Origin: Macrostomum hystrix
Lineage: Eukaryota; Animalia; Platyhelminthes
DNA length: 64,000 nucleotides
Assembly: GCA_950097015.1 (NCBI GenBank)
Contig: CATNEN010000014.1
Coordinates: 1,178,001 to 1,242,000, forward strand
Direction: 5' to 3'
The position numbers and the translations under genes are program-made. Within the stretch, counting starts at the first letter, position 1. Each line of letters begins with the position of its first letter. Below, one piece after another: positions 1 to 64,000 of this stretch. Under the pieces are notes generated by a model. The model searched no databases and was not told where the DNA came from. It worked only from the letters and a program-made list of their open reading frames with translations.

Positions 1-876
1 TGTAATCGTAAGGCACTTGTAATCAATATCTGCTGTACGTAAAAACTACTTACTTTTTTAAAGAGCCATATAAAATGAAATCAGCTTTTCTGAACTTCCC
101 TTAATTATCGTGTAGATAAAGTTTCTGTCACCAAGTCGCCGAAAGTTTCTTGGAAATTGATATAACGTGACGCACCGATTTAACTAAATGCCTTAAAACC
201 GTCATCCATTTAGTGCAAATTATTCATAGGTCTAGAGAAACAGTTACGTATGCATTATATTTAAAGCATAAAGCTAGTTTGCTCGTTTGTTAAAAAGTAG
301 TAATTATATTCATAAGAGATAGCTATTATAGTTAGATATCTAGATATAGTCAAAATCCTAAGATTCCTAGCCCTACTTTCTTATGCCAATTTGTTAGACA
401 GCTAAATGTACCTATAAGCTATTTTGCTACATTTTAATAATATTCAATGTTTTTTACTTACCCAGTTAAAATAATTGACTATGAATTGAATTTGCTTAGT
501 CTCTTAAAGCTCTGTATATTTTTTACTTGTAGGCTGTAGAAGCTCTAAGCTATATACCATAACAGTATAATGTATAATAAATAGCAAGAAAAAACTGTTT
601 CATAATTTAATTAGCCTAATAAAAAACGGTCTAGTAATTGTCAGTTTATTTATTTCCAATAAAAACAGAAGTACAAGTTGAACTGCTGCACAATACTTAT
701 TATTATATAACTTGCATGTTGCAACTCAAGGATAGTAAATGTGAATAAAGTGTAGCTAGAAAACTAAATTTAAATATTTAGCATCATAACATTTTTGCTA
801 TTGCTTTTACTATTGAAAATAAGTATTCTCATTTTAGTAAGAATTTTTGTTTCATGTAATTTTCATTTGTAAAGAA

Positions 877-3185
877 ATGGCAGTCTCAGAAGAGGAGCTC
901 TCAGAAATCTTCACAGAGCTATGGGATGTGGATGATAATCGCTGCTTGCATGGCAAAGACTATGAGCTCAACCTTCAGGGTGAGTTGTTAATCCCAAAGA
1001 TAAGTTACAGGCATATCTTGGTTTTAAGACCATTACACATTCTAATAGCAGCCACACCAACCAACAATATAATGTCAAATTTCAATAGATCAAAAAGCAT
1101 GAATCTATGAAATTCATGCATCTATGAAATCTATGGGAATATCACATGAAGTCTATGGGAATCTGCATATGAAGTCTATGGGAATATGCACATGAAGTCT
1201 ATGGGAATATGCACATGAAGTCTATGGGAATCTACATATGAAGTCTATGGGAATCTGCATATGAAGTCTATGGGAATCTGCATATGAAGTCTATGGGAAT
1301 CTGCATATGAAATCTATGGGAATCTGCATACGAAGTCTATGGGAATCTGCATGACAAATCTCAGAATCTGCTACTGAAAAATGTTGCACTGTTTTGATCC
1401 ACTTGCCCAGCCTCTCTGCGCTACTCCGATGGCGATGCTGACAGATCTGCTGAGCCGCTGTTTCTCCAGCTTGACGAGGAGCAGATTTTATCTCGGCCTA
1501 CTTACCGGGGTGAGTTGGCCATGAGCTTCTGAATGGCGTCCTAACTTTAATTATGAGTATGCTGAATGGAATATTCAGGTTTCTGACCGATGGACTCCAA
1601 TGGATTCCGATCTAGCAAAGCTAGGCTTATCAGAATTACGGGGTTTTCAGGATTTGGGGTTGGCATTCAAAATTCTTCCGTTAGACTTCTGGGATTTTTA
1701 GTAAAAAAATAGAGTTCTTTGTGTGGATTTAGGAGATTTTCAGTTAGGAATTCGGAGACTTTCGGTTTGGAATTCGGAGACTTTCGGTTTGGAATTCGGA
1801 GACTTTCAGTTTGGAATTCGGAGACTTTCAGTTTGGAATTCGGAGACTTTCGGTTTGGAATTCGGAGACTTTCGGTTTGGAATTCGGAGACTTTCGGTTT
1901 GGAATTCGGAGACTTTCGGTTTGGAATTCGGAGACTTTCAGTTTGGAATTCGGAGACTTTCGGTTTGGAATTCGGAGACTTTCGGTTTGGAATTCGGAGA
2001 CTTTCAATTTGGAATTCGCAGACTTTCGGTTTGGAATTCGGAGACTTTCAGTTTGGAATTCGGAGACTTTCAGTTTGGAATTCGGAGACTTTCGGTTTGG
2101 AATTCGGAGACTTTCGGTTTGGAATTCGGAGACTTTCAATTTGGAATTCGCAGACTTTCGGTTTGGAATTCGGAGACTTTCAGTTTGGAATTCGGAGACT
2201 TTCAGTTTGGAATTCGGAGACTTTCGGTTTGGAATTCGGAGACTTTCGGTTTGGAATTCGGAGACTTTCAGCTTGGAATTCGGAGACTTTCATTTCGGAA
2301 TTCGGAGACTTTCGGTTTGGAATTCGGAGACTTTCAGTTTCTCCTTTTGAATCGCAGGTTTTGCTTTCTTTGCGAACCCCGCCCTTCTCCAGCCTTCGTC
2401 GCCCTGCTAGACAACTACGAACTGGCTGTCGGCGTGTCCGAGACCGTCACATCCGAGGAGCTGAGCGAGAACTTCGCTTTCATCCGGGCCTGCCTGCCCA
2501 CCCGGCCGATGCGGGCGGCGCACCGCTTCCTGGCGCGCCTCGGCCTGGCCGCCCCGGGCGTCCGCGAGTTCGCCGCCGAGCTGGACAACATCTGGTTTCG
2601 CATGTACAAGCGGGTGCGGGGCGGCCCGCGGAATATCCAGGTGAGAATTCGCACCTTCATTGTAGAAAAAAGCAACAGGTCAGGCCAGAAGACCGCCGGC
2701 AGTTCGGCGTCGTGTACAGTTTTGCCTGTCATCCTCGGGTTTCTGCTCAGGACTCCAGCGCCTTCGAGCACGTTTTCGTAGGCGAGACCCGCGCCGATCC
2801 TGACGACCCGGCCTCGGAGGCTTCAGTGATGGGCGCGCACAACTGGCTGCAGCTCTACCTGCTGGAGCGGGCGGGCCGGCTGAACTACTTCGGCTACTAC
2901 CGCCGGGGCACCGCCGCACCCGGCCCGGACGGCCTGCCAGGCCTGGCCGCGCTCAAATTCAGCCTGGACGACGGGCCGGCCAAGTCGCGCGGCGGCGGCT
3001 TCCTGGGCGTCAGTCCCGAGTTCGAACTCGCCCTGTACACAGTAGCCCACTTGCTCAGCTCCAACGGATTGGCTGGTCGGGGCGGCCCGATGGTGGCGCA
3101 GGTTGGGCCCCATCGACTGCGCATCTACTGCCGCACCATCGGCCAGGGCCGCCTCGCCACCTGCTACCCGGAGCTCGCTGACTGA
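877..3185 (+). CDS. ENDOU: Poly(U)-specific endoribonuclease (EndoU/XendoU family), 4 exons
   Basis: Exons 877-979, 1411-1509, 2393-2640, 2751-3185 join in frame across GT-AG introns. Motifs ELWDVDDNR..GKDYELNLQG, RPTYRAFVALLDNYE, SSAFEHVFVGE and GAHNWLQ (catalytic His pair), and SPEFELALYT are characteristic of EndoU. Confidence 0.93.
1125..1350. repeat. Intronic minisatellite, ~23-bp unit (GAAGTCTATGGGAATCTGCATAT)
   Basis: About 10 near-identical copies in EndoU intron 1. Confidence 0.9.
1740..2340. repeat. Intronic minisatellite, 22-bp unit (GGAATTCGGAGACTTTCGGTTT)
   Basis: About 27 copies in EndoU intron 2. It explains the repetitive N-termini of ORFs 1719, 1723 and 1811. Confidence 0.95.
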
Positions 3186-3384
3186 TGCGGCTTCTGCTGC
3201 TTGACATTGTCATTACACTTGACAGTGATTGCATGACAGAACATGACTTGAGAAAACCGATTTCTGCCGCTACCACTCAAAAGTAATCCTGTCGCCTTGT
3301 CTTTACCTATCAAAGGTGAAAACGTGCCTGGGTATTTACCCAGAGGTTTTTCGGGGACTTAGCGTTACCCCAAGGGTAATTTTG

Positions 3385-4095
3385 TGGCTGGTGTTACCTA
3401 GCAAGGAGTAATTCTGTGGCTGGTGTTACCTACTAACTACCAAGGGGTAATTCTGTGGCTGGTGTTACCTACTAACTACCAAGGGGTAATTCTGTGGCCT
3501 CTGGCCTGGTGTTACCTACCAAGAGGTAATTCTGTGGCTGGTGTTACCTAGCAAGGAGTAATTCTGTGGCTGGTGTTACCTAGCAAGGAGTAATTCTGTG
3601 GCTGGTGTTACCTACTAACTACCAAGGGGTAATTCTGTGGCTGGTGTTACCTAGCAAGGAGTAATTCTGTGGCTGGTGTTACCTACTAACTACCAAGGGG
3701 TAATTCTGTGGCTGGTGTTACCTAGCAAGGAGTAATTCTGTGGCTGGTGTTACCTAGCAAGGAGTAATTCTGTGGCTGGTTTTACCTAGCAAGGAGTAAT
3801 TCTGTGGCTGGTGTTACCTACCAAGAGGTAATTCTGTGGCTGTTGTTACCTACCAAGGGGTAATTCTGTGGCTGTGTTACCTACCAAGGGGTAATTCTGT
3901 GGCTGTGTTACCTACCAAGGAGTAATTCTGTGGCTGGTGTTACCTACCAAGGGGTAATTCTGTGGCTGTGTTACCTACCAAGGGGTAATTCTGTGGCTGT
4001 GTTACCTACCAAGGAGTAATTCTGTGGCTGGTGTTACCTGCCAAGGAGTAATTCTGTGGCTGGTGTTACCTACCAAGGGGTAATTCTGTGGCTGG
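3385..4095. repeat. Minisatellite, ~31-39-bp unit (GGCTGGTGTTACCTAGCAAGGAGTAATTCTGT variants)
   Basis: About 20 tandem copies downstream of EndoU, with indel variants. Confidence 0.93.
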
Positions 4096-5259
4096 TTTAC
4101 CGCTCAAATAGCATGATTCGATGCCCTGCAGCAAACTTTCAGGTATCAATTTTGTAATTCTTTACACCTGTCTGTAGGATTTGCGGTATCGATAGTCAGT
4201 TCAGAGTGGTTAGTTTTTTCAAGTGCAACTTTTAGTGACGTGTAGGCGCCGATTTAAATTCACATTTTCACATTTTTACTTCTTAAAACCATTTTGAGCA
4301 GGATTTTTTCGCCTGGCAAATAAAAGTTTATTTCTTGCAATCCATTTACTTAGCTGCTCATACTTCGAGCAAGGAACACTAGAAGTAGCACTAAAATTGG
4401 TCTTTTTCTAGGAGTCCTTGGTTACTAAGTACGAGCCGCAGCAGCTGCTTCGCTTTTGGCTGCGACTCGCTTTCTAAATTGCCCCCTTTTTCACTTTTAT
4501 ATGGCTGTTTGGGTGTTTGCTTTTTTAACTTTTTTTCTGACATTATTTTTTCTAATTGTTACAGTGCTTTTGTTATAATGGTGTCGCTGTTTACAAAATA
4601 GGATATTGTGGATTGTGTTTAAATTTCAATTTATTATTGCTGCTTTCCGCTTAGTGCAAAATAAACTTTACAGGATAGCCGTTTGAAGTACTTTTTGCTG
4701 CTTTGGGCCTTTGTAACTGGTCCGGCATTTCTCGCATTGATCATAAAGCATGCTTCTCTTTTACTGACTCAACTGGCTTCGTTTCTGTATTTCCTGTGTT
4801 TTGCCCAACATTATGGCGAAGGTCGCTGATCGCAGTAAGTCAGTTTTATTCAGCAGAACTAATTGATTGATTACTAAATTTGGCCCACTTTCACGCGTGT
4901 GTACATCTGCCTGATTTCTCATTGTCGCCGTCTGTAAAGTTCATGTGTGTATTATTGGGAGAACCGATAATTATTCATTTTAGGGAGAAAGAGTTCCGGG
5001 CTCATTGGGATTCTGGAAGGGGACCTACTCGACGCTTCTTTAAAATGACACATGGCTTTGTGGACCCTTTATTTTGCAGCTGTTGCTCCTGTGTTTGCTT
5101 GGTGGGGTTGAGATCGGGGGGAGATTATGTAGAGAGAGCTTTGATCCAGGAAGGAGCTGCAGCAGCACAAGTTACCCGCTATGTGTGCTCTAAAAAGCCT
5201 GACCAAAACTCTGCGTGACTATGATTCTGTCTTGGGGGTGGGAAAAATGACTCAGAACA

Positions 5260-7046
5260 CTTATTCTCAAATTACTCAGCAGACATTGCAGATCCGTCAC
5301 CAGCAACAGAAACGGCAGAATCACTCGGGTCAGCTGCAGCCGCAGTGACATCAGCACCAGAGTAGGCAGCAGCAGTTGCAGCAGCAGTTGTAGCACCAGA
5401 GTAAGCAGCAGCAGTGGTAGCACCAGAGTAGGCAGCAGCAGTTGTAGCACCAGAGTAGGCAGCAGCAGTTGTAGCACCAGAGTAGGCAGCAGCAGTTGTA
5501 GCACCAGAGTAGGCAGCAGCAGTTGTAGCACCAGAGTAGGCAGCAGCAGTTGTAGCACCAGAGTAAGCAGCAGCAGTGGTAGCACCAGAGTAGGCAGCAG
5601 CAGTTGTAGCACCAGAGTAGGCAGCAGCAGTTGTAGCACCAGAGTAGGCAGCAGCAGTTGTAGCACCAGAGTAGGCAGCAGCAGTTGTAGCACCAGAGTA
5701 GGCAGCAGCAGTTGTAGCACCAGAGTAAGCAGCAGCAGTGGTAGCACCAGAGTAGGCAGCAGCAGTTGTAGCACCAGAGTAGGCAGCAGCAGTTGTAGCA
5801 CCAGAGTAAGCAGCAGCAGTGGTAGCACCAGAGTAGGCAGCAGCAGTTGTAGCACCAGAGTAGGCAACAGCAGTGGTAGCACCAGAGTAGGCAGCAGCAG
5901 TGGTATAGCACCAGAGTAGGCAGCAGCAGTTGCAGCACCAGAGTAGGCAGCAGCAGTTGCAGCACCAGAGTAGGCAGCAGCAGTTGTAGCACCAGAGTAG
6001 GCAGCAGCAGTTGTAGCACCAGAGTAGGCAGCAGCAGTTGTAGCACCAGAGTAGGCAGCAGCATCAGCCGTTGAAGACAATGACGGCATTGGGATTAGTC
6101 CAATCGACTTTCCCATGCTGGACATGATTAACCTGACCTAAGACGTTCTGGTTCAACATAGCATCTAGTGCAGACGCAGTCTTTGTTTTATCGGAGGTTC
6201 AGGCTTATGCCAATCTTCCGCATCGCGTCGCCAAGGACATTCTTCAAAAATCTTCCTAGAATTCTCAGCAGAAATGTGGCCGAAACAGCACAATAGCGGA
6301 GCCGTGGTAGGTCAGTCAACAAAGCAAAAATGTTATGCCGGGACTGAACATGATAGTAAGTAGCTTCGAACAGCTCCGCAACGCTAGTTACTGTGAGCTG
6401 ATGCTCACGCAAAAGGCGATTGTAGACTTGGCCGAGAAAGAACGAAGTCACCCCTCATTCTCCGATTATAAAGCTGATCCTGACTGACCAGCCGGCCATG
6501 CAGCTCTGCGATGCGTTGATCCGTAGGTTTGCTGATGATTATTTCCCTGTAGATTTCCTCCAGCTGACCTGCATCCAGCACTTCTTGCTCGTCGTCAGCG
6601 TATAGAAGCGAATTCCGGACATTGTTAAATATGTCGTGCGCCTTCACCTTCCTTTTTAGCTCTTTTCTTCGCTACAGCGTAGACGCCTCTCTTCTTCCTC
6701 AGACAACCTCTCCCACAATTCAGCTACTCTAGCTTTCACTTTGTTCCTGCACTCGTCTACAACGAATTCTTCGATTGACTCGACGAAGTCGTTCAAGTCC
6801 TTGTGTGTCACTCTAACGGTATCAGCTTGAAACATTACAGAGATTTTTTTGTGCAAAGAAAGAATAAACTCGAGACTAAAGGCTTGTAAAATAAGACCAC
6901 GCAGCATATTTGCGAAATTACTTACTGAAATTAAAATTAAAATTGGTGAAAAACTTGCTTGGCGACCGAAAAGCACAGCAGAAGCGGCAGAGGCAACTTC
7001 CAATGCACAGCAGTGGGGTGCAGAACAGTTGGGTGTGTCCCTTCTC
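5260..7046 (-). pseudogene. Frameshifted coding-like region of unknown family
   Basis: Consecutive overlapping minus-strand ORFs (6656-7048, 6405-6647, 6188-6451, 5190-6125) have protein-like composition and are linked by apparent frameshifts. No family recognised. Confidence 0.4.
5355..6060. repeat. 27-bp tandem repeat (GCAGCAGCAGTTGTAGCACCAGAGTAG)
   Basis: About 26 copies. The minus strand reads AAAYSGATT repeats, with a frame-shifting irregularity near 5900. Confidence 0.92.
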
Positions 7047-7058
7047 ACTCTAACCTGT

Positions 7059-8728
7059 TGACTTTGACTTACTTGACTTATCTGCAGGGCGGTCCGATGG
7101 ACACAGCGGGGAGGCGGGGGTCGCCCATTCCCCTAATCCCTGAAAGACCCGCAATCGGCCAATGGCGCGGGGCCAGTCAGGGAGGTCCGTGGCCGGTCCT
7201 TCCTGCAGCTTGCTCTTCACTAGGGAAGAAAGATGCTCGTCTGGTAGACCTTAGGAACCGGACGAGCCGCGGGATGTTCTCGGATCTGCAAACGTCGTCC
7301 ATGGATGGGTTTGGTCCGAGGTGATTTAGCCTCTCTTTGGTGAAGAAAGGGCATTGGCAGACGAAGTGCAGGGCATCCTCGTTTTCAAGGTTGCAGAACG
7401 GGCACAGCTCGCTCCGGAGGTCTCCTCGGAGGAAACAGTGTCTGGCGTAGCAACCATGGCCCGTGAGGGTCATGGTGAGGGCCCGGATGTCCTTCCGGGT
7501 CTGGTTTAGGAGGACCTTCCGGAGCCGAGTGGATGGCACTGAGACTGCCGCTTTGGATTGGCGGCAATTAATGGTGCTTCTCCACCGGGCAAGATGAAGG
7601 TTGGCGGCCCAGTCATCAATCTGACGATAGATGACGGTGTTCGGAATTGGAACCGGGGGCAGGGGCCCGGCGCAGAGCTAGCGCCTCCCTGCTTGGCCAG
7701 GGAGTCAGCAAGCTCGTTTCCAGGAAAACCGGCATGCCCTGGTATCCACTGGAGTCTGACGGTATTCTTACCGGCCAGGTTGTTAAGCTGCCGGACACAG
7801 TCAGAGACTGTCCGGGAGGTCGTGGTGGTGTGACAGAGGGCTTGCAGAGCAGCCTGACTGTCCGAGTGAAAGATGATAGTCCTGCCTGAGATGTTTTTCT
7901 CGTTCAGCTCCGCAGCGCAGGAGCTGATGGCCAGGACCTCGTTCTGGAAACGCTCGAGGAATTTCCAGTGTGTTGGGCGTGTGTGGCGACAACACGTCCG
8001 TTGACAAGGATACAGATCCCGAAGCCAGTGGAGCCATCCTTCATGGATCCGTCCGTGTAGCAGTGGACCTCCTGGGTGTTCCAGTGGTCGCTAGCTTGAT
8101 CCCTGGTGGGGATGAGAACCTTAAAGCACTGAAGGAGGTTGAGCGTGCGCAGTTCTCCGTCCGTAAGGACGTTGATTCCGTTGCTCACGTTCAAATCTCT
8201 CAGGCAAAGGTCCGTGTGCGGCAGGAGCTTTCGTTTTGCTGCCGCTCGATGGAGTCCAGCTGAGCCTGTGATCGAGCGTTATGCCCCAGGCATTTAGTTT
8301 GCTTCTGGAAGGTGATGTCCTTTCCATACAGCTGGAGGGGGCGAATATGCCATTTGTTTTTGCTGGTGAACATGATCGCCGCTGTCTTAGTCTCGGAGAG
8401 CTTCAGACAACAGCGAGTTGCCCATCTTTCAGCGTTGTTAATAAAGTTTTGCAGAAGGTCTCGGAGGGTCTCCGGTGAAGGGCCGGATGCCACTGCCGTA
8501 ACATCATCCGCGTAGCCGACCTTTAGGATGATGTCCGGCTGAGAGTCCCGAAGGAGTTCGTCGATAACCAAGTGTTATATTCCAGAGAATTGGTGAGATG
8601 ACTCCGCCTTGTGGGCTACCTTTGCAGACAGTGATCGTCCGCTGGTGTCCAAGAAGGTGCGCCGTGGCAGTGCGGTGGCGGACCATGTACATGATCCACC
8701 TCCTAAGATTCGAATGCGTGTGCCGCAT
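7059..8728 (-). mobile_element. 5'-truncated, frameshifted non-LTR retrotransposon (RT + RNase H + C-terminal Zn knuckle; I/R1-LOA type architecture)
   Basis: Motifs GSPQGGVISPILWNI, VGYADD, RNase H HCYTDGS, and LTGHG..CPFC..EDALHFVCQCP. Flanked by a perfect 12-bp direct repeat ACTCTAACCTGT at 7047-7058 and 8729-8740. The 3' tail is short AAGTC-type repeats. Confidence 0.9.
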
Positions 8729-9089
8729 ACTCTAACCTGTACTCAGTCGAAATCTTCCAGGAATTGTTTTAACAGTAGTTACAATTGCTTGATGATTTCT
8801 GCAAAGTTATAGTAGCTGTCGTAATCTTTTATGGCCACTCCCTACTTATACAACCAGTGACTTTGGAGCGCTAGATTAATATTACGAACATTTATTGTGT
8901 TGTCGGCCAAGTATTTCTTCATGTACTCGCTGCATTCTAGTTTGCATTGGTACTTATTATTGTAATTGAGCTCACGCGCTTTGTAATAAGATCCTGGAGA
9001 GACGATTGGAAACATTGTTATTGAGAATATTATTTTTAGAAGGATAATGTATAATGACGACTGCGTAAATTTTTGTCCCAGATAGCAGC

Positions 9090-9410
9090 CGCAGATACTA
9101 CTCCTGTCCGTAGATAATGTGCTCATTTGCTATACCATCTAAAATTCCTGCAGCCTTTCTTATATTGATCTTTTTAATTGCTCTATCTACTTCCGCACAG
9201 CCAATTAAATCTTCGGGGACTGCCTGCTTCACCTGTGCGATGCGGCTGGGCACCCGAAAAAGAATGTGCGTTCAAAACTTTGTTTAGGTTGTCCGCGATG
9301 TCAGCGATTCGGACTTGAGATCTGTTAAGTCGCTTGCTTGTGAACAGCAACTCTTCTGCTCTTCTAAGGCCGGACCAGAATCCCTTTGAGGTTCCAGAAG
9401 CCGCCATTTT
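9090..9410 (-). mobile_element. Decayed LINE ORF2 fragment (pre-RT region)
   Basis: One minus frame reads EVDRAIKKINIRKAAGILDGIANEHIIYG, matching the EV..AI..L...KA.G.DGI..EH motif that precedes non-LTR RT domains. Stops and frameshifts surround it. Confidence 0.6.
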
Positions 9411-11949
9411 ATGAATGCAGTCATTTAGGTCCGTTTGCTTAAGTTTCTGGAGTTGTTGTATTATATTCTGATACTAGGCAGGCAAAGCGTGCGGCTTTAA
9501 CCGCCTTTAATGTTTGAGAAATCCGCCTCGCTGTCTTTTCATTACCCGTCACTCCCTGCTCACCTAGCTGTACAGCTGAGTTTGCGTTACCTTGCGTGTT
9601 TTACGTACTGAGCGCATGTACTTTCACCAACACCCCTAATTCCCGGGCACTAGCCTACCACGTAGCATTATATGGCACCTCTCTCAGCGTGAGATGGTGT
9701 CGCTGCTGCTCAATTGTCAATTTTTTTTCTTCTTTTTGCATTTTACCTCCGGTCGTTTTGTTTCTTCATCCAAAAATACACACTAAACGGCAATGCTTAA
9801 TCGCTTTAGGGCCTGCGTCGCCAAGTTCGTACCGCCATTTTACTCGCCTCTGCCTCACTGATCTGAACATTAAAAGCGCATTATCAGTTTGTTTACGTAT
9901 TTTTTCCTGGCCAGGACTTAAAGGACATGCTCAAGTTTCTTAATGTCTCATCTCGATTTGCCCAAAACTTGTTCGGAATGATTGTCTTTACGCAGCTTTC
10001 TGCCGCTGAGTCTCATCCCTCCATCCCTTGCATCAATAGATAGCAGCTCTCTAATGATTTCTTGGCTTTGCAGCAATATTTCCGTTGCTTTGGACATAGA
10101 CGAAATCCCCCGGCAGCGGGCACAAATCGACTTTCCGTGCCCGCTGTTTTAGTCTATGAGCCTTTCCAATCCTGAAACTATATACATCGGGTTTCAAATT
10201 GCATGAATTTTATATATATTGACGATTGACTATTCCACTGGTTGAATCGCTACAACTTTTTGTGTAAACATGCCAATAAGTCATGCCAGTGAACTCTATA
10301 GCCTTCTTTGTATCACATTAATAGCTAATTTTATCATCCTGCTGTGTTCCAACTGCGCAATTGGTGAGTACTCACAATCCTTTTAACTATTTTGAGTGTG
10401 CTCAGTTTTAAATGCATTATTTGAAATGACAACACAATTCAAAAGTAATTAGCGAGCATATTTAACAAAATACAAGCTGGAAAGCTACAAAAGCAATGAT
10501 TGCCACTGAATTTCTAGCCTTCTCAACTGTTAAAATCTATCAATTAACTTTTTCTACTAAAAGTGAATTGAGTCAACAAGTCAAGTCGTGCGTCAGTGAC
10601 CTATCTAAGATCTACCAACTAGATACATCTGCGTTGCCCTCTTCTCTTGACACTTGTTAAATACAATTTCTTGCGCTAGTGCCACAAGCATTCAAGCAAT
10701 AACTTATTATTTTTTGAACTAGACAAAATGTTCCTGGAAAGTAAAAATCGAATTAGAAACGAAATGCTAAGTCGTAAAAATCGTAAATTAACCAATAAAT
10801 ACTTGGTAATTCTATTTACAAGCTGTATTTGTTGTGGTTCAACTACATGTGCAGGTAGGCCTACAGCTAGGTTGGGTAAGCTGCGTACATGACATGTCAT
10901 TGTCTTGGAAACATCTAGACGCGTCTATTTAAACCATTTTCAATGACATTGGGCAAAGAACAACATTTTATTAGAGTAAAATCGAAAATGCAGCTTCTCT
11001 TAAAAGTACTGCACAGTGTACTGACGCTCCATTAATGTTCACAGGCAGGCATGGATGCTGTTCTTTTGAAGAGGGCTCTAAATGCTATCCAACGACACCA
11101 AACTTGAAAGTGTTTCCGGTCAGCCCTGTTTTCTTCGTGTTTTTTTAGTCATGCGGCTGTATTTGCAGGGTTGTTCCACCGGTCGTTCCAGTCTTTTTTG
11201 CTGACCGTGCCTGCGTGCCTGGGAAAAAGATGACTCTATTAAGCCCTGTCGTTTTCTAGTTGCGTTTATGATCACCACTCAGTCTGTCGAGAACCCAGTT
11301 ATGGGCAATTCGCGCCTTGCTATGTGAATTGCGCTTTCGTTAGCCATCTACGCTCGCGGGTTATTTTTTCCGCTGTTGGGATTTAACTTTTTTGATTCTG
11401 TGGGTTCTATTCATGCTTCATCATTTGTCGCTACTTTGGCGCGAATTTAAATATAACTTGAAATGTCGTTTTTTGGCGTAAGAGCGAGCGTCGCAGTTGG
11501 AAATAGCTAAAGACTAAAGAGTACAGACATTTTAAATTACTAAGACATTTTAATTAGCTGGAGACTGGGGACCCTTTAATAGCCACATTGGACTCGAGAA
11601 TAAGGAACCGGGGCCCTGGCTCTGCCGCTGAGAAGCCGTTAGTTGACATATCAAGAAATCGTGTTTTGGTCATACTCGTACAAAATGTCTTCTAACTTCT
11701 GGGAAACTCGTCTGCACACGAAGTCTAGTTCGTCACAGTGGCTAATATGAAAACCGATCTGAGCTTTGGTCAATAAAGCCTAAAAGCTCTGCTGGTTGGC
11801 GTATTAATTACGAGCCGAAAAAACGTAAAACAAAACCTGTAAACAGAAATATTTAAGGACTATATTTACGTAGCGTCTCTTGGGAGAGCTTGATCTGAAT
11901 ATAGTTTGGCATGCTTTTACAGTAGAAATACCACGCACTGCCTACTACC

Positions 11950-12095
11950 ACGCGATAAACATTTTCCGCCCTTTACGATGAACTTGTTTTCAAAGCCATC
12001 CGATTCAGCATCGTCGAGATTCTTGTCGAAGTCCCAGGTCGGAAGAACAAGTAGCATTGCTCGGTATAATCTACTTTGGCGAATCCATTTTAGTT
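11950..12095 (-). repeat. Unclassified dispersed repeat, copy 1 of 3
   Basis: Shares GA(C/T)TCGCCA..TTATA..CAAT..GGG..TCGACA..ATCTC..ATGCTGA..CG(G/C)A(C/T)GGCTTT..AGT(T/A)CAT(C/T)GTA(A/T)AAGG.CGGAA with ~39470-39630 and ~51810-51970. Confidence 0.65.
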
Positions 12096-12605
12096 AAAAA
12101 TTGAAAAAATACTGTTTAATCAACCCAGAGTAGTTAAAAATGATAGCCGAATTGATTACATGATGAAATTTTGAGAGCAGAAAAATACGCCTAACATTAG
12201 TGCATGGTTCTTGCCAACCTACACCCTGACGAAAACCGTTGAATATCTCGACGATAATTATGCTTTGTGATTTAGAAACTTGTTTATTCGGATAGAGCGG
12301 AAAATTTGAGCACATGTTCTGGATATTAATGGCGATTGGTTGAATATTTTAGGAGATACACAAAGAAGATGTGGATAGTTGAATTACCCAGGCGGTCGTT
12401 CTACTGTTTAGGTACTTCTGTGAATTAGGCGCTTCGTTTCGGAGTGGTTAACGTTATCGTGGAATGCAGATAGATTCAAATAACATTTTTTAACTTATAA
12501 CATTTCCTTTGTTTTTTAGCGCTTACGTTTTTGAAACTTAATTGTCTTTTTGTTCTGATCTACGGCAGCATAGTGATGTTTTCAGCATCGCACTCTGGCA
12601 CAATG

Positions 12606-13100
12606 TCAACAGCGGTGCCAGCTCGGAGGATCGATCATCCCACATCCGCTGCACTTTTTGTGTCGACAGCTCGAGTCGATCTTGCTACAGACGCCGCACT
12701 TGGTGTGCCGACAGTTCGAGTCAATCTTACCGCAGATGCCACACTTTGAGTGGCTATGCCAAGATGGCGGGTCCACCTGGCTGCAGACACGGCATTTGGT
12801 GTGGCTGCAGTTCGAGTCGATCTTGCCGCAGACACTGCAGGATGTGTGGCTATGCCAAGATGGCGGGTCCACCTGGCTGCAGACACGGCACTTGGTGTGG
12901 CTGCAGTTCGAGTCGTACTTTCCACAGACGTCGCATTTGGTATGGCTATGCCAGACCGGGGGGTCCATCTGTTCGCAGACTGGGCACTTCACGTGCTGGC
13001 GGTTGCACTTCAGCCAGCCACAAATCTTGCAAGCGTGACGGCACACGGTCGGAATGTCCGCCTGGCGCTTGCAGCTAGTGCACCAGTTCCAGCCAGACAT
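12606..13100 (-). CDS. 164-aa Cys/His-rich repeat protein, putative metal-binding
   Basis: Intact ORF with ATG at 13100 and an in-frame TGA just upstream. It has 10 CxxC motifs, most followed by HxH or CxH. A TTCAG acceptor lies 19 nt upstream of the ATG. Repeat divergence looks like protein-level conservation. Confidence 0.7.
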   Translation of the reverse strand: MSGWNWCTSCKRQADIPTVCRHACKICGWLKCNRQHVKCPVCEQMDPPVWHSHTKCDVCGKYDSNCSHTKCRVCSQVDPPSWHSHTSCSVCGKIDSNCSHTKCRVCSQVDPPSWHSHSKCGICGKIDSNCRHTKCGVCSKIDSSCRHKKCSGCGMIDPPSWHRC

Positions 13101-14127
13101 TGTAGCAATAGTTCATGCACTGAAGAGACAGTTTAGTTCGTTATTGATTGAAATTCGCAAAGGTAAATGAGACCCAGCTAATCTAGATAGATACGAAAAT
13201 ATAGAAAATTACACCTAGCTTAGCTGGGCCAGATGTACAGCCAGTGGCACAGCCGCACTTACTACTCGGCTCTTCTAAAGGCTGAGTACAGCTGCTCGAT
13301 CAGTCCATGGACAGGGGAAGCATCCACAACACACCCGGATTTCTATATAAAATTTGATGCTGGCACCCATTTTTACAGCTTGGACGTACTAACTGAATGA
13401 GACAACTCACCTTTAAGCCTGCTGCAAAACAAAATTGAGTAGGGATGAATAGAATACACTGCGCATGCAATGCTTCATATATGAGCAATAGACAGGATGA
13501 GGGCGGCTACTCACTCCGTTTTTTTCTGGCTGCACACCTGCTCCACTCCCTCCTCCTGCTCCACTCCCTCCTCCTGCTCCACTCCCTCCTCCTGCCCCAC
13601 TCCCTGCTCCTGTAGTTGCCATGCGAATGAAGCGTAGGCAAGAGCAAATGAAAATAAATAGAAACTGCAAACAAAAACTCAACTCAAAGCTAGCGACTCA
13701 TCTTTGAATTGGATAAAATTTTAATAAATTTCTGCGCTCCGACCGCCCCAACTGGGCTCTCGATCTTACTGGGGTCAAGCTGTCGAAATGACCAATGAAA
13801 CTGCTCAAAGCTCCATTGTCTCACCTTGTGGCCAGAAAAGTAACGAATTACTAGCGTCAATCTCAAACAGCAACTCGCCTAGCCGCCCTTCTCGGCTCCA
13901 CTTTGACATTGTCCCTGCTCTTTCAATTTTCTCTCCTACATTCGTTTATGACGGGACTATAAAAATTTCTTTTACGAGTACTAGAAAGGCAAGAGCTTGT
14001 AGAGCTTGTACTTAACGATTGTATTGGCGCAAAGTGTAGATAAAAAATAAGAAAATATATGTTGCAAGATCTACAGTGCCAATTTGACAGCCAACATCAG
14101 GTGATTGTGTTTAGCATGCATGTGGCT

Positions 14128-14265
14128 ACTGATGGCTCAATGAACTGATGGCTCAATGAACTGATGGCTCAATGAACTGATGGCTCAATGAACTGATGGC
14201 TCAATGAACTGATGGCTCAATGAACTGATGGCTCAATGAACTGATGGCTCAATGAACTGATGGCT
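14128..14265. repeat. 16-bp minisatellite (ACTGATGGCTCAATGA)
   Basis: About 8-9 perfect copies. Confidence 0.92.
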
Positions 14266-14629
14266 CGTAGGTCTAATCGGAGATCCGATCCACATGAGAG
14301 TGTTGTGTACTGCCTTTTTGTTCTTTTGTACGAGTACTATAGGTTCTAAAATTCGATATTAATGGCTAGATGAAAGTTAGAACAGCACAAAGTTTATTTA
14401 CGGCTCGTATTTGATTTAAACTGCTATCATGTTTCGCACCGTCTTGGTCACCAAATCTACAGAGCTCTCGGTTACATGGCTCCTGGGTTGCTGTTTATAG
14501 ATTCTCTTAAAATTGAAGTATTTTCAAGAAAAAATGGAGGAAAAAACTACGAGCTCGTAGAATTTTACAAGGAGATGCCCCAAGTCAGTCAGCCGCAGAG
14601 ACGATAGCAAGGGCAGTGCCAGCTCGGGC

Positions 14630-14959
14630 CTAGCAGAAGCACGGGCAGCGCTCGGCCAGCCAGTCGCTGGCGTAGTTGATCTTCTTGCAGTGGCCCCAAT
14701 AGTGACCGCCCTGCAGGTGGCAGTACAGGGTGCACATCACGTTCCAGCTGCTTTCCGCGTCATCTGAAAACAGCGGCCGCAGATTTGATTGAGTCGGTCA
14801 GGGCGAGAAAAATTAGCAGAGAATCGAAAAGTGCTTACGAAATCTTCCGAAAGCCTGGAAGACGATTCTCTCCTTGATATGGTACGGGACATCGTCGTTG
14901 TCGGCACTGGCGACCGCTCCAAGCATGCCGATGGTGGCAATCAGGAAGAAGATGCTCAT
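14630..14959 (-). CDS. 84-aa secreted cysteine-rich peptide, defensin (CS-alpha-beta)-like, 2 exons
   Basis: Exons 14959-14839 and 14763-14630 flank a 75-nt GTAAGC..TTTTCAG intron and give MSIFFLIATIGMLGAVASADNDDVPYHIKERIVFQAFGRFHDAESSWNVMCTLYCHLQGGHYWGHCKKINYASDWLAERCPCFC*. It has a hydrophobic signal, CxxxC, GxC and a terminal CxC. Confidence 0.8.
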
Positions 14960-15048
14960 GCCTATTTCCAGTTGGTCTGGGTTGGAGTCAGACAAGCGCA
15001 GGTGTCGGCACTGGACATTGGAAAGCGCCGCAATTGCTCGCTCCTCAT

Positions 15049-15055
15049 ATTTATA
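15049..15055 (-). promoter_or_regulatory. TATA box candidate for the defensin-like gene
   Basis: TATAAAT on the minus strand about 90 nt upstream of the ATG. Confidence 0.5.
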
Positions 15056-15451
15056 AGGCCTGTCTATAGGGGGATAAACTAGCTGATCACGCGGCAGCCG
15101 AGTGATCGTCGCCTAATCAGGCTGCAATCCGAAGCTTATCTCGGGGCTAAACGCGTGGGTTCCGCCCCCCGTGAGTCAGCGTCAGCTTCCGCCTCGTCGC
15201 CGACGGTGCCGCTGCCACCGAGTGCGAGTTGCTATGCGGGTGCCCGGCATTTTCGGCATCTACGCGAGCCGCTTCGGGCGCAGGTGCAGGAGGAGCATCC
15301 AACATCCGGAGTCTGATTGGGTGGCCGACAAGCATGAGTTTGGAGTCTGATACCTGCAACTACCTGCTTCGTAAACAGGCTCTCCAAGCTGACAGCCTTG
15401 ACTCGCCTTTCAAAGCCCTTTTTACTGCCTCCTTGACTTAAAAATAGTAAA

Positions 15452-16400
15452 ATACCTGTTCCCTCAGTCCAATACCTGTTCCCTCAGTCCAATACCTGTT
15501 CCGTCAGTCCAATACCTGTTCCCTCAGTCTAATACCTGTACCCTCAGTTCAATACCTGTCCCCTCAGTCCAATACCTGTTCCCTCAGTCTAATACCTGTA
15601 CCCTCAGTTCAATACCTGTCCCCTCAGTCCAATACCTGTTCCCTCAGTCTAATACCTGTACCCTCAGTTCAATACCTATTCCCTCAGTCCAATACCTGTT
15701 CCCTCAGTCCAATACCTGTTCCCTCAGTCCAATACCTGTTCCCTCAGTCCAATACCTGTTCCCTCAGTCCAATACCTGTTCCGTCAGTCCAATACCTGTT
15801 CCCTCAGTCTAATACCTGTACCCTCAGTTCAATACCTGTCCCCTCAGTCCAATACCTGTTCCCTCAGTCTAATACCTGTACCCTCAGTTCAATACCTATT
15901 CCCTCAGTCCAATACCTGTTCCCTCAGTCCAATACCTGTTCCCTCAGTCTAATACCTGTAACCTCAGTTCAATACCTGTTCCCTCAGTTAAATACCTGTT
16001 CCCTCAGCTCAGTTCAATACCTGTTCCCTCAGTCCAATACCTGTTCCCTCAGTCCAATACCTGTCCCCTCAGTCCAATACCTGTCCCCTCAGTCCAATAC
16101 CTATACCCTCAGTCCAATACCTATACCCTCAGTCCAATACCTATACCCTCAGTCCAATACCTGTCCCCTCAGTCCAATACCTGTCCCCTCAGTCCAATAC
16201 CTATACCCTCAGTCCAATACCTGTCCCCTCAGTCCAATACCTATACCCTCAGTCCAATACTTGTCCCCTCAGTCCAATATCTGTCCCCTCAGTCCAATAC
16301 CTATACCCTCAGTCCAATACCTGCCCACCCAGTCCAATAACTGTTCCCTCAGTCCAATTTCTGCTCCCTCAGTCCAATGCCTGTCCACCCAGTCCAATAC
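15452..16400. repeat. 20-bp minisatellite (CCTGTTCCCTCAGTCCAATA)
   Basis: About 47 copies with substitution variants. Confidence 0.95.
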
Positions 16401-16800
16401 CTGAATGCAGTATTCAGGAAGTGATTAAGGACCGCATGACAACGGTGAGCTGGTTGCAGCCAATTGCATTTTAGGGCTTAGAACTTTTACCCCCATTTTA
16501 ATTAATTTATTAAGATTGAATCGAAAGCATGGAATTTCGCCGAGTTAGTAACAAGTCGTGTTCAAGTAACGGAGGCCCATAGGCTTAGCTTGTGTTAGCA
16601 GCGAGTCAAATGTACAACTTGTAATTGTTGCGACGCGACATGATAACGAGACAGTTATATGTGTGACTGACTTAAAAGTCAGACATGCATTAAGAAATAA
16701 TCAATATTTCAGGAGAGAAAGTTCTAAGACCAAATGTACGCAGGCTGCGTGCATTGTCATGGAGTGCGGCTGGCATTGTCATGGAGTGCGGCTGGCATTG

Positions 16801-18948
16801 TCATGGAGTGCGGCTGGCATTGACATTTGCGACATCTGCATTTTCCGTCTCGCGAGCCTCGCCGTCACGCAGCCTCTGGGCGGCCTCGACATCGTCGGCT
16901 GGCTGTTCTGGCGACCCCGTCAAGCGGCGGTGAAGTTTGAGCACAGCGCTGGAGAGCAGGCTGTACAACAGCTCGATCAGCTCGCAGACGGTGAGCAGGC
17001 TGCAGCCGATGTACAGGCCGAGTAGGCCTCCCGTGTCGGCCAGGAACGCCGTGATCGAGTAGGCCGGCAATATCACCACCTGGGGCGACGTGCGGCGCTG
17101 CGCCACAATTCGAACTCTGATTAGCGACTCCGTCAGGTAGGTGCGAAACGAAGCCTCTGTGTGGGCCGTGTGGCTATCTGTGGATTGGGGAGGGTGACAG
17201 TGTGGCTACCTGTGGATTAAGTTGGTTATCCATGTGGCTACCTGTGGATTAAGTTAGTTATCTATGTGGCTACCTGTGGATTAAGTTGGTTATCCATGTG
17301 GCTACCTGTGGATTAAGTTGGTTATCCATGTGGCTACCTGTAGATTGAGAAAGGCATGGGTAAGGCTTTTTGTGGGTTGGAGAAGGGTTGTGAGTTGGTG
17401 GATGGTTTTGGTGAGACTTCCGGTGGCTTTAGCGCGGGCTATGCTTCTAAAAGCCAGCAAACGGGGCTCCTTCTGCATCGTACAGCCGAAGCCAGAAGGC
17501 CCCGCAGTTCACGCACCATTCTGGAGCGCCCTGGCCATTTCCGCGAGCCGCATGTCGACAGGCGTGACGTATCGCGGGTCGCGAGTCTCGGCGAAGTACT
17601 GCGCGGCGGAGCTGCCGGCGCTCGGCCAGCGGCTGAACGAGAAGCTCGCAGAGTACTGCTGGTAGCGGCACGGGTTCCGAGGGAGACAAGCCGTCTGCAC
17701 CCGATGGTCCAGCGCACGCCAGTCAGTGCGGCTCCGGCGAACTCGATCCAGGCCCTCCTTGCTCGTCTCCGTCATGTTCAGGCACCTATGAGCAGGGCGA
17801 GCTGTTTAGCACATTGACCATATACTCATATTATACTTATATACTCATATTATACTTATAATGAAGAGAAATCGAACACACCTGGGCGTGTTCCGCAGAC
17901 GCCAGACCAGCGGAGTGCTGGACGGCAGGCAGCCATACTCCTCGGCCAGCAGCTGTGCCAGCATCTCGTAGTAGCACGCGGCCGGACTGTACGCGAACGT
18001 TAGCGGCCCACCAGTGAGGTAGTCGACGAATTCAGCGGAGCCACTATCGGCCTGGCAGTGTGTGCCGTGCAGCTCCTCGCTGAAGGCCGTCTCTTCCATG
18101 CTGAGTGCCACGGAGTAGGAGTTGCCGGGTGCCAGTAGGAACTTTGCTTCGTGTATCAGCGACGGGTAGCTGCCGACCGGCACGATGAGCATGGTGAAGC
18201 CGGTCTCCTGAAGGAGTTCGGAGCCATCGCGGAGGCTCCAGTCCTGCAGCGGCACCTGAGCGCCGGTTCTCGGGTCGCGGATTGGATCTACGCCACGTCC
18301 GGAGTAGTTAAAGTCGGCGAAGTAGGGGTCGGTGGACAAGCGAAGGTCCACCTGCCAGCTATCGGACACGATCTTTTTCCGATCGTAGTCGGTGAAGTTC
18401 AATTTGAAGCACACGAGGTTCTCCGGATGGCTAAACGCTACGATTCGCGGCCGAATGAGGAATCGTGGCGGAGGACCCATCGTCGGCGTGGCGGACTGCC
18501 GCTGCACCGCCTGAACGCGGCGCTGTGCCAGGAGCTCAAAGGAAATGTGTACAGGCAGCGAGTTCTGCATCAGGTGCATCCGGAGCCCGAGCTCCGCTTG
18601 CTGTCCGTAGCGAGTGTTGAACTCGGCGCTGAGGTTGGCAACGACGGAGTTGATTAGGTCAGCCTCGACCGGACTCAAGTCGTACGGATAGCTGCCTGAG
18701 TACGGATTGCTGGGGCAGAAGTACAGGTCGGGGAAGATGAACTGCACCTTGTCGATCTCGAAGGACTTTGCCAGCGCGTCCTCTCTCAGGCGAGCAACCA
18801 GCGTCACCGCGGTGCGAATGAAAATGGCCAGGAAGAACAGAAACAGAGCGCACCACATCACCTTCATGGGCCGACTCGGCGAGGTGACGACGCGGCCGAT
18901 GCCGTGGGCCGTGCTGGAAGCCAGAGCATCCGTGATGGCTTTCGGCAT
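16801..18948 (-). CDS. DEG/ENaC/ASIC-family sodium channel subunit, 3 exons, ~563 aa
   Basis: Exons 18948-17882, 17785-17517 and 17156-16801 (alternative in-frame acceptor at 17177). N-terminal STAHG, TM1, FPDLYFC, Cys-rich ectodomain, RWPS, and TM2 FLADTGGLLGLYIGCSLLTVCELIE with the GxS filter. Confidence 0.92.
17202..17345. repeat. 32-bp intronic minisatellite in the DEG/ENaC gene
   Basis: About 4.5 copies of GTGGCTACCTGTGGATTAAGTTGGTTATCCAT. Confidence 0.9.
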
Positions 18949-20370
18949 TTTCACAATGCTTTTCCAGCTTCAGCATCAGCTATAGAATCTGCGGCAGTTG
19001 GCAATGCTGCATCGCTTAAAAAGCAACAAAACACCGCGTGATCCGATTGGCTCCGGCATGACTGCTCTGTCCTCTCTTATCGTTCTGTCCGAAGATTGCA
19101 GATAGCCCGCAGCCTGCCATGGGGAATAGGTCATGGTAAGGTCAGAATCTCCTGGATTTAGCAGCTTCGGCTCCTGACATTTCAAATTCGCACGCTGTGC
19201 AGTTAAGTGTGCGCCTATTTTCTTTGCGGGCTGGGCCAAAAGTGCACGGCTTGTTTATCCGCAGTTGCCAAATTTCCGCTGGCTTACCACAAATCTCCCT
19301 GAACTTTTCCGGTTGCTCCTGCCGCGGACCAGTCCCGTTCCGATAAGTTTCCATTGGCTCACCTGGCCTGCCGAAGCCAAGCAGCTGGCCGGATCAATAT
19401 TGATAAACATATTTCCTCTCGCAAGTCAAGGGGTCTTACTTGTGTGCTCAGACATCTGAATGCCGTTTACTGATACTTCATGAGTTGTCATTCACTAAAG
19501 AATTGGCGAGCAAACAGTAATCCTTAAAATTTGATGAGCTATAAAACTATCATATAAAACATTTGAACTACTATCAAAGAGGTGGCTTCATGACGTCAAC
19601 ACAATATCAACTGTCTGATGGCTTCATGAGAGGTCATTGCCTGATGCTTTGACGTCATTTTAAGCCTCACACTTTGCTCCCACTATCCCTATTAGCCCTA
19701 TCAAACAGCTCCCACTATCCCTATTAGCCCTATCAAACAGCCGGGTGCTAATCGCACTTATTCGCGCTTCAAACTCCGATATGGCCACAGTTCTATAGGG
19801 GGCTCAAAACTGTTCTCCAGCCCTGAGCAGCCGGTGGGGACTGCGGGTTGTCAGTTCTCACCATCGCATCACCAGCCACTTCCGGAGCTGCTTGTCAGCC
19901 CCGGAGGTCGATCGAGTAGTCATCGACTCAGTGACCAATTTCAGATCGCAAGTATTTTTATGGATAATTTTTTAGCGCGATTCACTGAAGCCTTGAGTAC
20001 TGCTCACTGCCTGGCGACCGTGGCAGACAATATATCTGACAAAATAACTGTTAAGCGTGGAGATTACTAGTGGATTTTGGCGGTTGAAAATAATAAAACT
20101 TTTACATTTATTTAGCAGGCTAAAAATTACAGAAACCAATAGAATGAGAAAAACAAATCCATTAGTACTCGTATAGTAATTATGGGATTCCTTATTTCTA
20201 TAACTCTGCTTTGACAAAATCCAGTCACTTTGAGAGCTAAAAGTTCACGTGTAGTACGGAACTCAGCGGAGGTTTTCGGAAAAGGAACGATACCTATGAA
20301 GTACAAGAGACTAGCGTTAGTCCTCGGGCCCAACACCCCGGAGTCCGAGCTCAGCAGCTCAGGGAGCCAC

Positions 20371-22401
20371 CTAGAAGCCGATACGGCCCAGGAAGAAGCT
20401 CTTCACCAGCGGCGAGGTCGCCAGCAGCTGCTGCTGGGTCAGGCGGCTGGCGGTCAGGCCGGCTCTGGTGCACTCCGGCGGCACGCGGAACACGCTGGCA
20501 TCCCGGATGCCGATGGTCACATTCACGTAGCTCTCGGACTCGTGGAATCCTGCGAGGACAAAGTCTAGGATTCAAGCATCCATCACAGGCTTCCAGCATC
20601 CATCACAGACCCCAAGCATCCATCACAGACCCCAAGCATCCATCACAGACCCCAAGCATCCATCACAGACTCCAAGCATCCATCACAGGCTTCCAGCATC
20701 CATCACAGACCCAAAGCATCCATCACAGACCCCAAGCATCCATCACAGACAGGAAGCATTCATCACAGACAGGAAGCATCCATCACAGGCTTCCAGCATC
20801 TATCACAGACCTCAAGCATCCATCCATCACAGACCCCAAGCATCCATCCATCACAGACCTCAAGCATCCATCCATCACAGACCCCAAGCATCCATCACAG
20901 ACAGCAAGCATCCATCACAGACAGCAAGCATCCATCACAGACTTCAAGCATCCATCACAGACAGCAAGCATCCATCACAGGCTTCCAGCATCCATCACAG
21001 ACTCCAAGCATCCATCACAGACAGCAAGCATCCATCACAGACTTCAAGAATCCATCACAGACAGCAAGCATCCATCACAGGCTTCCAGCATCCATCACAG
21101 ACTTCAAGCATCCATCACAGGCTTCCAGCATCTATCGCAGGCTTCCAGCACCTATCACAGACCTCAAGCATCCATCACAGACCCCAAGCACCCCAGGACA
21201 CCCAGGACTCACGCGGGCTGAAGGCCAACTGCGAGATCGGCACGCAGGAGGCCCTGGTGACAGCCAGTTGGACGTCCAGATCGCTGACGCGGCCGCGGAA
21301 GCTGTTGAAGTTTAGGAGGTCATTGCCAGCGCCGAAGTGCAGGGAGCCCTCGCCGCGGAAGTCGTCTTGAGGCGGATTTTCGCATCGAGTCGGGTTGAGT
21401 TGGATAATGTCTAGTTTTTCAGGAAGGAAGGTTTACCGGAATGCCAGTAGTAAAATAATGCTTACTCGGCACGCAGGGCGGGTCAATGCCACGGGTGAGG
21501 GCAATGATGCGGCACTCGCGGCTGTGATGATCAACAATGTACATTGCGCGCCTGTTGCCGTCCACCAGCACCCGCTGGTGCCTCACAATGCGATTTCCGA
21601 TTAGCGTCTCGTTGCTGGCCACCAGCTGGCGAGTGAAGTCGTAGGCCAACGAGGAAAACGCCTGTTAAATACGGATTGCAGAGCGCCATGGAATCGAGAT
21701 ATATGGGATTGGTAAATCTGGGATTGATAGGTATGGGATTGATAGATCGGAGTTTGATAGGTATGGGATTGATAGATCTGGGATTGATATGTATGGGATT
21801 GATAGGAATTGGATTGATAGATGGGATTGATAGATATGGGATTGATAGGTATGGGATTGATACATCTGTAATTGTTAGACATGATCTTGAAAGATCTGAG
21901 ATTGAAAGATTTGAGATTCATAGATCAGGGATTAATGGATATGGATAGATAGATATGGGATTAATTCGTCTGAGATTGATAGATCTGGGGATTGGTTTGG
22001 TATTGGTGGATCTGCGATTGTTAGGTCTGTGATTGATAGACCTGGGGGATTGACAGACCTGGGGATTGATAGACCCGGGGGATTGATAGACCCGGGGGAT
22101 TGATAGACATAAGATTCAAAGATCTGAGATAGGTCAAAGATTGATAGGTCTGGTTGTTGATAGGTGTTGATTGATTGATTTTAGATTGATTAGTATTGAT
22201 GGATCTGGGACTGATAGACATGTGATTGTTTGGTCTGGGATTGTTGGGTCCCAATATCACCTCCTGATAGGTGCCGTTCGGGCTGAAGCGCACAGCGTGC
22301 AGTCCTTGGAACTGACGCGGGCCGCAGCAGGGAGTCTGGGCCGAGCCGCTGGCGATGAGGCTGCAGACTAGAGCGGCGGCGAGGACGGCGACAAGCTGCA
22401 T
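20371..22401 (-). CDS. EPDR: Ependymin-related protein, 4 exons
   Basis: Exons 22401-22261, 21661-21466, 21410 (or 21365)-21213, and 20564-20371. Signal peptide followed by CCGPRQFQG, LAYDF, EC..PPCVP, SCVP and YVNVTIGIRDASVFRVPPEC, the ependymin-family cysteine and motif pattern. Confidence 0.88.
20575..21190. repeat. ~19-bp intronic minisatellite (AAGCATCCATCACAGACCC variants)
   Basis: Fills most of EPDR intron 3. Confidence 0.92.
21695..22215. repeat. Degenerate GGGATTGATAG-type intronic repeat
   Basis: Imperfect 10-20-bp units filling EPDR intron 1. Confidence 0.8.
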
Positions 22402-22933
22402 GGTTGAGGGCTCGCAAAAATGACAGAAAGAACCTGAGCGAGAATCTTCGGACAGCTGAACTGAGCTGAGTAGAGCTCCCCGGCCAGCGGCTGCGCTGAT
22501 ATACACTCGGTGGTGGCCGCTGGCCGCAGGCTTGAGCTGATAAGCGGGCGGATTCGGCTGCGAACTCGACATGTGCGCCAGATCTCCAGCACAGCTGTGT
22601 CACGCCAGCGGGCCCCAGGGTGAGACGTGACAACTGCAGAAACTGGTTAACAGGCATTCTTCTTTCAACACTTAGATTGACGCTGCATTGTAGGGAATCC
22701 CAGGTAATTAACTCAAATAAAAGTCCGCTTCTGTTGTACAATTCTTTTCCGAAATTCTCAAGCAGACGCGGCCTAAAATTTGAAGCTTCGCTTGTAATTT
22801 TACAATTTTACAAGTGAGTGCTTGCGGCTCAAGCAATGTTTCCCCCGGCAGTAAAGAACCTCCATAATACCTGGCTACCAAACCCCCAGCAAGAAATATT
22901 TGCCCCCTTTCTTTGACAGGAAACTTTGACAGG

Positions 22934-23580
22934 TTTCGCTGGTTGTGTGTGCAGGAGTGTGTTGAGCTGGGTTTCGCTGGTTGAGTGTGCAGGAGTGTGT
23001 TGAGCTGGGTTTCGCTGGTTGAGTGTGCAGGAGTGTGTTGAGCTGGGTTTCGCTGGTTGTGTGTGCAGGAGTGTGTTGAGCTGGGTTACGCTGGTTGTGT
23101 GTGCAGTAGTGTGTTGAGCTGGGTTACGCTGGTTGTGTGTGCAGGAGTGTGTTGAGCTGGGTTTCGCTGGTTGAGTGTGCAGGAGTGTGTTGAGCTGGGT
23201 TACGCTGGTTGTGTGTGCAGGAGTGTGTTGAGCTGGGTTTCGCTGGTTGAGTGTGCAGGAGTGTGTTGAGCTGGGTTACGCTGGTTGAGTGTGCAGGAGT
23301 GTGTTGAGCTGGGTTTCGCTGGTTGTGTGTGCAGGAGTGTGTTGAGCTGGGTTTCGCTGGTTGTGTGTGCAGTAGTGTGTTGAGCTGGGTTTCGCTGGTT
23401 GTGTGTGCAGGAGTGTGCAGGAGTGTGTTGAGCTGGGTTTCGCTGGTTGAGTGTGCAGGAGTGTGTTGAGCTGGGTTTCGCTGGTTGTGTGTGCAGGAGT
23501 GTGTTGAGCTGGGTTTCGCTGGTTGTGTGTGCAGGAGTGTGTTGAGCTGGGTTTCGCTAGTTGTGTGTGCAGGAGTGTGC
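22934..23580. repeat. 38-bp minisatellite (GGAGTGTGTTGAGCTGGGTTTCGCTGGTTGTGTGTGCA)
   Basis: About 17 copies, directly adjoining the 31-mer array. Confidence 0.94.
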
Positions 23581-23617
23581 AGGAGGCCTCTAGGAATCCG
23601 GCAGTGGGTAGAGTATG

Positions 23618-26600
23618 CTTGAGCTTGAGTATGCTGCATGAGCCTGACTATGAGCTTGAGTATGCTGCATGAGCTTGACTATGAGCTTGAGTATGCTGCA
23701 TGAGCCTGACTATGAGCTTGAGTATGCTGCATGAGCCTGACTATGAGCTTGAGTATGCTGCATGAGCCTGACTATGAGCTTGAGTATGCTGCATGAGCCT
23801 GACTATGAGCTTGAGTATGCTGCATGAGCCTGACTATGAGCTTGAGTATGCTGCATGAGCCTGACTATGAGCTTGAGTATGCTGCATGAGCCTGACTATG
23901 AGCTTGAGTATGCTGCATGAGCCTGACTATGAGCTTGAGTATGCTGCATGAGCCTGACTATGAGCTTGAGTATGCTGCATGAGCCTGACTATGAGCTTGA
24001 GTATGCTGCATGAGCCTGACTATGAGCTTGAGTATGCTGCATGAGCCTGACTATGAGCTTGAGTATGCTGCATGAGCCTGACTATGAGCTTGAGTATGCT
24101 GCATGAGCCTGACTATGAGCTTGAGTATGCTGCATGAGCCTGACTATGAGCTTGAGTATGCTGCATGAGCCTGACTATGAGCTTGAGTATGCTGCATGAG
24201 CCTGACTATGAGCTTGAGTATGCTGCATGAGCCTGACTATGAGCTTGAGTATGCTGCATGAGCCTGACTATGAGCTTGAGTATGCTGCATGAGCCTGACT
24301 ATGAGCTTGAGTATGCTGCATGAGCCTGACTATGAGCTTGAGTATGCTGCATGAGCCTGACTATGAGCTTGAGTATGCTGCATGAGCCTGACTATGAGCT
24401 TGAGTATGCTGCATGAGCCTGACTATGAGCTTGAGTATGCTGCATGAGCCTGACTATGAGCTTGAGTATGCTGCATGAGCCTGACTATGAGCTTGAGTAT
24501 GCTGCATGAGCCTGACTATGAGCTTGAGTATGCTGCATGAGCCTGACTATGAGCTTGAGTATGCTGCATGAGCCTGACTATGAGCTTGAGTATGCTGCAT
24601 GAGCCTGACTATGAGCTTGAGTATGCTGCATGAGCCTGACTATGAGCTTGAGTATGCTGCATGAGCCTGACTATGAGCTTGAGTATGCTGCATGAGCCTG
24701 ACTATGAGCTTGAGTATGCTGCATGAGCCTGACTATGAGCTTGAGTATGCTGCATGAGCTTGACTATGAGCTTGAGTATGCTGCATGAGCTTGACTATGA
24801 GCTTGAGTATGCTGCATGAGCCTGACTATGAGCTTGAGTATGCTGCATGAGCCTGACTATGAGCTTGAGTATGCTGCATGAGCCTGACTATGAGCTTGAG
24901 TATGCTGCATGAGCCTGACTATGAGCTTGAGTATGCTGCATGAGCCTGACTATGAGCTTGAGTATGCTGCATGAGCCTGGCTATGAGCTTGAGTATGCTG
25001 CATGAGCCTGACTATGAGCTTGAGTATGCTGCATGAGCCTGACTATGAGCTTGAGTATGCTGCATGAGCCTGACTATGAGCTTGAGTATGCTGCATGAGC
25101 CTGACTATGAGCTTGAGTATGCTGCATGAGCTTGACTATGAGCTTGAGTATGCTGCATGAGCCTGACTATGAGCTTGAGTATGCTGCATGAGCCTGACTA
25201 TGAGCTTGAGTATGCTGCATGAGCCTGACTATGAGCTTGAGTATGCTGCATGAGCCTGACTATGAGCTTGAGTATGCTGCATGAGCCTGACTATGAGCTT
25301 GAGTATGCTGCATGAGCCTGACTATGAGCTTGAGTATGCTGCATGAGCCTGACTATGAGCTTGAGTATGCTGCATGAGCCTGACTATGAGCTTGAGTATG
25401 CTGCATGAGCCTGACTATGAGCTTGAGTATGCTGCATGAGCCTGACTATGAGCTTGAGTATGCTGCATGAGCCTGACTATGAGCTTGAGTATGCTGCATG
25501 AGCCTGACTATGAGCTTGAGTATGCTGCATGAGCCTGACTATGAGCTTGAGTATGCTGCATGAGCCTGACTATGAGCTTGAGTATGCTGCATGAGCCTGA
25601 CTATGAGCTTGAGTATGCTGCATGAGCCTGACTATGAGCTTGAGTATGCTGCATGAGCCTGACTATGAGCTTGAGTATGCTGCATGAGCCTGACTATGAG
25701 CTTGAGTATGCTGCATGAGCCTGACTATGAGCTTGAGTATGCTGCATGAGCCTGACTATGAGCTTGAGTATGCTGCATGAGCCTGACTATGAGCTTGAGT
25801 ATGCTGCATGAGCTTGACTATGAGCTTGAGTATGCTGCATGAGCTTGACTATGAGCTTGAGTATGCTGCATGAGCCTGACTATGAGCTTGAGTATGCTGC
25901 ATGAGCCTGACTATGAGCTTGAGTATGCTGCATGAGCCTGACTATGAGCTTGAGTATGCTGCATGAGCCTGGCTATGAGCTTGAGTATGCTGCATGAGCC
26001 TGACTATGAGCTTGAGTATGCTGCATGAGCCTGACTATGAGCTTGAGTATGCTGCATGAGCCTGACTATGAGCTTGAGTATGCTGCATGAGCCTGACTAT
26101 GAGCTTGAGTATGCTGCATGAGCCTGACTATGAGCTTGAGTATGCTGCATGAGCCTGACTATGAGCTTGAGTATGCTGCATGAGCCTGACTATGAGCTTG
26201 AGTATGCTGCATGAGCCTGACTATGAGCTTGAGTATGCTGCATGAGCCTGACTATGAGCTTGAGTATGCTGCATGAGCCTGACTATGAGCTTGAGTATGC
26301 TGCATGAGCCTGACTATGAGCTTGAGTATGCTGCATGAGCCTGACTATGAGCTTGAGTATGCTGCATGAGCCTGACTATGAGCTTGAGTATGCTGCATGA
26401 GCCTGACTATGAGCTTGAGTATGCTGCATGAGCCTGACTATGAGCTTGAGTATGCTGCATGAGCCTGACTATGAGCTTGAGTATGCTGCATGAGCCTGAC
26501 TATGAGCTTGAGTATGCTGCATGAGCCTGACTATGAGCTTGAGTATGCTGCATGAGCCTGACTATGAGCTTGAGTATGCTGCATGAGCTTGACTATGAGC

Positions 26601-29449
26601 TTGAGTATGCTGCATGAGCTTGACTATGAGCTTGAGTATGCTGCATGAGCCTGACTATGAGCTTGAGTATGCTGCATGAGCCTGACTATGAGCTTGAGTA
26701 TGCTGCATGAGCCTGACTATGAGCTTGAGTATGCTGCATGAGCCTGACTATGAGCTTGAGTATGCTGCATGAGCCTGACTATGAGCTTGAGTATGCTGCA
26801 TGAGCCTGACTATGAGCTTGAGTATGCTGCATGAGCCTGACTATGAGCTTGAGTATGCTGCATGAGCCTGACTATGAGCTTGAGTATGCTGCATGAGCCT
26901 GACTATGAGCTTGAGTATGCTGCATGAGCCTGACTATGAGCTTGAGTATGCTGCATGAGCCTGACTATGAGCTTGAGTATGCTGCATGAGCCTGACTATG
27001 AGCTTGAGTATGCTGCATGAGCCTGACTATGAGCTTGAGTATGCTGCATGAGCCTGACTATGAGCTTGAGTATGCTGCATGAGCCTGACTATGAGCTTGA
27101 GTATGCTGCATGAGCCTGACTATGAGCTTGAGTATGCTGCATGAGCCTGACTATGAGCTTGAGTATGCTGCATGAGCCTGACTATGAGCTTGAGTATGCT
27201 GCATGAGCCTGACTATGAGCTTGAGTATGCTGCATGAGCCTGACTATGAGCTTGAGTATGCTGCATGAGCCTGACTATGAGCTTGAGTATGCTGCATGAG
27301 CCTGACTATGAGCTTGAGTATGCTGCATGAGCCTGACTATGAGCTTGAGTATGCTGCATGAGCCTGACTATGAGCTTGAGTATGCTGCATGAGCCTGACT
27401 ATGAGCTTGAGTATGCTGCATGAGCCTGACTATGAGCTTGAGTATGCTGCATGAGCCTGACTATGAGCTTGAGTATGCTGCATGAGCTTGACTATGAGCT
27501 TGAGTATGCTGCATGAGCTTGACTATGAGCTTGAGTATGCTGCATGAGCTTGACTATGAGCTTGAGTATGCTGCATGAGCCTGACTATGAGCTTGAGTAT
27601 GCTGCATGAGCCTGACTATGAGCTTGAGTATGCTGCATGAGCCTGACTATGAGCTTGAGTATGCTGCATGAGCCTGACTATGAGCTTGAGTATGCTGCAT
27701 GAGCCTGACTATGAGCTTGAGTATGCTGCATGAGCCTGACTATGAGCTTGAGTATGCTGCATGAGCCTGACTATGAGCTTGAGTATGCTGCATGAGCCTG
27801 ACTATGAGCTTGAGTATGCTGCATGAGCCTGACTATGAGCTTGAGTATGCTGCATGAGCCTGACTATGAGCTTGAGTATGCTGCATGAGCCTGACTATGA
27901 GCTTGAGTATGCTGCATGAGCCTGACTATGAGCTTGAGTATGCTGCATGAGCCTGACTATGAGCTTGAGTATGCTGCATGAGCCTGACTATGAGCTTGAG
28001 TATGCTGCATGAGCCTGACTATGAGCTTGAGTATGCTGCATGAGCCTGACTATGAGCTTGAGTATGCTGCATGAGCCTGACTATGAGCTTGAGTATGCTG
28101 CATGAGCCTGACTATGAGCTTGAGTATGCTGCATGAGCCTGACTATGAGCTTGAGTATGCTGCATGAGCCTGACTATGAGCTTGAGTATGCTGCATGAGC
28201 CTGACTATGAGCTTGAGTATGCTGCATGAGCCTGACTATGAGCTTGAGTATGCTGCATGAGCTTGACTATGAGCTTGAGTATGCTGCATGAGCTTGACTA
28301 TGAGCTTGAGTATGCTGCATGAGCCTGACTATGAGCTTGAGTATGCTGCATGAGCCTGACTATGAGCTTGAGTATGCTGCATGAGCCTGACTATGAGCTT
28401 GAGTATGCTGCATGAGCCTGACTATGAGCTTGAGTATGCTGCATGAGCCTGACTATGAGCTTGAGTATGCTGCATGAGCCTGGCTATGAGCTTGAGTATG
28501 CTGCATGAGCCTGACTATGAGCTTGAGTATGCTGCATGAGCCTGACTATGAGCTTGAGTATGCTGCATGAGCCTGACTATGAGCTTGAGTATGCTGCATG
28601 AGCCTGACTATGAGCTTGAGTATGCTGCATGAGCCTGACTATGAGCTTGAGTATGCTGCATGAGCCTGACTATGAGCTTGAGTATGCTGCATGAGCCTGA
28701 CTATGAGCTTGAGTATGCTGCATGAGCCTGACTATGAGCTTGAGTATGCTGCATGAGCCTGACTATGAGCTTGAGTATGCTGCATGAGCCTGACTATGAG
28801 CTTGAGTATGCTGCATGAGCCTGACTATGAGCTTGAGTATGCTGCATGAGCCTGACTATGAGCTTGAGTATGCTGCATGAGCCTGACTATGAGCTTGAGT
28901 ATGCTGCATGAGCCTGACTATGAGCTTGAGTATGCTGCATGAGCCTGACTATGAGCTTGAGTATGCTGCATGAGCCTGACTATGAGCTTGAGTATGCTGC
29001 ATGAGCCTGACTATGAGCTTGAGTATGCTGCATGAGCCTGACTATGAGCTTGAGTATGCTGCATGAGCCTGACTATGAGCTTGAGTATGCTGCATGAGCC
29101 TGACTATGAGCTTGAGTATGCTGCATGAGCCTGACTATGAGCTTGAGTATGCTGCATGAGCCTGACTATGAGCTTGAGTATGCTGCATGAGCCTGACTAT
29201 GAGCTTGAGTATGCTGCATGAGCCTGACTATGAGCTTGAGTATGCTGCATGAGCCTGACTATGAGCTTGAGTATGCTGCATGAGCCTGACTATGAGCTTG
29301 AGTATGCTGCATGAGCCTGACTATGAGCTTGAGTATGCTGCATGAGCCTGACTATGAGCTTGAGTATGCTGCATGAGCCTGACTATGAGCTTGAGTATGC
29401 TGCATGAGCCTGACTATGAGCTTGAGTATGCTGCATGAGCTTGACTATG
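23618..29449. repeat. 5.8-kb highly homogeneous 31-bp satellite (ATGAGCTTGAGTATGCTGCATGAGCCTGACT)
   Basis: About 188 copies with only two recurrent single-base variants. No ORFs are listed across it in any frame. Confidence 0.98.
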
Positions 29450-30324
29450 GTGTGTTTTTGTGTAATGCAGAAGCCCTATACTCGTATTCTCATCTTTTTC
29501 GTTTCGCCATGCAAACGAATTTTCAGTGAGACCCATAAATTGCTAACTGAACGCTAAGCGAATTGTTGACGAATAGAAAACAATGCCTGCAAAAGCAGCA
29601 AGTCCGCAAAAACTGCTGCTTTTGTCCCCGTCCGCAGCTCAGCTCCCTATTGCAGGCCATCCAGAAACTGCGTCACAGTCGGTGGCTGCAACTTCTTCAG
29701 GCCACCCGCTCCGCTGCCACCCGCTCCGATCCGCTGGCTTGTCAGTCATCCGGGATTGAAATCAGCAGCGCCAAGTCAGCATTGAATCCTTTCATCCTTT
29801 GTCTGCAACCGGGGCCAAAGACAACGAAACAATGCGACCCACTGGAAGACTTCAGTTCAGTCGTCCGGGACCAAAAAAAGTGGGCTAAAATTTAAACTTT
29901 CGCGAGCCTCAGAAACAGATAGACAGTGGTCCTTGTCAATCAATTTGCGGCCATTGTGCCAGCCATGCAGTACCGCTCGGACACTAAACCGATACCATGG
30001 GCTTCTGATAGCGTTCTGAAATAAGTCAAGAAAAATGTATTGTTAAAATTAGCCAATAGTGAATGCAGAAGTGACGTTGCAAACAGGAATTGTAACGTCT
30101 AAACTTTAGGCTAAACTTTATTGCAGTTTTACAGATAGTATAAATAGATAGAAGAGAGCGCGTCCCACAAAATATCCATTGCACAATATTCAATTTATCT
30201 AAAAGCACTATCTGCCTCGCCATTTGTATTACCTCCACATAGAGCCAGCTCATCATCTCCAGCCCCTACCTTCGCAGGCAAAAACATTGCTAAAAACTCA
30301 TTCAGGAACTTCCTATCCAGATTC

Positions 30325-30880
30325 CGTCACTCCCCATCTCTGTTTTGTCACTCCCCATCCCCGTTGTCACTCCCCATCCCCGTTGTCACTACCCATCCCC
30401 GTTGTCACTACCCATCCCCGTTTTGTCACTCCCCATCTCTGTTTTGTCACTCCCCATCCCCGTTGTCACTCCCCATCCCCGTTGTCACTACCCATCCCCG
30501 TTGTCACTACCCATCCCCGTTTTGTCACTCCCCATCTCTGTTTTGTTACTCCCCATCCCCGTTTTGTCCCTCCCTATCTCTGTTTTGTCCCTCCCTATCT
30601 CTGTTTTGTCACTCTCTATCTCTGTTTTGTCCCTCCCTATCTCTGTTTTGTCACTCCCTATCTCTGTTTTGTCCCTCCCTATCTCTGTTTTGTCCCTCCC
30701 TATCTCTGTTTTGTCCCTCCCTATCTCTGTTTTGTCTCTCCCTATCTCTGTTTTGTCCCTCCCTATCTCTGTTTTGTCCCTCCCTATCTCTGTTTTGTCC
30801 CTCCCTATCCCTGTTTTGTCCCTCCCTATCTCTGTTTTGTCCCTCCCTATCTCTGTTTTGTCACTCTCTATCTTTCCCTA
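30325..30880. repeat. Compound ~19-21-bp minisatellite (CTCTGTTTTGTCCCTCCCTAT and relatives)
   Basis: The unit changes gradually from left to right. It explains ORFs 30224, 30345 and 30364. Confidence 0.9.
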
Positions 30881-31800
30881 GCACTCCCATCACTGTCGGG
30901 CACTTCCTAAATCTCTTGTTTCTCATATTTTTTCTCCTCTTTCCTGGGCAACCCCAATCATCTTATCTGGGCACTCTAATTCTATAACATTTTGGTACGT
31001 CCCATTTTCTCCCACTATCCTCCTCTGTCTCAGTCACTCGCAATCATTCCCGATCTCCGTGGTGGTCCGAATCTCCCACAATGAGTGGCTTTTTCGTGCA
31101 CTCCGCATTGCCGCAGCTTTGAGGCCGTTTGTTCAGAGAGAGCAATGGCCCACACACGCGGACTCGGCCGCATTGACGGAGGGCTGTGACGTAGGCAATG
31201 ACCCGCCTCTCATCTCACTCTGCATCTCCCTCAGCCTCGCGACAGTTTTTTAATAGCGATTATCCCTCAAAACAAAATGCGAAACAACACCAAATAAGAC
31301 AATAAAACACAGCACCGAGTCCATTAAATTGCCAATTGCTGTGTCGCCACTTGACAAACCAGGTGACAGCACAACATCTGACAGCCACTTCAGCCACTGC
31401 GGTGGGGGCAGGGACTCGTGGGGTTAACAAGTTGAGAACACTGACTCACTGACTCACGCAGTCGTGTGTGTGTGTGTGTGTGGTCGAGCAGCCGTGCTCA
31501 CAGCCCTGGGTTGCCCGGCTTCGCTCCTGGCCAATGGCAGACGTTCGCGGCCGCCCCAGCGCGAGAAAAAAGTTCGCAGCTTTTTGCCCGAGTCATTGTT
31601 GCCCCATTGTTCCCTGGTCTGCCAGTCAGGCGGTCCGTACCAAGGCTATTTAGCAGGGCCCCCGGAGACAAGGCAAGCATTAGTCTGAACCGAGGGACCA
31701 AGCAAAGACAATTACCAGGTAAGAATAATCGAAGCTGCCGTTTGCTTATCCATGAAATGGGCCAATTGCCAATTTGCTTATCTTCCAGCAGCAGCTGAAA

Positions 31801-33571
<1,771 letters not shown>

Positions 33572-34996
33572 ACCTATGAGACCTGAGCTACCTGGCTGCG
33601 GACACGTATGCAACTTCGCCAGGCTGTACCTGAGTACAGACTACCTACTCTCCATTTTAATTATCACCTAGAGTTCAGAACCATTGCAATGCCAGACTCC
33701 CAATTACCCAATTATGTCACCTGGAATCCCAAACTTCCTCCACGCCAGACTCTCAATTATCCAATTATGTCACCTGGAATCAAGACCTACTCGATCCATA
33801 CGACCTCCTCTATTTAAATCACCTGGAATTCCGACCTGGACATCAGAAACCTGAAAATGTTGATGCTGGGAGTTATTACCGCATACGAAAGTGCATAGTT
33901 ACTGTTGTGTTTTGACTCAAATGGAAAAGTTGTAATGGAAAAATACCGTTTAGCTTTATCTAAAGCAAGTGCAATTTCTTGAATTTCAGAAATTTTTAAT
34001 TTGTTCATTCACACAATATTTACATTTTTGTTCAATGCAATCGTGCCTTACTCGATCAAAAGCAACTAAATAAGTGCAATTTTTGCCTCTTCTGTCCAGC
34101 ATCGCCGACGCCGACATCTGCATGGCAAACCCTTCGCCAAAGATCACCAAAAGATTTTTTCACGAACTTTTTACTTTTTTAAGTGTCACTTGCTAAACGC
34201 GCACCTCTGTACACGTGCTGATTTCTAAGCCGCACTTCGCCTGTCGATAATTATTAGCCTATGCAACTGCACCTTTCTCTGATGTACCACCTGAATTGAA
34301 AAGTACACACGACAGCAACCCAAAGCCTGGTTGATGCGATCAGATACACCTCACTTTCACTTCCTAAATCAATACAATGAGCCAGAATAAAAAGTGGAGT
34401 TAATGGAGAACAATTAGATGCCGTCTGAGCAGCAGCAGCAGCAGCAGCATGGCAGTTGAGCACGAGAGCTCAGAGAAATCTAGGACAATGCACAAGATTG
34501 AGTTGAGATTCGCGGAATTACAGAATTCGGATCGATCAGCCGCCACTTTTCCTTTTCGACTCAACTATCTGCGGAGTCGCGAGCGAAGGATCTCGGCTCA
34601 GAGTCAAGAGGCAGCCGTCAGGAGCGAAAGAATTCTTTCCTCCACGATTGAATATTGGCCCTCAACAATGACATGGAGAGGCCACTCGACAGTGTTGCTC
34701 AAGCCACTTGTGGAGCAGCACAATGCCCCACTGCCAGCCCAGAGCTGCACGGAAGGCATTTCTTTGCGGCAAAAAGAACTCCGAGATCTCGCGGCAGTCG
34801 GAGCGGCGAAGTTGCTCGCGAGGCCAAGGACACAGCTGACTGACTGCCTCCATTTTAAATTTTGACAATTCACTCTTTTTTGTTTGAAGTTTCCGAAACT
34901 TCCGCTAAAATTCACGTGTTGCTGAGAGAAAAAGAGTGCGCCAAAATTTATTTTCAGTTTCCCTGAAGATAAATATAGACAATAGGAGACAATCTA

Positions 34997-35342
34997 TTCA
35001 GCACTGGCACATCATTCAGTGACGGTGGACCAGAGCTATTCAGCACTGGCACATCATTCAGTGACGGTGGATCAGAGCTATTTAGCACTGGCACATCATT
35101 CAGTGACGGTGGATCAGAGCTATTCAGCACTGGCACATCATTCAGTGACGGTGGATCAGAGCTATTTAGCACTGGCACATCATTCAGTGACGGTGGATCA
35201 GAGCTATTCAGCACTGGCACATCATTCAGTGACGGTGGATCAGAGCTATTCAGCACTGGCACATCATTCAGTGACGGTGGATCAGAGCTATTTAGCACTG
35301 GCACATCATTCAGTGACGGTGGATCAGAGCTATTCAGCACTC
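34997..35342. repeat. 42-bp minisatellite
   Basis: About 8 copies of ATTCAGCACTGGCACATCATTCAGTGACGGTGGATCAGAGCT. Confidence 0.93.
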
Positions 35343-35374
35343 CTCAGCAATTCAGCACTCCTCACCACCAGTGC

Positions 35375-38300
35375 TGGAATCCACCATGTTACAAATGCTG
35401 TTCAACATGGAATCCACCATGTTACACAGGCTGTTCTAAAGGCTGTTCTACATGGAATCCACCCTGTTAGACAGGCTGTTCTACATGGAATCCAGCCAGT
35501 TAGAAAGGCTGTTCTACATGGAATCCATCGTGTTAGACAGGCTGTTCTACATGGAATCCACCCTGTTAGACAGGCTGTTCTACATGGAATCCACCCTGTT
35601 AGACAGGCTGTTCTACATGGAATCCACCCTGTTAGACAGGCTGTTCTACATGGAATCCATCGTGTTAGATAGGCAGTTCTACATGGAATCCATCGTGTTA
35701 GACAGGCTGTTCTACATGGAATCCATCGTGTTAGACAGGCTGTTCTACATGGAATCCACCCTGTTAGACAGGCTGTTCTACATGGAATCCACCCTGTTAG
35801 ACAGGCTGTTCTACATGGAATCCACCCTGTTAGACAGGCTGTTCTACATAGAATCCATCGTGTTAGACAGCCTGTTCTACATGGAATCCAACCTGTTAGA
35901 CAGGCTGTTCTACATGGAATCCACCCTGTTAGACAGGCTGTTCTACATGGAATCCACCCTGTTAGACAGGCTGTTCTACATGGAATCCACCCTGTTAGAC
36001 AGGCTGTTCTACATGGAATCCACCCTGTTAGACAGGCTGTTCTACATGGAATCCACCCTGTTAGACAGGCTGTTCTACATAGAATCCATCGTGTTAGACA
36101 GCCTGTTCTACATGGAATCCAACCTGTTAGACAGGCTGTTCTACATGGAATCCACCCTGTTAGACAGGCTGTTCTACATGGAATCCACCCTGTTAGACAG
36201 GCTGTTCTACATGGAATCCATCGTGTTAGATAGGCAGTTCTACATGGAATCCACCCTGTTAGACAGGCTGTTCTACATGAAATCCATCGTGTTAGACAGG
36301 CTGTTCTACATGGAATCCACCCTGTTAGACAGGCTGTTCTAAAGGCTGTTCTACATGGAATCCACCATGTTACACAGGCTGTTCTACATGGAATCCATCG
36401 TGTTAGACAGCCTGTTCTACATGGAATCCACCCTGTTAGACAGGCTGTTCTACATGGAATCCACCCTGTTAGACAGGCTGTTCTACATGGAATCCAGCCA
36501 GTTAGAAAGGCTGTTCTACATGGAATCCATCGTGTTAGACAGCCTGTTCTACATGGAATCCACCCTGTTAGACAGGCTGTTCTACATGGAATCCACCCTG
36601 TTAGACAGGCTGTTCTACATGGAATCCACCCTGTTAGACAGGCTGTTCTACATGGAATCCATCGTGTTAGATAGGCAGTTCTACATGGAATCCATCGTGT
36701 TAGACAGGCTGTTCTACATGGAATCCACCCTGTTAGACAGGCTGTTCTACATGGAATCCACCCTGTTAGACAGGCTGTTCTACATAGAATCCATCGTGTT
36801 AGACAGCCTGTTCTACATGGAATCCAACCTGTTAGACAGGCTGTTCTACATGGAATCCACCCTGTTAGACAGGCTGTTCTACATGGAATCCACCCTGTTA
36901 GACAGGCTGTTCTACATGGAATCCACCCTGTTAGACAGGCTGTTCTACATGGAATCCACCCTGTTAGACAGGCTGTTCTACATGGAATAAACCTGTTAGA
37001 CAGGCTGTTCTACATGGAATCCATCGTGTTAGACAGGCTGTTCTACATGGAATCCATCGTGTTAGACAGCCTGTTCTACATGGAATCCACCCTGTTAGAC
37101 AGGCTGTTCTACATAGAATCCATCGTGTTAGATAGGCAGTTCTACATGGAATCCAACCTGTTAGACAGGCTGTTCTACATGGAATCCAGCCAGTTAGAAA
37201 GGCTGTTCTACATGGAATCAATCGTGTTAGACAGCCTGTTCTACATGGAATCCATCGTGTTAGACAGCCTGTTCTACATGGAATCCACCCTGTTAGACAG
37301 GCTGTTCTACATGGAATCCACCCTGTTAGACAGGCTGTTCTACATGGAATCCACCCTGTTAGACAGGCTGTTCTACATGGAATCCATCGTGTTAGATAGG
37401 CAGTTCTACATGGAATCCATCGTGTTAGACAGGCTGTTCTACATGGAATCCATCGTGTTAGACAGGCTGTTCTACATGGAATCCACCATGTTAGACAGGC
37501 TTTTCTACATGAAACCCTGTTACACAGGCTGTTCTACAGCCAGTTAGAAAGGCTGTTCTACATGGAATCCATCGTGTTAGACAGGCTGTTCTACATGGAA
37601 TCCATCGTGTTAGACAGGCTGTTCTACATGGAATCCACCATGTTACAAATGCTGTTCAACATGGAATCCACCATGTTAGACAGGCTTTTCTACATGAAAC
37701 ACTGTTACACAGGCTGTTCTACAGCCAGTTAGAAAGGCTGTTCTACATGGAATCCATCGTGTTAGGCAGGCTGTTCTACATGGAATCCATCGTGTTAGAC
37801 AGGCTGTTCTACATGGAATCCATCGTGTTAGACAGGCTGTTCTACATGGAATCCATCGTGTTAGGCAGGCTGTTCTACATCGAATCCATCGTGTTAGACA
37901 GGCTGTTCTACATGGAATCCATCGTGTTAGACAGGCTGTTCTACATGGAATCCATCGTGTTACACAGGCTGTTCTACAGCCAGTTAGAAAGGCTGTTCTA
38001 CATGGAATCCATCGTGTTAGACAGGCTGTTCTACATGGAATCCACCATGTTACAAATGCTGTTCAACATGGAATCCACCATGTTAGACAGGCTTTTCTAC
38101 ATGAAACCCTGTTACACAGGCTGTTCTACAGCCAGTTAGAAAGGCTGTTCTACATGGAATCCATCGTGTTAGACAGGCTGTTCTACATGGAATCCATCGT
38201 GTTAGACAGGCTGTTCTACATGGAATCCATCGTGTTAGACAGGCTGTTCTACATGGAATCCATCGTGTTAGACAGGCTGTTCTACATGGAATCCATCGTG

Positions 38301-38660
38301 TTAGACAGGCTGTTCTACATGGAATCCATCGTGTTAGACAGGCTGTTCTACATGGAATCCATCGTGTTAGACAGGCTGTTCTACATGGAATCCATCGTGT
38401 TAGACAGGCTGTTCTACATGGAATCCATCGTGTTAGACAGGCTGTTCTACATGGAATCCATCGTGTTAGACAGGCTGTTCTACATGGAATCCATCGTGTT
38501 AGACAGGCTGTTCTACATGGAATCCATCGTGTTAGACAGGCTGTTCTACATGGAATCCATCGTGTTAGACAGGCTGTTCTACATGGAATCCATCGTGTTA
38601 GACAGGCTGTTCTACATGGAATCCATCGTGTTAGACAGGCTGTTCTACATGAAATAAACC
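35375..38660. repeat. 3.3-kb 33-bp minisatellite (ATGGAATCCACCCTGTTAGACAGGCTGTTCTAC / ATCGTG variant)
   Basis: About 100 copies. It produces the MESTLLDRLFY and MESIVLDRLFY ORFs. Confidence 0.96.
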
Positions 38661-38994
38661 TGTTAGACAGTCGCTTTACATGACGTTAAAGTCATTCAAG
38701 ACATTGCATTGGAAATAATTAAACAATTAAGGCAAAAAAGTGTTTCACTATGTCAGACATTTGCTAGTATAAAAAATAAGTGGAACAGATAATACTAATC
38801 TATTAAAAATGCATTGTAGCAATGCAAAAAGCAGAGAAAAAGCGAAACTGCAACTGAGCTCAGAACTAATACGGCAGTTGCTCAGTGCGACCCAGTGGGT
38901 TCACGCTGAATGCTTAGCTCAGTAGCCAGAAACGAGCATGTACATCAGACAGTACCGGACACTGCAGGGCGGCAGAAAGGCGGCATGTTTGGTG

Positions 38995-40807
38995 TCAGGC
39001 GGGCTGGAACTCGGTGCTGGACACGTAGTCCTTGGCTGGTCCGCGGACAGTGTAGGCAATCGCGAATCCGGTCAGCTGGTCGCCATGGAAACGGAATCGA
39101 TAATCCGCCAAGTAGAGATCGGCTGAGCACAGGTGCCGGCCGCTGGCCGTGAGCTCGGCGTTGCCGGCCTCCGCCTCGCTGGGAAAATCCAGGCGGTGGA
39201 ACAGGCGCCAGCTGTCCGGCGGATCCGTGTCTGCGGACTCCGGATCGGCGAAGTGGACAGACAGGCCGCCCGACGCGGCATCGTGAACGTAGCGATACCT
39301 GGATAGGAGCCGGTTCGCAATAGCAAGACTAAAATAGCCTCATCGTCAAGACACTTAACTATTCTCATCGGGTGTCTGGTGGCAAAAAAACAACCAAAAT
39401 ATGCATAGTTTGTCTACTCACAACTTTTTTCGTATCATTGCGTCGGACATTATTGTTAATTATTATACTAGAACTATTGAACCAATACGGACTCGCCATA
39501 GGTTTATATAGAGCAATATAAGTTGTCACTGTCACAGGGTCTTCGACAAAAATCTCTGAATATCACGACCATGCTGACATCGCACGGCTTTGAAAGTTAG
39601 TACATTGTATAAGGACGGAACAATTTTATCATTGCAACCCACCTGGCACTGAAGACTGATCATTGCAACCCACCTGGCACTGAAGACTGATCATTGCAAC
39701 CCACCTGGCACTGAAGACTGATCATTGCAACCCACCTGGCACTGAAGACTGATCATTGCAACCCAACTGGCACTGAAGACTGATCACTGCAACCCAACTG
39801 GCACTGAAGACTGATCACTGCAACCCACCTGGCACTGAAGACTGATCACTGCAACCCAACTGGCACTGAAGACTGATCATTGCAACCCAACTGGCACTGA
39901 AGACTGATCACTGCAACCCAACTGGCACTGAAGACTGATCACTGCAACCCACCTGGCACTGAAGACTGATCACTGCAACCCAACTGGCACTGAAGACTGA
40001 TCATTGCAACCCACCTGGCACTGAAGACTGATCATTGCAACCCACCTGGCACTGAAGACTGATCATTGCAACCCACCTGGCACTGAAGACTGATCATTGC
40101 AACCCAACTGGCACTGAAGACTGATCACTGCAACCCACCTGGCACTGAAGACTGATCATTGCAACCCACCTGGCACTGAAGACTGATCACTGCAACCCAC
40201 CTGGCACTGAAGACTGATCACTGCAACCCAACTGGCACTGAAGACTGATCACTGCAACCCACCTGGCACTGAAGACTGATCACTGCAACCCACCTGGCAC
40301 TGAAGACTGATCACTGCAACCCAACTGGCACTGAAGACTGATCATTGCAACCCAACTGGCACTGAAGACTGATCACTGCAACCCAACTGGCACTGAAGAC
40401 TGATCACTGCAACCCACCTGGCACTGAAGACTGATCACTGCAACCCAACTGGCACTGAAGACTGATCATTGCAACCCACCTGGCACTGAAGACTGATCAT
40501 TGCAACCCACCTGGCACTGACGGACAGCCAGTTGTCGGTGACGAAGGTGACGTCATCTGGTGACAGGGGCCGCATCCGGCCCGACTCACTGTATGCCAAG
40601 CAGGCCCAGCGACTCGAGGTCGGGGAGGCGGCGCAGAGCGGATCAAACAGGGCTTCGCCTTCGGCCTCAACCGCCTGTGGCCGACCGGTGACGCGGCGGC
40701 TGAAGCGCCAGCGGCGAGATTCGCAAAGGCCGCGAAACACGCGGGCAGCCGCCGCCGCCGCCGACGCCGCAGCTGGCGAAGAAGCCGAAGGTGCGGCCAG
40801 TTTTAGG
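38995..40807 (-). CDS. DUF6314-like protein, at least 2 exons, 5' end unresolved
   Basis: Exons 40807-40511 and 39298-38995 join in frame: FRGLCESRRWRFSRRVTG..AEGEALFDP..LAYSESG..SARYRY..VHFAD..WRLFHRLDF..HLCSADLYLADYRF..YTVRGPAKDYVSSTEF*. This matches the DUF6314 pattern (W..R.I, Y.E.G, F.DGR.FH, H.C..D.Y, V.GP.KDY) as I recall it. Confidence 0.75.
39470..39630 (+). repeat. Unclassified dispersed repeat, copy 2 of 3
   Basis: Aligns by eye with ~11950-12095 (-) and ~51810-51970 (+). Confidence 0.65.
39630..40518. repeat. 31-bp intronic minisatellite spanning the DUF6314 splice donor
   Basis: About 29 copies of GCAACCCA(C/A)CTGGCACTGAAGACTGATCA(T/C)T. Confidence 0.95.
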
Positions 40808-41133
40808 CTGCGGAAGTTATTTTTAACGATGAAATGGAATGACAGAAAAGGGCCAACTAGGCTACTGATAGTAGAAATTAAAAAATGTCAATACCTATTT
40901 AATCTACAAACACAAACGTCACCGATAAGCTTACATGCAGGCTTGGAAAATATAAAGTATATTTGTGCACAAGATCGATAAAAATCACAAAAAATCTTGT
41001 AAAACATGTCCGTTATTCGAATACAATACATTTAACAGGACGATAGTGGAAGCATAGAAAAACGAACATTGTGTATTGTGAGCAGAAGAACTAATCATAA
41101 ACTGAAACAAAACAGCATCGTTTTCAAGGAGTT

Positions 41134-41727
41134 CTAAACCTAGATCCTGTCCAACATCCGATAACTAGATTCAAGGAGTTCTAAACCTAGAACCTGTCCA
41201 ACATCCGATAACTAGATTCAAGGAGTTCTAAACCTAGAACCTGTCCAACATCCGATAACTAGATTCAAGGAGTTCTAAACCTAGATCCTGTTCAACATCC
41301 GACAACTAGATTCAAGGAGTTCTAAACCTAGATCCTGTTCAACATCCGATAACTAGATTCAAGGAGTTCTAAACCTAGATCCTGTTCAACATCCGATAAC
41401 TAGATTCAAGGAGTTCTAAACCTAGAACCTGTCCAACATCCGATAACTAGATTCAAGGAGTTCTAAACCTAGATCCTGTCCAACACCCGATAACTAGATT
41501 CAAGGAGTTCTAAACCTAGATCCTGTCCAACACCCGATAGCTAGATTCAAGGAGTTCTAAACCTAGATCCTGTTCAACACCCGATAACTAGATTCAAGGA
41601 GTTCTAAACCTAGATCCTGTTCAACACCCGATAGCTAGATTCAAGGAGTTCTAAACCTAGATCCTGTTCAACATCCGATAACTAGATTCAAGGAGTTCTA
41701 AACCTAGAACCTGTTCAACATCCGATA
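41134..41727. repeat. 47-bp minisatellite
   Basis: About 12-13 copies of TTCAAGGAGTTCTAAACCTAGATCCTGTCCAACATCCGATAACTAGA. Confidence 0.94.
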
Positions 41728-42104
41728 AAAATAGCTAAAAAATCAAGACTATTCAGGTGGTCCATCAGTGAGAATAGTCTCAAGGCAAATCTACTGGCCG
41801 TGAAAATATACAGCAAAATAATTGAATAAACGTTACAGAAGTCATGGCCTCTAAAAGCAAGGCAAAAAGTTACAGAGCGTTAACTGTAGGTTTGCAGAGA
41901 AAGTGAAAAATTGTAGTAAAAAGCTTTAAAGTGTTGGGTACAATTGTAGCACGCATTACAGTTTTCAGATCGCAGATTATAAAATAATAATGAATTGTAC
42001 TGTTCAGCGCAGAATAATTAAAAGTGGAAGAAGGTTTGGCAATCGTGAATGCTGCCAACTTTTGACAGCATGCGTTTGGAATTACAATAGACGGTCACTC
42101 ACAG

Positions 42105-42960
42105 AATCCTAAGAGTCACACACAGAATGCCTAGAGTCATTCACAGAATGCCTAGAGTCATTCACAGAATGCCTAGAGCCATTCACAGAATCCCTAGAGT
42201 CATTCACAGAATCCCTAGAGTCATTCACAGAATGCCTAGAGCCATTCACAGAATACCTAGAGCCATTCACAGAATCCCTAGAGCCATTCACAGAATACCT
42301 AGAGCCATTCACAGAATCCCTAGAGCCATTCACAGAATCCCTAGAGTCATTCACAGAATGCCTAGAGCCATTCACAGAATCCCTAGAGTCATTCACAGAA
42401 TCCCTAGAGTCATTCACAGAATGCCTAGAGCCATTCACAGAATACCTAGAGCCATTCACAGAATCCCTAGAGCCATTCACAGAATACCTAGAGCCATTCA
42501 CAGAATCCCTAGAGCCATTCACAGAATCCCTAGAGTCATTCACAGAATGCCTAGAGTCATTCACAGAATGCCTAGAGCCATTCACAGAATCCCTAGAGTT
42601 ATTCACATAATCCCTAGAGTCATTCACAGAATACCTAGAGCCATTCACAGAATACCTAGAGCCATTCACAGAATACCTAGAGCCATTCACAGAATCCCTA
42701 GAGTCATTCACAGAATGCCTAGAGCCATTCACAGAATACATAGTCATTCACAGAATCCCTAGAGTCACACACAGAATACCTAGAGCCATTCACAGAATAC
42801 CTAGAGTCACACACAGAATACCTAGAGCCATTCACAGAATACCTAGAGTCACACACAGAATACCTAGAGCCATTCACAGAATACCTAGAGCCATTCACAG
42901 AAAACCTAGAGCCATTCACAGAATCCCTAGAGTGATTCACAGAATCCAAATAGTCATTCA
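42105..42960. repeat. 21-bp minisatellite (ATTCACAGAATCCCTAGAGCC)
   Basis: About 40 copies. It explains ORFs 42109, 42127 and 42719. Confidence 0.94.
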
Positions 42961-43030
42961 CAGGACTACAAGAGTCAGTCAAATGATCTCCAGAATAATT
43001 CACAAAATCGATCCTCAGGTCAATCGATCC

Positions 43031-45305
43031 TCAAAGCCGCTCCAGGGCGCCGTCAAGCGAGCTCGTGCCGCGGCCGCTGCCGCCGCGCTTGACCAGCAGG
43101 GGGGCCGAGGAGAACATTTGAATCTGACTGGTAAGGCGTTGAGGGTCAGTCGCCAGCGGGCGCACATAGTTGAAGGGGAAGAAGCCCTGCCGCTGGGTGC
43201 GCCGGTTTGTGCCGAACCAGAACTCAGGCTGCTGCTCGTTGACCCACAGCACTTCGACAATGTCGTCAGGCTCCAGGCGCAGCTGGTTGGAATCGAAGAT
43301 GTTCGGATTGCGCTCGCGGGCCACCTCGACGTCGAACGGGAAGCTCAACTGGCGGAGGAACTGCGGCGATGAGGGGAGGCTGAGGACAAACTTTATTCCT
43401 GATTATTTGCGACTGGGGATCAGGGACAAAATTGAATATCTGGGGTAAAGCTGAGGATCTGGGGTAAAGCTGAGGATCTGGGGTAAAGCTGAGGATCTGG
43501 GGTAAAGCTGAGGATATGGGGTAAAGCTGAGGATCTGGGGTAAAGCTGAGGATCTGGGGTAAAGCTGAGGATCTGGGGTAAAGCTGAGGATCTAGGGTAA
43601 AGCTGAGGATCTGGGGTAAAGCTGAGGATCTGGGGTAAAGCTGAGGATCTGGGGTAAAGCTGAGGATCTGGGGTAAAGCTGAGGATCTAGGGTAAAGCTG
43701 AGGATCTGGGGTAAAGCTGAGGATCTGGGGTAAAGCTGAGGACCTGGGATGAAACTTGGGACCTGGGATGAACATGAGGATCTAAAAGTTGGAGATTAAG
43801 GAGGCTGGAAAATCCACCTGATGACTCTCACCTGGAATTTTTCCTCACTGTCAGTGATGGTCACAGGCGCCAGGTAGATGGCGGGCACCAGCCCGGACTC
43901 GCCGGAGCGCCGCCGGATGACGCGCCACCAGTCGGGGATCTCCACGCCGTCCGGGTCGCGCATGGTCTCAAGAAACACAACCAGGTCACCGCGCTTCAGC
44001 GCCAGGTTTTCGGCTGCGTCCTGGGTGATAAAAGCGATGGGATCTCTTAGTATAGGGACTGGGAAATCCACTTCTAAGTAGGTTTGATAGCATCGAATCT
44101 GCCTTTCACACCAATATTTATCATTTATTTTATAACCAACAAACACACCCGAACTGGTTCCTGCGATTCACGCCCATTTCCACTAACATTCACGAACATT
44201 TCCCCATCATTCACGCACATTTCACATCATTCACGCACATTTCCCTCATCATTCACGCACATTTCACATCATTCACGCACATTTCACATCATTCACGCAC
44301 ATTTCCCTCATCATTCACGCACATTTCACATCATTCACGCACATTTCACATCATTCACGCATACTTCACATCATTCATGCACATTTCATGAATCAGGGCC
44401 AGCCTGTCACAGCCTGGAAGCTTTGCACTAAGTAATCAATCATGCACATTTCACTTTCACATCATTCACGCACATTTCACATCATTCACGCACATTTCAC
44501 ATCATTCACGCACATTTCACATCATTCATGCACATTTCACATCATTCACGCACATTTCACATCATTCACGCACATTTCACATCATTCACGCACATTTCAC
44601 ATCATTCATGCACATTTCCCTCATCATTAACGCACACTTCCCCCCCTCATTCACTAAAATTTCACAACATTCACGCACATTTTCCTGAGATTCATGTGCT
44701 AGCTTAGTTTGCATGGAACAAGCATTCGAAGGCTCACCGGAGCAATGGGGTCCACTTTAAAATCGAATTTCGCGCGAAACATGGGCTTGCTGGCCTAGAA
44801 TTATCATGTGGAGAATACAATGCTAAATTAGATAGATCTGAGCATTTCTAGTAAGCCAGCATGGGAATTCAGAGCACTCACTGGGACAGTGAGGGTCGAG
44901 TCGCCCAGCTTGTTACTCTTGTAGAAATCAATCAGCGATTGCATGGATGGGAAGTCAATCTGCCCAATCTTGAACTTGTAGCCATCGTGAGCCACCCGCT
45001 TGGTGGCCAAGATTTTGTAGTGGTTTGTCTTTTCCTCGTCGCTGTGGGGAATCAGGTAGTTGCTGACTTTGGGGATGTATACAGGAGAGAGCTAAGAGGC
45101 TATTGCCCCAACCCAAATTTTGATCCTCCTAATGGGTAACCTCCCACAATGACCAGTAGATAGCTTGCTCGCGCACTAAACTCACCGAACACTTAGTGCA
45201 AAGCTTCCAGGCTGTGACAGGCTGGCCCTGATGAGGAAGACGCCAAGGGCCTCCTTCAGCAAGACATCATTAGCTCGGTCACGTGTCATGGCACCAAAGA
45301 ACCAA
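43031..45305 (-). CDS. CRK: Crk/CrkL-type SH2-SH3-SH3 adaptor, 5' end unresolved
   Basis: Exons 45305-45186, 45041-44882, 44794-44738, 44020-43832 and 43360-43031 join in frame. SH2: WFFG..FLIRAS..FALSVR..HYKI..FKIG..LIDFYK. nSH3: FRAKFDF..LKRGD..WW..GLVP. The C-terminal SH3 RNPNIFD..L.LE.DD..GFFPFNYV is typical of the Crk cSH3. Confidence 0.87.
43440..43745. repeat. 20-bp intronic minisatellite (GGGGTAAAGCTGAGGATCTG)
   Basis: About 15 copies in the last Crk intron. Confidence 0.94.
44205..44690. repeat. 20-bp intronic minisatellite (CACATCATTCACGCACATTT), interrupted by a 42-bp insert
   Basis: Tandem copies lie on both sides of 44392-44433. Confidence 0.92.
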
Positions 45306-46689
45306 CTTTGAAAGTTTTAATGTTTTTTAATTAATCAATTTAGTAATAATTGTTGTTTAATAAAATAGAAAGACCCCAGTTTTAAATAGATGAAGCACCA
45401 GAGTCAAAGAAGTGAATTCACCTCACTGATTTGCCAGTTTATTACTATATTTTTTCTTATTTTCAATAATTTTGGGAAATAAACTACTTGACCTAAGCTA
45501 ATGTTGCTATTCCTAAGTAAAAATGCGCTCAATAAACAGAAATATTGGACTAATACCATAAACTTTACTCACAGAAGTTTGAAGCTTGCTTCAATCTGGG
45601 CATTGTCAATTTCTGACCTTAAGTTTAAACTTATGCAAGGGATATGCAAGCTTAATAATTTGGTTGATTAAAATGAAGCAATATAAAATTGGTCTTAAAA
45701 CTAGAACAAGGGATAATTAGCTATATAGTTTAGTGCCATTCTTTTTTTAATCATTTATAAAAATGTTTTTTTGAAAAGTTACATTTTAAATCAATGCAAT
45801 GATTTCAAATCAATCAGGTTGCTTTTTTGCACTTAATGAACTGGGCTACTTCTAGGTTCTGGGGAACTTGTCTGTGGCAATTTTCAGTGCGGGGGAGATG
45901 AAAGCAAAATGACTGACAAGCTTGGGAGTTTCTATGGCCAAAAAGGATGAGCTGGTTAGTGGGAGGGGAAGTATTGGCACATCTTCTGCATTCTGCTAAC
46001 ATGTTCTACTAATTTTCTAGAAATTTAGTGTTACCACTACTTAATGGTACTAGATCTACGATTAGGTAACACTAAAAGTCTAATAACAGCATACCAGGAG
46101 GCCGCCCAGTTGTACTGTCATTTATTGTGGATTCAAACTCCTTCATTATTACACCTGCTGAATTTTAACATGCAGACCTGCAAAATTTGGACACAATATT
46201 TATGCTCATCGTGGTTTCCTATTGTTTCGAAATGAGTTCCTAATGTTTTTCATTTATTTCAGAAAATCAGCTTAAGAAAAGATAAGAAAAGAATGCCAAT
46301 TTAGCTTTATATACATTTTACCTTATCAGGGAATATCAAGCCTATTAATTTTTAAGCTACAAAAATCCCTAAAGTGTTTGCTATAGTAGGACTAGGACAA
46401 AGTACCAGTACTACAGTGAGTAAAGCTATTTGAATATTTTTAACCCAAACTTAGACATAATATGCTAGAAGGCACCAGGATTTTAGAAATCTAGAATTAC
46501 TAGACTAGTTTTAAAATGAATACTAATAGAGCTAATTTTATGACTAAAGTAAATTATCATCATAAATATCTTCACACACTGGGCTCCAGCAATAATCAAC
46601 ATTAGAAACATCCAGCTTGTTAGGACTCTGATGAGTTGAAAGATCTTATTGTCATTTAATTAAATTTTAGTAAAAATCTAAACATAAAT

Positions 46690-47294
46690 GGCAGTGCTTA
46701 TTCCCACGGTCCCATGCCAATAATTTCAATTTTATCCACACAGATCTGTGCCGATAATTTTCTGCCTATCCACACAGCAGCTTGTTTTGCCAATAACTTT
46801 AAGAACTTAAAGCACATATTTTATAGGAACTGTATAGCAATTTTCATGTACTATATACAACTGGCCATACATGTTTTCTAGAACCTGCAGTGCCTATAGG
46901 GCCTAGTAGGGCCTCTTAATTACAAGCAATGTACAAATTAAATTTGGAATAATTGTTAATTTTGAATAATATGTAGGCCCTAATGTTGCTAACAATTGCA
47001 TGAGAAATCGCGCTGACATTTCTATTGCACACATGCTTGAAATATGATATGATGCACATGTGCAAATGATACTACTGACTTGTTACAATACGAAAATAAG
47101 GTTTCAAATTTGAAATTACGCCCTTATCATCATGGATCTGTGTGGATAAAATTAAAATTAATGGCACGGCATATATAAAGAGTTGTAGACCTATTAATAC
47201 AAGCTGCCTTGTGGATAAGCAGAAAATTATTGGCATGGATCCATGTGGAAAAAATTGAAATTATCAGCACGGGACTGTGGGAATAAGCATTGCC
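46690..47294. mobile_element. Non-autonomous DNA transposon (MITE) with ~100-bp TIRs and 9-bp TSD (Mutator- or Merlin-like)
   Basis: 46690-46790 is an imperfect inverted copy of ~47195-47294 (GGCAGTGCTTATTCCCAC.. / ..GTGGGAATAAGCATTGCC). Direct repeat AACATAAAT at 46681-46689 and 47295-47303. Confidence 0.8.
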
Positions 47295-47476
47295 AACATA
47301 AATAATGTAAATAGGGCCTAGACTAGGCCTACCTTTTGCAAAAGTTTACCCTAGCCACCTTTCTTAGGATTCATTTGCTAGCTAGGCCTAAGCATATTTA
47401 GTCAAACATATCTACAAAATATAAAAACTTGCTAATTCCATAGCCCTAGCTAGTAAGCTAAAAAAACTGTGTTTGT

Positions 47477-47522
47477 ATTGGTTATATATATATAGGCCTA
47501 GGCCTATATATATATAACCAAT
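47477..47522. other. Perfect 46-bp palindrome
   Basis: ATTGGTTATATATATATAGGCCTAGGCCTATATATATATAACCAAT is its own reverse complement. Confidence 0.95.
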
Positions 47523-47674
47523 GTCTTAGTTCCACACATTAAATTATTTTCACCTGAATTTTTTGAATTTCAGTGAATCTGACATTGCAGAACCACCACC
47601 TTCACTTTGTTGACCCAAATGACCCAGCCCTGCACACCAACACTATTAAGGGAACCTGGGCACACCTTAGCAAG

Positions 47675-48091
47675 GGATCCTAGACACTTCGTCATCTTAC
47701 AACTTCGTCATCCACTTGGAAGGTTTACAACACACTTCATCATCCAGCCAATTGGCCAGCATGCTTTAAAGTTTGGTCAGTTCATCATCTTCTAATAACA
47801 AGCAATCAAGTTTGTCATCAATAAAGTGAGGGTGGGGACGTGGTGTGGTGAGGCAGAGGTGTGAACACACTTCACACTCTAAATTATCAAAAAGAGGTGT
47901 CAAAACTGATTTCATTATAAGTGTTGAAAGATAGGTGCCACCACGATGTGAGGAGGGGTGGGGAGGGGTGGTTCTGTTCTAACTTTTGTTTTATAGATGA
48001 CGAAGTGTCCACAAGTCTAAGTCTCTTCGTCATCCACCCTCTAAGATATTGGACAGATCGTCGAAGTAAGATGACGAAGTGTCCAGGTACC
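47675..48091. mobile_element. MITE with 26-bp TIRs and 8-bp TSD (Merlin-like)
   Basis: Left TIR GGATCCTAGACACTTCGTCATCTTAC; reverse complement of the right end GGTACCTGGACACTTCGTCATCTTAC. TSD TTAGCAAG at 47667-47674 and 48092-48099. Internal CTTCGTCATC sub-repeats. Confidence 0.82.
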
Positions 48092-49499
48092 TTAGCAAGT
48101 AGGCCTACCTCTGGCGGCGCATCTAGAGATCCGGAGAAGACCTAGGGCAACTTTCTCTACTGGGTTGCCCATTATTATGCCGTTTAATATGGTAACGTGA
48201 CTGCTGACTACCATGGACTGACTTGTTTTACTTTTCTTTTTCTGCTTTTAAACTCTAAATAATTTAAAGCGGAAACAAAACTAGGACATTGCCATATATA
48301 TATTGGAATTGGACCCAAAAAAATATATTGATAGTTGTACTTACTCCTCTGTTCCTTTAATTCCGAGCTGTTGCAAGCTGATGTTTATAATATGTTTAGC
48401 CATTGTGTTCGTGACTTCGTGACGACCAGCTTGTGAATGCTATTGAATTAGGTTTTTGTCTACTATACACTTTTTTTATTTAATAAACTAGAACACTAGA
48501 TAGTGGCCCTTAAAAATAGTTGACAACTAATAGGAGTAGAGCAAGAAGGGCGGTAGGACAAGAAGACAAGCTACCAGGAATATGTAATTTTAAATCAAGT
48601 CTAGTAAGATACAACAGAAGCAGAGGAAACCGCAAATCTGGGGGCACAAACTATTTCTAGGAAATATAAATGCTGTAACGATGTTACTATTTATTTTTTG
48701 TTCGGCGTGTGTAAATTTATTTGAGGAATTTCGATCATTTATATTATGTTTTTGATGTCTGGGTGCTAGCGTTATATTTAATATTTTTGTTACTTAATCT
48801 TTACAAAAAAACCTGGCGTGAATTTAAATATAATTTGAAATGTCGGTTTTTTGGCTTTACGAGTATGATCGTAAAAAGTCACCTTGAGCGCACATTTATT
48901 TGCACCAAAAATGCACTATCGAAGGTTTTGATCAAGATATAGACGGAGCTCGTTTGCAGGCTGTAATTTTGGCACTTTTTTACTTTTCCTGACGGTGTTT
49001 ATGAATATAGCATGGTGGAATACAGAATTACTTTGATAACAGGTTCTTCTGTGTGTCTGGGTGTCTACTAAGCTCTCAGTTCAGTAGACGTCAGTTTTAC
49101 TCGGAATTGTAGCATTAAAATACAAGACGCACAGTTACACATGCACACAGTTCTTGTACGATTCGATACGATAAGGAGCGGAAAGATACGTAACCACATG
49201 ATGACACCCAGGAAGATTTATTATGAAGCTCTGAATCTAGAAACTGGAGAGACAAGTCCCCGCCAAACCCCTATTTTCCGGATCAGTGTGGGCTGACTGG
49301 CTGTCCCAAAAATGCAAGCTATAAGCAGATTGGAAATTCTGATCCACCCCTGGACCCCGGATCGCAGAAGAACAAGTATTGTTATTAAACTGTAATAATT
49401 GCTTTTATTGCAATCGGCATAAAGAAAATTATCAAAAAGACAAGTTGCGTGCGCAATTGAACACATAAGGAGTGCCCCGCTTCAGTTTCTAAAGCACCA

Positions 49500-50555
49500 A
49501 TGGCTGAGTCCGTCTTGCAAAAAAGTTTCTCGAAGCAAGACAAGCGAGCGGCGATCAAGCTTCAAGCTCTGCAGGGGCATTCGCCAAATTTTTTTTTTTA
49601 AAATGAAACAGATCCCGGGAGGCTCAAGCCTATCGTATGAGACGATTCGATGCTGGGTTGTTGCCGTTCAAAACGTCAAGGAAGACCTTGAAGGCCGGCC
49701 AGGCCAAAAAGTGCTTGGACCGACAACCTGGTGAGTCAGGTGGAGGCAGCTGTACTGCTGGACCGGCGGCTGACCAACCGGCAGCTGTCTGACGTCATTG
49801 GGGTGTCCCACGACTCAATCCACAAGATCTTGGTTGAGGACCTCGGCATGCGCAAGATTTGTGTTAATCGGGTCCCACATCTCCTTACCAATGATCAGCG
49901 AGGTCGCCGGGTCGCCATGTGCACATCCAACCTGCAGCGGTATCGACAAGAGGGTATGGCATTCCTGCAAGGGATTGTTGCCTGCGATGAAACCTGGGCA
50001 CATTCATGGGAGGCAGAGTTAAAGCGGCAGAGGGCCACATGGCGCAGGCCGGGTTCTCCACCCCAGAAGGCGATTCGGAGCATCGGTCAGATCAAGTTAA
50101 GGTCGTGCATGTGACCTTCGATCTTCGACCGGCAGGGTCTGCTGTTTGACCAGTCAGTGCCAGCAGGGCAAACGGTCAATGGCGACTTCTACCTGTCAGT
50201 CCTGGTGAAAGTTCGGCGTGCCATTCGTGACAAGAGACCAGCTCTGGACGCTGCTGGCCCAATTCTGCACCAAAACAATGCAGCTCCACATCGGAAGCAG
50301 AGCTTGCTGACAAGGATCGAGTCCTGGGGGTGGGAGATCCTTCCGCATCCGCCATACTCCCCGGATCTGAACACGTGCGACTTCTTCCTCTTCTCACGCA
50401 TCAAGGAAAATATGCGTGGTCAGCGTTTCAGCTCCGAGGACGAGGTGAACCAGGACTACAAAACAGGTATCGTCGCCGTGACGAACCAAGGCATGACCGC
50501 AGGCATTGACGGGCTCGTGTGGCGTTAGGAGAAGTGCGTGGAAGTTGAGGGTGCT
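49500..50555 (+). mobile_element. Mariner (Tc1/mariner) transposase pseudogene
   Basis: Frameshifted ORFs with LGMRKIC.NRVPHLLT, IVACDETWAH, LHQNNAAPH and HPPYSPDLNTCDFFLF motifs. TIRs not clearly preserved. Confidence 0.9.
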
Positions 50556-51809
50556 GTGACGCTCTCGTTGTGGACCCAGGCGAAATAATTAATGACAAAC
50601 ATGGCGGAAGATATGTGTAGCGGTAGCACTCAGACAATGACAGTAACAGTAGGCGATGACGAATAGCACTATTGGCGACGTTAACGGATATAGGTATACA
50701 GACAGGCTCGCGCGTTCCTAGCGTGAAATGACAAAAGAATAGGGTTGAATCTCTTCTTGCACTGCGGCGGGTAACAATTATGAAGTGAGAATAACAGAGG
50801 CTGGGATTACGGTGGCGTGATCGTATGGCGGTGCACTTCTGAGACTAGAAGGCTAGGCGGCGTGGTACAATGGGTTCTGGAACCTAAGAAATGCCGGTCG
50901 GTAAACAGGACAGCACTCTCTGACCCTGGCAAACTCGCTACGCTAAGGAATGGAGCGGCGGAAGTGGAACACGGCGGAAGAGAGAGCGAGCGGAGAAAGG
51001 AGGGAAGGAGCGCGGTCAGACAGACAGATAAGGAGCGGGCTGGGGGTGGGCGCACAAACAGAAGCTTAATTTTGACCCGGCATAATTTATGCCTGGCCTT
51101 TCAATTGGCTCGCGCAAAATTGCTAACTAAAACAATAAATTATCGATCGCAGCTAGAGTACATAGAGCTTTCGGTCGCATGGCACAAATTGAGTTGGTTT
51201 CGTACTCTAACGTTTGCTTAAAGTAGCCAATTGAACATTTTAACAATTGGCGGAAATTAATATTAAATTGACAAAATTCCAACAGGAGTTAAAACGGCCC
51301 ATGTTAGATCTACATTCAATGACAACGTCACAGTGCAGCATACTTTGAGTGAAGAGGCCCCAACAATGACGATGTTCGTTGGCGTTTACTTAGAGTATAA
51401 ATATAAAAACTTAAATTATTAGAACTTTAGAGTGAGAAACTAGCAACATATATAACTACATGGAGTGCAGTGGAACATTGAGCGGAGCACGGCAGGAGCT
51501 GCAGTGCAACTCACAGGGTCACATAAATTACGGAGAAGAAGCACGCCGCGCAGCAACGTCACAAAAATATTCTGGTGCGAACTCTGTACGTTCTTTTTAA
51601 ACTACAGCTAGCATTAAGCGTGACGCAACAGCTGCTATAGAATAGAAAAGCACAGGCGTCGTCGAGAAATCCAACGATAATCGTCGGGTTGTTTGGTGGC
51701 AACAACCACTAATAAATGCATAAATTTTCTGATCACAAAACTTCATCATGTAACCATGTCGGCTATTGCTCTCGATAATATTCCATTGGTTACATTCATA
51801 ATTATTATA

Positions 51810-51970
51810 ATATTGGACCAATATCGACTCGCCATAGAATTTTATACAGACCAATATTAGCTGTCCTTGTCACCAGGGTCATCGACACAAATCGACACAA
51901 ATCTCGAAGATGCTGACGTCGGACGGCTTTCAAATTTTAGTTCATCGTAAAGGGCGGAAAAATTCATCTG
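51810..51970 (+). repeat. Unclassified dispersed repeat, copy 3 of 3
   Basis: Aligns by eye with ~39470-39630 and ~11950-12095. Confidence 0.65.
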
Positions 51971-52829
51971 TATGGTTAAATTTTACAAAAATCAGTAATT
52001 CGGTTTGGGAGTTATCGTGAAATGGGCAGTGGGTATTTGAAGTACCCCAGTGGTATTTTCCCTATAGGGAGGAAATTACTGTGGTCTCTCTACTGTTAAA
52101 CGTTTGAGTACCAAAGCACGTGACGGCAATCAGCCAGGTAACTAAAATTCTGAAGACAGATTTCCAACACGCTGGTGTTATGATTTAAGCATGTGTAAGA
52201 AGCTATAATATCGAAATAACAGCAGCCGGTTATTTGCTTTGACAGTGGGTGCAGTGAGTGACATGATACAATTACAAAATGAGGCACCGATCTTTTAGGC
52301 GAACGAATTCTGTTATGAAGAGCGACCCGCTAATTACTTTGCCTTAAACTGATTTGGCTTGTGCAGTGAATATATAAAGAATGTATATTTGCTTTGTGCA
52401 TTTTAACTATCGTAACTAATCGTATAAGAAACGAAAAAGTAATTAAAACATAATTTTGTTTTAATGTTCGTCCAAAGAATTTTTGCAGTTTAACAGTAAA
52501 AAAGTATTTAGATGGCTAGCAGAAAAAGATATTTTCTGAAGTAAGTGAAAAAAATAAAAGAAATTAACTCATGTCAATCTTAGATAAATGTTTGTTTAGA
52601 GATAACTAATTAGCTGTAGTGTTAAATGTCTAGAAAAGAACAATTATGAACATTAGCAATATAAATATAAATGGTTTGTAATGACTTTTGCAGGTGCTTG
52701 TTGTTGCTGCAGTGGTAGGTGCTGTAGATACCTGGAATAAATAAACCAATACGCCAGTTTAAAAAAGGTGATAAAACAGTTTTCTGAGTTGTTGCCACTC
52801 CGTTGCTACGCGGTTGCCATGCCACCAGA

Positions 52830-55800
52830 TCAAACTAGCGGCTTTGACTCCGGTGACTCATTCTGCTTCTCGGCAGATCCGCCCGCAGCTCCGGAGTCAG
52901 TTCCGGCCTTCTCCATGGCGGTGTCGGACTGCCGCTCAGCCTGAGGGAAGGGGGAGAGTGCAAATTGAAATTGATTCTCTTGTCAGCCATTGGCCAGCAT
53001 AGATGTACGCTTAAATCAACCTCCAATCAAGGCCGGTCTAGAGTCCGACTCACCGGGGCACCGCCGCAGGAGGGCAGCCCGGCGGCCTTGAATCGGAACT
53101 CGATCGGCAGGGCGACGAAGGCGCCGATGGCGCCGGCCAGCAGCACAAGATACAGGCCCACCAGGTCACCAGGTGACAGCGTCCGGGGCGAGCTGCCGCT
53201 GTCCGAGTCGCACTTGTCGGAGTTCTTGCGCCACCAGCGGCTCTTCATACTGTCCAGTTCGCCGTTGGCCTTGACCTTCAGGATTGCCGCGTCAAGCGCC
53301 TGCTTGATGTCCGAGCCTAAGGGATATCGATGTGGTGGGATAAACGGATCAGAAATGGAGGGATCCAAAATGGAGGTTCGCCACAGCAGGAGTGAAGCCT
53401 GTCGGCTCACCCTTAGCAACAGCCAATCCGACGTCAACAGTGGAAAGTCCGGTGGGCACGGAAACGAGGTCGCACTCGGTCAGTGCGTGGTAGTCGGCCG
53501 ATATGCCCTCAGAGATCCACACGTAGTCGCCTTTCCTCACGCGGTCAAGGGCTTCGCTGTTTGAGTTGGAGTTGTGCTGCGGGTTGCGGCTCAGGAAGGC
53601 GTGCACAGCTCGGAATTCGGCCACGTTGGAGGTCTGCAGTCAGCAATGGACGATTTCATTGTTTGTTGAAGCTTGTATGAAACTGTACAAGCCCTGTGTT
53701 CTGATATTTCAACCAGTTAGAAACAGAGCCGTAGTAGATTTGAGAGCTTTAAAGTTCAGGTAGAAATCAATAACCCTGCCAGTTTAGTAAGTACGTAAAT
53801 GAGTAAAGAGGTCGGTGGCAGAGCGGTCTATCGCGTTTTTATCTTGCACCAGGCTGCCTGAGCTCGATTCTGCGGTGATGCCACATTCATTTGGGGCGCA
53901 GCCGCCGAGAGAAGGCTTGGGGGCTTGTCGTGCAATTTACGCCATTGAGAGTCAACCTCCAAGGCACAGTGAAATGTACGAGTTTTGCTTTCATCACTCT
54001 GATGAAAGTCAGAGCAGATGTGCACACATGTGTTAGCGTGTGCTTGCGTACGGTATCTGTGTGCGTGTGTGCTCAGGAGTCAGTGAAATTGGCAGAATTG
54101 CCTCCTCGCTGGCTGCAGTGTCACCAAATGATGTGCAATTGCCCGCAGCCTTCCTGCAATTATTACTTTTTTAAGTAAGCAAGTGAGTGCTTGTGGGTTT
54201 TTTTCTGTACCTGTTTCCCATTTTCTCTCTTCCCTTTCTCTCCCCTCCCTCTCTCCCTCCTCCTCCCCGCTCACAGCCAGCATGCTCTCGGTGGAACCGC
54301 CCTTCAGCACGCCGAACGGCACAGCCGTCTGTCCCACGAGGTCCAGCAAGTTGCTAAATTTGGCCGCCGCAGACGCCTGGCCGGCGAGCAGGCGGGGCAC
54401 GAGGCCGGCCGTGTAGCAGCAGGCCGTGGCAAGGGCGAACAGCCACCAGGCGAAGGCCAGGATGCGGGCTGCTGGCGCCTTCGGGGCGCGAGCGAAGCCT
54501 GCGGGAGTGATTTGGCGGCATTTAAGCTTCACTCTACCTGAAATGAATTCGCAGCCTCACCCTGAATGAATCCGCAGCGTCACCCTGAATGAATCCTCAG
54601 CCTCACCCTGAATGAATTCTCAGCCTCACCCTGAATGAATTCTCAGCCTCACCATGAATGAATCCTCAGCCTCACCCTGAATGAATCCTCAGCCTCACCC
54701 TGAATGAATCCTCAGCCTCACCCTGAATGAATCCTCAGCCTCACCCTGAATGAATCCTCAGCCTCACCCTGAATGAATCCTCAGCCTCACCCTGAATGAA
54801 TCCTCAGCCTCACCCTGAATGAATCCTCAGCCTCACCCTGAATGAATCCTCAGCCTCACCCTGAATGAATCCACAGCCTCACCCTGAATGAATCCTCAGC
54901 CTCACCCTGAATGAATCCTTAGCCTCACCCTGAATGAATCCACAGCCTCACCCTGAATGAATCCTCAGCCTCACCCTGAATGAATCCACAGCCTCACCCT
55001 GAATGAATCCTCAGCCTCACCCTGAATGAATCCTCAGCCTCACCCTGAATGAATCCACAGCCTCACCCTGAATGAACAGCCCGCCGGTGATGAAAGCGAA
55101 GGCCCCGCAGCCTGCCTTGCGGGCCTTGACGGCTACAGCGGAGTCGCCGCCACCGCTGCGCAGCTCGTAGGGGGACAGGAGGAAGATGACAAAGGCCAGC
55201 GCTGTGTAGATGATGTACATCAGCAGCAGCAGCAGCCACGTCTGGCACGGAGATTGGGGGCGACTGAGATAAATCTACCTGAGGAGTCTGACCAATCTAC
55301 CTGAGGAGTCTGACCAATCTACCTGAGGAGTCTGACCAATCTACCTGAGGAGTCTGACCAATCTACCTGAGGAGTCTGACCAATCTACCTGAGGAGTCTG
55401 ACCAATCTACCTGAGGAGTCTGACCGATCTACCTGAGAAGTCTGGCCAATCTACCTGGGTAGTCTGACCAATCTACCTGAGGAGTCTGACCAATCAACCT
55501 GGGTAGTCTGACCAACCTATCTGAGAAGTCTGACCAATCTACCCGAGGCGTAACTAACCGAGGCGGCAAACGGCTGAGCCAGGATGGCAGCGCTGGTAGC
55601 CTGCTGGCTGGGCTGGCGGTACAGCAGCGACATGCCGGAGGTGGACACCGGCAGGGTGAAGTCCACGGCCTCCAATCGGGCGGGCATTATGCGCAGCGTG
55701 GCCAAGGTCAGGTCGGCGGTCTGCGGGTGAGTAGTTGGCACTTAGCAGATTCCGCATCTGCACTCAAACAGCTTTCACTATTTGATCTCACGATAGCAGT

Positions 55801-56377
55801 AGTGCTTACCCGGTTCACAATGTCACCCATGAGGCCGTCCCAGCCGCCCTGCGGGGTTCGGCCGCCAAAGTTTCCGTCGGCCACCTCGAAGATTCGGTAC
55901 TGAAACTTCAGCTCCCGCTGCAGCAGGTTCAGAAGGTCCACGTAGAAGCCCTCATAGCCGACAGCGTCCGCCCCGGCTGTGCGCATCACGAACGGCTTTT
56001 GCTGTGAGTGCGCGGGATGGTTGGGATTTGGGATCAGAGGGGAATTGGGACTTTGGGATCAGAGGGGAATCGGGATATGGGATCAGAAGGGAATCGGGAT
56101 ATGGGATCACAGGTGAAAATTTCGATTTTGAATCAGAGGTGGCTGTTGCGATTCAGGAGCAGAAGATTTAGATATGGGATCAAAGGTGAAGATGGTTCTG
56201 TCCATGTAAACTATAGGGTGGCATTGTGACGCCTGGATGTCGCCATTCTCGATCGGTCACACTCACCAGCACTGTAACGACCTTGAGGGTCCTGTTCTCC
56301 AGGCTGGCAGTGGCTCCAAGCTGCCAGCAGCTGCTGAGTAGCAGGAGCAGTGGCAGCGGCGGCTGTCTGCAGGTCAT
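52830..56377 (-). CDS. Ionotropic glutamate receptor-like subunit lacking the amino-terminal domain, 8 exons, 486 aa
   Basis: Exons 56377-56267, 56001-55810, 55720-55559, 55241-55067, 54498-54275, 53633-53411, 53316-53054 and 52940-52830 join in frame. The signal peptide is followed directly by S1 (RTLKVVTVLQKPF..YEGFYVDLL..DGNFG..WDGLMGDI..ADL..RLEAVDFT), then M1, pore FIQG, M3, S2 (GGST, WISE, C, G, RWW..C) and M4. Confidence 0.9.
53811..54166 (+). mobile_element. tRNA-derived SINE (~355 bp), copy 1
   Basis: A-box-like TGGCAGAGCGG and a degenerate B box (GCTCGATTC). Colinear with the reverse complement of 63125-63481 over its whole length, ending in a TTA-rich tail. Confidence 0.78.
54548..55076. 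repeat. 23-bp intronic minisatellite made of the iGluR exon-4 splice donor
   Basis: About 23 copies of TCAGCCTCACCCTGAATGAATCC (minus strand GGATTCATTCAGG|GTGAGGCTGA). Confidence 0.95.
55268..55545. repeat. 22-bp intronic minisatellite (AATCTACCTGAGGAGTCTGACC)
   Basis: About 12 copies, degenerating toward 55545. Confidence 0.92.
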
Positions 56378-56436
56378 GGCTTGCTTGTGGCGGGATCCGG
56401 GCCGATAATCTGAAGTCCCAGTGGCGCCTGGAGCAG

Positions 56437-56443
56437 CTTTATA
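56437..56443 (-). promoter_or_regulatory. TATA box candidate for the ATD-less iGluR
   Basis: TATAAAG on the minus strand about 60 nt upstream of the ATG at 56377. Confidence 0.5.
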
Positions 56444-57127
56444 AGGCCGAAGTGACAGCTTTTATGAGGCTCAGGGCACGGGCGCTTCAGTCGCTCTCGC
56501 AGTCTTTCATTCACCGGCCAGGGGAGGGGGTGGGTGCATCGCGCCGGTTCTGCGCCCCCGACTCCGGGATCAGAATCGTCATGATTCCCGCCATGGTGCC
56601 CGAGGGGATAAATTATGGATGCGGCTGTCAGAGCTGGTTGGGGGTGCAAAAACTTGCCATGAAGTCTGGCTCACCGCAGTACCAAGGGGAGCAGTCAGCT
56701 CATGACTGATGCTCCATGAATTCAGTATGCAAGCTCAAACTGCTCAGCGGCCTCACTAACTGCTGCTGCTGCTGCTGCTGCTGCGCTCTGTTTTATGGCC
56801 GGCCGGGGTTGGGAGGCGCCCGAAGTCCTGAGGGCTGCGGGTGGACCCACAATGCAATTTGCCTAATTGCTGCTTCAGCGCAGCGGATGCTGGAGCAACC
56901 TGTGATGGGAGCTTGGATTCTGGCAGGCTTACCTGCATCATAGTATCACTTTGCAGTTGAAGCTGTGAACAGAAAACTGCTGAGATGAGAGCAGGTCAGG
57001 CCAAAATTTCTGCCCGTAACACGAAATAGGTCTTCGAATTTTAAAAAGCAATTCGCTTCTTAAAACTACATTAAAATTTGCCAGCCAATGAAACGATCAA
57101 CTCGTGTAACCCTATCTGTCCCCTGTT

Positions 57128-57563
57128 CCCTGTTTCTCATCTCACTGTTTCTCATCTCACTGTTTCTCATCTCACTGTTTCTCATCTCACTGTTTCTCAT
57201 CTCACTGTTTCTCATCTCACTGTTTCTCATCTCACTGTTTCTCATCTCACAGTTTCTCATCTCACAGTTTCTCATCTCACTGTTTCTCATCTCACTGTTT
57301 CTCATCTCACTGTTTCTCATCTCACTGTTTCTCATCTCACTGTTTCTCATCTTACTGTTTCTCATCTCACTGTTTCTCATCTCACTGTTTCTCATCTCAC
57401 TGTTTCTCATTTTACTGTTTCTCATCTCACTGTTTCTCATCTCACTGTTTCTCATCTCACTGTTTCTCATCTCACTGTTTCTCATCTCACTGTTTCTCAT
57501 CTCACAGTTTCTCATCTCACAGTTTCTCATCTCACTGTTTCTCATCTCACTGTTTCTCATCTC
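57128..57563. repeat. 15-bp minisatellite (CTCATCTCACTGTTT)
   Basis: About 29 copies between the two iGluR genes. Confidence 0.95.
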
Positions 57564-57872
57564 ACCCATTCTTGTCATCGCCAGCAGAAACAGAAACAGA
57601 CTGAATGCAAATTTCTATAGATCTTCGCAGTCATGAAACTGTATGTATTTGAGTCTTAAGCAGCTAACTGGTACAAAGTCAATAGTATGCCTCGATAAAG
57701 CACAGTACAGAATATTGAGTGCCAGAAATATACGAAACAGTGCAGCCTGCACAGTACTGCTTTAGTTCGTTGTCTATCGAGAGTGCGAGTGCCCTGTAAA
57801 GTCCCAACAAAGTCCCAACAAAGTCCCAATTGAGTCTCAGCTTTTGTTGTGATTGTCCAGCGGAAAATCCAC

Positions 57873-60800
57873 TCAAGACAGACCGTCTCGCGACCTGCCT
57901 GATGGGTGCCGCGGCTGCCGATCGGACTGCATCCAGCGGGCGTCCTCCGAGCTGCGCGCGCGGTGCAGTGCAGCGGCGGCAGCCCAATCGGCTTCGCCCA
58001 CGGATGACGTCATAAGGCGGGCCGCCTGGCGCCGGCCGCCGTTGCTGCTCGACGCGGAGGCGGTCGCTGCGGCAGTAGCGGCGATGGCCGCAGCTGCTGC
58101 CCGCTGGGCTCGCTGCGCCAGGTGGTTGGTGGGCCGCGTGGAGGGGCCGAAGCAGCGGGAGGCGAAGCGAAGCTCCTGGCAGAGCTCGGTGCTCATTGGT
58201 TGCTGGGAGATTGGGGGAGAAAATCTGGCTTAGACTGCTTGTTCACACATTTAGCCTCAGGGCATCCTGCGCCACTGTACTTACTCTTCTCTCACTCGCC
58301 TTCGCCCTGGTTTCCTCATCCTCTCCCTCGCATCCTCGCCTTCGCCTCCTCGCCCTCGCCTCCTCGCCCTCTCCGTGTCAATCTCGCCCCGTGTCCCGCA
58401 TCCTCACCCGCTCCTGCACGGCTCGCCGCTTGGCCTTAAAGCAGAACTCCAGCAGGGTGGTAAGGCCGCCCAGCAGCATGCCCACCAGCAGCACCACGTA
58501 GACGCCAGCCACCTGGTCGATGCCGAGTCCTGGCGGCTCTTCCTGGCCGTCGCTGGAGGCCTCGTCGCACGGCTTCTCGATGTCCTCCTCGCGCCACCAG
58601 CGGCGGCGCAGTTTCTCCAGCACCTGCTCCTTCTGCAGCTTCAGGATCACCTCCGAGATCACGTCGCGATAGGGTGAGCCTGGGATCGCAAGTTTGGGAT
58701 TCAATATTTGGGGAGAAAAGCGAACATTTTTGGAGAAAAACTCAGTTTAACTTAAATTGCAGACTGAGAAGATTGAAAAATTGAGAAGGTATAAAAATAA
58801 GGGAATGTGAAACATATGGGAGAAATGATCATAGATGATAAGAAGATAGGAGAAATGAGAGGAGGGGAAGAAGATGGGAGAAATGAGAGGATGGGAAGAA
58901 GATACGAGAAATGAGAGGATGGGAAGAAGATAGGAGAAATGAGAGGAGGGGAAGAAGATGGGAGAAATGAGAGGATGGGAAGAAGATGGGAGAAATGAGA
59001 GGAGGGGAAGAAGATGGGAGAAATGAGAGGATGGGAAGAAGATGGGAGAAGTGAGAGGATGGGAAGAAGATGGGAGAAATGAGAGGATGGGAAGAAGATG
59101 GGAGAAATGAGAGGATGGGAAGAAGATGGGAGAAATGAGAGGATGGGAAGAAGATGGGAGAAATGAGAGGATGGGAAGAAGATGGGAGAAATGAGAGGAT
59201 GGGAAGAAGATGGGAGAAATGAGAGGATGGGAAGAAGATGGGAGAAATGAGAGGATGGGAAGAAGATGGGAGAAATGAGAGGATGGGAAGAAGATGGGAG
59301 AAACGAGAGGATGGGAAGAAGATGGGAGAAATGAGAGGATGGGAAGAAGATGGGAGAAATGAGAGGATGGGAAGAAGATGGGAGTAATGAGAGGATGGGA
59401 AGAAGATGGGATAAAAGGCAGGAAGAACAGGTAGAAAAGGGATTCCTGCGCCTCACCGGTGGGCAGTCCGATGCCGTAGCCCTTGGAGTCCAGCAGGCCG
59501 CCGACCTTCATGAGGTCGCAGTTTCGCTCCGTGTAGTACTCGTTCATCGTGCTCTCCAGGATGAAGGCGTAGCCGCCTCTGCGCACCCGCTCGATGCCTT
59601 CCTGAGTTTTGTTCACGAACACTTCCGGCCGCTTGCTCATGAAATCCCACATGGTCTTGAACACCTGGATGCTCTTGGCCATCTGGGCGAGTTTTGGCAG
59701 GTTTTTTAGGAATTTACCCTCACTCACCTTGGATAAGTCATCAAGCAGAGATACTCCTTTCCTCAATGCTCTCTTCTCTTCCCAATCCTCTCTTCTCTTC
59801 TCAATCTTCTCTTCCCAATCCTCTCTTCTCTTCTCAATCTTCTCCTCCCAATCCTCTCTTCTCTTCCCAATCCTCTCTTCTCTTCCCATTCCTCTCTTCC
59901 CAATCTTCTCTTCCCAATCTTCTCTTCCCAATCCTCTCTTCGCTTCCCAAATCCTCTCTACGCTTCCCAATCCCCTCATCTCTTCCCAATCCTCTTCTCG
60001 CTATCCTCTCTTCCCCATCCTCTCTTCCTCATCATCTCTTCTCTTCCTAATCTACTCTTCTCGTCCCAATACTCTTCTCCCCATCCTCTCTTCCCAATTC
60101 TCTCTTCCCCCAAGCCTCTCCTCTATTTCCTACTTTTAAAATGATCTTTTTAAAATCCCTTTCTCCAATACCTTTTCTCAGTTCTCTCTTTCCATTTTCC
60201 TGCTCCCCATCCTCTCATCCCAACTGCATCACCTCGAAGAACTGGTAGGTGGAGCCGCTGGCCAGGGTGCCGTATTTGATCTTGGTCTGTCTGGCCAGGT
60301 CCTCCACGCTCTCGATAGGCGAATGCATTCGCTCCACGGTCAGGAAGGCGGCCAGGTTGGCCGTGTAGGAGCTGATCATGATCAGCGTGAAGAACCACCA
60401 GATGCCGCTGATCATCCTCGTGGACAGAGCACGCGGCCAGATTTCGGAGCCTGGAATGGATTCGGCGAGCTGGGGTAAAACCTCCAGAACCTCCGAGACC
60501 CCGCTCTCCTCCCTGACCATCCAGCTCTCCTCCCTGACCAACCAGCTCTCCTCCCTGACCAATCAGCTCTCCTCCCTGACATTCCCGCTCTCACCCAGAC
60601 ATTCCCGCTCTCACCCTGACATTCCCGCTCTCACCCTGACATTCCCGCTCTCACCCAGACATTCCCGCTCTCACCCTGACATTCCAGCTCTCACCCTGAC
60701 ATTCCCGCTCTCACCCTGACATTCCCGCTCTCACCCTGACATTCCCGCTCTCACCCTGACATTCCCGCTCTCACCCAGACATTCCAGCTCTCACCCTGAC

Positions 60801-63795
60801 ATTCCCGCTCTCACCCTGACATTCCCGCTCTCACCCTGACATTCCCGCTCTCACCCTGACATTCCCGCTCTCACCCTGACATTCCAGCTCTCACCCTGAC
60901 ATTCCCGCTCTCACCCTGACATTCCCGCTCTCACCCTGACATTCCCGCTCTCACCCTGACATTCCCGCTCTCACCCTGACCTTCGCGCTCTCCTCCCTGA
61001 CCTTGCCGTTCTCCCTGACCCTCCCACTCTCAATGCGGCGGGGACCTACCCTGCTGCATGAGCGAGCCAACGGTGAACCAGAGGCTGTTGAGCATGGAGA
61101 ATTGGTTTTCCACCTGCTCAGTGTCCGAGCTGCACGGGTTCGGATTGTACCACTCGTAGGGCGAAAGCTGGGCCACTACGAACAGCACGAAGCTGACGAA
61201 CACATAAGCTGCCAGCACCGAGCTCCACACCTTTTTAATAAAAAAATGTCGATGCTCTAGTATTTCTACTGTCAGTAGACTGTGTCTTTTTGGGTGAAAA
61301 GCTTAAATTTGTTCCTCACCGTTGGCGACAGGGGCGATAGGAAGGAAAACAGGTGCGGTTTAGTCTTGACAGGCTTCTTAAACAGAATGCTCAGGCCGAG
61401 TGACATGTACGGCGTGGTAAAATCGATAACTCGCTCCCTCTCATAGGTGATGGTCAGCGGCGCCACGGCCAGGTCCGCTTTCTAAAAAAATTATTATGTA
61501 AGGTTAGTATGGAGTGAGGTTATGCGGAGAGGTGTTTGTGCGGAGTGAGGTTGGTGCGGAGTAAGGTTGGTGCGGAGTGAGGTTGGTGCGGAGTGAAGTT
61601 GGTGCGGAATAAGGTTGGTGCGGAGTGAGGTTGGTGCGGAGTGAGGTTGGTGCGGAGTGAAGTTGGTGCGGAGTGAGGTTCGTGCGGAGTGAGGTTGGTG
61701 CGGAGTGAGGTTGGTGCGGAGTGAGGTTGGTGCGGAGTGAAGTTGGTGCGGAGTGAGGTTCGTGCGGAGTGAGGTTGGTGCGGAGTGAGGTTGGTGCGGA
61801 GTGAGGTTGGTGCGGAGTGAGGTTGGTGCGGAGTGAGGTTGGTTCGGGGTGGGGTTACACCTTATTTATGAGCTCGCCAATCATGCCGTTCCAGATCTCG
61901 TTGCCTTCGCTGTCGTTGCTGACTTTGGCTCCGTAGTTACCATCCCCGACAAGCCGGACGGTGAAGTTGAAGCCGGCCTCCTGGGCGATGAGGTTCAGCA
62001 TCTGGATGCAGAAGCCATCTAGCTTGGGCGGATTGTTGGTGTCATTTTTGTTTTTCACCTTCACAAACGGTGGATCCTGGATTTGATTGGTTGGCAACAT
62101 TTAGCTTTACAGAGTGGAACTCAAAGCAATGAGTACAGACAAGACCTCGCTGACCTCCACGGTGGTGACGCGCAGGGTTTTGTTCTGTAACTTCTTGTGT
62201 ACCTCCTCCAGCGGCTCCTTGAATGTCCGGCTGATGTTGAACCCGCTGCTCCGATCCCAGCTGCCGAGCTGAGAAGCAACCAAGAGAGAGACGCGGTCAG
62301 GATGGACTTTTGTCAGAACTTTTCTGAATCAGCGCCGTGCACAAGCATACCAGTATGGAACATGCTCCTCACCATCCTGAAGCCCACAGACGTGAGCTCG
62401 TAGGCCTTCAGGCTGAAGTTCACCCGCTTCCAGTCGGCGTCAAACTTCACCGGTCCCGTCAGCGTCTGCGATGAGATGTCCTCCGGGACCTTCAACGGAG
62501 CATTTGCGAGCAAGTATTTCAATTAACAGCAGAAAGCCCACGGGGAGAAGGTTAGCGTGGTCTTCCCCAGCGGGAAGGTTAGCGTGGTCTTCCTTCTCTT
62601 AAATGTCGAGCAGAATGGCAAGATGGTCAAGGGGAATGAAGCAAAAAGCTACTCACCGATCGCATGAAGTTAAGCAGGCTGGCGCCGTTCTGCCAGAAGC
62701 GCTGACCTGAGCCGCAGGTCATCGGCTGCGGCTCCACCGGCTGCGCCCGGTTGGTGAAGTGGATGCCGTTGGCCAGCAGCACGATGCTGTCGAACACGAT
62801 GGCTGCAGACATCTGCGGGTTGACGGATGCGCTGAAATACATCCGCGGAAGCCCAAAATCTGCGGGCACCACCAGAATCTGCCCAAAATCTACCACCAGA
62901 ATATGCCCAAAATCGATCACCAGAATCTGCCCAAAATCCACCACCAGAATCTGCCTAAAATCCACCACCAGAATCTGCCTAAAATCCACCACCAGAATCT
63001 GCCCAAAATCCACCACCAGAATCTGCCTAAAATCCACCACCAGAATCTGCCTAAAATCCACCACCAGAATCTGCCCAAAATCCGCCACCAGAATCTGCCC
63101 GAGCACAATCACTTGAATCTGCCCAATAATAATAATTGCAGGAGAGCTGCGGGCAGTGGCGCACCATTTAGTGACACTGGACCCGCAGCCAGCGAGGAGG
63201 CAATTCTGCCCATTTCGCTGACTCCTGAGCACAAACGCACACAGATACTGTACGCAGGCACACACTCACACAGGTGTGTACATCTGCTCTGACTTTCTCA
63301 TCGTCAGGCAGTGTACACTCTCACTGTGCCTTGGAGGTTGGCCCTCTAGGGCTCAAATTGCACGACAAGCCCCCAAGCCTTCTCTCCGCGGCTGCGCCCC
63401 AAATGAATGTGGCCTCGCCGTGGAATCGAACTTAGGGACCGTGGTGCGAGAGGCAAACGCGATAACCGCTCTGCCACCGACCCCCCTGAATCTGCCCAAA
63501 TGCTTGATCAGAATCTCCCCAAATCCATCATTGGAATCTGCTCAATCATATGGTTTAAATTCGACCAATTCAACTCCAAACGTGTTTAAGTCACTCTCAC
63601 CGGCAGCATGTTCTCCAGCAGGCCACGGTACTGTGCCTTCTGGGTCTCGATGTTGAAGATCTCGGAGCGCATTCGCTCCACGGATCGGCCGCGGTCATAG
63701 TGCCCGGTCCGCGGCACCAGCGGCAGCATGGAAATTGCCGTGAAGTTGGCCGTTCGAACCACCTGGAAGTCTGACAGATCCAGTCGCTGCACGTC
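57873..63795 (-). CDS. Kainate-type (non-NMDA) ionotropic glutamate receptor, 5' part beyond the window
   Basis: In-frame exons 63795-63601, 62812-62657, 62465-62373, 62268-62155, 62076-61861, 61481-61320, 61230-61050, 60450-60233, 59682-59457, 58679-58408 and 58202-57873. Motifs [70 protein letters not shown] and [15 protein letters not shown]-type sequence lies upstream of S1. Confidence 0.95.
58830..59410. repeat. 28-bp purine-rich intronic minisatellite (GGGAGAAATGAGAGGATGGGAAGAAGAT)
   Basis: About 20 copies in a kainate-type iGluR intron. Confidence 0.93.
59765..60125. repeat. Degenerate pyrimidine-rich intronic repeat (TCTCTTCCCAATCC)
   Basis: Imperfect low-complexity tandem units. 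Confidence 0.8.
60590..60985. repeat. 20-bp intronic minisatellite (ATTCCCGCTCTCACCCTGAC)
   Basis: About 19 copies in the intron after the Q/R-site exon. Confidence 0.94.
61510..61850. repeat. 16-bp intronic minisatellite (GGAGTGAGGTTGGTGC)
   Basis: About 20 copies. Confidence 0.93.
62872..63105. repeat. 24-bp intronic minisatellite (CCACCAGAATCTGCCCAAAATCCA)
   Basis: About 10 copies. Confidence 0.92.
63125..63481 (-). mobile_element. tRNA-derived SINE, copy 2
   Basis: Minus strand reads GTCGGTGGCAGAGCGGTTA (A box) ... GTTCGATTCC (B box) ... CTGCAATTATTATTATT tail. Colinear with 53811-54166. Confidence 0.8.
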
Positions 63796-63828
63796 CTAAA
63801 AAGTTATTAAAATCATTGGACCTCGTGA

Positions 63829-64000
63829 ACTCGGGACCTCGTGAACTCGGGACCTCGTGAACTCGGGACCTCGTGAACTCGGGACCTCGTGAACTCGGGA
63901 CCTCGTGAACTCGGGACCTCGTGAACTCGGGACCTCGTGAACTCGGGACCTCGTGAACTCGGGACCTCGTGAACTCGGGACCTCGTGAACTCGGGACCTC
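63829..64000. repeat. 16-bp intronic minisatellite (GGACCTCGTGAACTCG), runs off the window
   Basis: More than 10 perfect copies. Confidence 0.95.

Follow-up and report, generated by a model that had tools for sequence, protein, structure and literature searches.

A predicted ATD-less ionotropic glutamate receptor gene with a divergent pore loop and M3 motif in Macrostomum hystrix

Gene structure and domain order

The 64,000-nt stretch of Macrostomum hystrix DNA analysed here (the window) carries on its minus strand an eight-exon ionotropic glutamate receptor (iGluR) gene, whose coding span runs from 56377 to 52830 and which lacks the amino-terminal domain (ATD). Mechanical rebuilding from the sequence yielded a coding sequence of 1461 nt, translated into 486 aa followed by a stop codon and free of internal stops, with all seven introns bounded by GT...AG, and thus reproduced exactly the intact model of the original prediction. 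The encoded protein comprises, in order, a signal peptide, S1, M1, the pore loop, M3, S2, M4 and a tail ending in KPLV, and a local tblastn search of the model against the window mapped back to its own eight exons only. The joined coding sequence was used locally (translation, mapping back to the window, alignment, dN/dS and tree), while database, family and fold searches were performed with single exons or with the full-length Macrostomum lignano orthologue as a proxy. This syntenic orthologue (P0001) is 493 aa long and 70% identical, and its eight exons match those of the window gene in length to within 0 to 12 nt.

Translation starts in exon 1 (56267-56377), which codes for the signal peptide (residues 1-24, 56377-56306) and for the first strand of S1 (LENRTLKVVTVL). 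S1 continues in exon 2 (55810-56001), which includes Y-E-G-F and matches the Pfam family Lig_chan-Glu_bd with E = 3.9e-14, and ends in exon 3 (55559-55720), where A-T-L-R-I-M-P-A-R (55702-55676) was placed by Pfam and by alignment to GluK3 (...APLTITHVRE...). Exon 4 (55067-55241), which has a weak Lig_chan match, encodes M1 (55241-55176), the loop between M1 and M2, and the pore helix as far as F-I-Q-G. The rest of the pore loop (G-F-A-R-A-P-K) follows in exon 5 (54275-54498), together with M3 and its motif CYTAGLVPR (54418-54392); the exon continues through the linker between M3 and S2 into the first part of S2, which includes G-G-S-T (54301-54290). Exon 6 (53411-53633) contributes S2 sequence with W-I-S-E-G (53519-53505) and the first cysteine of the S2 disulfide. 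The second disulfide cysteine is found in exon 7 (53054-53316) along with the end of S2, M4 (53164-53096; a helix predicted at 413-442 in the model of the orthologue) and the start of the cytoplasmic tail. Finally, exon 8 (52830-52940) encodes a low-complexity tail ending in K-P-L-V (52844-52833), followed by the stop codon, and a [KR]-P-L-V end is kept in all four relatives compared.

Exon-wise Pfam searches assigned exons 2 and 3 to Lig_chan-Glu_bd (PF10613) and exons 4, 5 and 7 to Lig_chan (PF00060), and the presence of both domains in the order S1-TM-S2-TM makes the protein a member of the iGluR superfamily. The orthologue and a M. lignano paralogue pass the gathering scores of both families and likewise lack the ATD. 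ANF_receptor matched none of the exons, nor the 1.5 kb upstream of the gene; the ATD before S1, a mark of the canonical AMPA/kainate/delta/phi (AKDF) receptors, is absent from the window gene and its orthologues. When the orthologue was compared with the PDB, the best solved relatives were GluK5 (E = 5e-62 over residues 26-471), GluK3 and GluK2, followed by GluA1/2, and its AF2 model (pLDDT 78) matched the LBD-TMD of AMPA, kainate and delta receptors with E ~1e-30.

The 5' end and the neighbouring genes

A signal peptide running straight into S1 had been claimed for this gene, and this is what rebuilt exon 1 displays: residues 1-24 are signal-peptide-like, with a basic n-region, a Leu-rich core and A-T-A before the cut, and the first S1 strand follows directly. 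The orthologue has the same Met and S1 start. The TATA box also claimed is found on the minus strand as TATAAAG (56437-56443), spanning -66 to -60 relative to the ATG; in M. lignano, TATAAAA precedes the ATG of the orthologue by approximately 100 nt. Comparing both intergenic regions by blastn further revealed a 26-nt element on the same strand at 56605-56630 (TGACAG..GCATCCATAATTTATCCC; 56630-56605 vs L001 9774-9799), which is identical at 24/26 positions and is the only non-coding block shared with M. lignano between the two iGluR genes at this locus.

The second of these genes, a canonical ATD-bearing iGluR, lies upstream on the same strand. Its last coding exon with the stop codon (57873-58205, minus strand) displays 79% nucleotide identity to the end of a 988-aa M. 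lignano gene (L001 6122-6449, gene end 6448), and the stop is located approximately 1.5 kb from the ATG of the ATD-less gene. This last exon sets the upstream limit of the territory of the ATD-less gene. The tail of the neighbour's ATD does match ANF_receptor (62630-62905), and no ATD-like ORF was detected in the ~1.5 kb between the neighbour's stop and the ATG.

It could be argued that the model is 5'-incomplete or chimeric, in which case the real mRNA would include ATD exons, by read-through or by splicing from the neighbour or elsewhere, and the apparent signal peptide would be an artefact of an in-frame Met. In line with this, the two iGluR genes share a strand and are only 1.5 kb apart, the frame is open for 28 codons upstream of the ATG, and M. 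lignano is known to produce polycistronic precursors that are resolved by trans-splicing. The lack of a canonical AATAAA between the genes would agree as well; the joint absence of AATAAA and ATTAAA from this interval is by itself uninformative. On the other hand, the neighbour has its own conserved last exon with a stop, and the RNA-seq-derived annotation of M. lignano calls two separate iGluR genes and places the ATD-less gene as gene 1 in its transcriptional unit. Moreover, a transcript contig of a paralogue (L002) contains an in-frame stop before the signal-peptide Met, signal-peptide character is kept in the orthologue and both paralogues despite only 20 to 50% sequence identity, and the conserved promoter-proximal element and the TATA box also speak for a separate start. 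We thus regard an incomplete 5' end as very unlikely, and the proposed ATD-less architecture holds on the combined evidence of the intergenic region, of the orthologue, which starts at the same signal peptide, and of the paralogue contig.

In M. lignano the gene order is ATD-iGluR, ATD-less gene and an SH2/SH3 gene. In the window, a 60-aa SH2-like ORF is present at 44831-45010, for which no Pfam match was found, and tblastx of the M. lignano downstream gene against the window gave one short match only (48339-48392). Downstream synteny with M. lignano is thus supported only in part.

Relatives, selection and origin

The gene had been proposed to be lineage-specific, and an exhaustive HMMER search with exon 5 as query bore this out, as close relatives were confined to Macrostomum-type sequences. 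Protein word-index searches, in which the best 8000 candidates by common words were scored, returned M. lignano proteins only, a result with no bearing on absence elsewhere. The relatives form a small lineage-specific expansion with two subclades, A and B, and include a dispersed M. lignano paralogue (P0079) of 519 aa with an acetyltransferase gene 2 kb upstream.

Comparison of the window gene with its M. lignano orthologue gave a dN/dS of 0.31 overall and 0.21 in M1-M3, compared to 0.056 for the canonical neighbour at the same dS (~0.69 to 0.70). The ATD-less gene is therefore fast-evolving but not decaying, and its approximately sixfold higher dN shows relaxed or shifting constraint. A dN/dS near 1, by which a decaying duplicate would have been recognised, was not observed. 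The high dN and the loss of the conserved gate and filter motifs might still be taken to indicate a decaying tandem duplicate, i.e. a young pseudogene left open by chance. However, two species a dS of ~0.7 apart both have an intact ORF with every splice site preserved, purifying selection is evident both overall and in the membrane core, and architecture and C-terminal motif are shared by a second, paralogous subclade. The pseudogene reading, which seems hardly credible, was accordingly rejected on dN/dS and conservation.

In a tree computed without NMDA, epsilon and lambda outgroups and without IR or KBP references, the ATD-less clade was recovered with support of 100/100 and fell outside a set of 16 AMPA/kainate-like sequences supported at 90/84; its stem was long, at 1.12 substitutions per site. 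The clade was not sister to the tandem neighbour, nor did the other spiralian ATD-less proteins in the tree group with it. A tandem-sister origin is therefore unsupported by the tree, yet it is not clearly rejected, since an AU test of a flatworm-specific duplication uniting the clade with the flatworm neighbour was borderline (p = 0.069). All seven introns of the ATD-less gene match the canonical neighbour in position and phase, including the intron after exon 1, which has the same place and phase as the neighbour's intron after ...LRVTTVE; for paralogue P0079 the intron comparison covers its first three introns. The likeness to canonical AMPA/kainate-type subunits (GluK2/3/5, GluA1/2 and the tandem neighbour) extends from these introns to the S1-M1-pore loop-M3-S2-M4 order, the S2 disulfide cysteines, an Arg/Ser-Thr/Glu triad in the pocket and the best sequence and fold matches, while the window protein differs in its missing ATD, in an identity of only ~30% and in its position outside the canonical group in the tree.

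The most likely origin would be a partial duplication of a canonical ATD-bearing iGluR gene, in which the exons from the ATD-S1 linker exon onward were kept. The duplicate would then have acquired a promoter, a start codon and a signal peptide of its own, and the ATD-less copy appears to have been retained since beside the canonical gene in at least two species. ATD-less iGluR relatives are already known, namely the kainate-binding proteins (KBPs) of vertebrates, the ionotropic receptors (IRs) of protostomes and bacterial GluR0, and the architecture alone is therefore unsurprising. With the KBPs of chick, frog and fish ('glutamate receptor U1'), the window protein has in common that it is an ATD-less non-NMDA relative of ~460 to 490 aa with a retained amino-acid pocket. 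The KBPs are, however, a chordate lineage, the likeness to KBP clusters is one of language-model features only, and KBPs largely keep the canonical M3 motif, unlike the flatworm clade. Because of its flatworm origin and conserved flatworm synteny, an independent loss of the ATD would be a simpler explanation than membership in the KBPs, and the clade would then document such a loss beside the presumed parental gene type. No described ATD-less clade with a CYTAGLVPR-type M3 was found in the searchable literature; judged by its sequence, the clade is a small flatworm-specific branch of the iGluR family, undescribed in searchable papers.

Ligand pocket, pore loop and proposed working mode

All three agonist-binding residues that had been named as retained (Arg, Thr and Glu) were placed by exon-to-PDB alignment. 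The Arg of PAR-LEAVDF in exon 3 corresponds to the ligand Arg of GluK3, i.e. the alpha-carboxylate Arg (R485 equivalent), the Ser-Thr of GGST corresponds to S654/T655 of GluA2, and the Glu of WISEG (E705 equivalent) to the Glu in the LBD of CG3822, a kainate-type receptor of the fly. According to a published rule, R485 together with an acidic residue at 705 indicates an amino-acid ligand, and G653 together with T655 the glutamate type. The equivalents of Arg485, Gly653, Thr655 and Glu705 are all present in the ATD-less protein, which places it in the glutamate class of this rule and fits a predicted glutamate-type pocket. The rule is silent on a further residue that the original prediction had missed: in A-T-L-R-I of S1, an Arg that is invariant in the clade replaces GluA2 T480 and the equivalent Thr of GluK3, and this extra Arg could change or block glutamate binding. 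Subclade B paralogues have Ala-Ser where the window gene has Ser-Thr.

The pocket also bears on whether the protein might be an IR-type tuning subunit, which would sense dissolved amino acids in peripheral sensory cells and need an ATD-bearing co-receptor for trafficking. IRs are by definition ATD-poor, divergent iGluR relatives of protostomes, and like them the window gene is a protostome gene without an ATD, with a divergent pore and M3, a faster evolution than its synaptic-type neighbour and a lineage-specific expansion into two subclades. IR LBDs, however, typically miss at least one, and in some cases all, of the glutamate-contacting Arg, Thr and Asp/Glu residues, whereas Arg, Ser-Thr and Glu are all kept here. 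The separation from other spiralian ATD-less proteins likewise argues against this explanation, albeit in a tree without IR references, and we consider it unlikely.

Both membrane motifs that had been singled out, an M3 of CYTAGLVPR with Pro at the lurcher position and an FIQG pore tip, can be read in the rebuilt exons. In M3, position A7 is occupied by Val, the lurcher position A8 by Pro and F9 by Arg; the motif retains Y2, T3, A4 and L6, i.e. four of the nine SYTANLAAF residues, and is altered at the other five. Ramos-Vicente et al. required at least 4/9 SYTANLAAF residues for inclusion. Aligned via the orthologue, the pore tip reads F-I-Q-G instead of M-Q-Q-G, which puts Ile at the Q/R site itself (Q586), and the +4 acid (D/E590) is replaced by Ala, with an Arg at +5; of the filter, Gln587, Gly588 and the Pro-Lys remain. 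Compared to canonical subunits, the changes in the window protein are thus Gln to Ile at the Q/R site, loss of the +4 acid, gain of the +5 Arg, CYTAGLVPR for SYTANLAAF and Arg for Thr480.

The lurcher-position Pro is not fixed, with Thr in the M. lignano orthologue (C-Y-T-A-G-L-A-T-R) and Ser or Pro in the paralogues. What is stable across the clade is Cys1, Tyr2, the absence of Ala from A8 and the rebuilt pore loop, with Ile or Val at the Q/R site; in subclade A, the top of M3 bears an Arg. Conservation within the clade peaks in the pore loop, where identity reaches 92% with the orthologue and 59% with the paralogues, compared to 35-41% for S1/S2; this is at the same time the region least similar to the canonical neighbour (25%). 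The original interpretation of a lineage-specific receptor that binds ligand and gates atypically stands only in part: its ATD-less, lineage-specific and non-decaying character was borne out, ligand binding and atypical gating are predictions from residues, and the Pro at the lurcher position is specific to the species.

With moderate confidence, we favour the reading that this is a functional, by prediction independently transcribed Macrostomum gene for an ATD-less subunit of the non-NMDA (AMPA/kainate-like) iGluR superfamily, for which we infer ligand binding combined with atypical gating. The S1/S2 clamshell, with its additional Arg in place of T480, would still bind an alpha-amino acid, probably glutamate-like. 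The subunit would join a tetrameric pore whose selectivity filter (Ile/Val at the Q/R site, no +4 acid, Arg at +5) and gate (C-Y-T-A-G-L-V-P-R, with a non-Ala lurcher position) were presumably rebuilt and then conserved. With filter and gate rebuilt, permeation and gating should differ from canonical receptors, the likely differences being a low Ca2+ permeability, a changed conductance and a gate that is biased towards opening or weakly coupled. Lacking an ATD, the subunit would probably assemble through its LBD and TMD, and an ATD-bearing subunit may be its partner. The identity of the ligand, the way the pore conducts and gates, the partners in heteromers and the proposed duplication are all predictions drawn from the sequence.

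The hydrophobic Q/R site, the lost +4 acid and the disrupted M3 could equally mean that the pore is non-conducting. The protein would then act as vertebrate KBPs or resting GluD do, binding an amino acid and signalling or scaffolding without ion flux, or it would tune canonical receptors as their silent or dominant-negative partner. Besides the Ile at the Q/R site, the missing acid and the low M3 identity, this possibility is favoured by a size and architecture like those of KBP-type clusters ('glutamate receptor U1', 'probable glutamate receptor', ~460 aa), which are nearest by language-model features, and by the M1-pore exon (exon 4), which alone matched nothing in the PDB. In contrast, nothing in the clade is conserved as strongly as the pore loop and M3 (dN/dS 0.21; 92% and 59% identity), which would be unexpected for a functionless pore, although assembly constraints could explain part of this, and Gln587, Gly588 and the filter Pro-Lys are retained. 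A non-conducting protein is thus a credible contender, if a rather unlikely one.

Since it is exactly the rebuilt pore loop that is strongly conserved, a channel outside the conduction norm of the family may also be considered, improbable as it seems to us. The filter of the clade lacks both classical cation determinants (Q/R Gln to Ile or Val, +4 acid to Ala) and has acquired the Arg at +5, to which subclade A adds the one in M3; an iGluR scaffold with a natural lurcher-type gate (Thr, Pro or Ser at A8) might be constitutively leaking and ligand-modulated, or not cation-selective. A8T is the lurcher substitution itself, and the M. lignano orthologue naturally carries the Thr of GluD2 Lurcher at this position, where the window protein has Pro. 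Unlike GluD2 Lurcher and engineered or disease mutants, the clade represents a fixed natural state that varies between species, and with M3 altered at 5/9 positions in combination with a rebuilt filter, the effect is not readable from single lurcher mutants.

What would be new in the favoured reading of an atypically gated subunit is the combination, in one small clade, of a glutamate-type pocket, a filter and M3 gate that were rewritten and then held under purifying selection, and natural changes at the lurcher position (A8T in M. lignano). The clade may thus serve as a natural experiment on the coupling of LBD to gate, and on the role of the Q/R and +4 positions when both are lost, for which M. 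lignano is suited, as transgenesis and an RNA-seq-based genome annotation exist in this species.

Gene model and 5' end

The gene at 56377-52830 (minus strand) is a real, conserved, flatworm-specific iGluR variant lacking the amino-terminal domain (ATD), with a predicted glutamate-type pocket and a rebuilt and conserved pore and gate. The original prediction of a lineage-specific receptor stood in this respect, while we infer its ligand binding and atypical gating from sequence. The model was rebuilt as eight exons (56377-56267, 56001-55810, 55720-55559, 55241-55067, 54498-54275, 53633-53411, 53316-53054 and 52940-52830, all minus), with GT...AG at all introns and a stop-free CDS of 1461 nt encoding 486 aa, and agreed with the first proposal in position, size, number of exons and motifs as well as in the TATA box (TATAAAG, 60 to 66 nt 5' of the ATG). 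Exons were searched singly, with the Macrostomum lignano orthologue P0001 as a stand-in for whole-protein database, structure and fold searches; the CDS joined from window coordinates was used in local scripts only. In Pfam scans of the single exons, exons 2-3 matched Lig_chan-Glu_bd, exons 4, 5 and 7 matched Lig_chan, and no exon matched ANF_receptor. A signal-peptide-like segment (residues 1-24) is directly followed by the first S1 strand.

The exhaustive HMMER search with exon 5 (1.84 billion representatives) found two close clusters, represented by P0001 and P0003, and the relatives carry the database names 'hypothetical protein' or 'Glutamate receptor'. P0001 (PAA89430.1, 493 aa; second copy P0080 98% identical) is 70% identical to the window protein and shares its eight-exon structure (exon lengths 114, 192, 162, 178, 224, 223, 266 and 123 nt, against 111, 192, 162, 175, 224, 223, 263 and 111 nt). 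In M. lignano, a 988-aa ATD-bearing iGluR gene is followed by the 493-aa ATD-less gene and an SH2/SH3 (Crk-like) gene, an order with which the window agrees, its downstream part being matched only partly. A further M. lignano paralogue, P0079, has 519 aa. Two UniProt entries, P0085 and P0086 (A0A1I8IYI3 and A0A1I8H853; M. lignano), correspond to the P0079-type gene minus internal exons or segments; both miss the stretch around the S1 Arg as well as a portion of the pore loop. They are most likely faulty gene predictions and not additional paralogues.

The canonical neighbour lies upstream on the same strand (57873-64000, minus), its ATD continuing beyond the window end; an ANF_receptor match at 62630-62905 marks the ATD tail, and MQQG and SYTANLAAF are present. 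Its last coding exon and stop were placed at 58205-57873 (minus), where 79% of nucleotides match the end of the 988-aa gene of M. lignano; this leaves only about 1.5 kb to the ATG at 56377. Of this spacer, 436 bp are a 15-bp minisatellite, and none of its ORFs was ATD-like. The M. lignano annotation was built on RNA-seq assemblies, so the orthologue's start at the same signal peptide is backed by transcripts. In the intron-free 1625-nt Logan contig encoding the relative P0003, the called ORF reaches upstream to a Met and signal peptide, and an in-frame stop precedes that Met. An acetyltransferase gene lies 2 kb upstream of P0079. Finally, a 26-nt element, TGACAG..GCATCCATAATTTATCCC, at 56605-56630 (minus), is identical at 24 of 26 positions to 9774-9799 of L001, the M. 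lignano sequence carrying P0001; situated about 230 to 250 nt 5' of the ATG, it is the sole non-coding block in the spacer separating the two iGluR genes that is conserved across the two species. Taken together, the short ATD-free spacer, the RNA-seq-built orthologue start, the contig stop, the acetyltransferase gene next to P0079 and the conserved 26-mer make hidden ATD exons very unlikely. With its TGACAG and TAATT-type cores, the 26-nt element may be a homeodomain-type cis element in the promoter of the ATD-less gene.

With few exceptions, the introns of both iGluR genes each hold a different high-identity minisatellite, as does the spacer (54537-55076, 55272-55548, 56023-56117, 57130-57565, 58816-59415, 60500-61032 and 61511-61856), with periods of 15 to 28 bp, up to 29 copies and 91 to 97% match. 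In an M. lignano gene of the paralogous subclade B, a pyrimidine-rich tract with TTGCAG (L003 9990-10003), 4 nt before the ATG, looks like a spliced-leader trans-splice acceptor.

Selection and phylogenetic placement

Comparison with the M. lignano orthologue gave dS 0.70, dN 0.218 and dN/dS 0.31 (Nei-Gojobori), with regional dN/dS values of 0.21 for M1-M3 and about 0.34 to 0.36 for S1/S2. A dS of this size sets the Macrostomum species of the window apart from M. lignano. The corresponding values for S1-M4 of the canonical neighbour, in the same two genomes, were 0.69, 0.038 and 0.056. The ATD-less gene is under purifying selection, yet its rate of evolution is about six times that of its neighbour; the alternative of a decaying duplicate was ruled out by this selection. 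The neighbour's S1-M4 is extremely conserved (about 94% identity to its M. lignano counterpart).

In a maximum-likelihood tree of 33 rows, composed without Ionotropic Receptor (IR) or kainate-binding protein (KBP) references, the five ATD-less Macrostomum sequences formed a 100/100 clade of two subclades with a long stem (1.12). A group of 16 AMPA/kainate-like proteins, the tandem neighbour among them, had 90/84 support and excluded the clade, which also stood apart from ATD-less proteins of nemerteans, a snail and amphioxus. Constraining it to the flatworm neighbour cost 12.5 log-likelihood units (AU p = 0.069), so that local partial duplication is a possible origin. All seven introns share position and phase between the two iGluR genes, one acceptor perhaps being shifted by a codon. 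Among solved structures, P0001 came closest to kainate receptors (GluK5, 5e-62, ahead of GluK3 and GluK2), with AMPA receptors next. In the AF2 model of P0001 (pLDDT 78), helices represent M1, the pore helix and also M3 and M4; the model matched LBD-TMD chains from AMPA, kainate and delta receptors (E ~1e-30). The nearest clusters by language-model features were KBP-type ('glutamate receptor U1'), a likeness of form rather than of phylogeny.

The nemertean P0002 (Lineus longissimus XP_064648822.1, 989 aa) carries, one after the other, two complete ATD-less iGluR-like units with separate signal-peptide-like starts; gene prediction has probably fused two adjacent genes here. P0002 and P0018 make up an ATD-less clade of their own, in which M3 is degenerate. 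The ATD-less, kainate-like Branchiostoma protein P0013 (496 aa) is similar in size to the window protein but, unlike the Macrostomum clade, retains a near-canonical M3 (T-Y-T-A-N-L-T-A-S), so ATD loss without gate rewriting occurs elsewhere too.

The literature search found no papers on these Macrostomum proteins. A large metazoan iGluR survey left out flatworms and kept a sequence only if it had four or more SYTANLAAF residues; an IR survey likewise left out flatworms.

Ligand pocket, pore and gate

The alignments confirmed that the agonist-binding Arg, Thr and Glu are kept, the equivalents of Arg485, Gly653, Ser654-Thr655 and Glu705 all being present. Under the rule of Ramos-Vicente et al. 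for iGluR ligand class, these residues predict an amino-acid ligand of the glutamate type. At the T480 position, every member of the ATD-less clade carries Arg.

Both the CYTAGLVPR motif, with Pro at the lurcher position, and the FIQG pore tip were recovered as described. Against M585-Q586-Q587-G588-C589-D590-I591, whose numbering was confirmed, the filter reads F-I-Q-G-F-A-R, so that the Q/R site (Q586) is Ile (Val in subclade B) and the +4 acid (D590) is gone, with Arg next. In M3, SYTANLAAF is replaced by C-Y-T-A-G-L-V-P-R in the window protein, by C-Y-T-A-G-L-A-T-R, ending L-A-T-R, in P0001/P0080 (gene at L001 10001-16646), and by C-Y-I-[AG]-N-M-[VG]-[PS]-V in subclade B. The lurcher position (A8) is never Ala in the clade, and Pro is not fixed: it is found in the window species, Thr in the M. 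lignano orthologue, and Ser or Pro in paralogues. A8T is the lurcher substitution; the change of GluD2 Lurcher thus occurs naturally in the M. lignano orthologue, whereas the window protein has Pro instead. Within the clade, conservation peaks in the pore loop (92% identity to the orthologue and 59% to the paralogues), which is also where likeness to the canonical neighbour is lowest (25%). As this loop was first rebuilt and then conserved, a working but altered pore is favoured over a dead one.

All clade members (window 52833-52844; P0001, P0080, P0079 and P0003) end in [KR]-P-L-V, preceded by a poorly conserved Ala/Gly-rich part. Retention of this end behind otherwise poorly conserved tails suggests a candidate C-terminal docking or ER-export motif.
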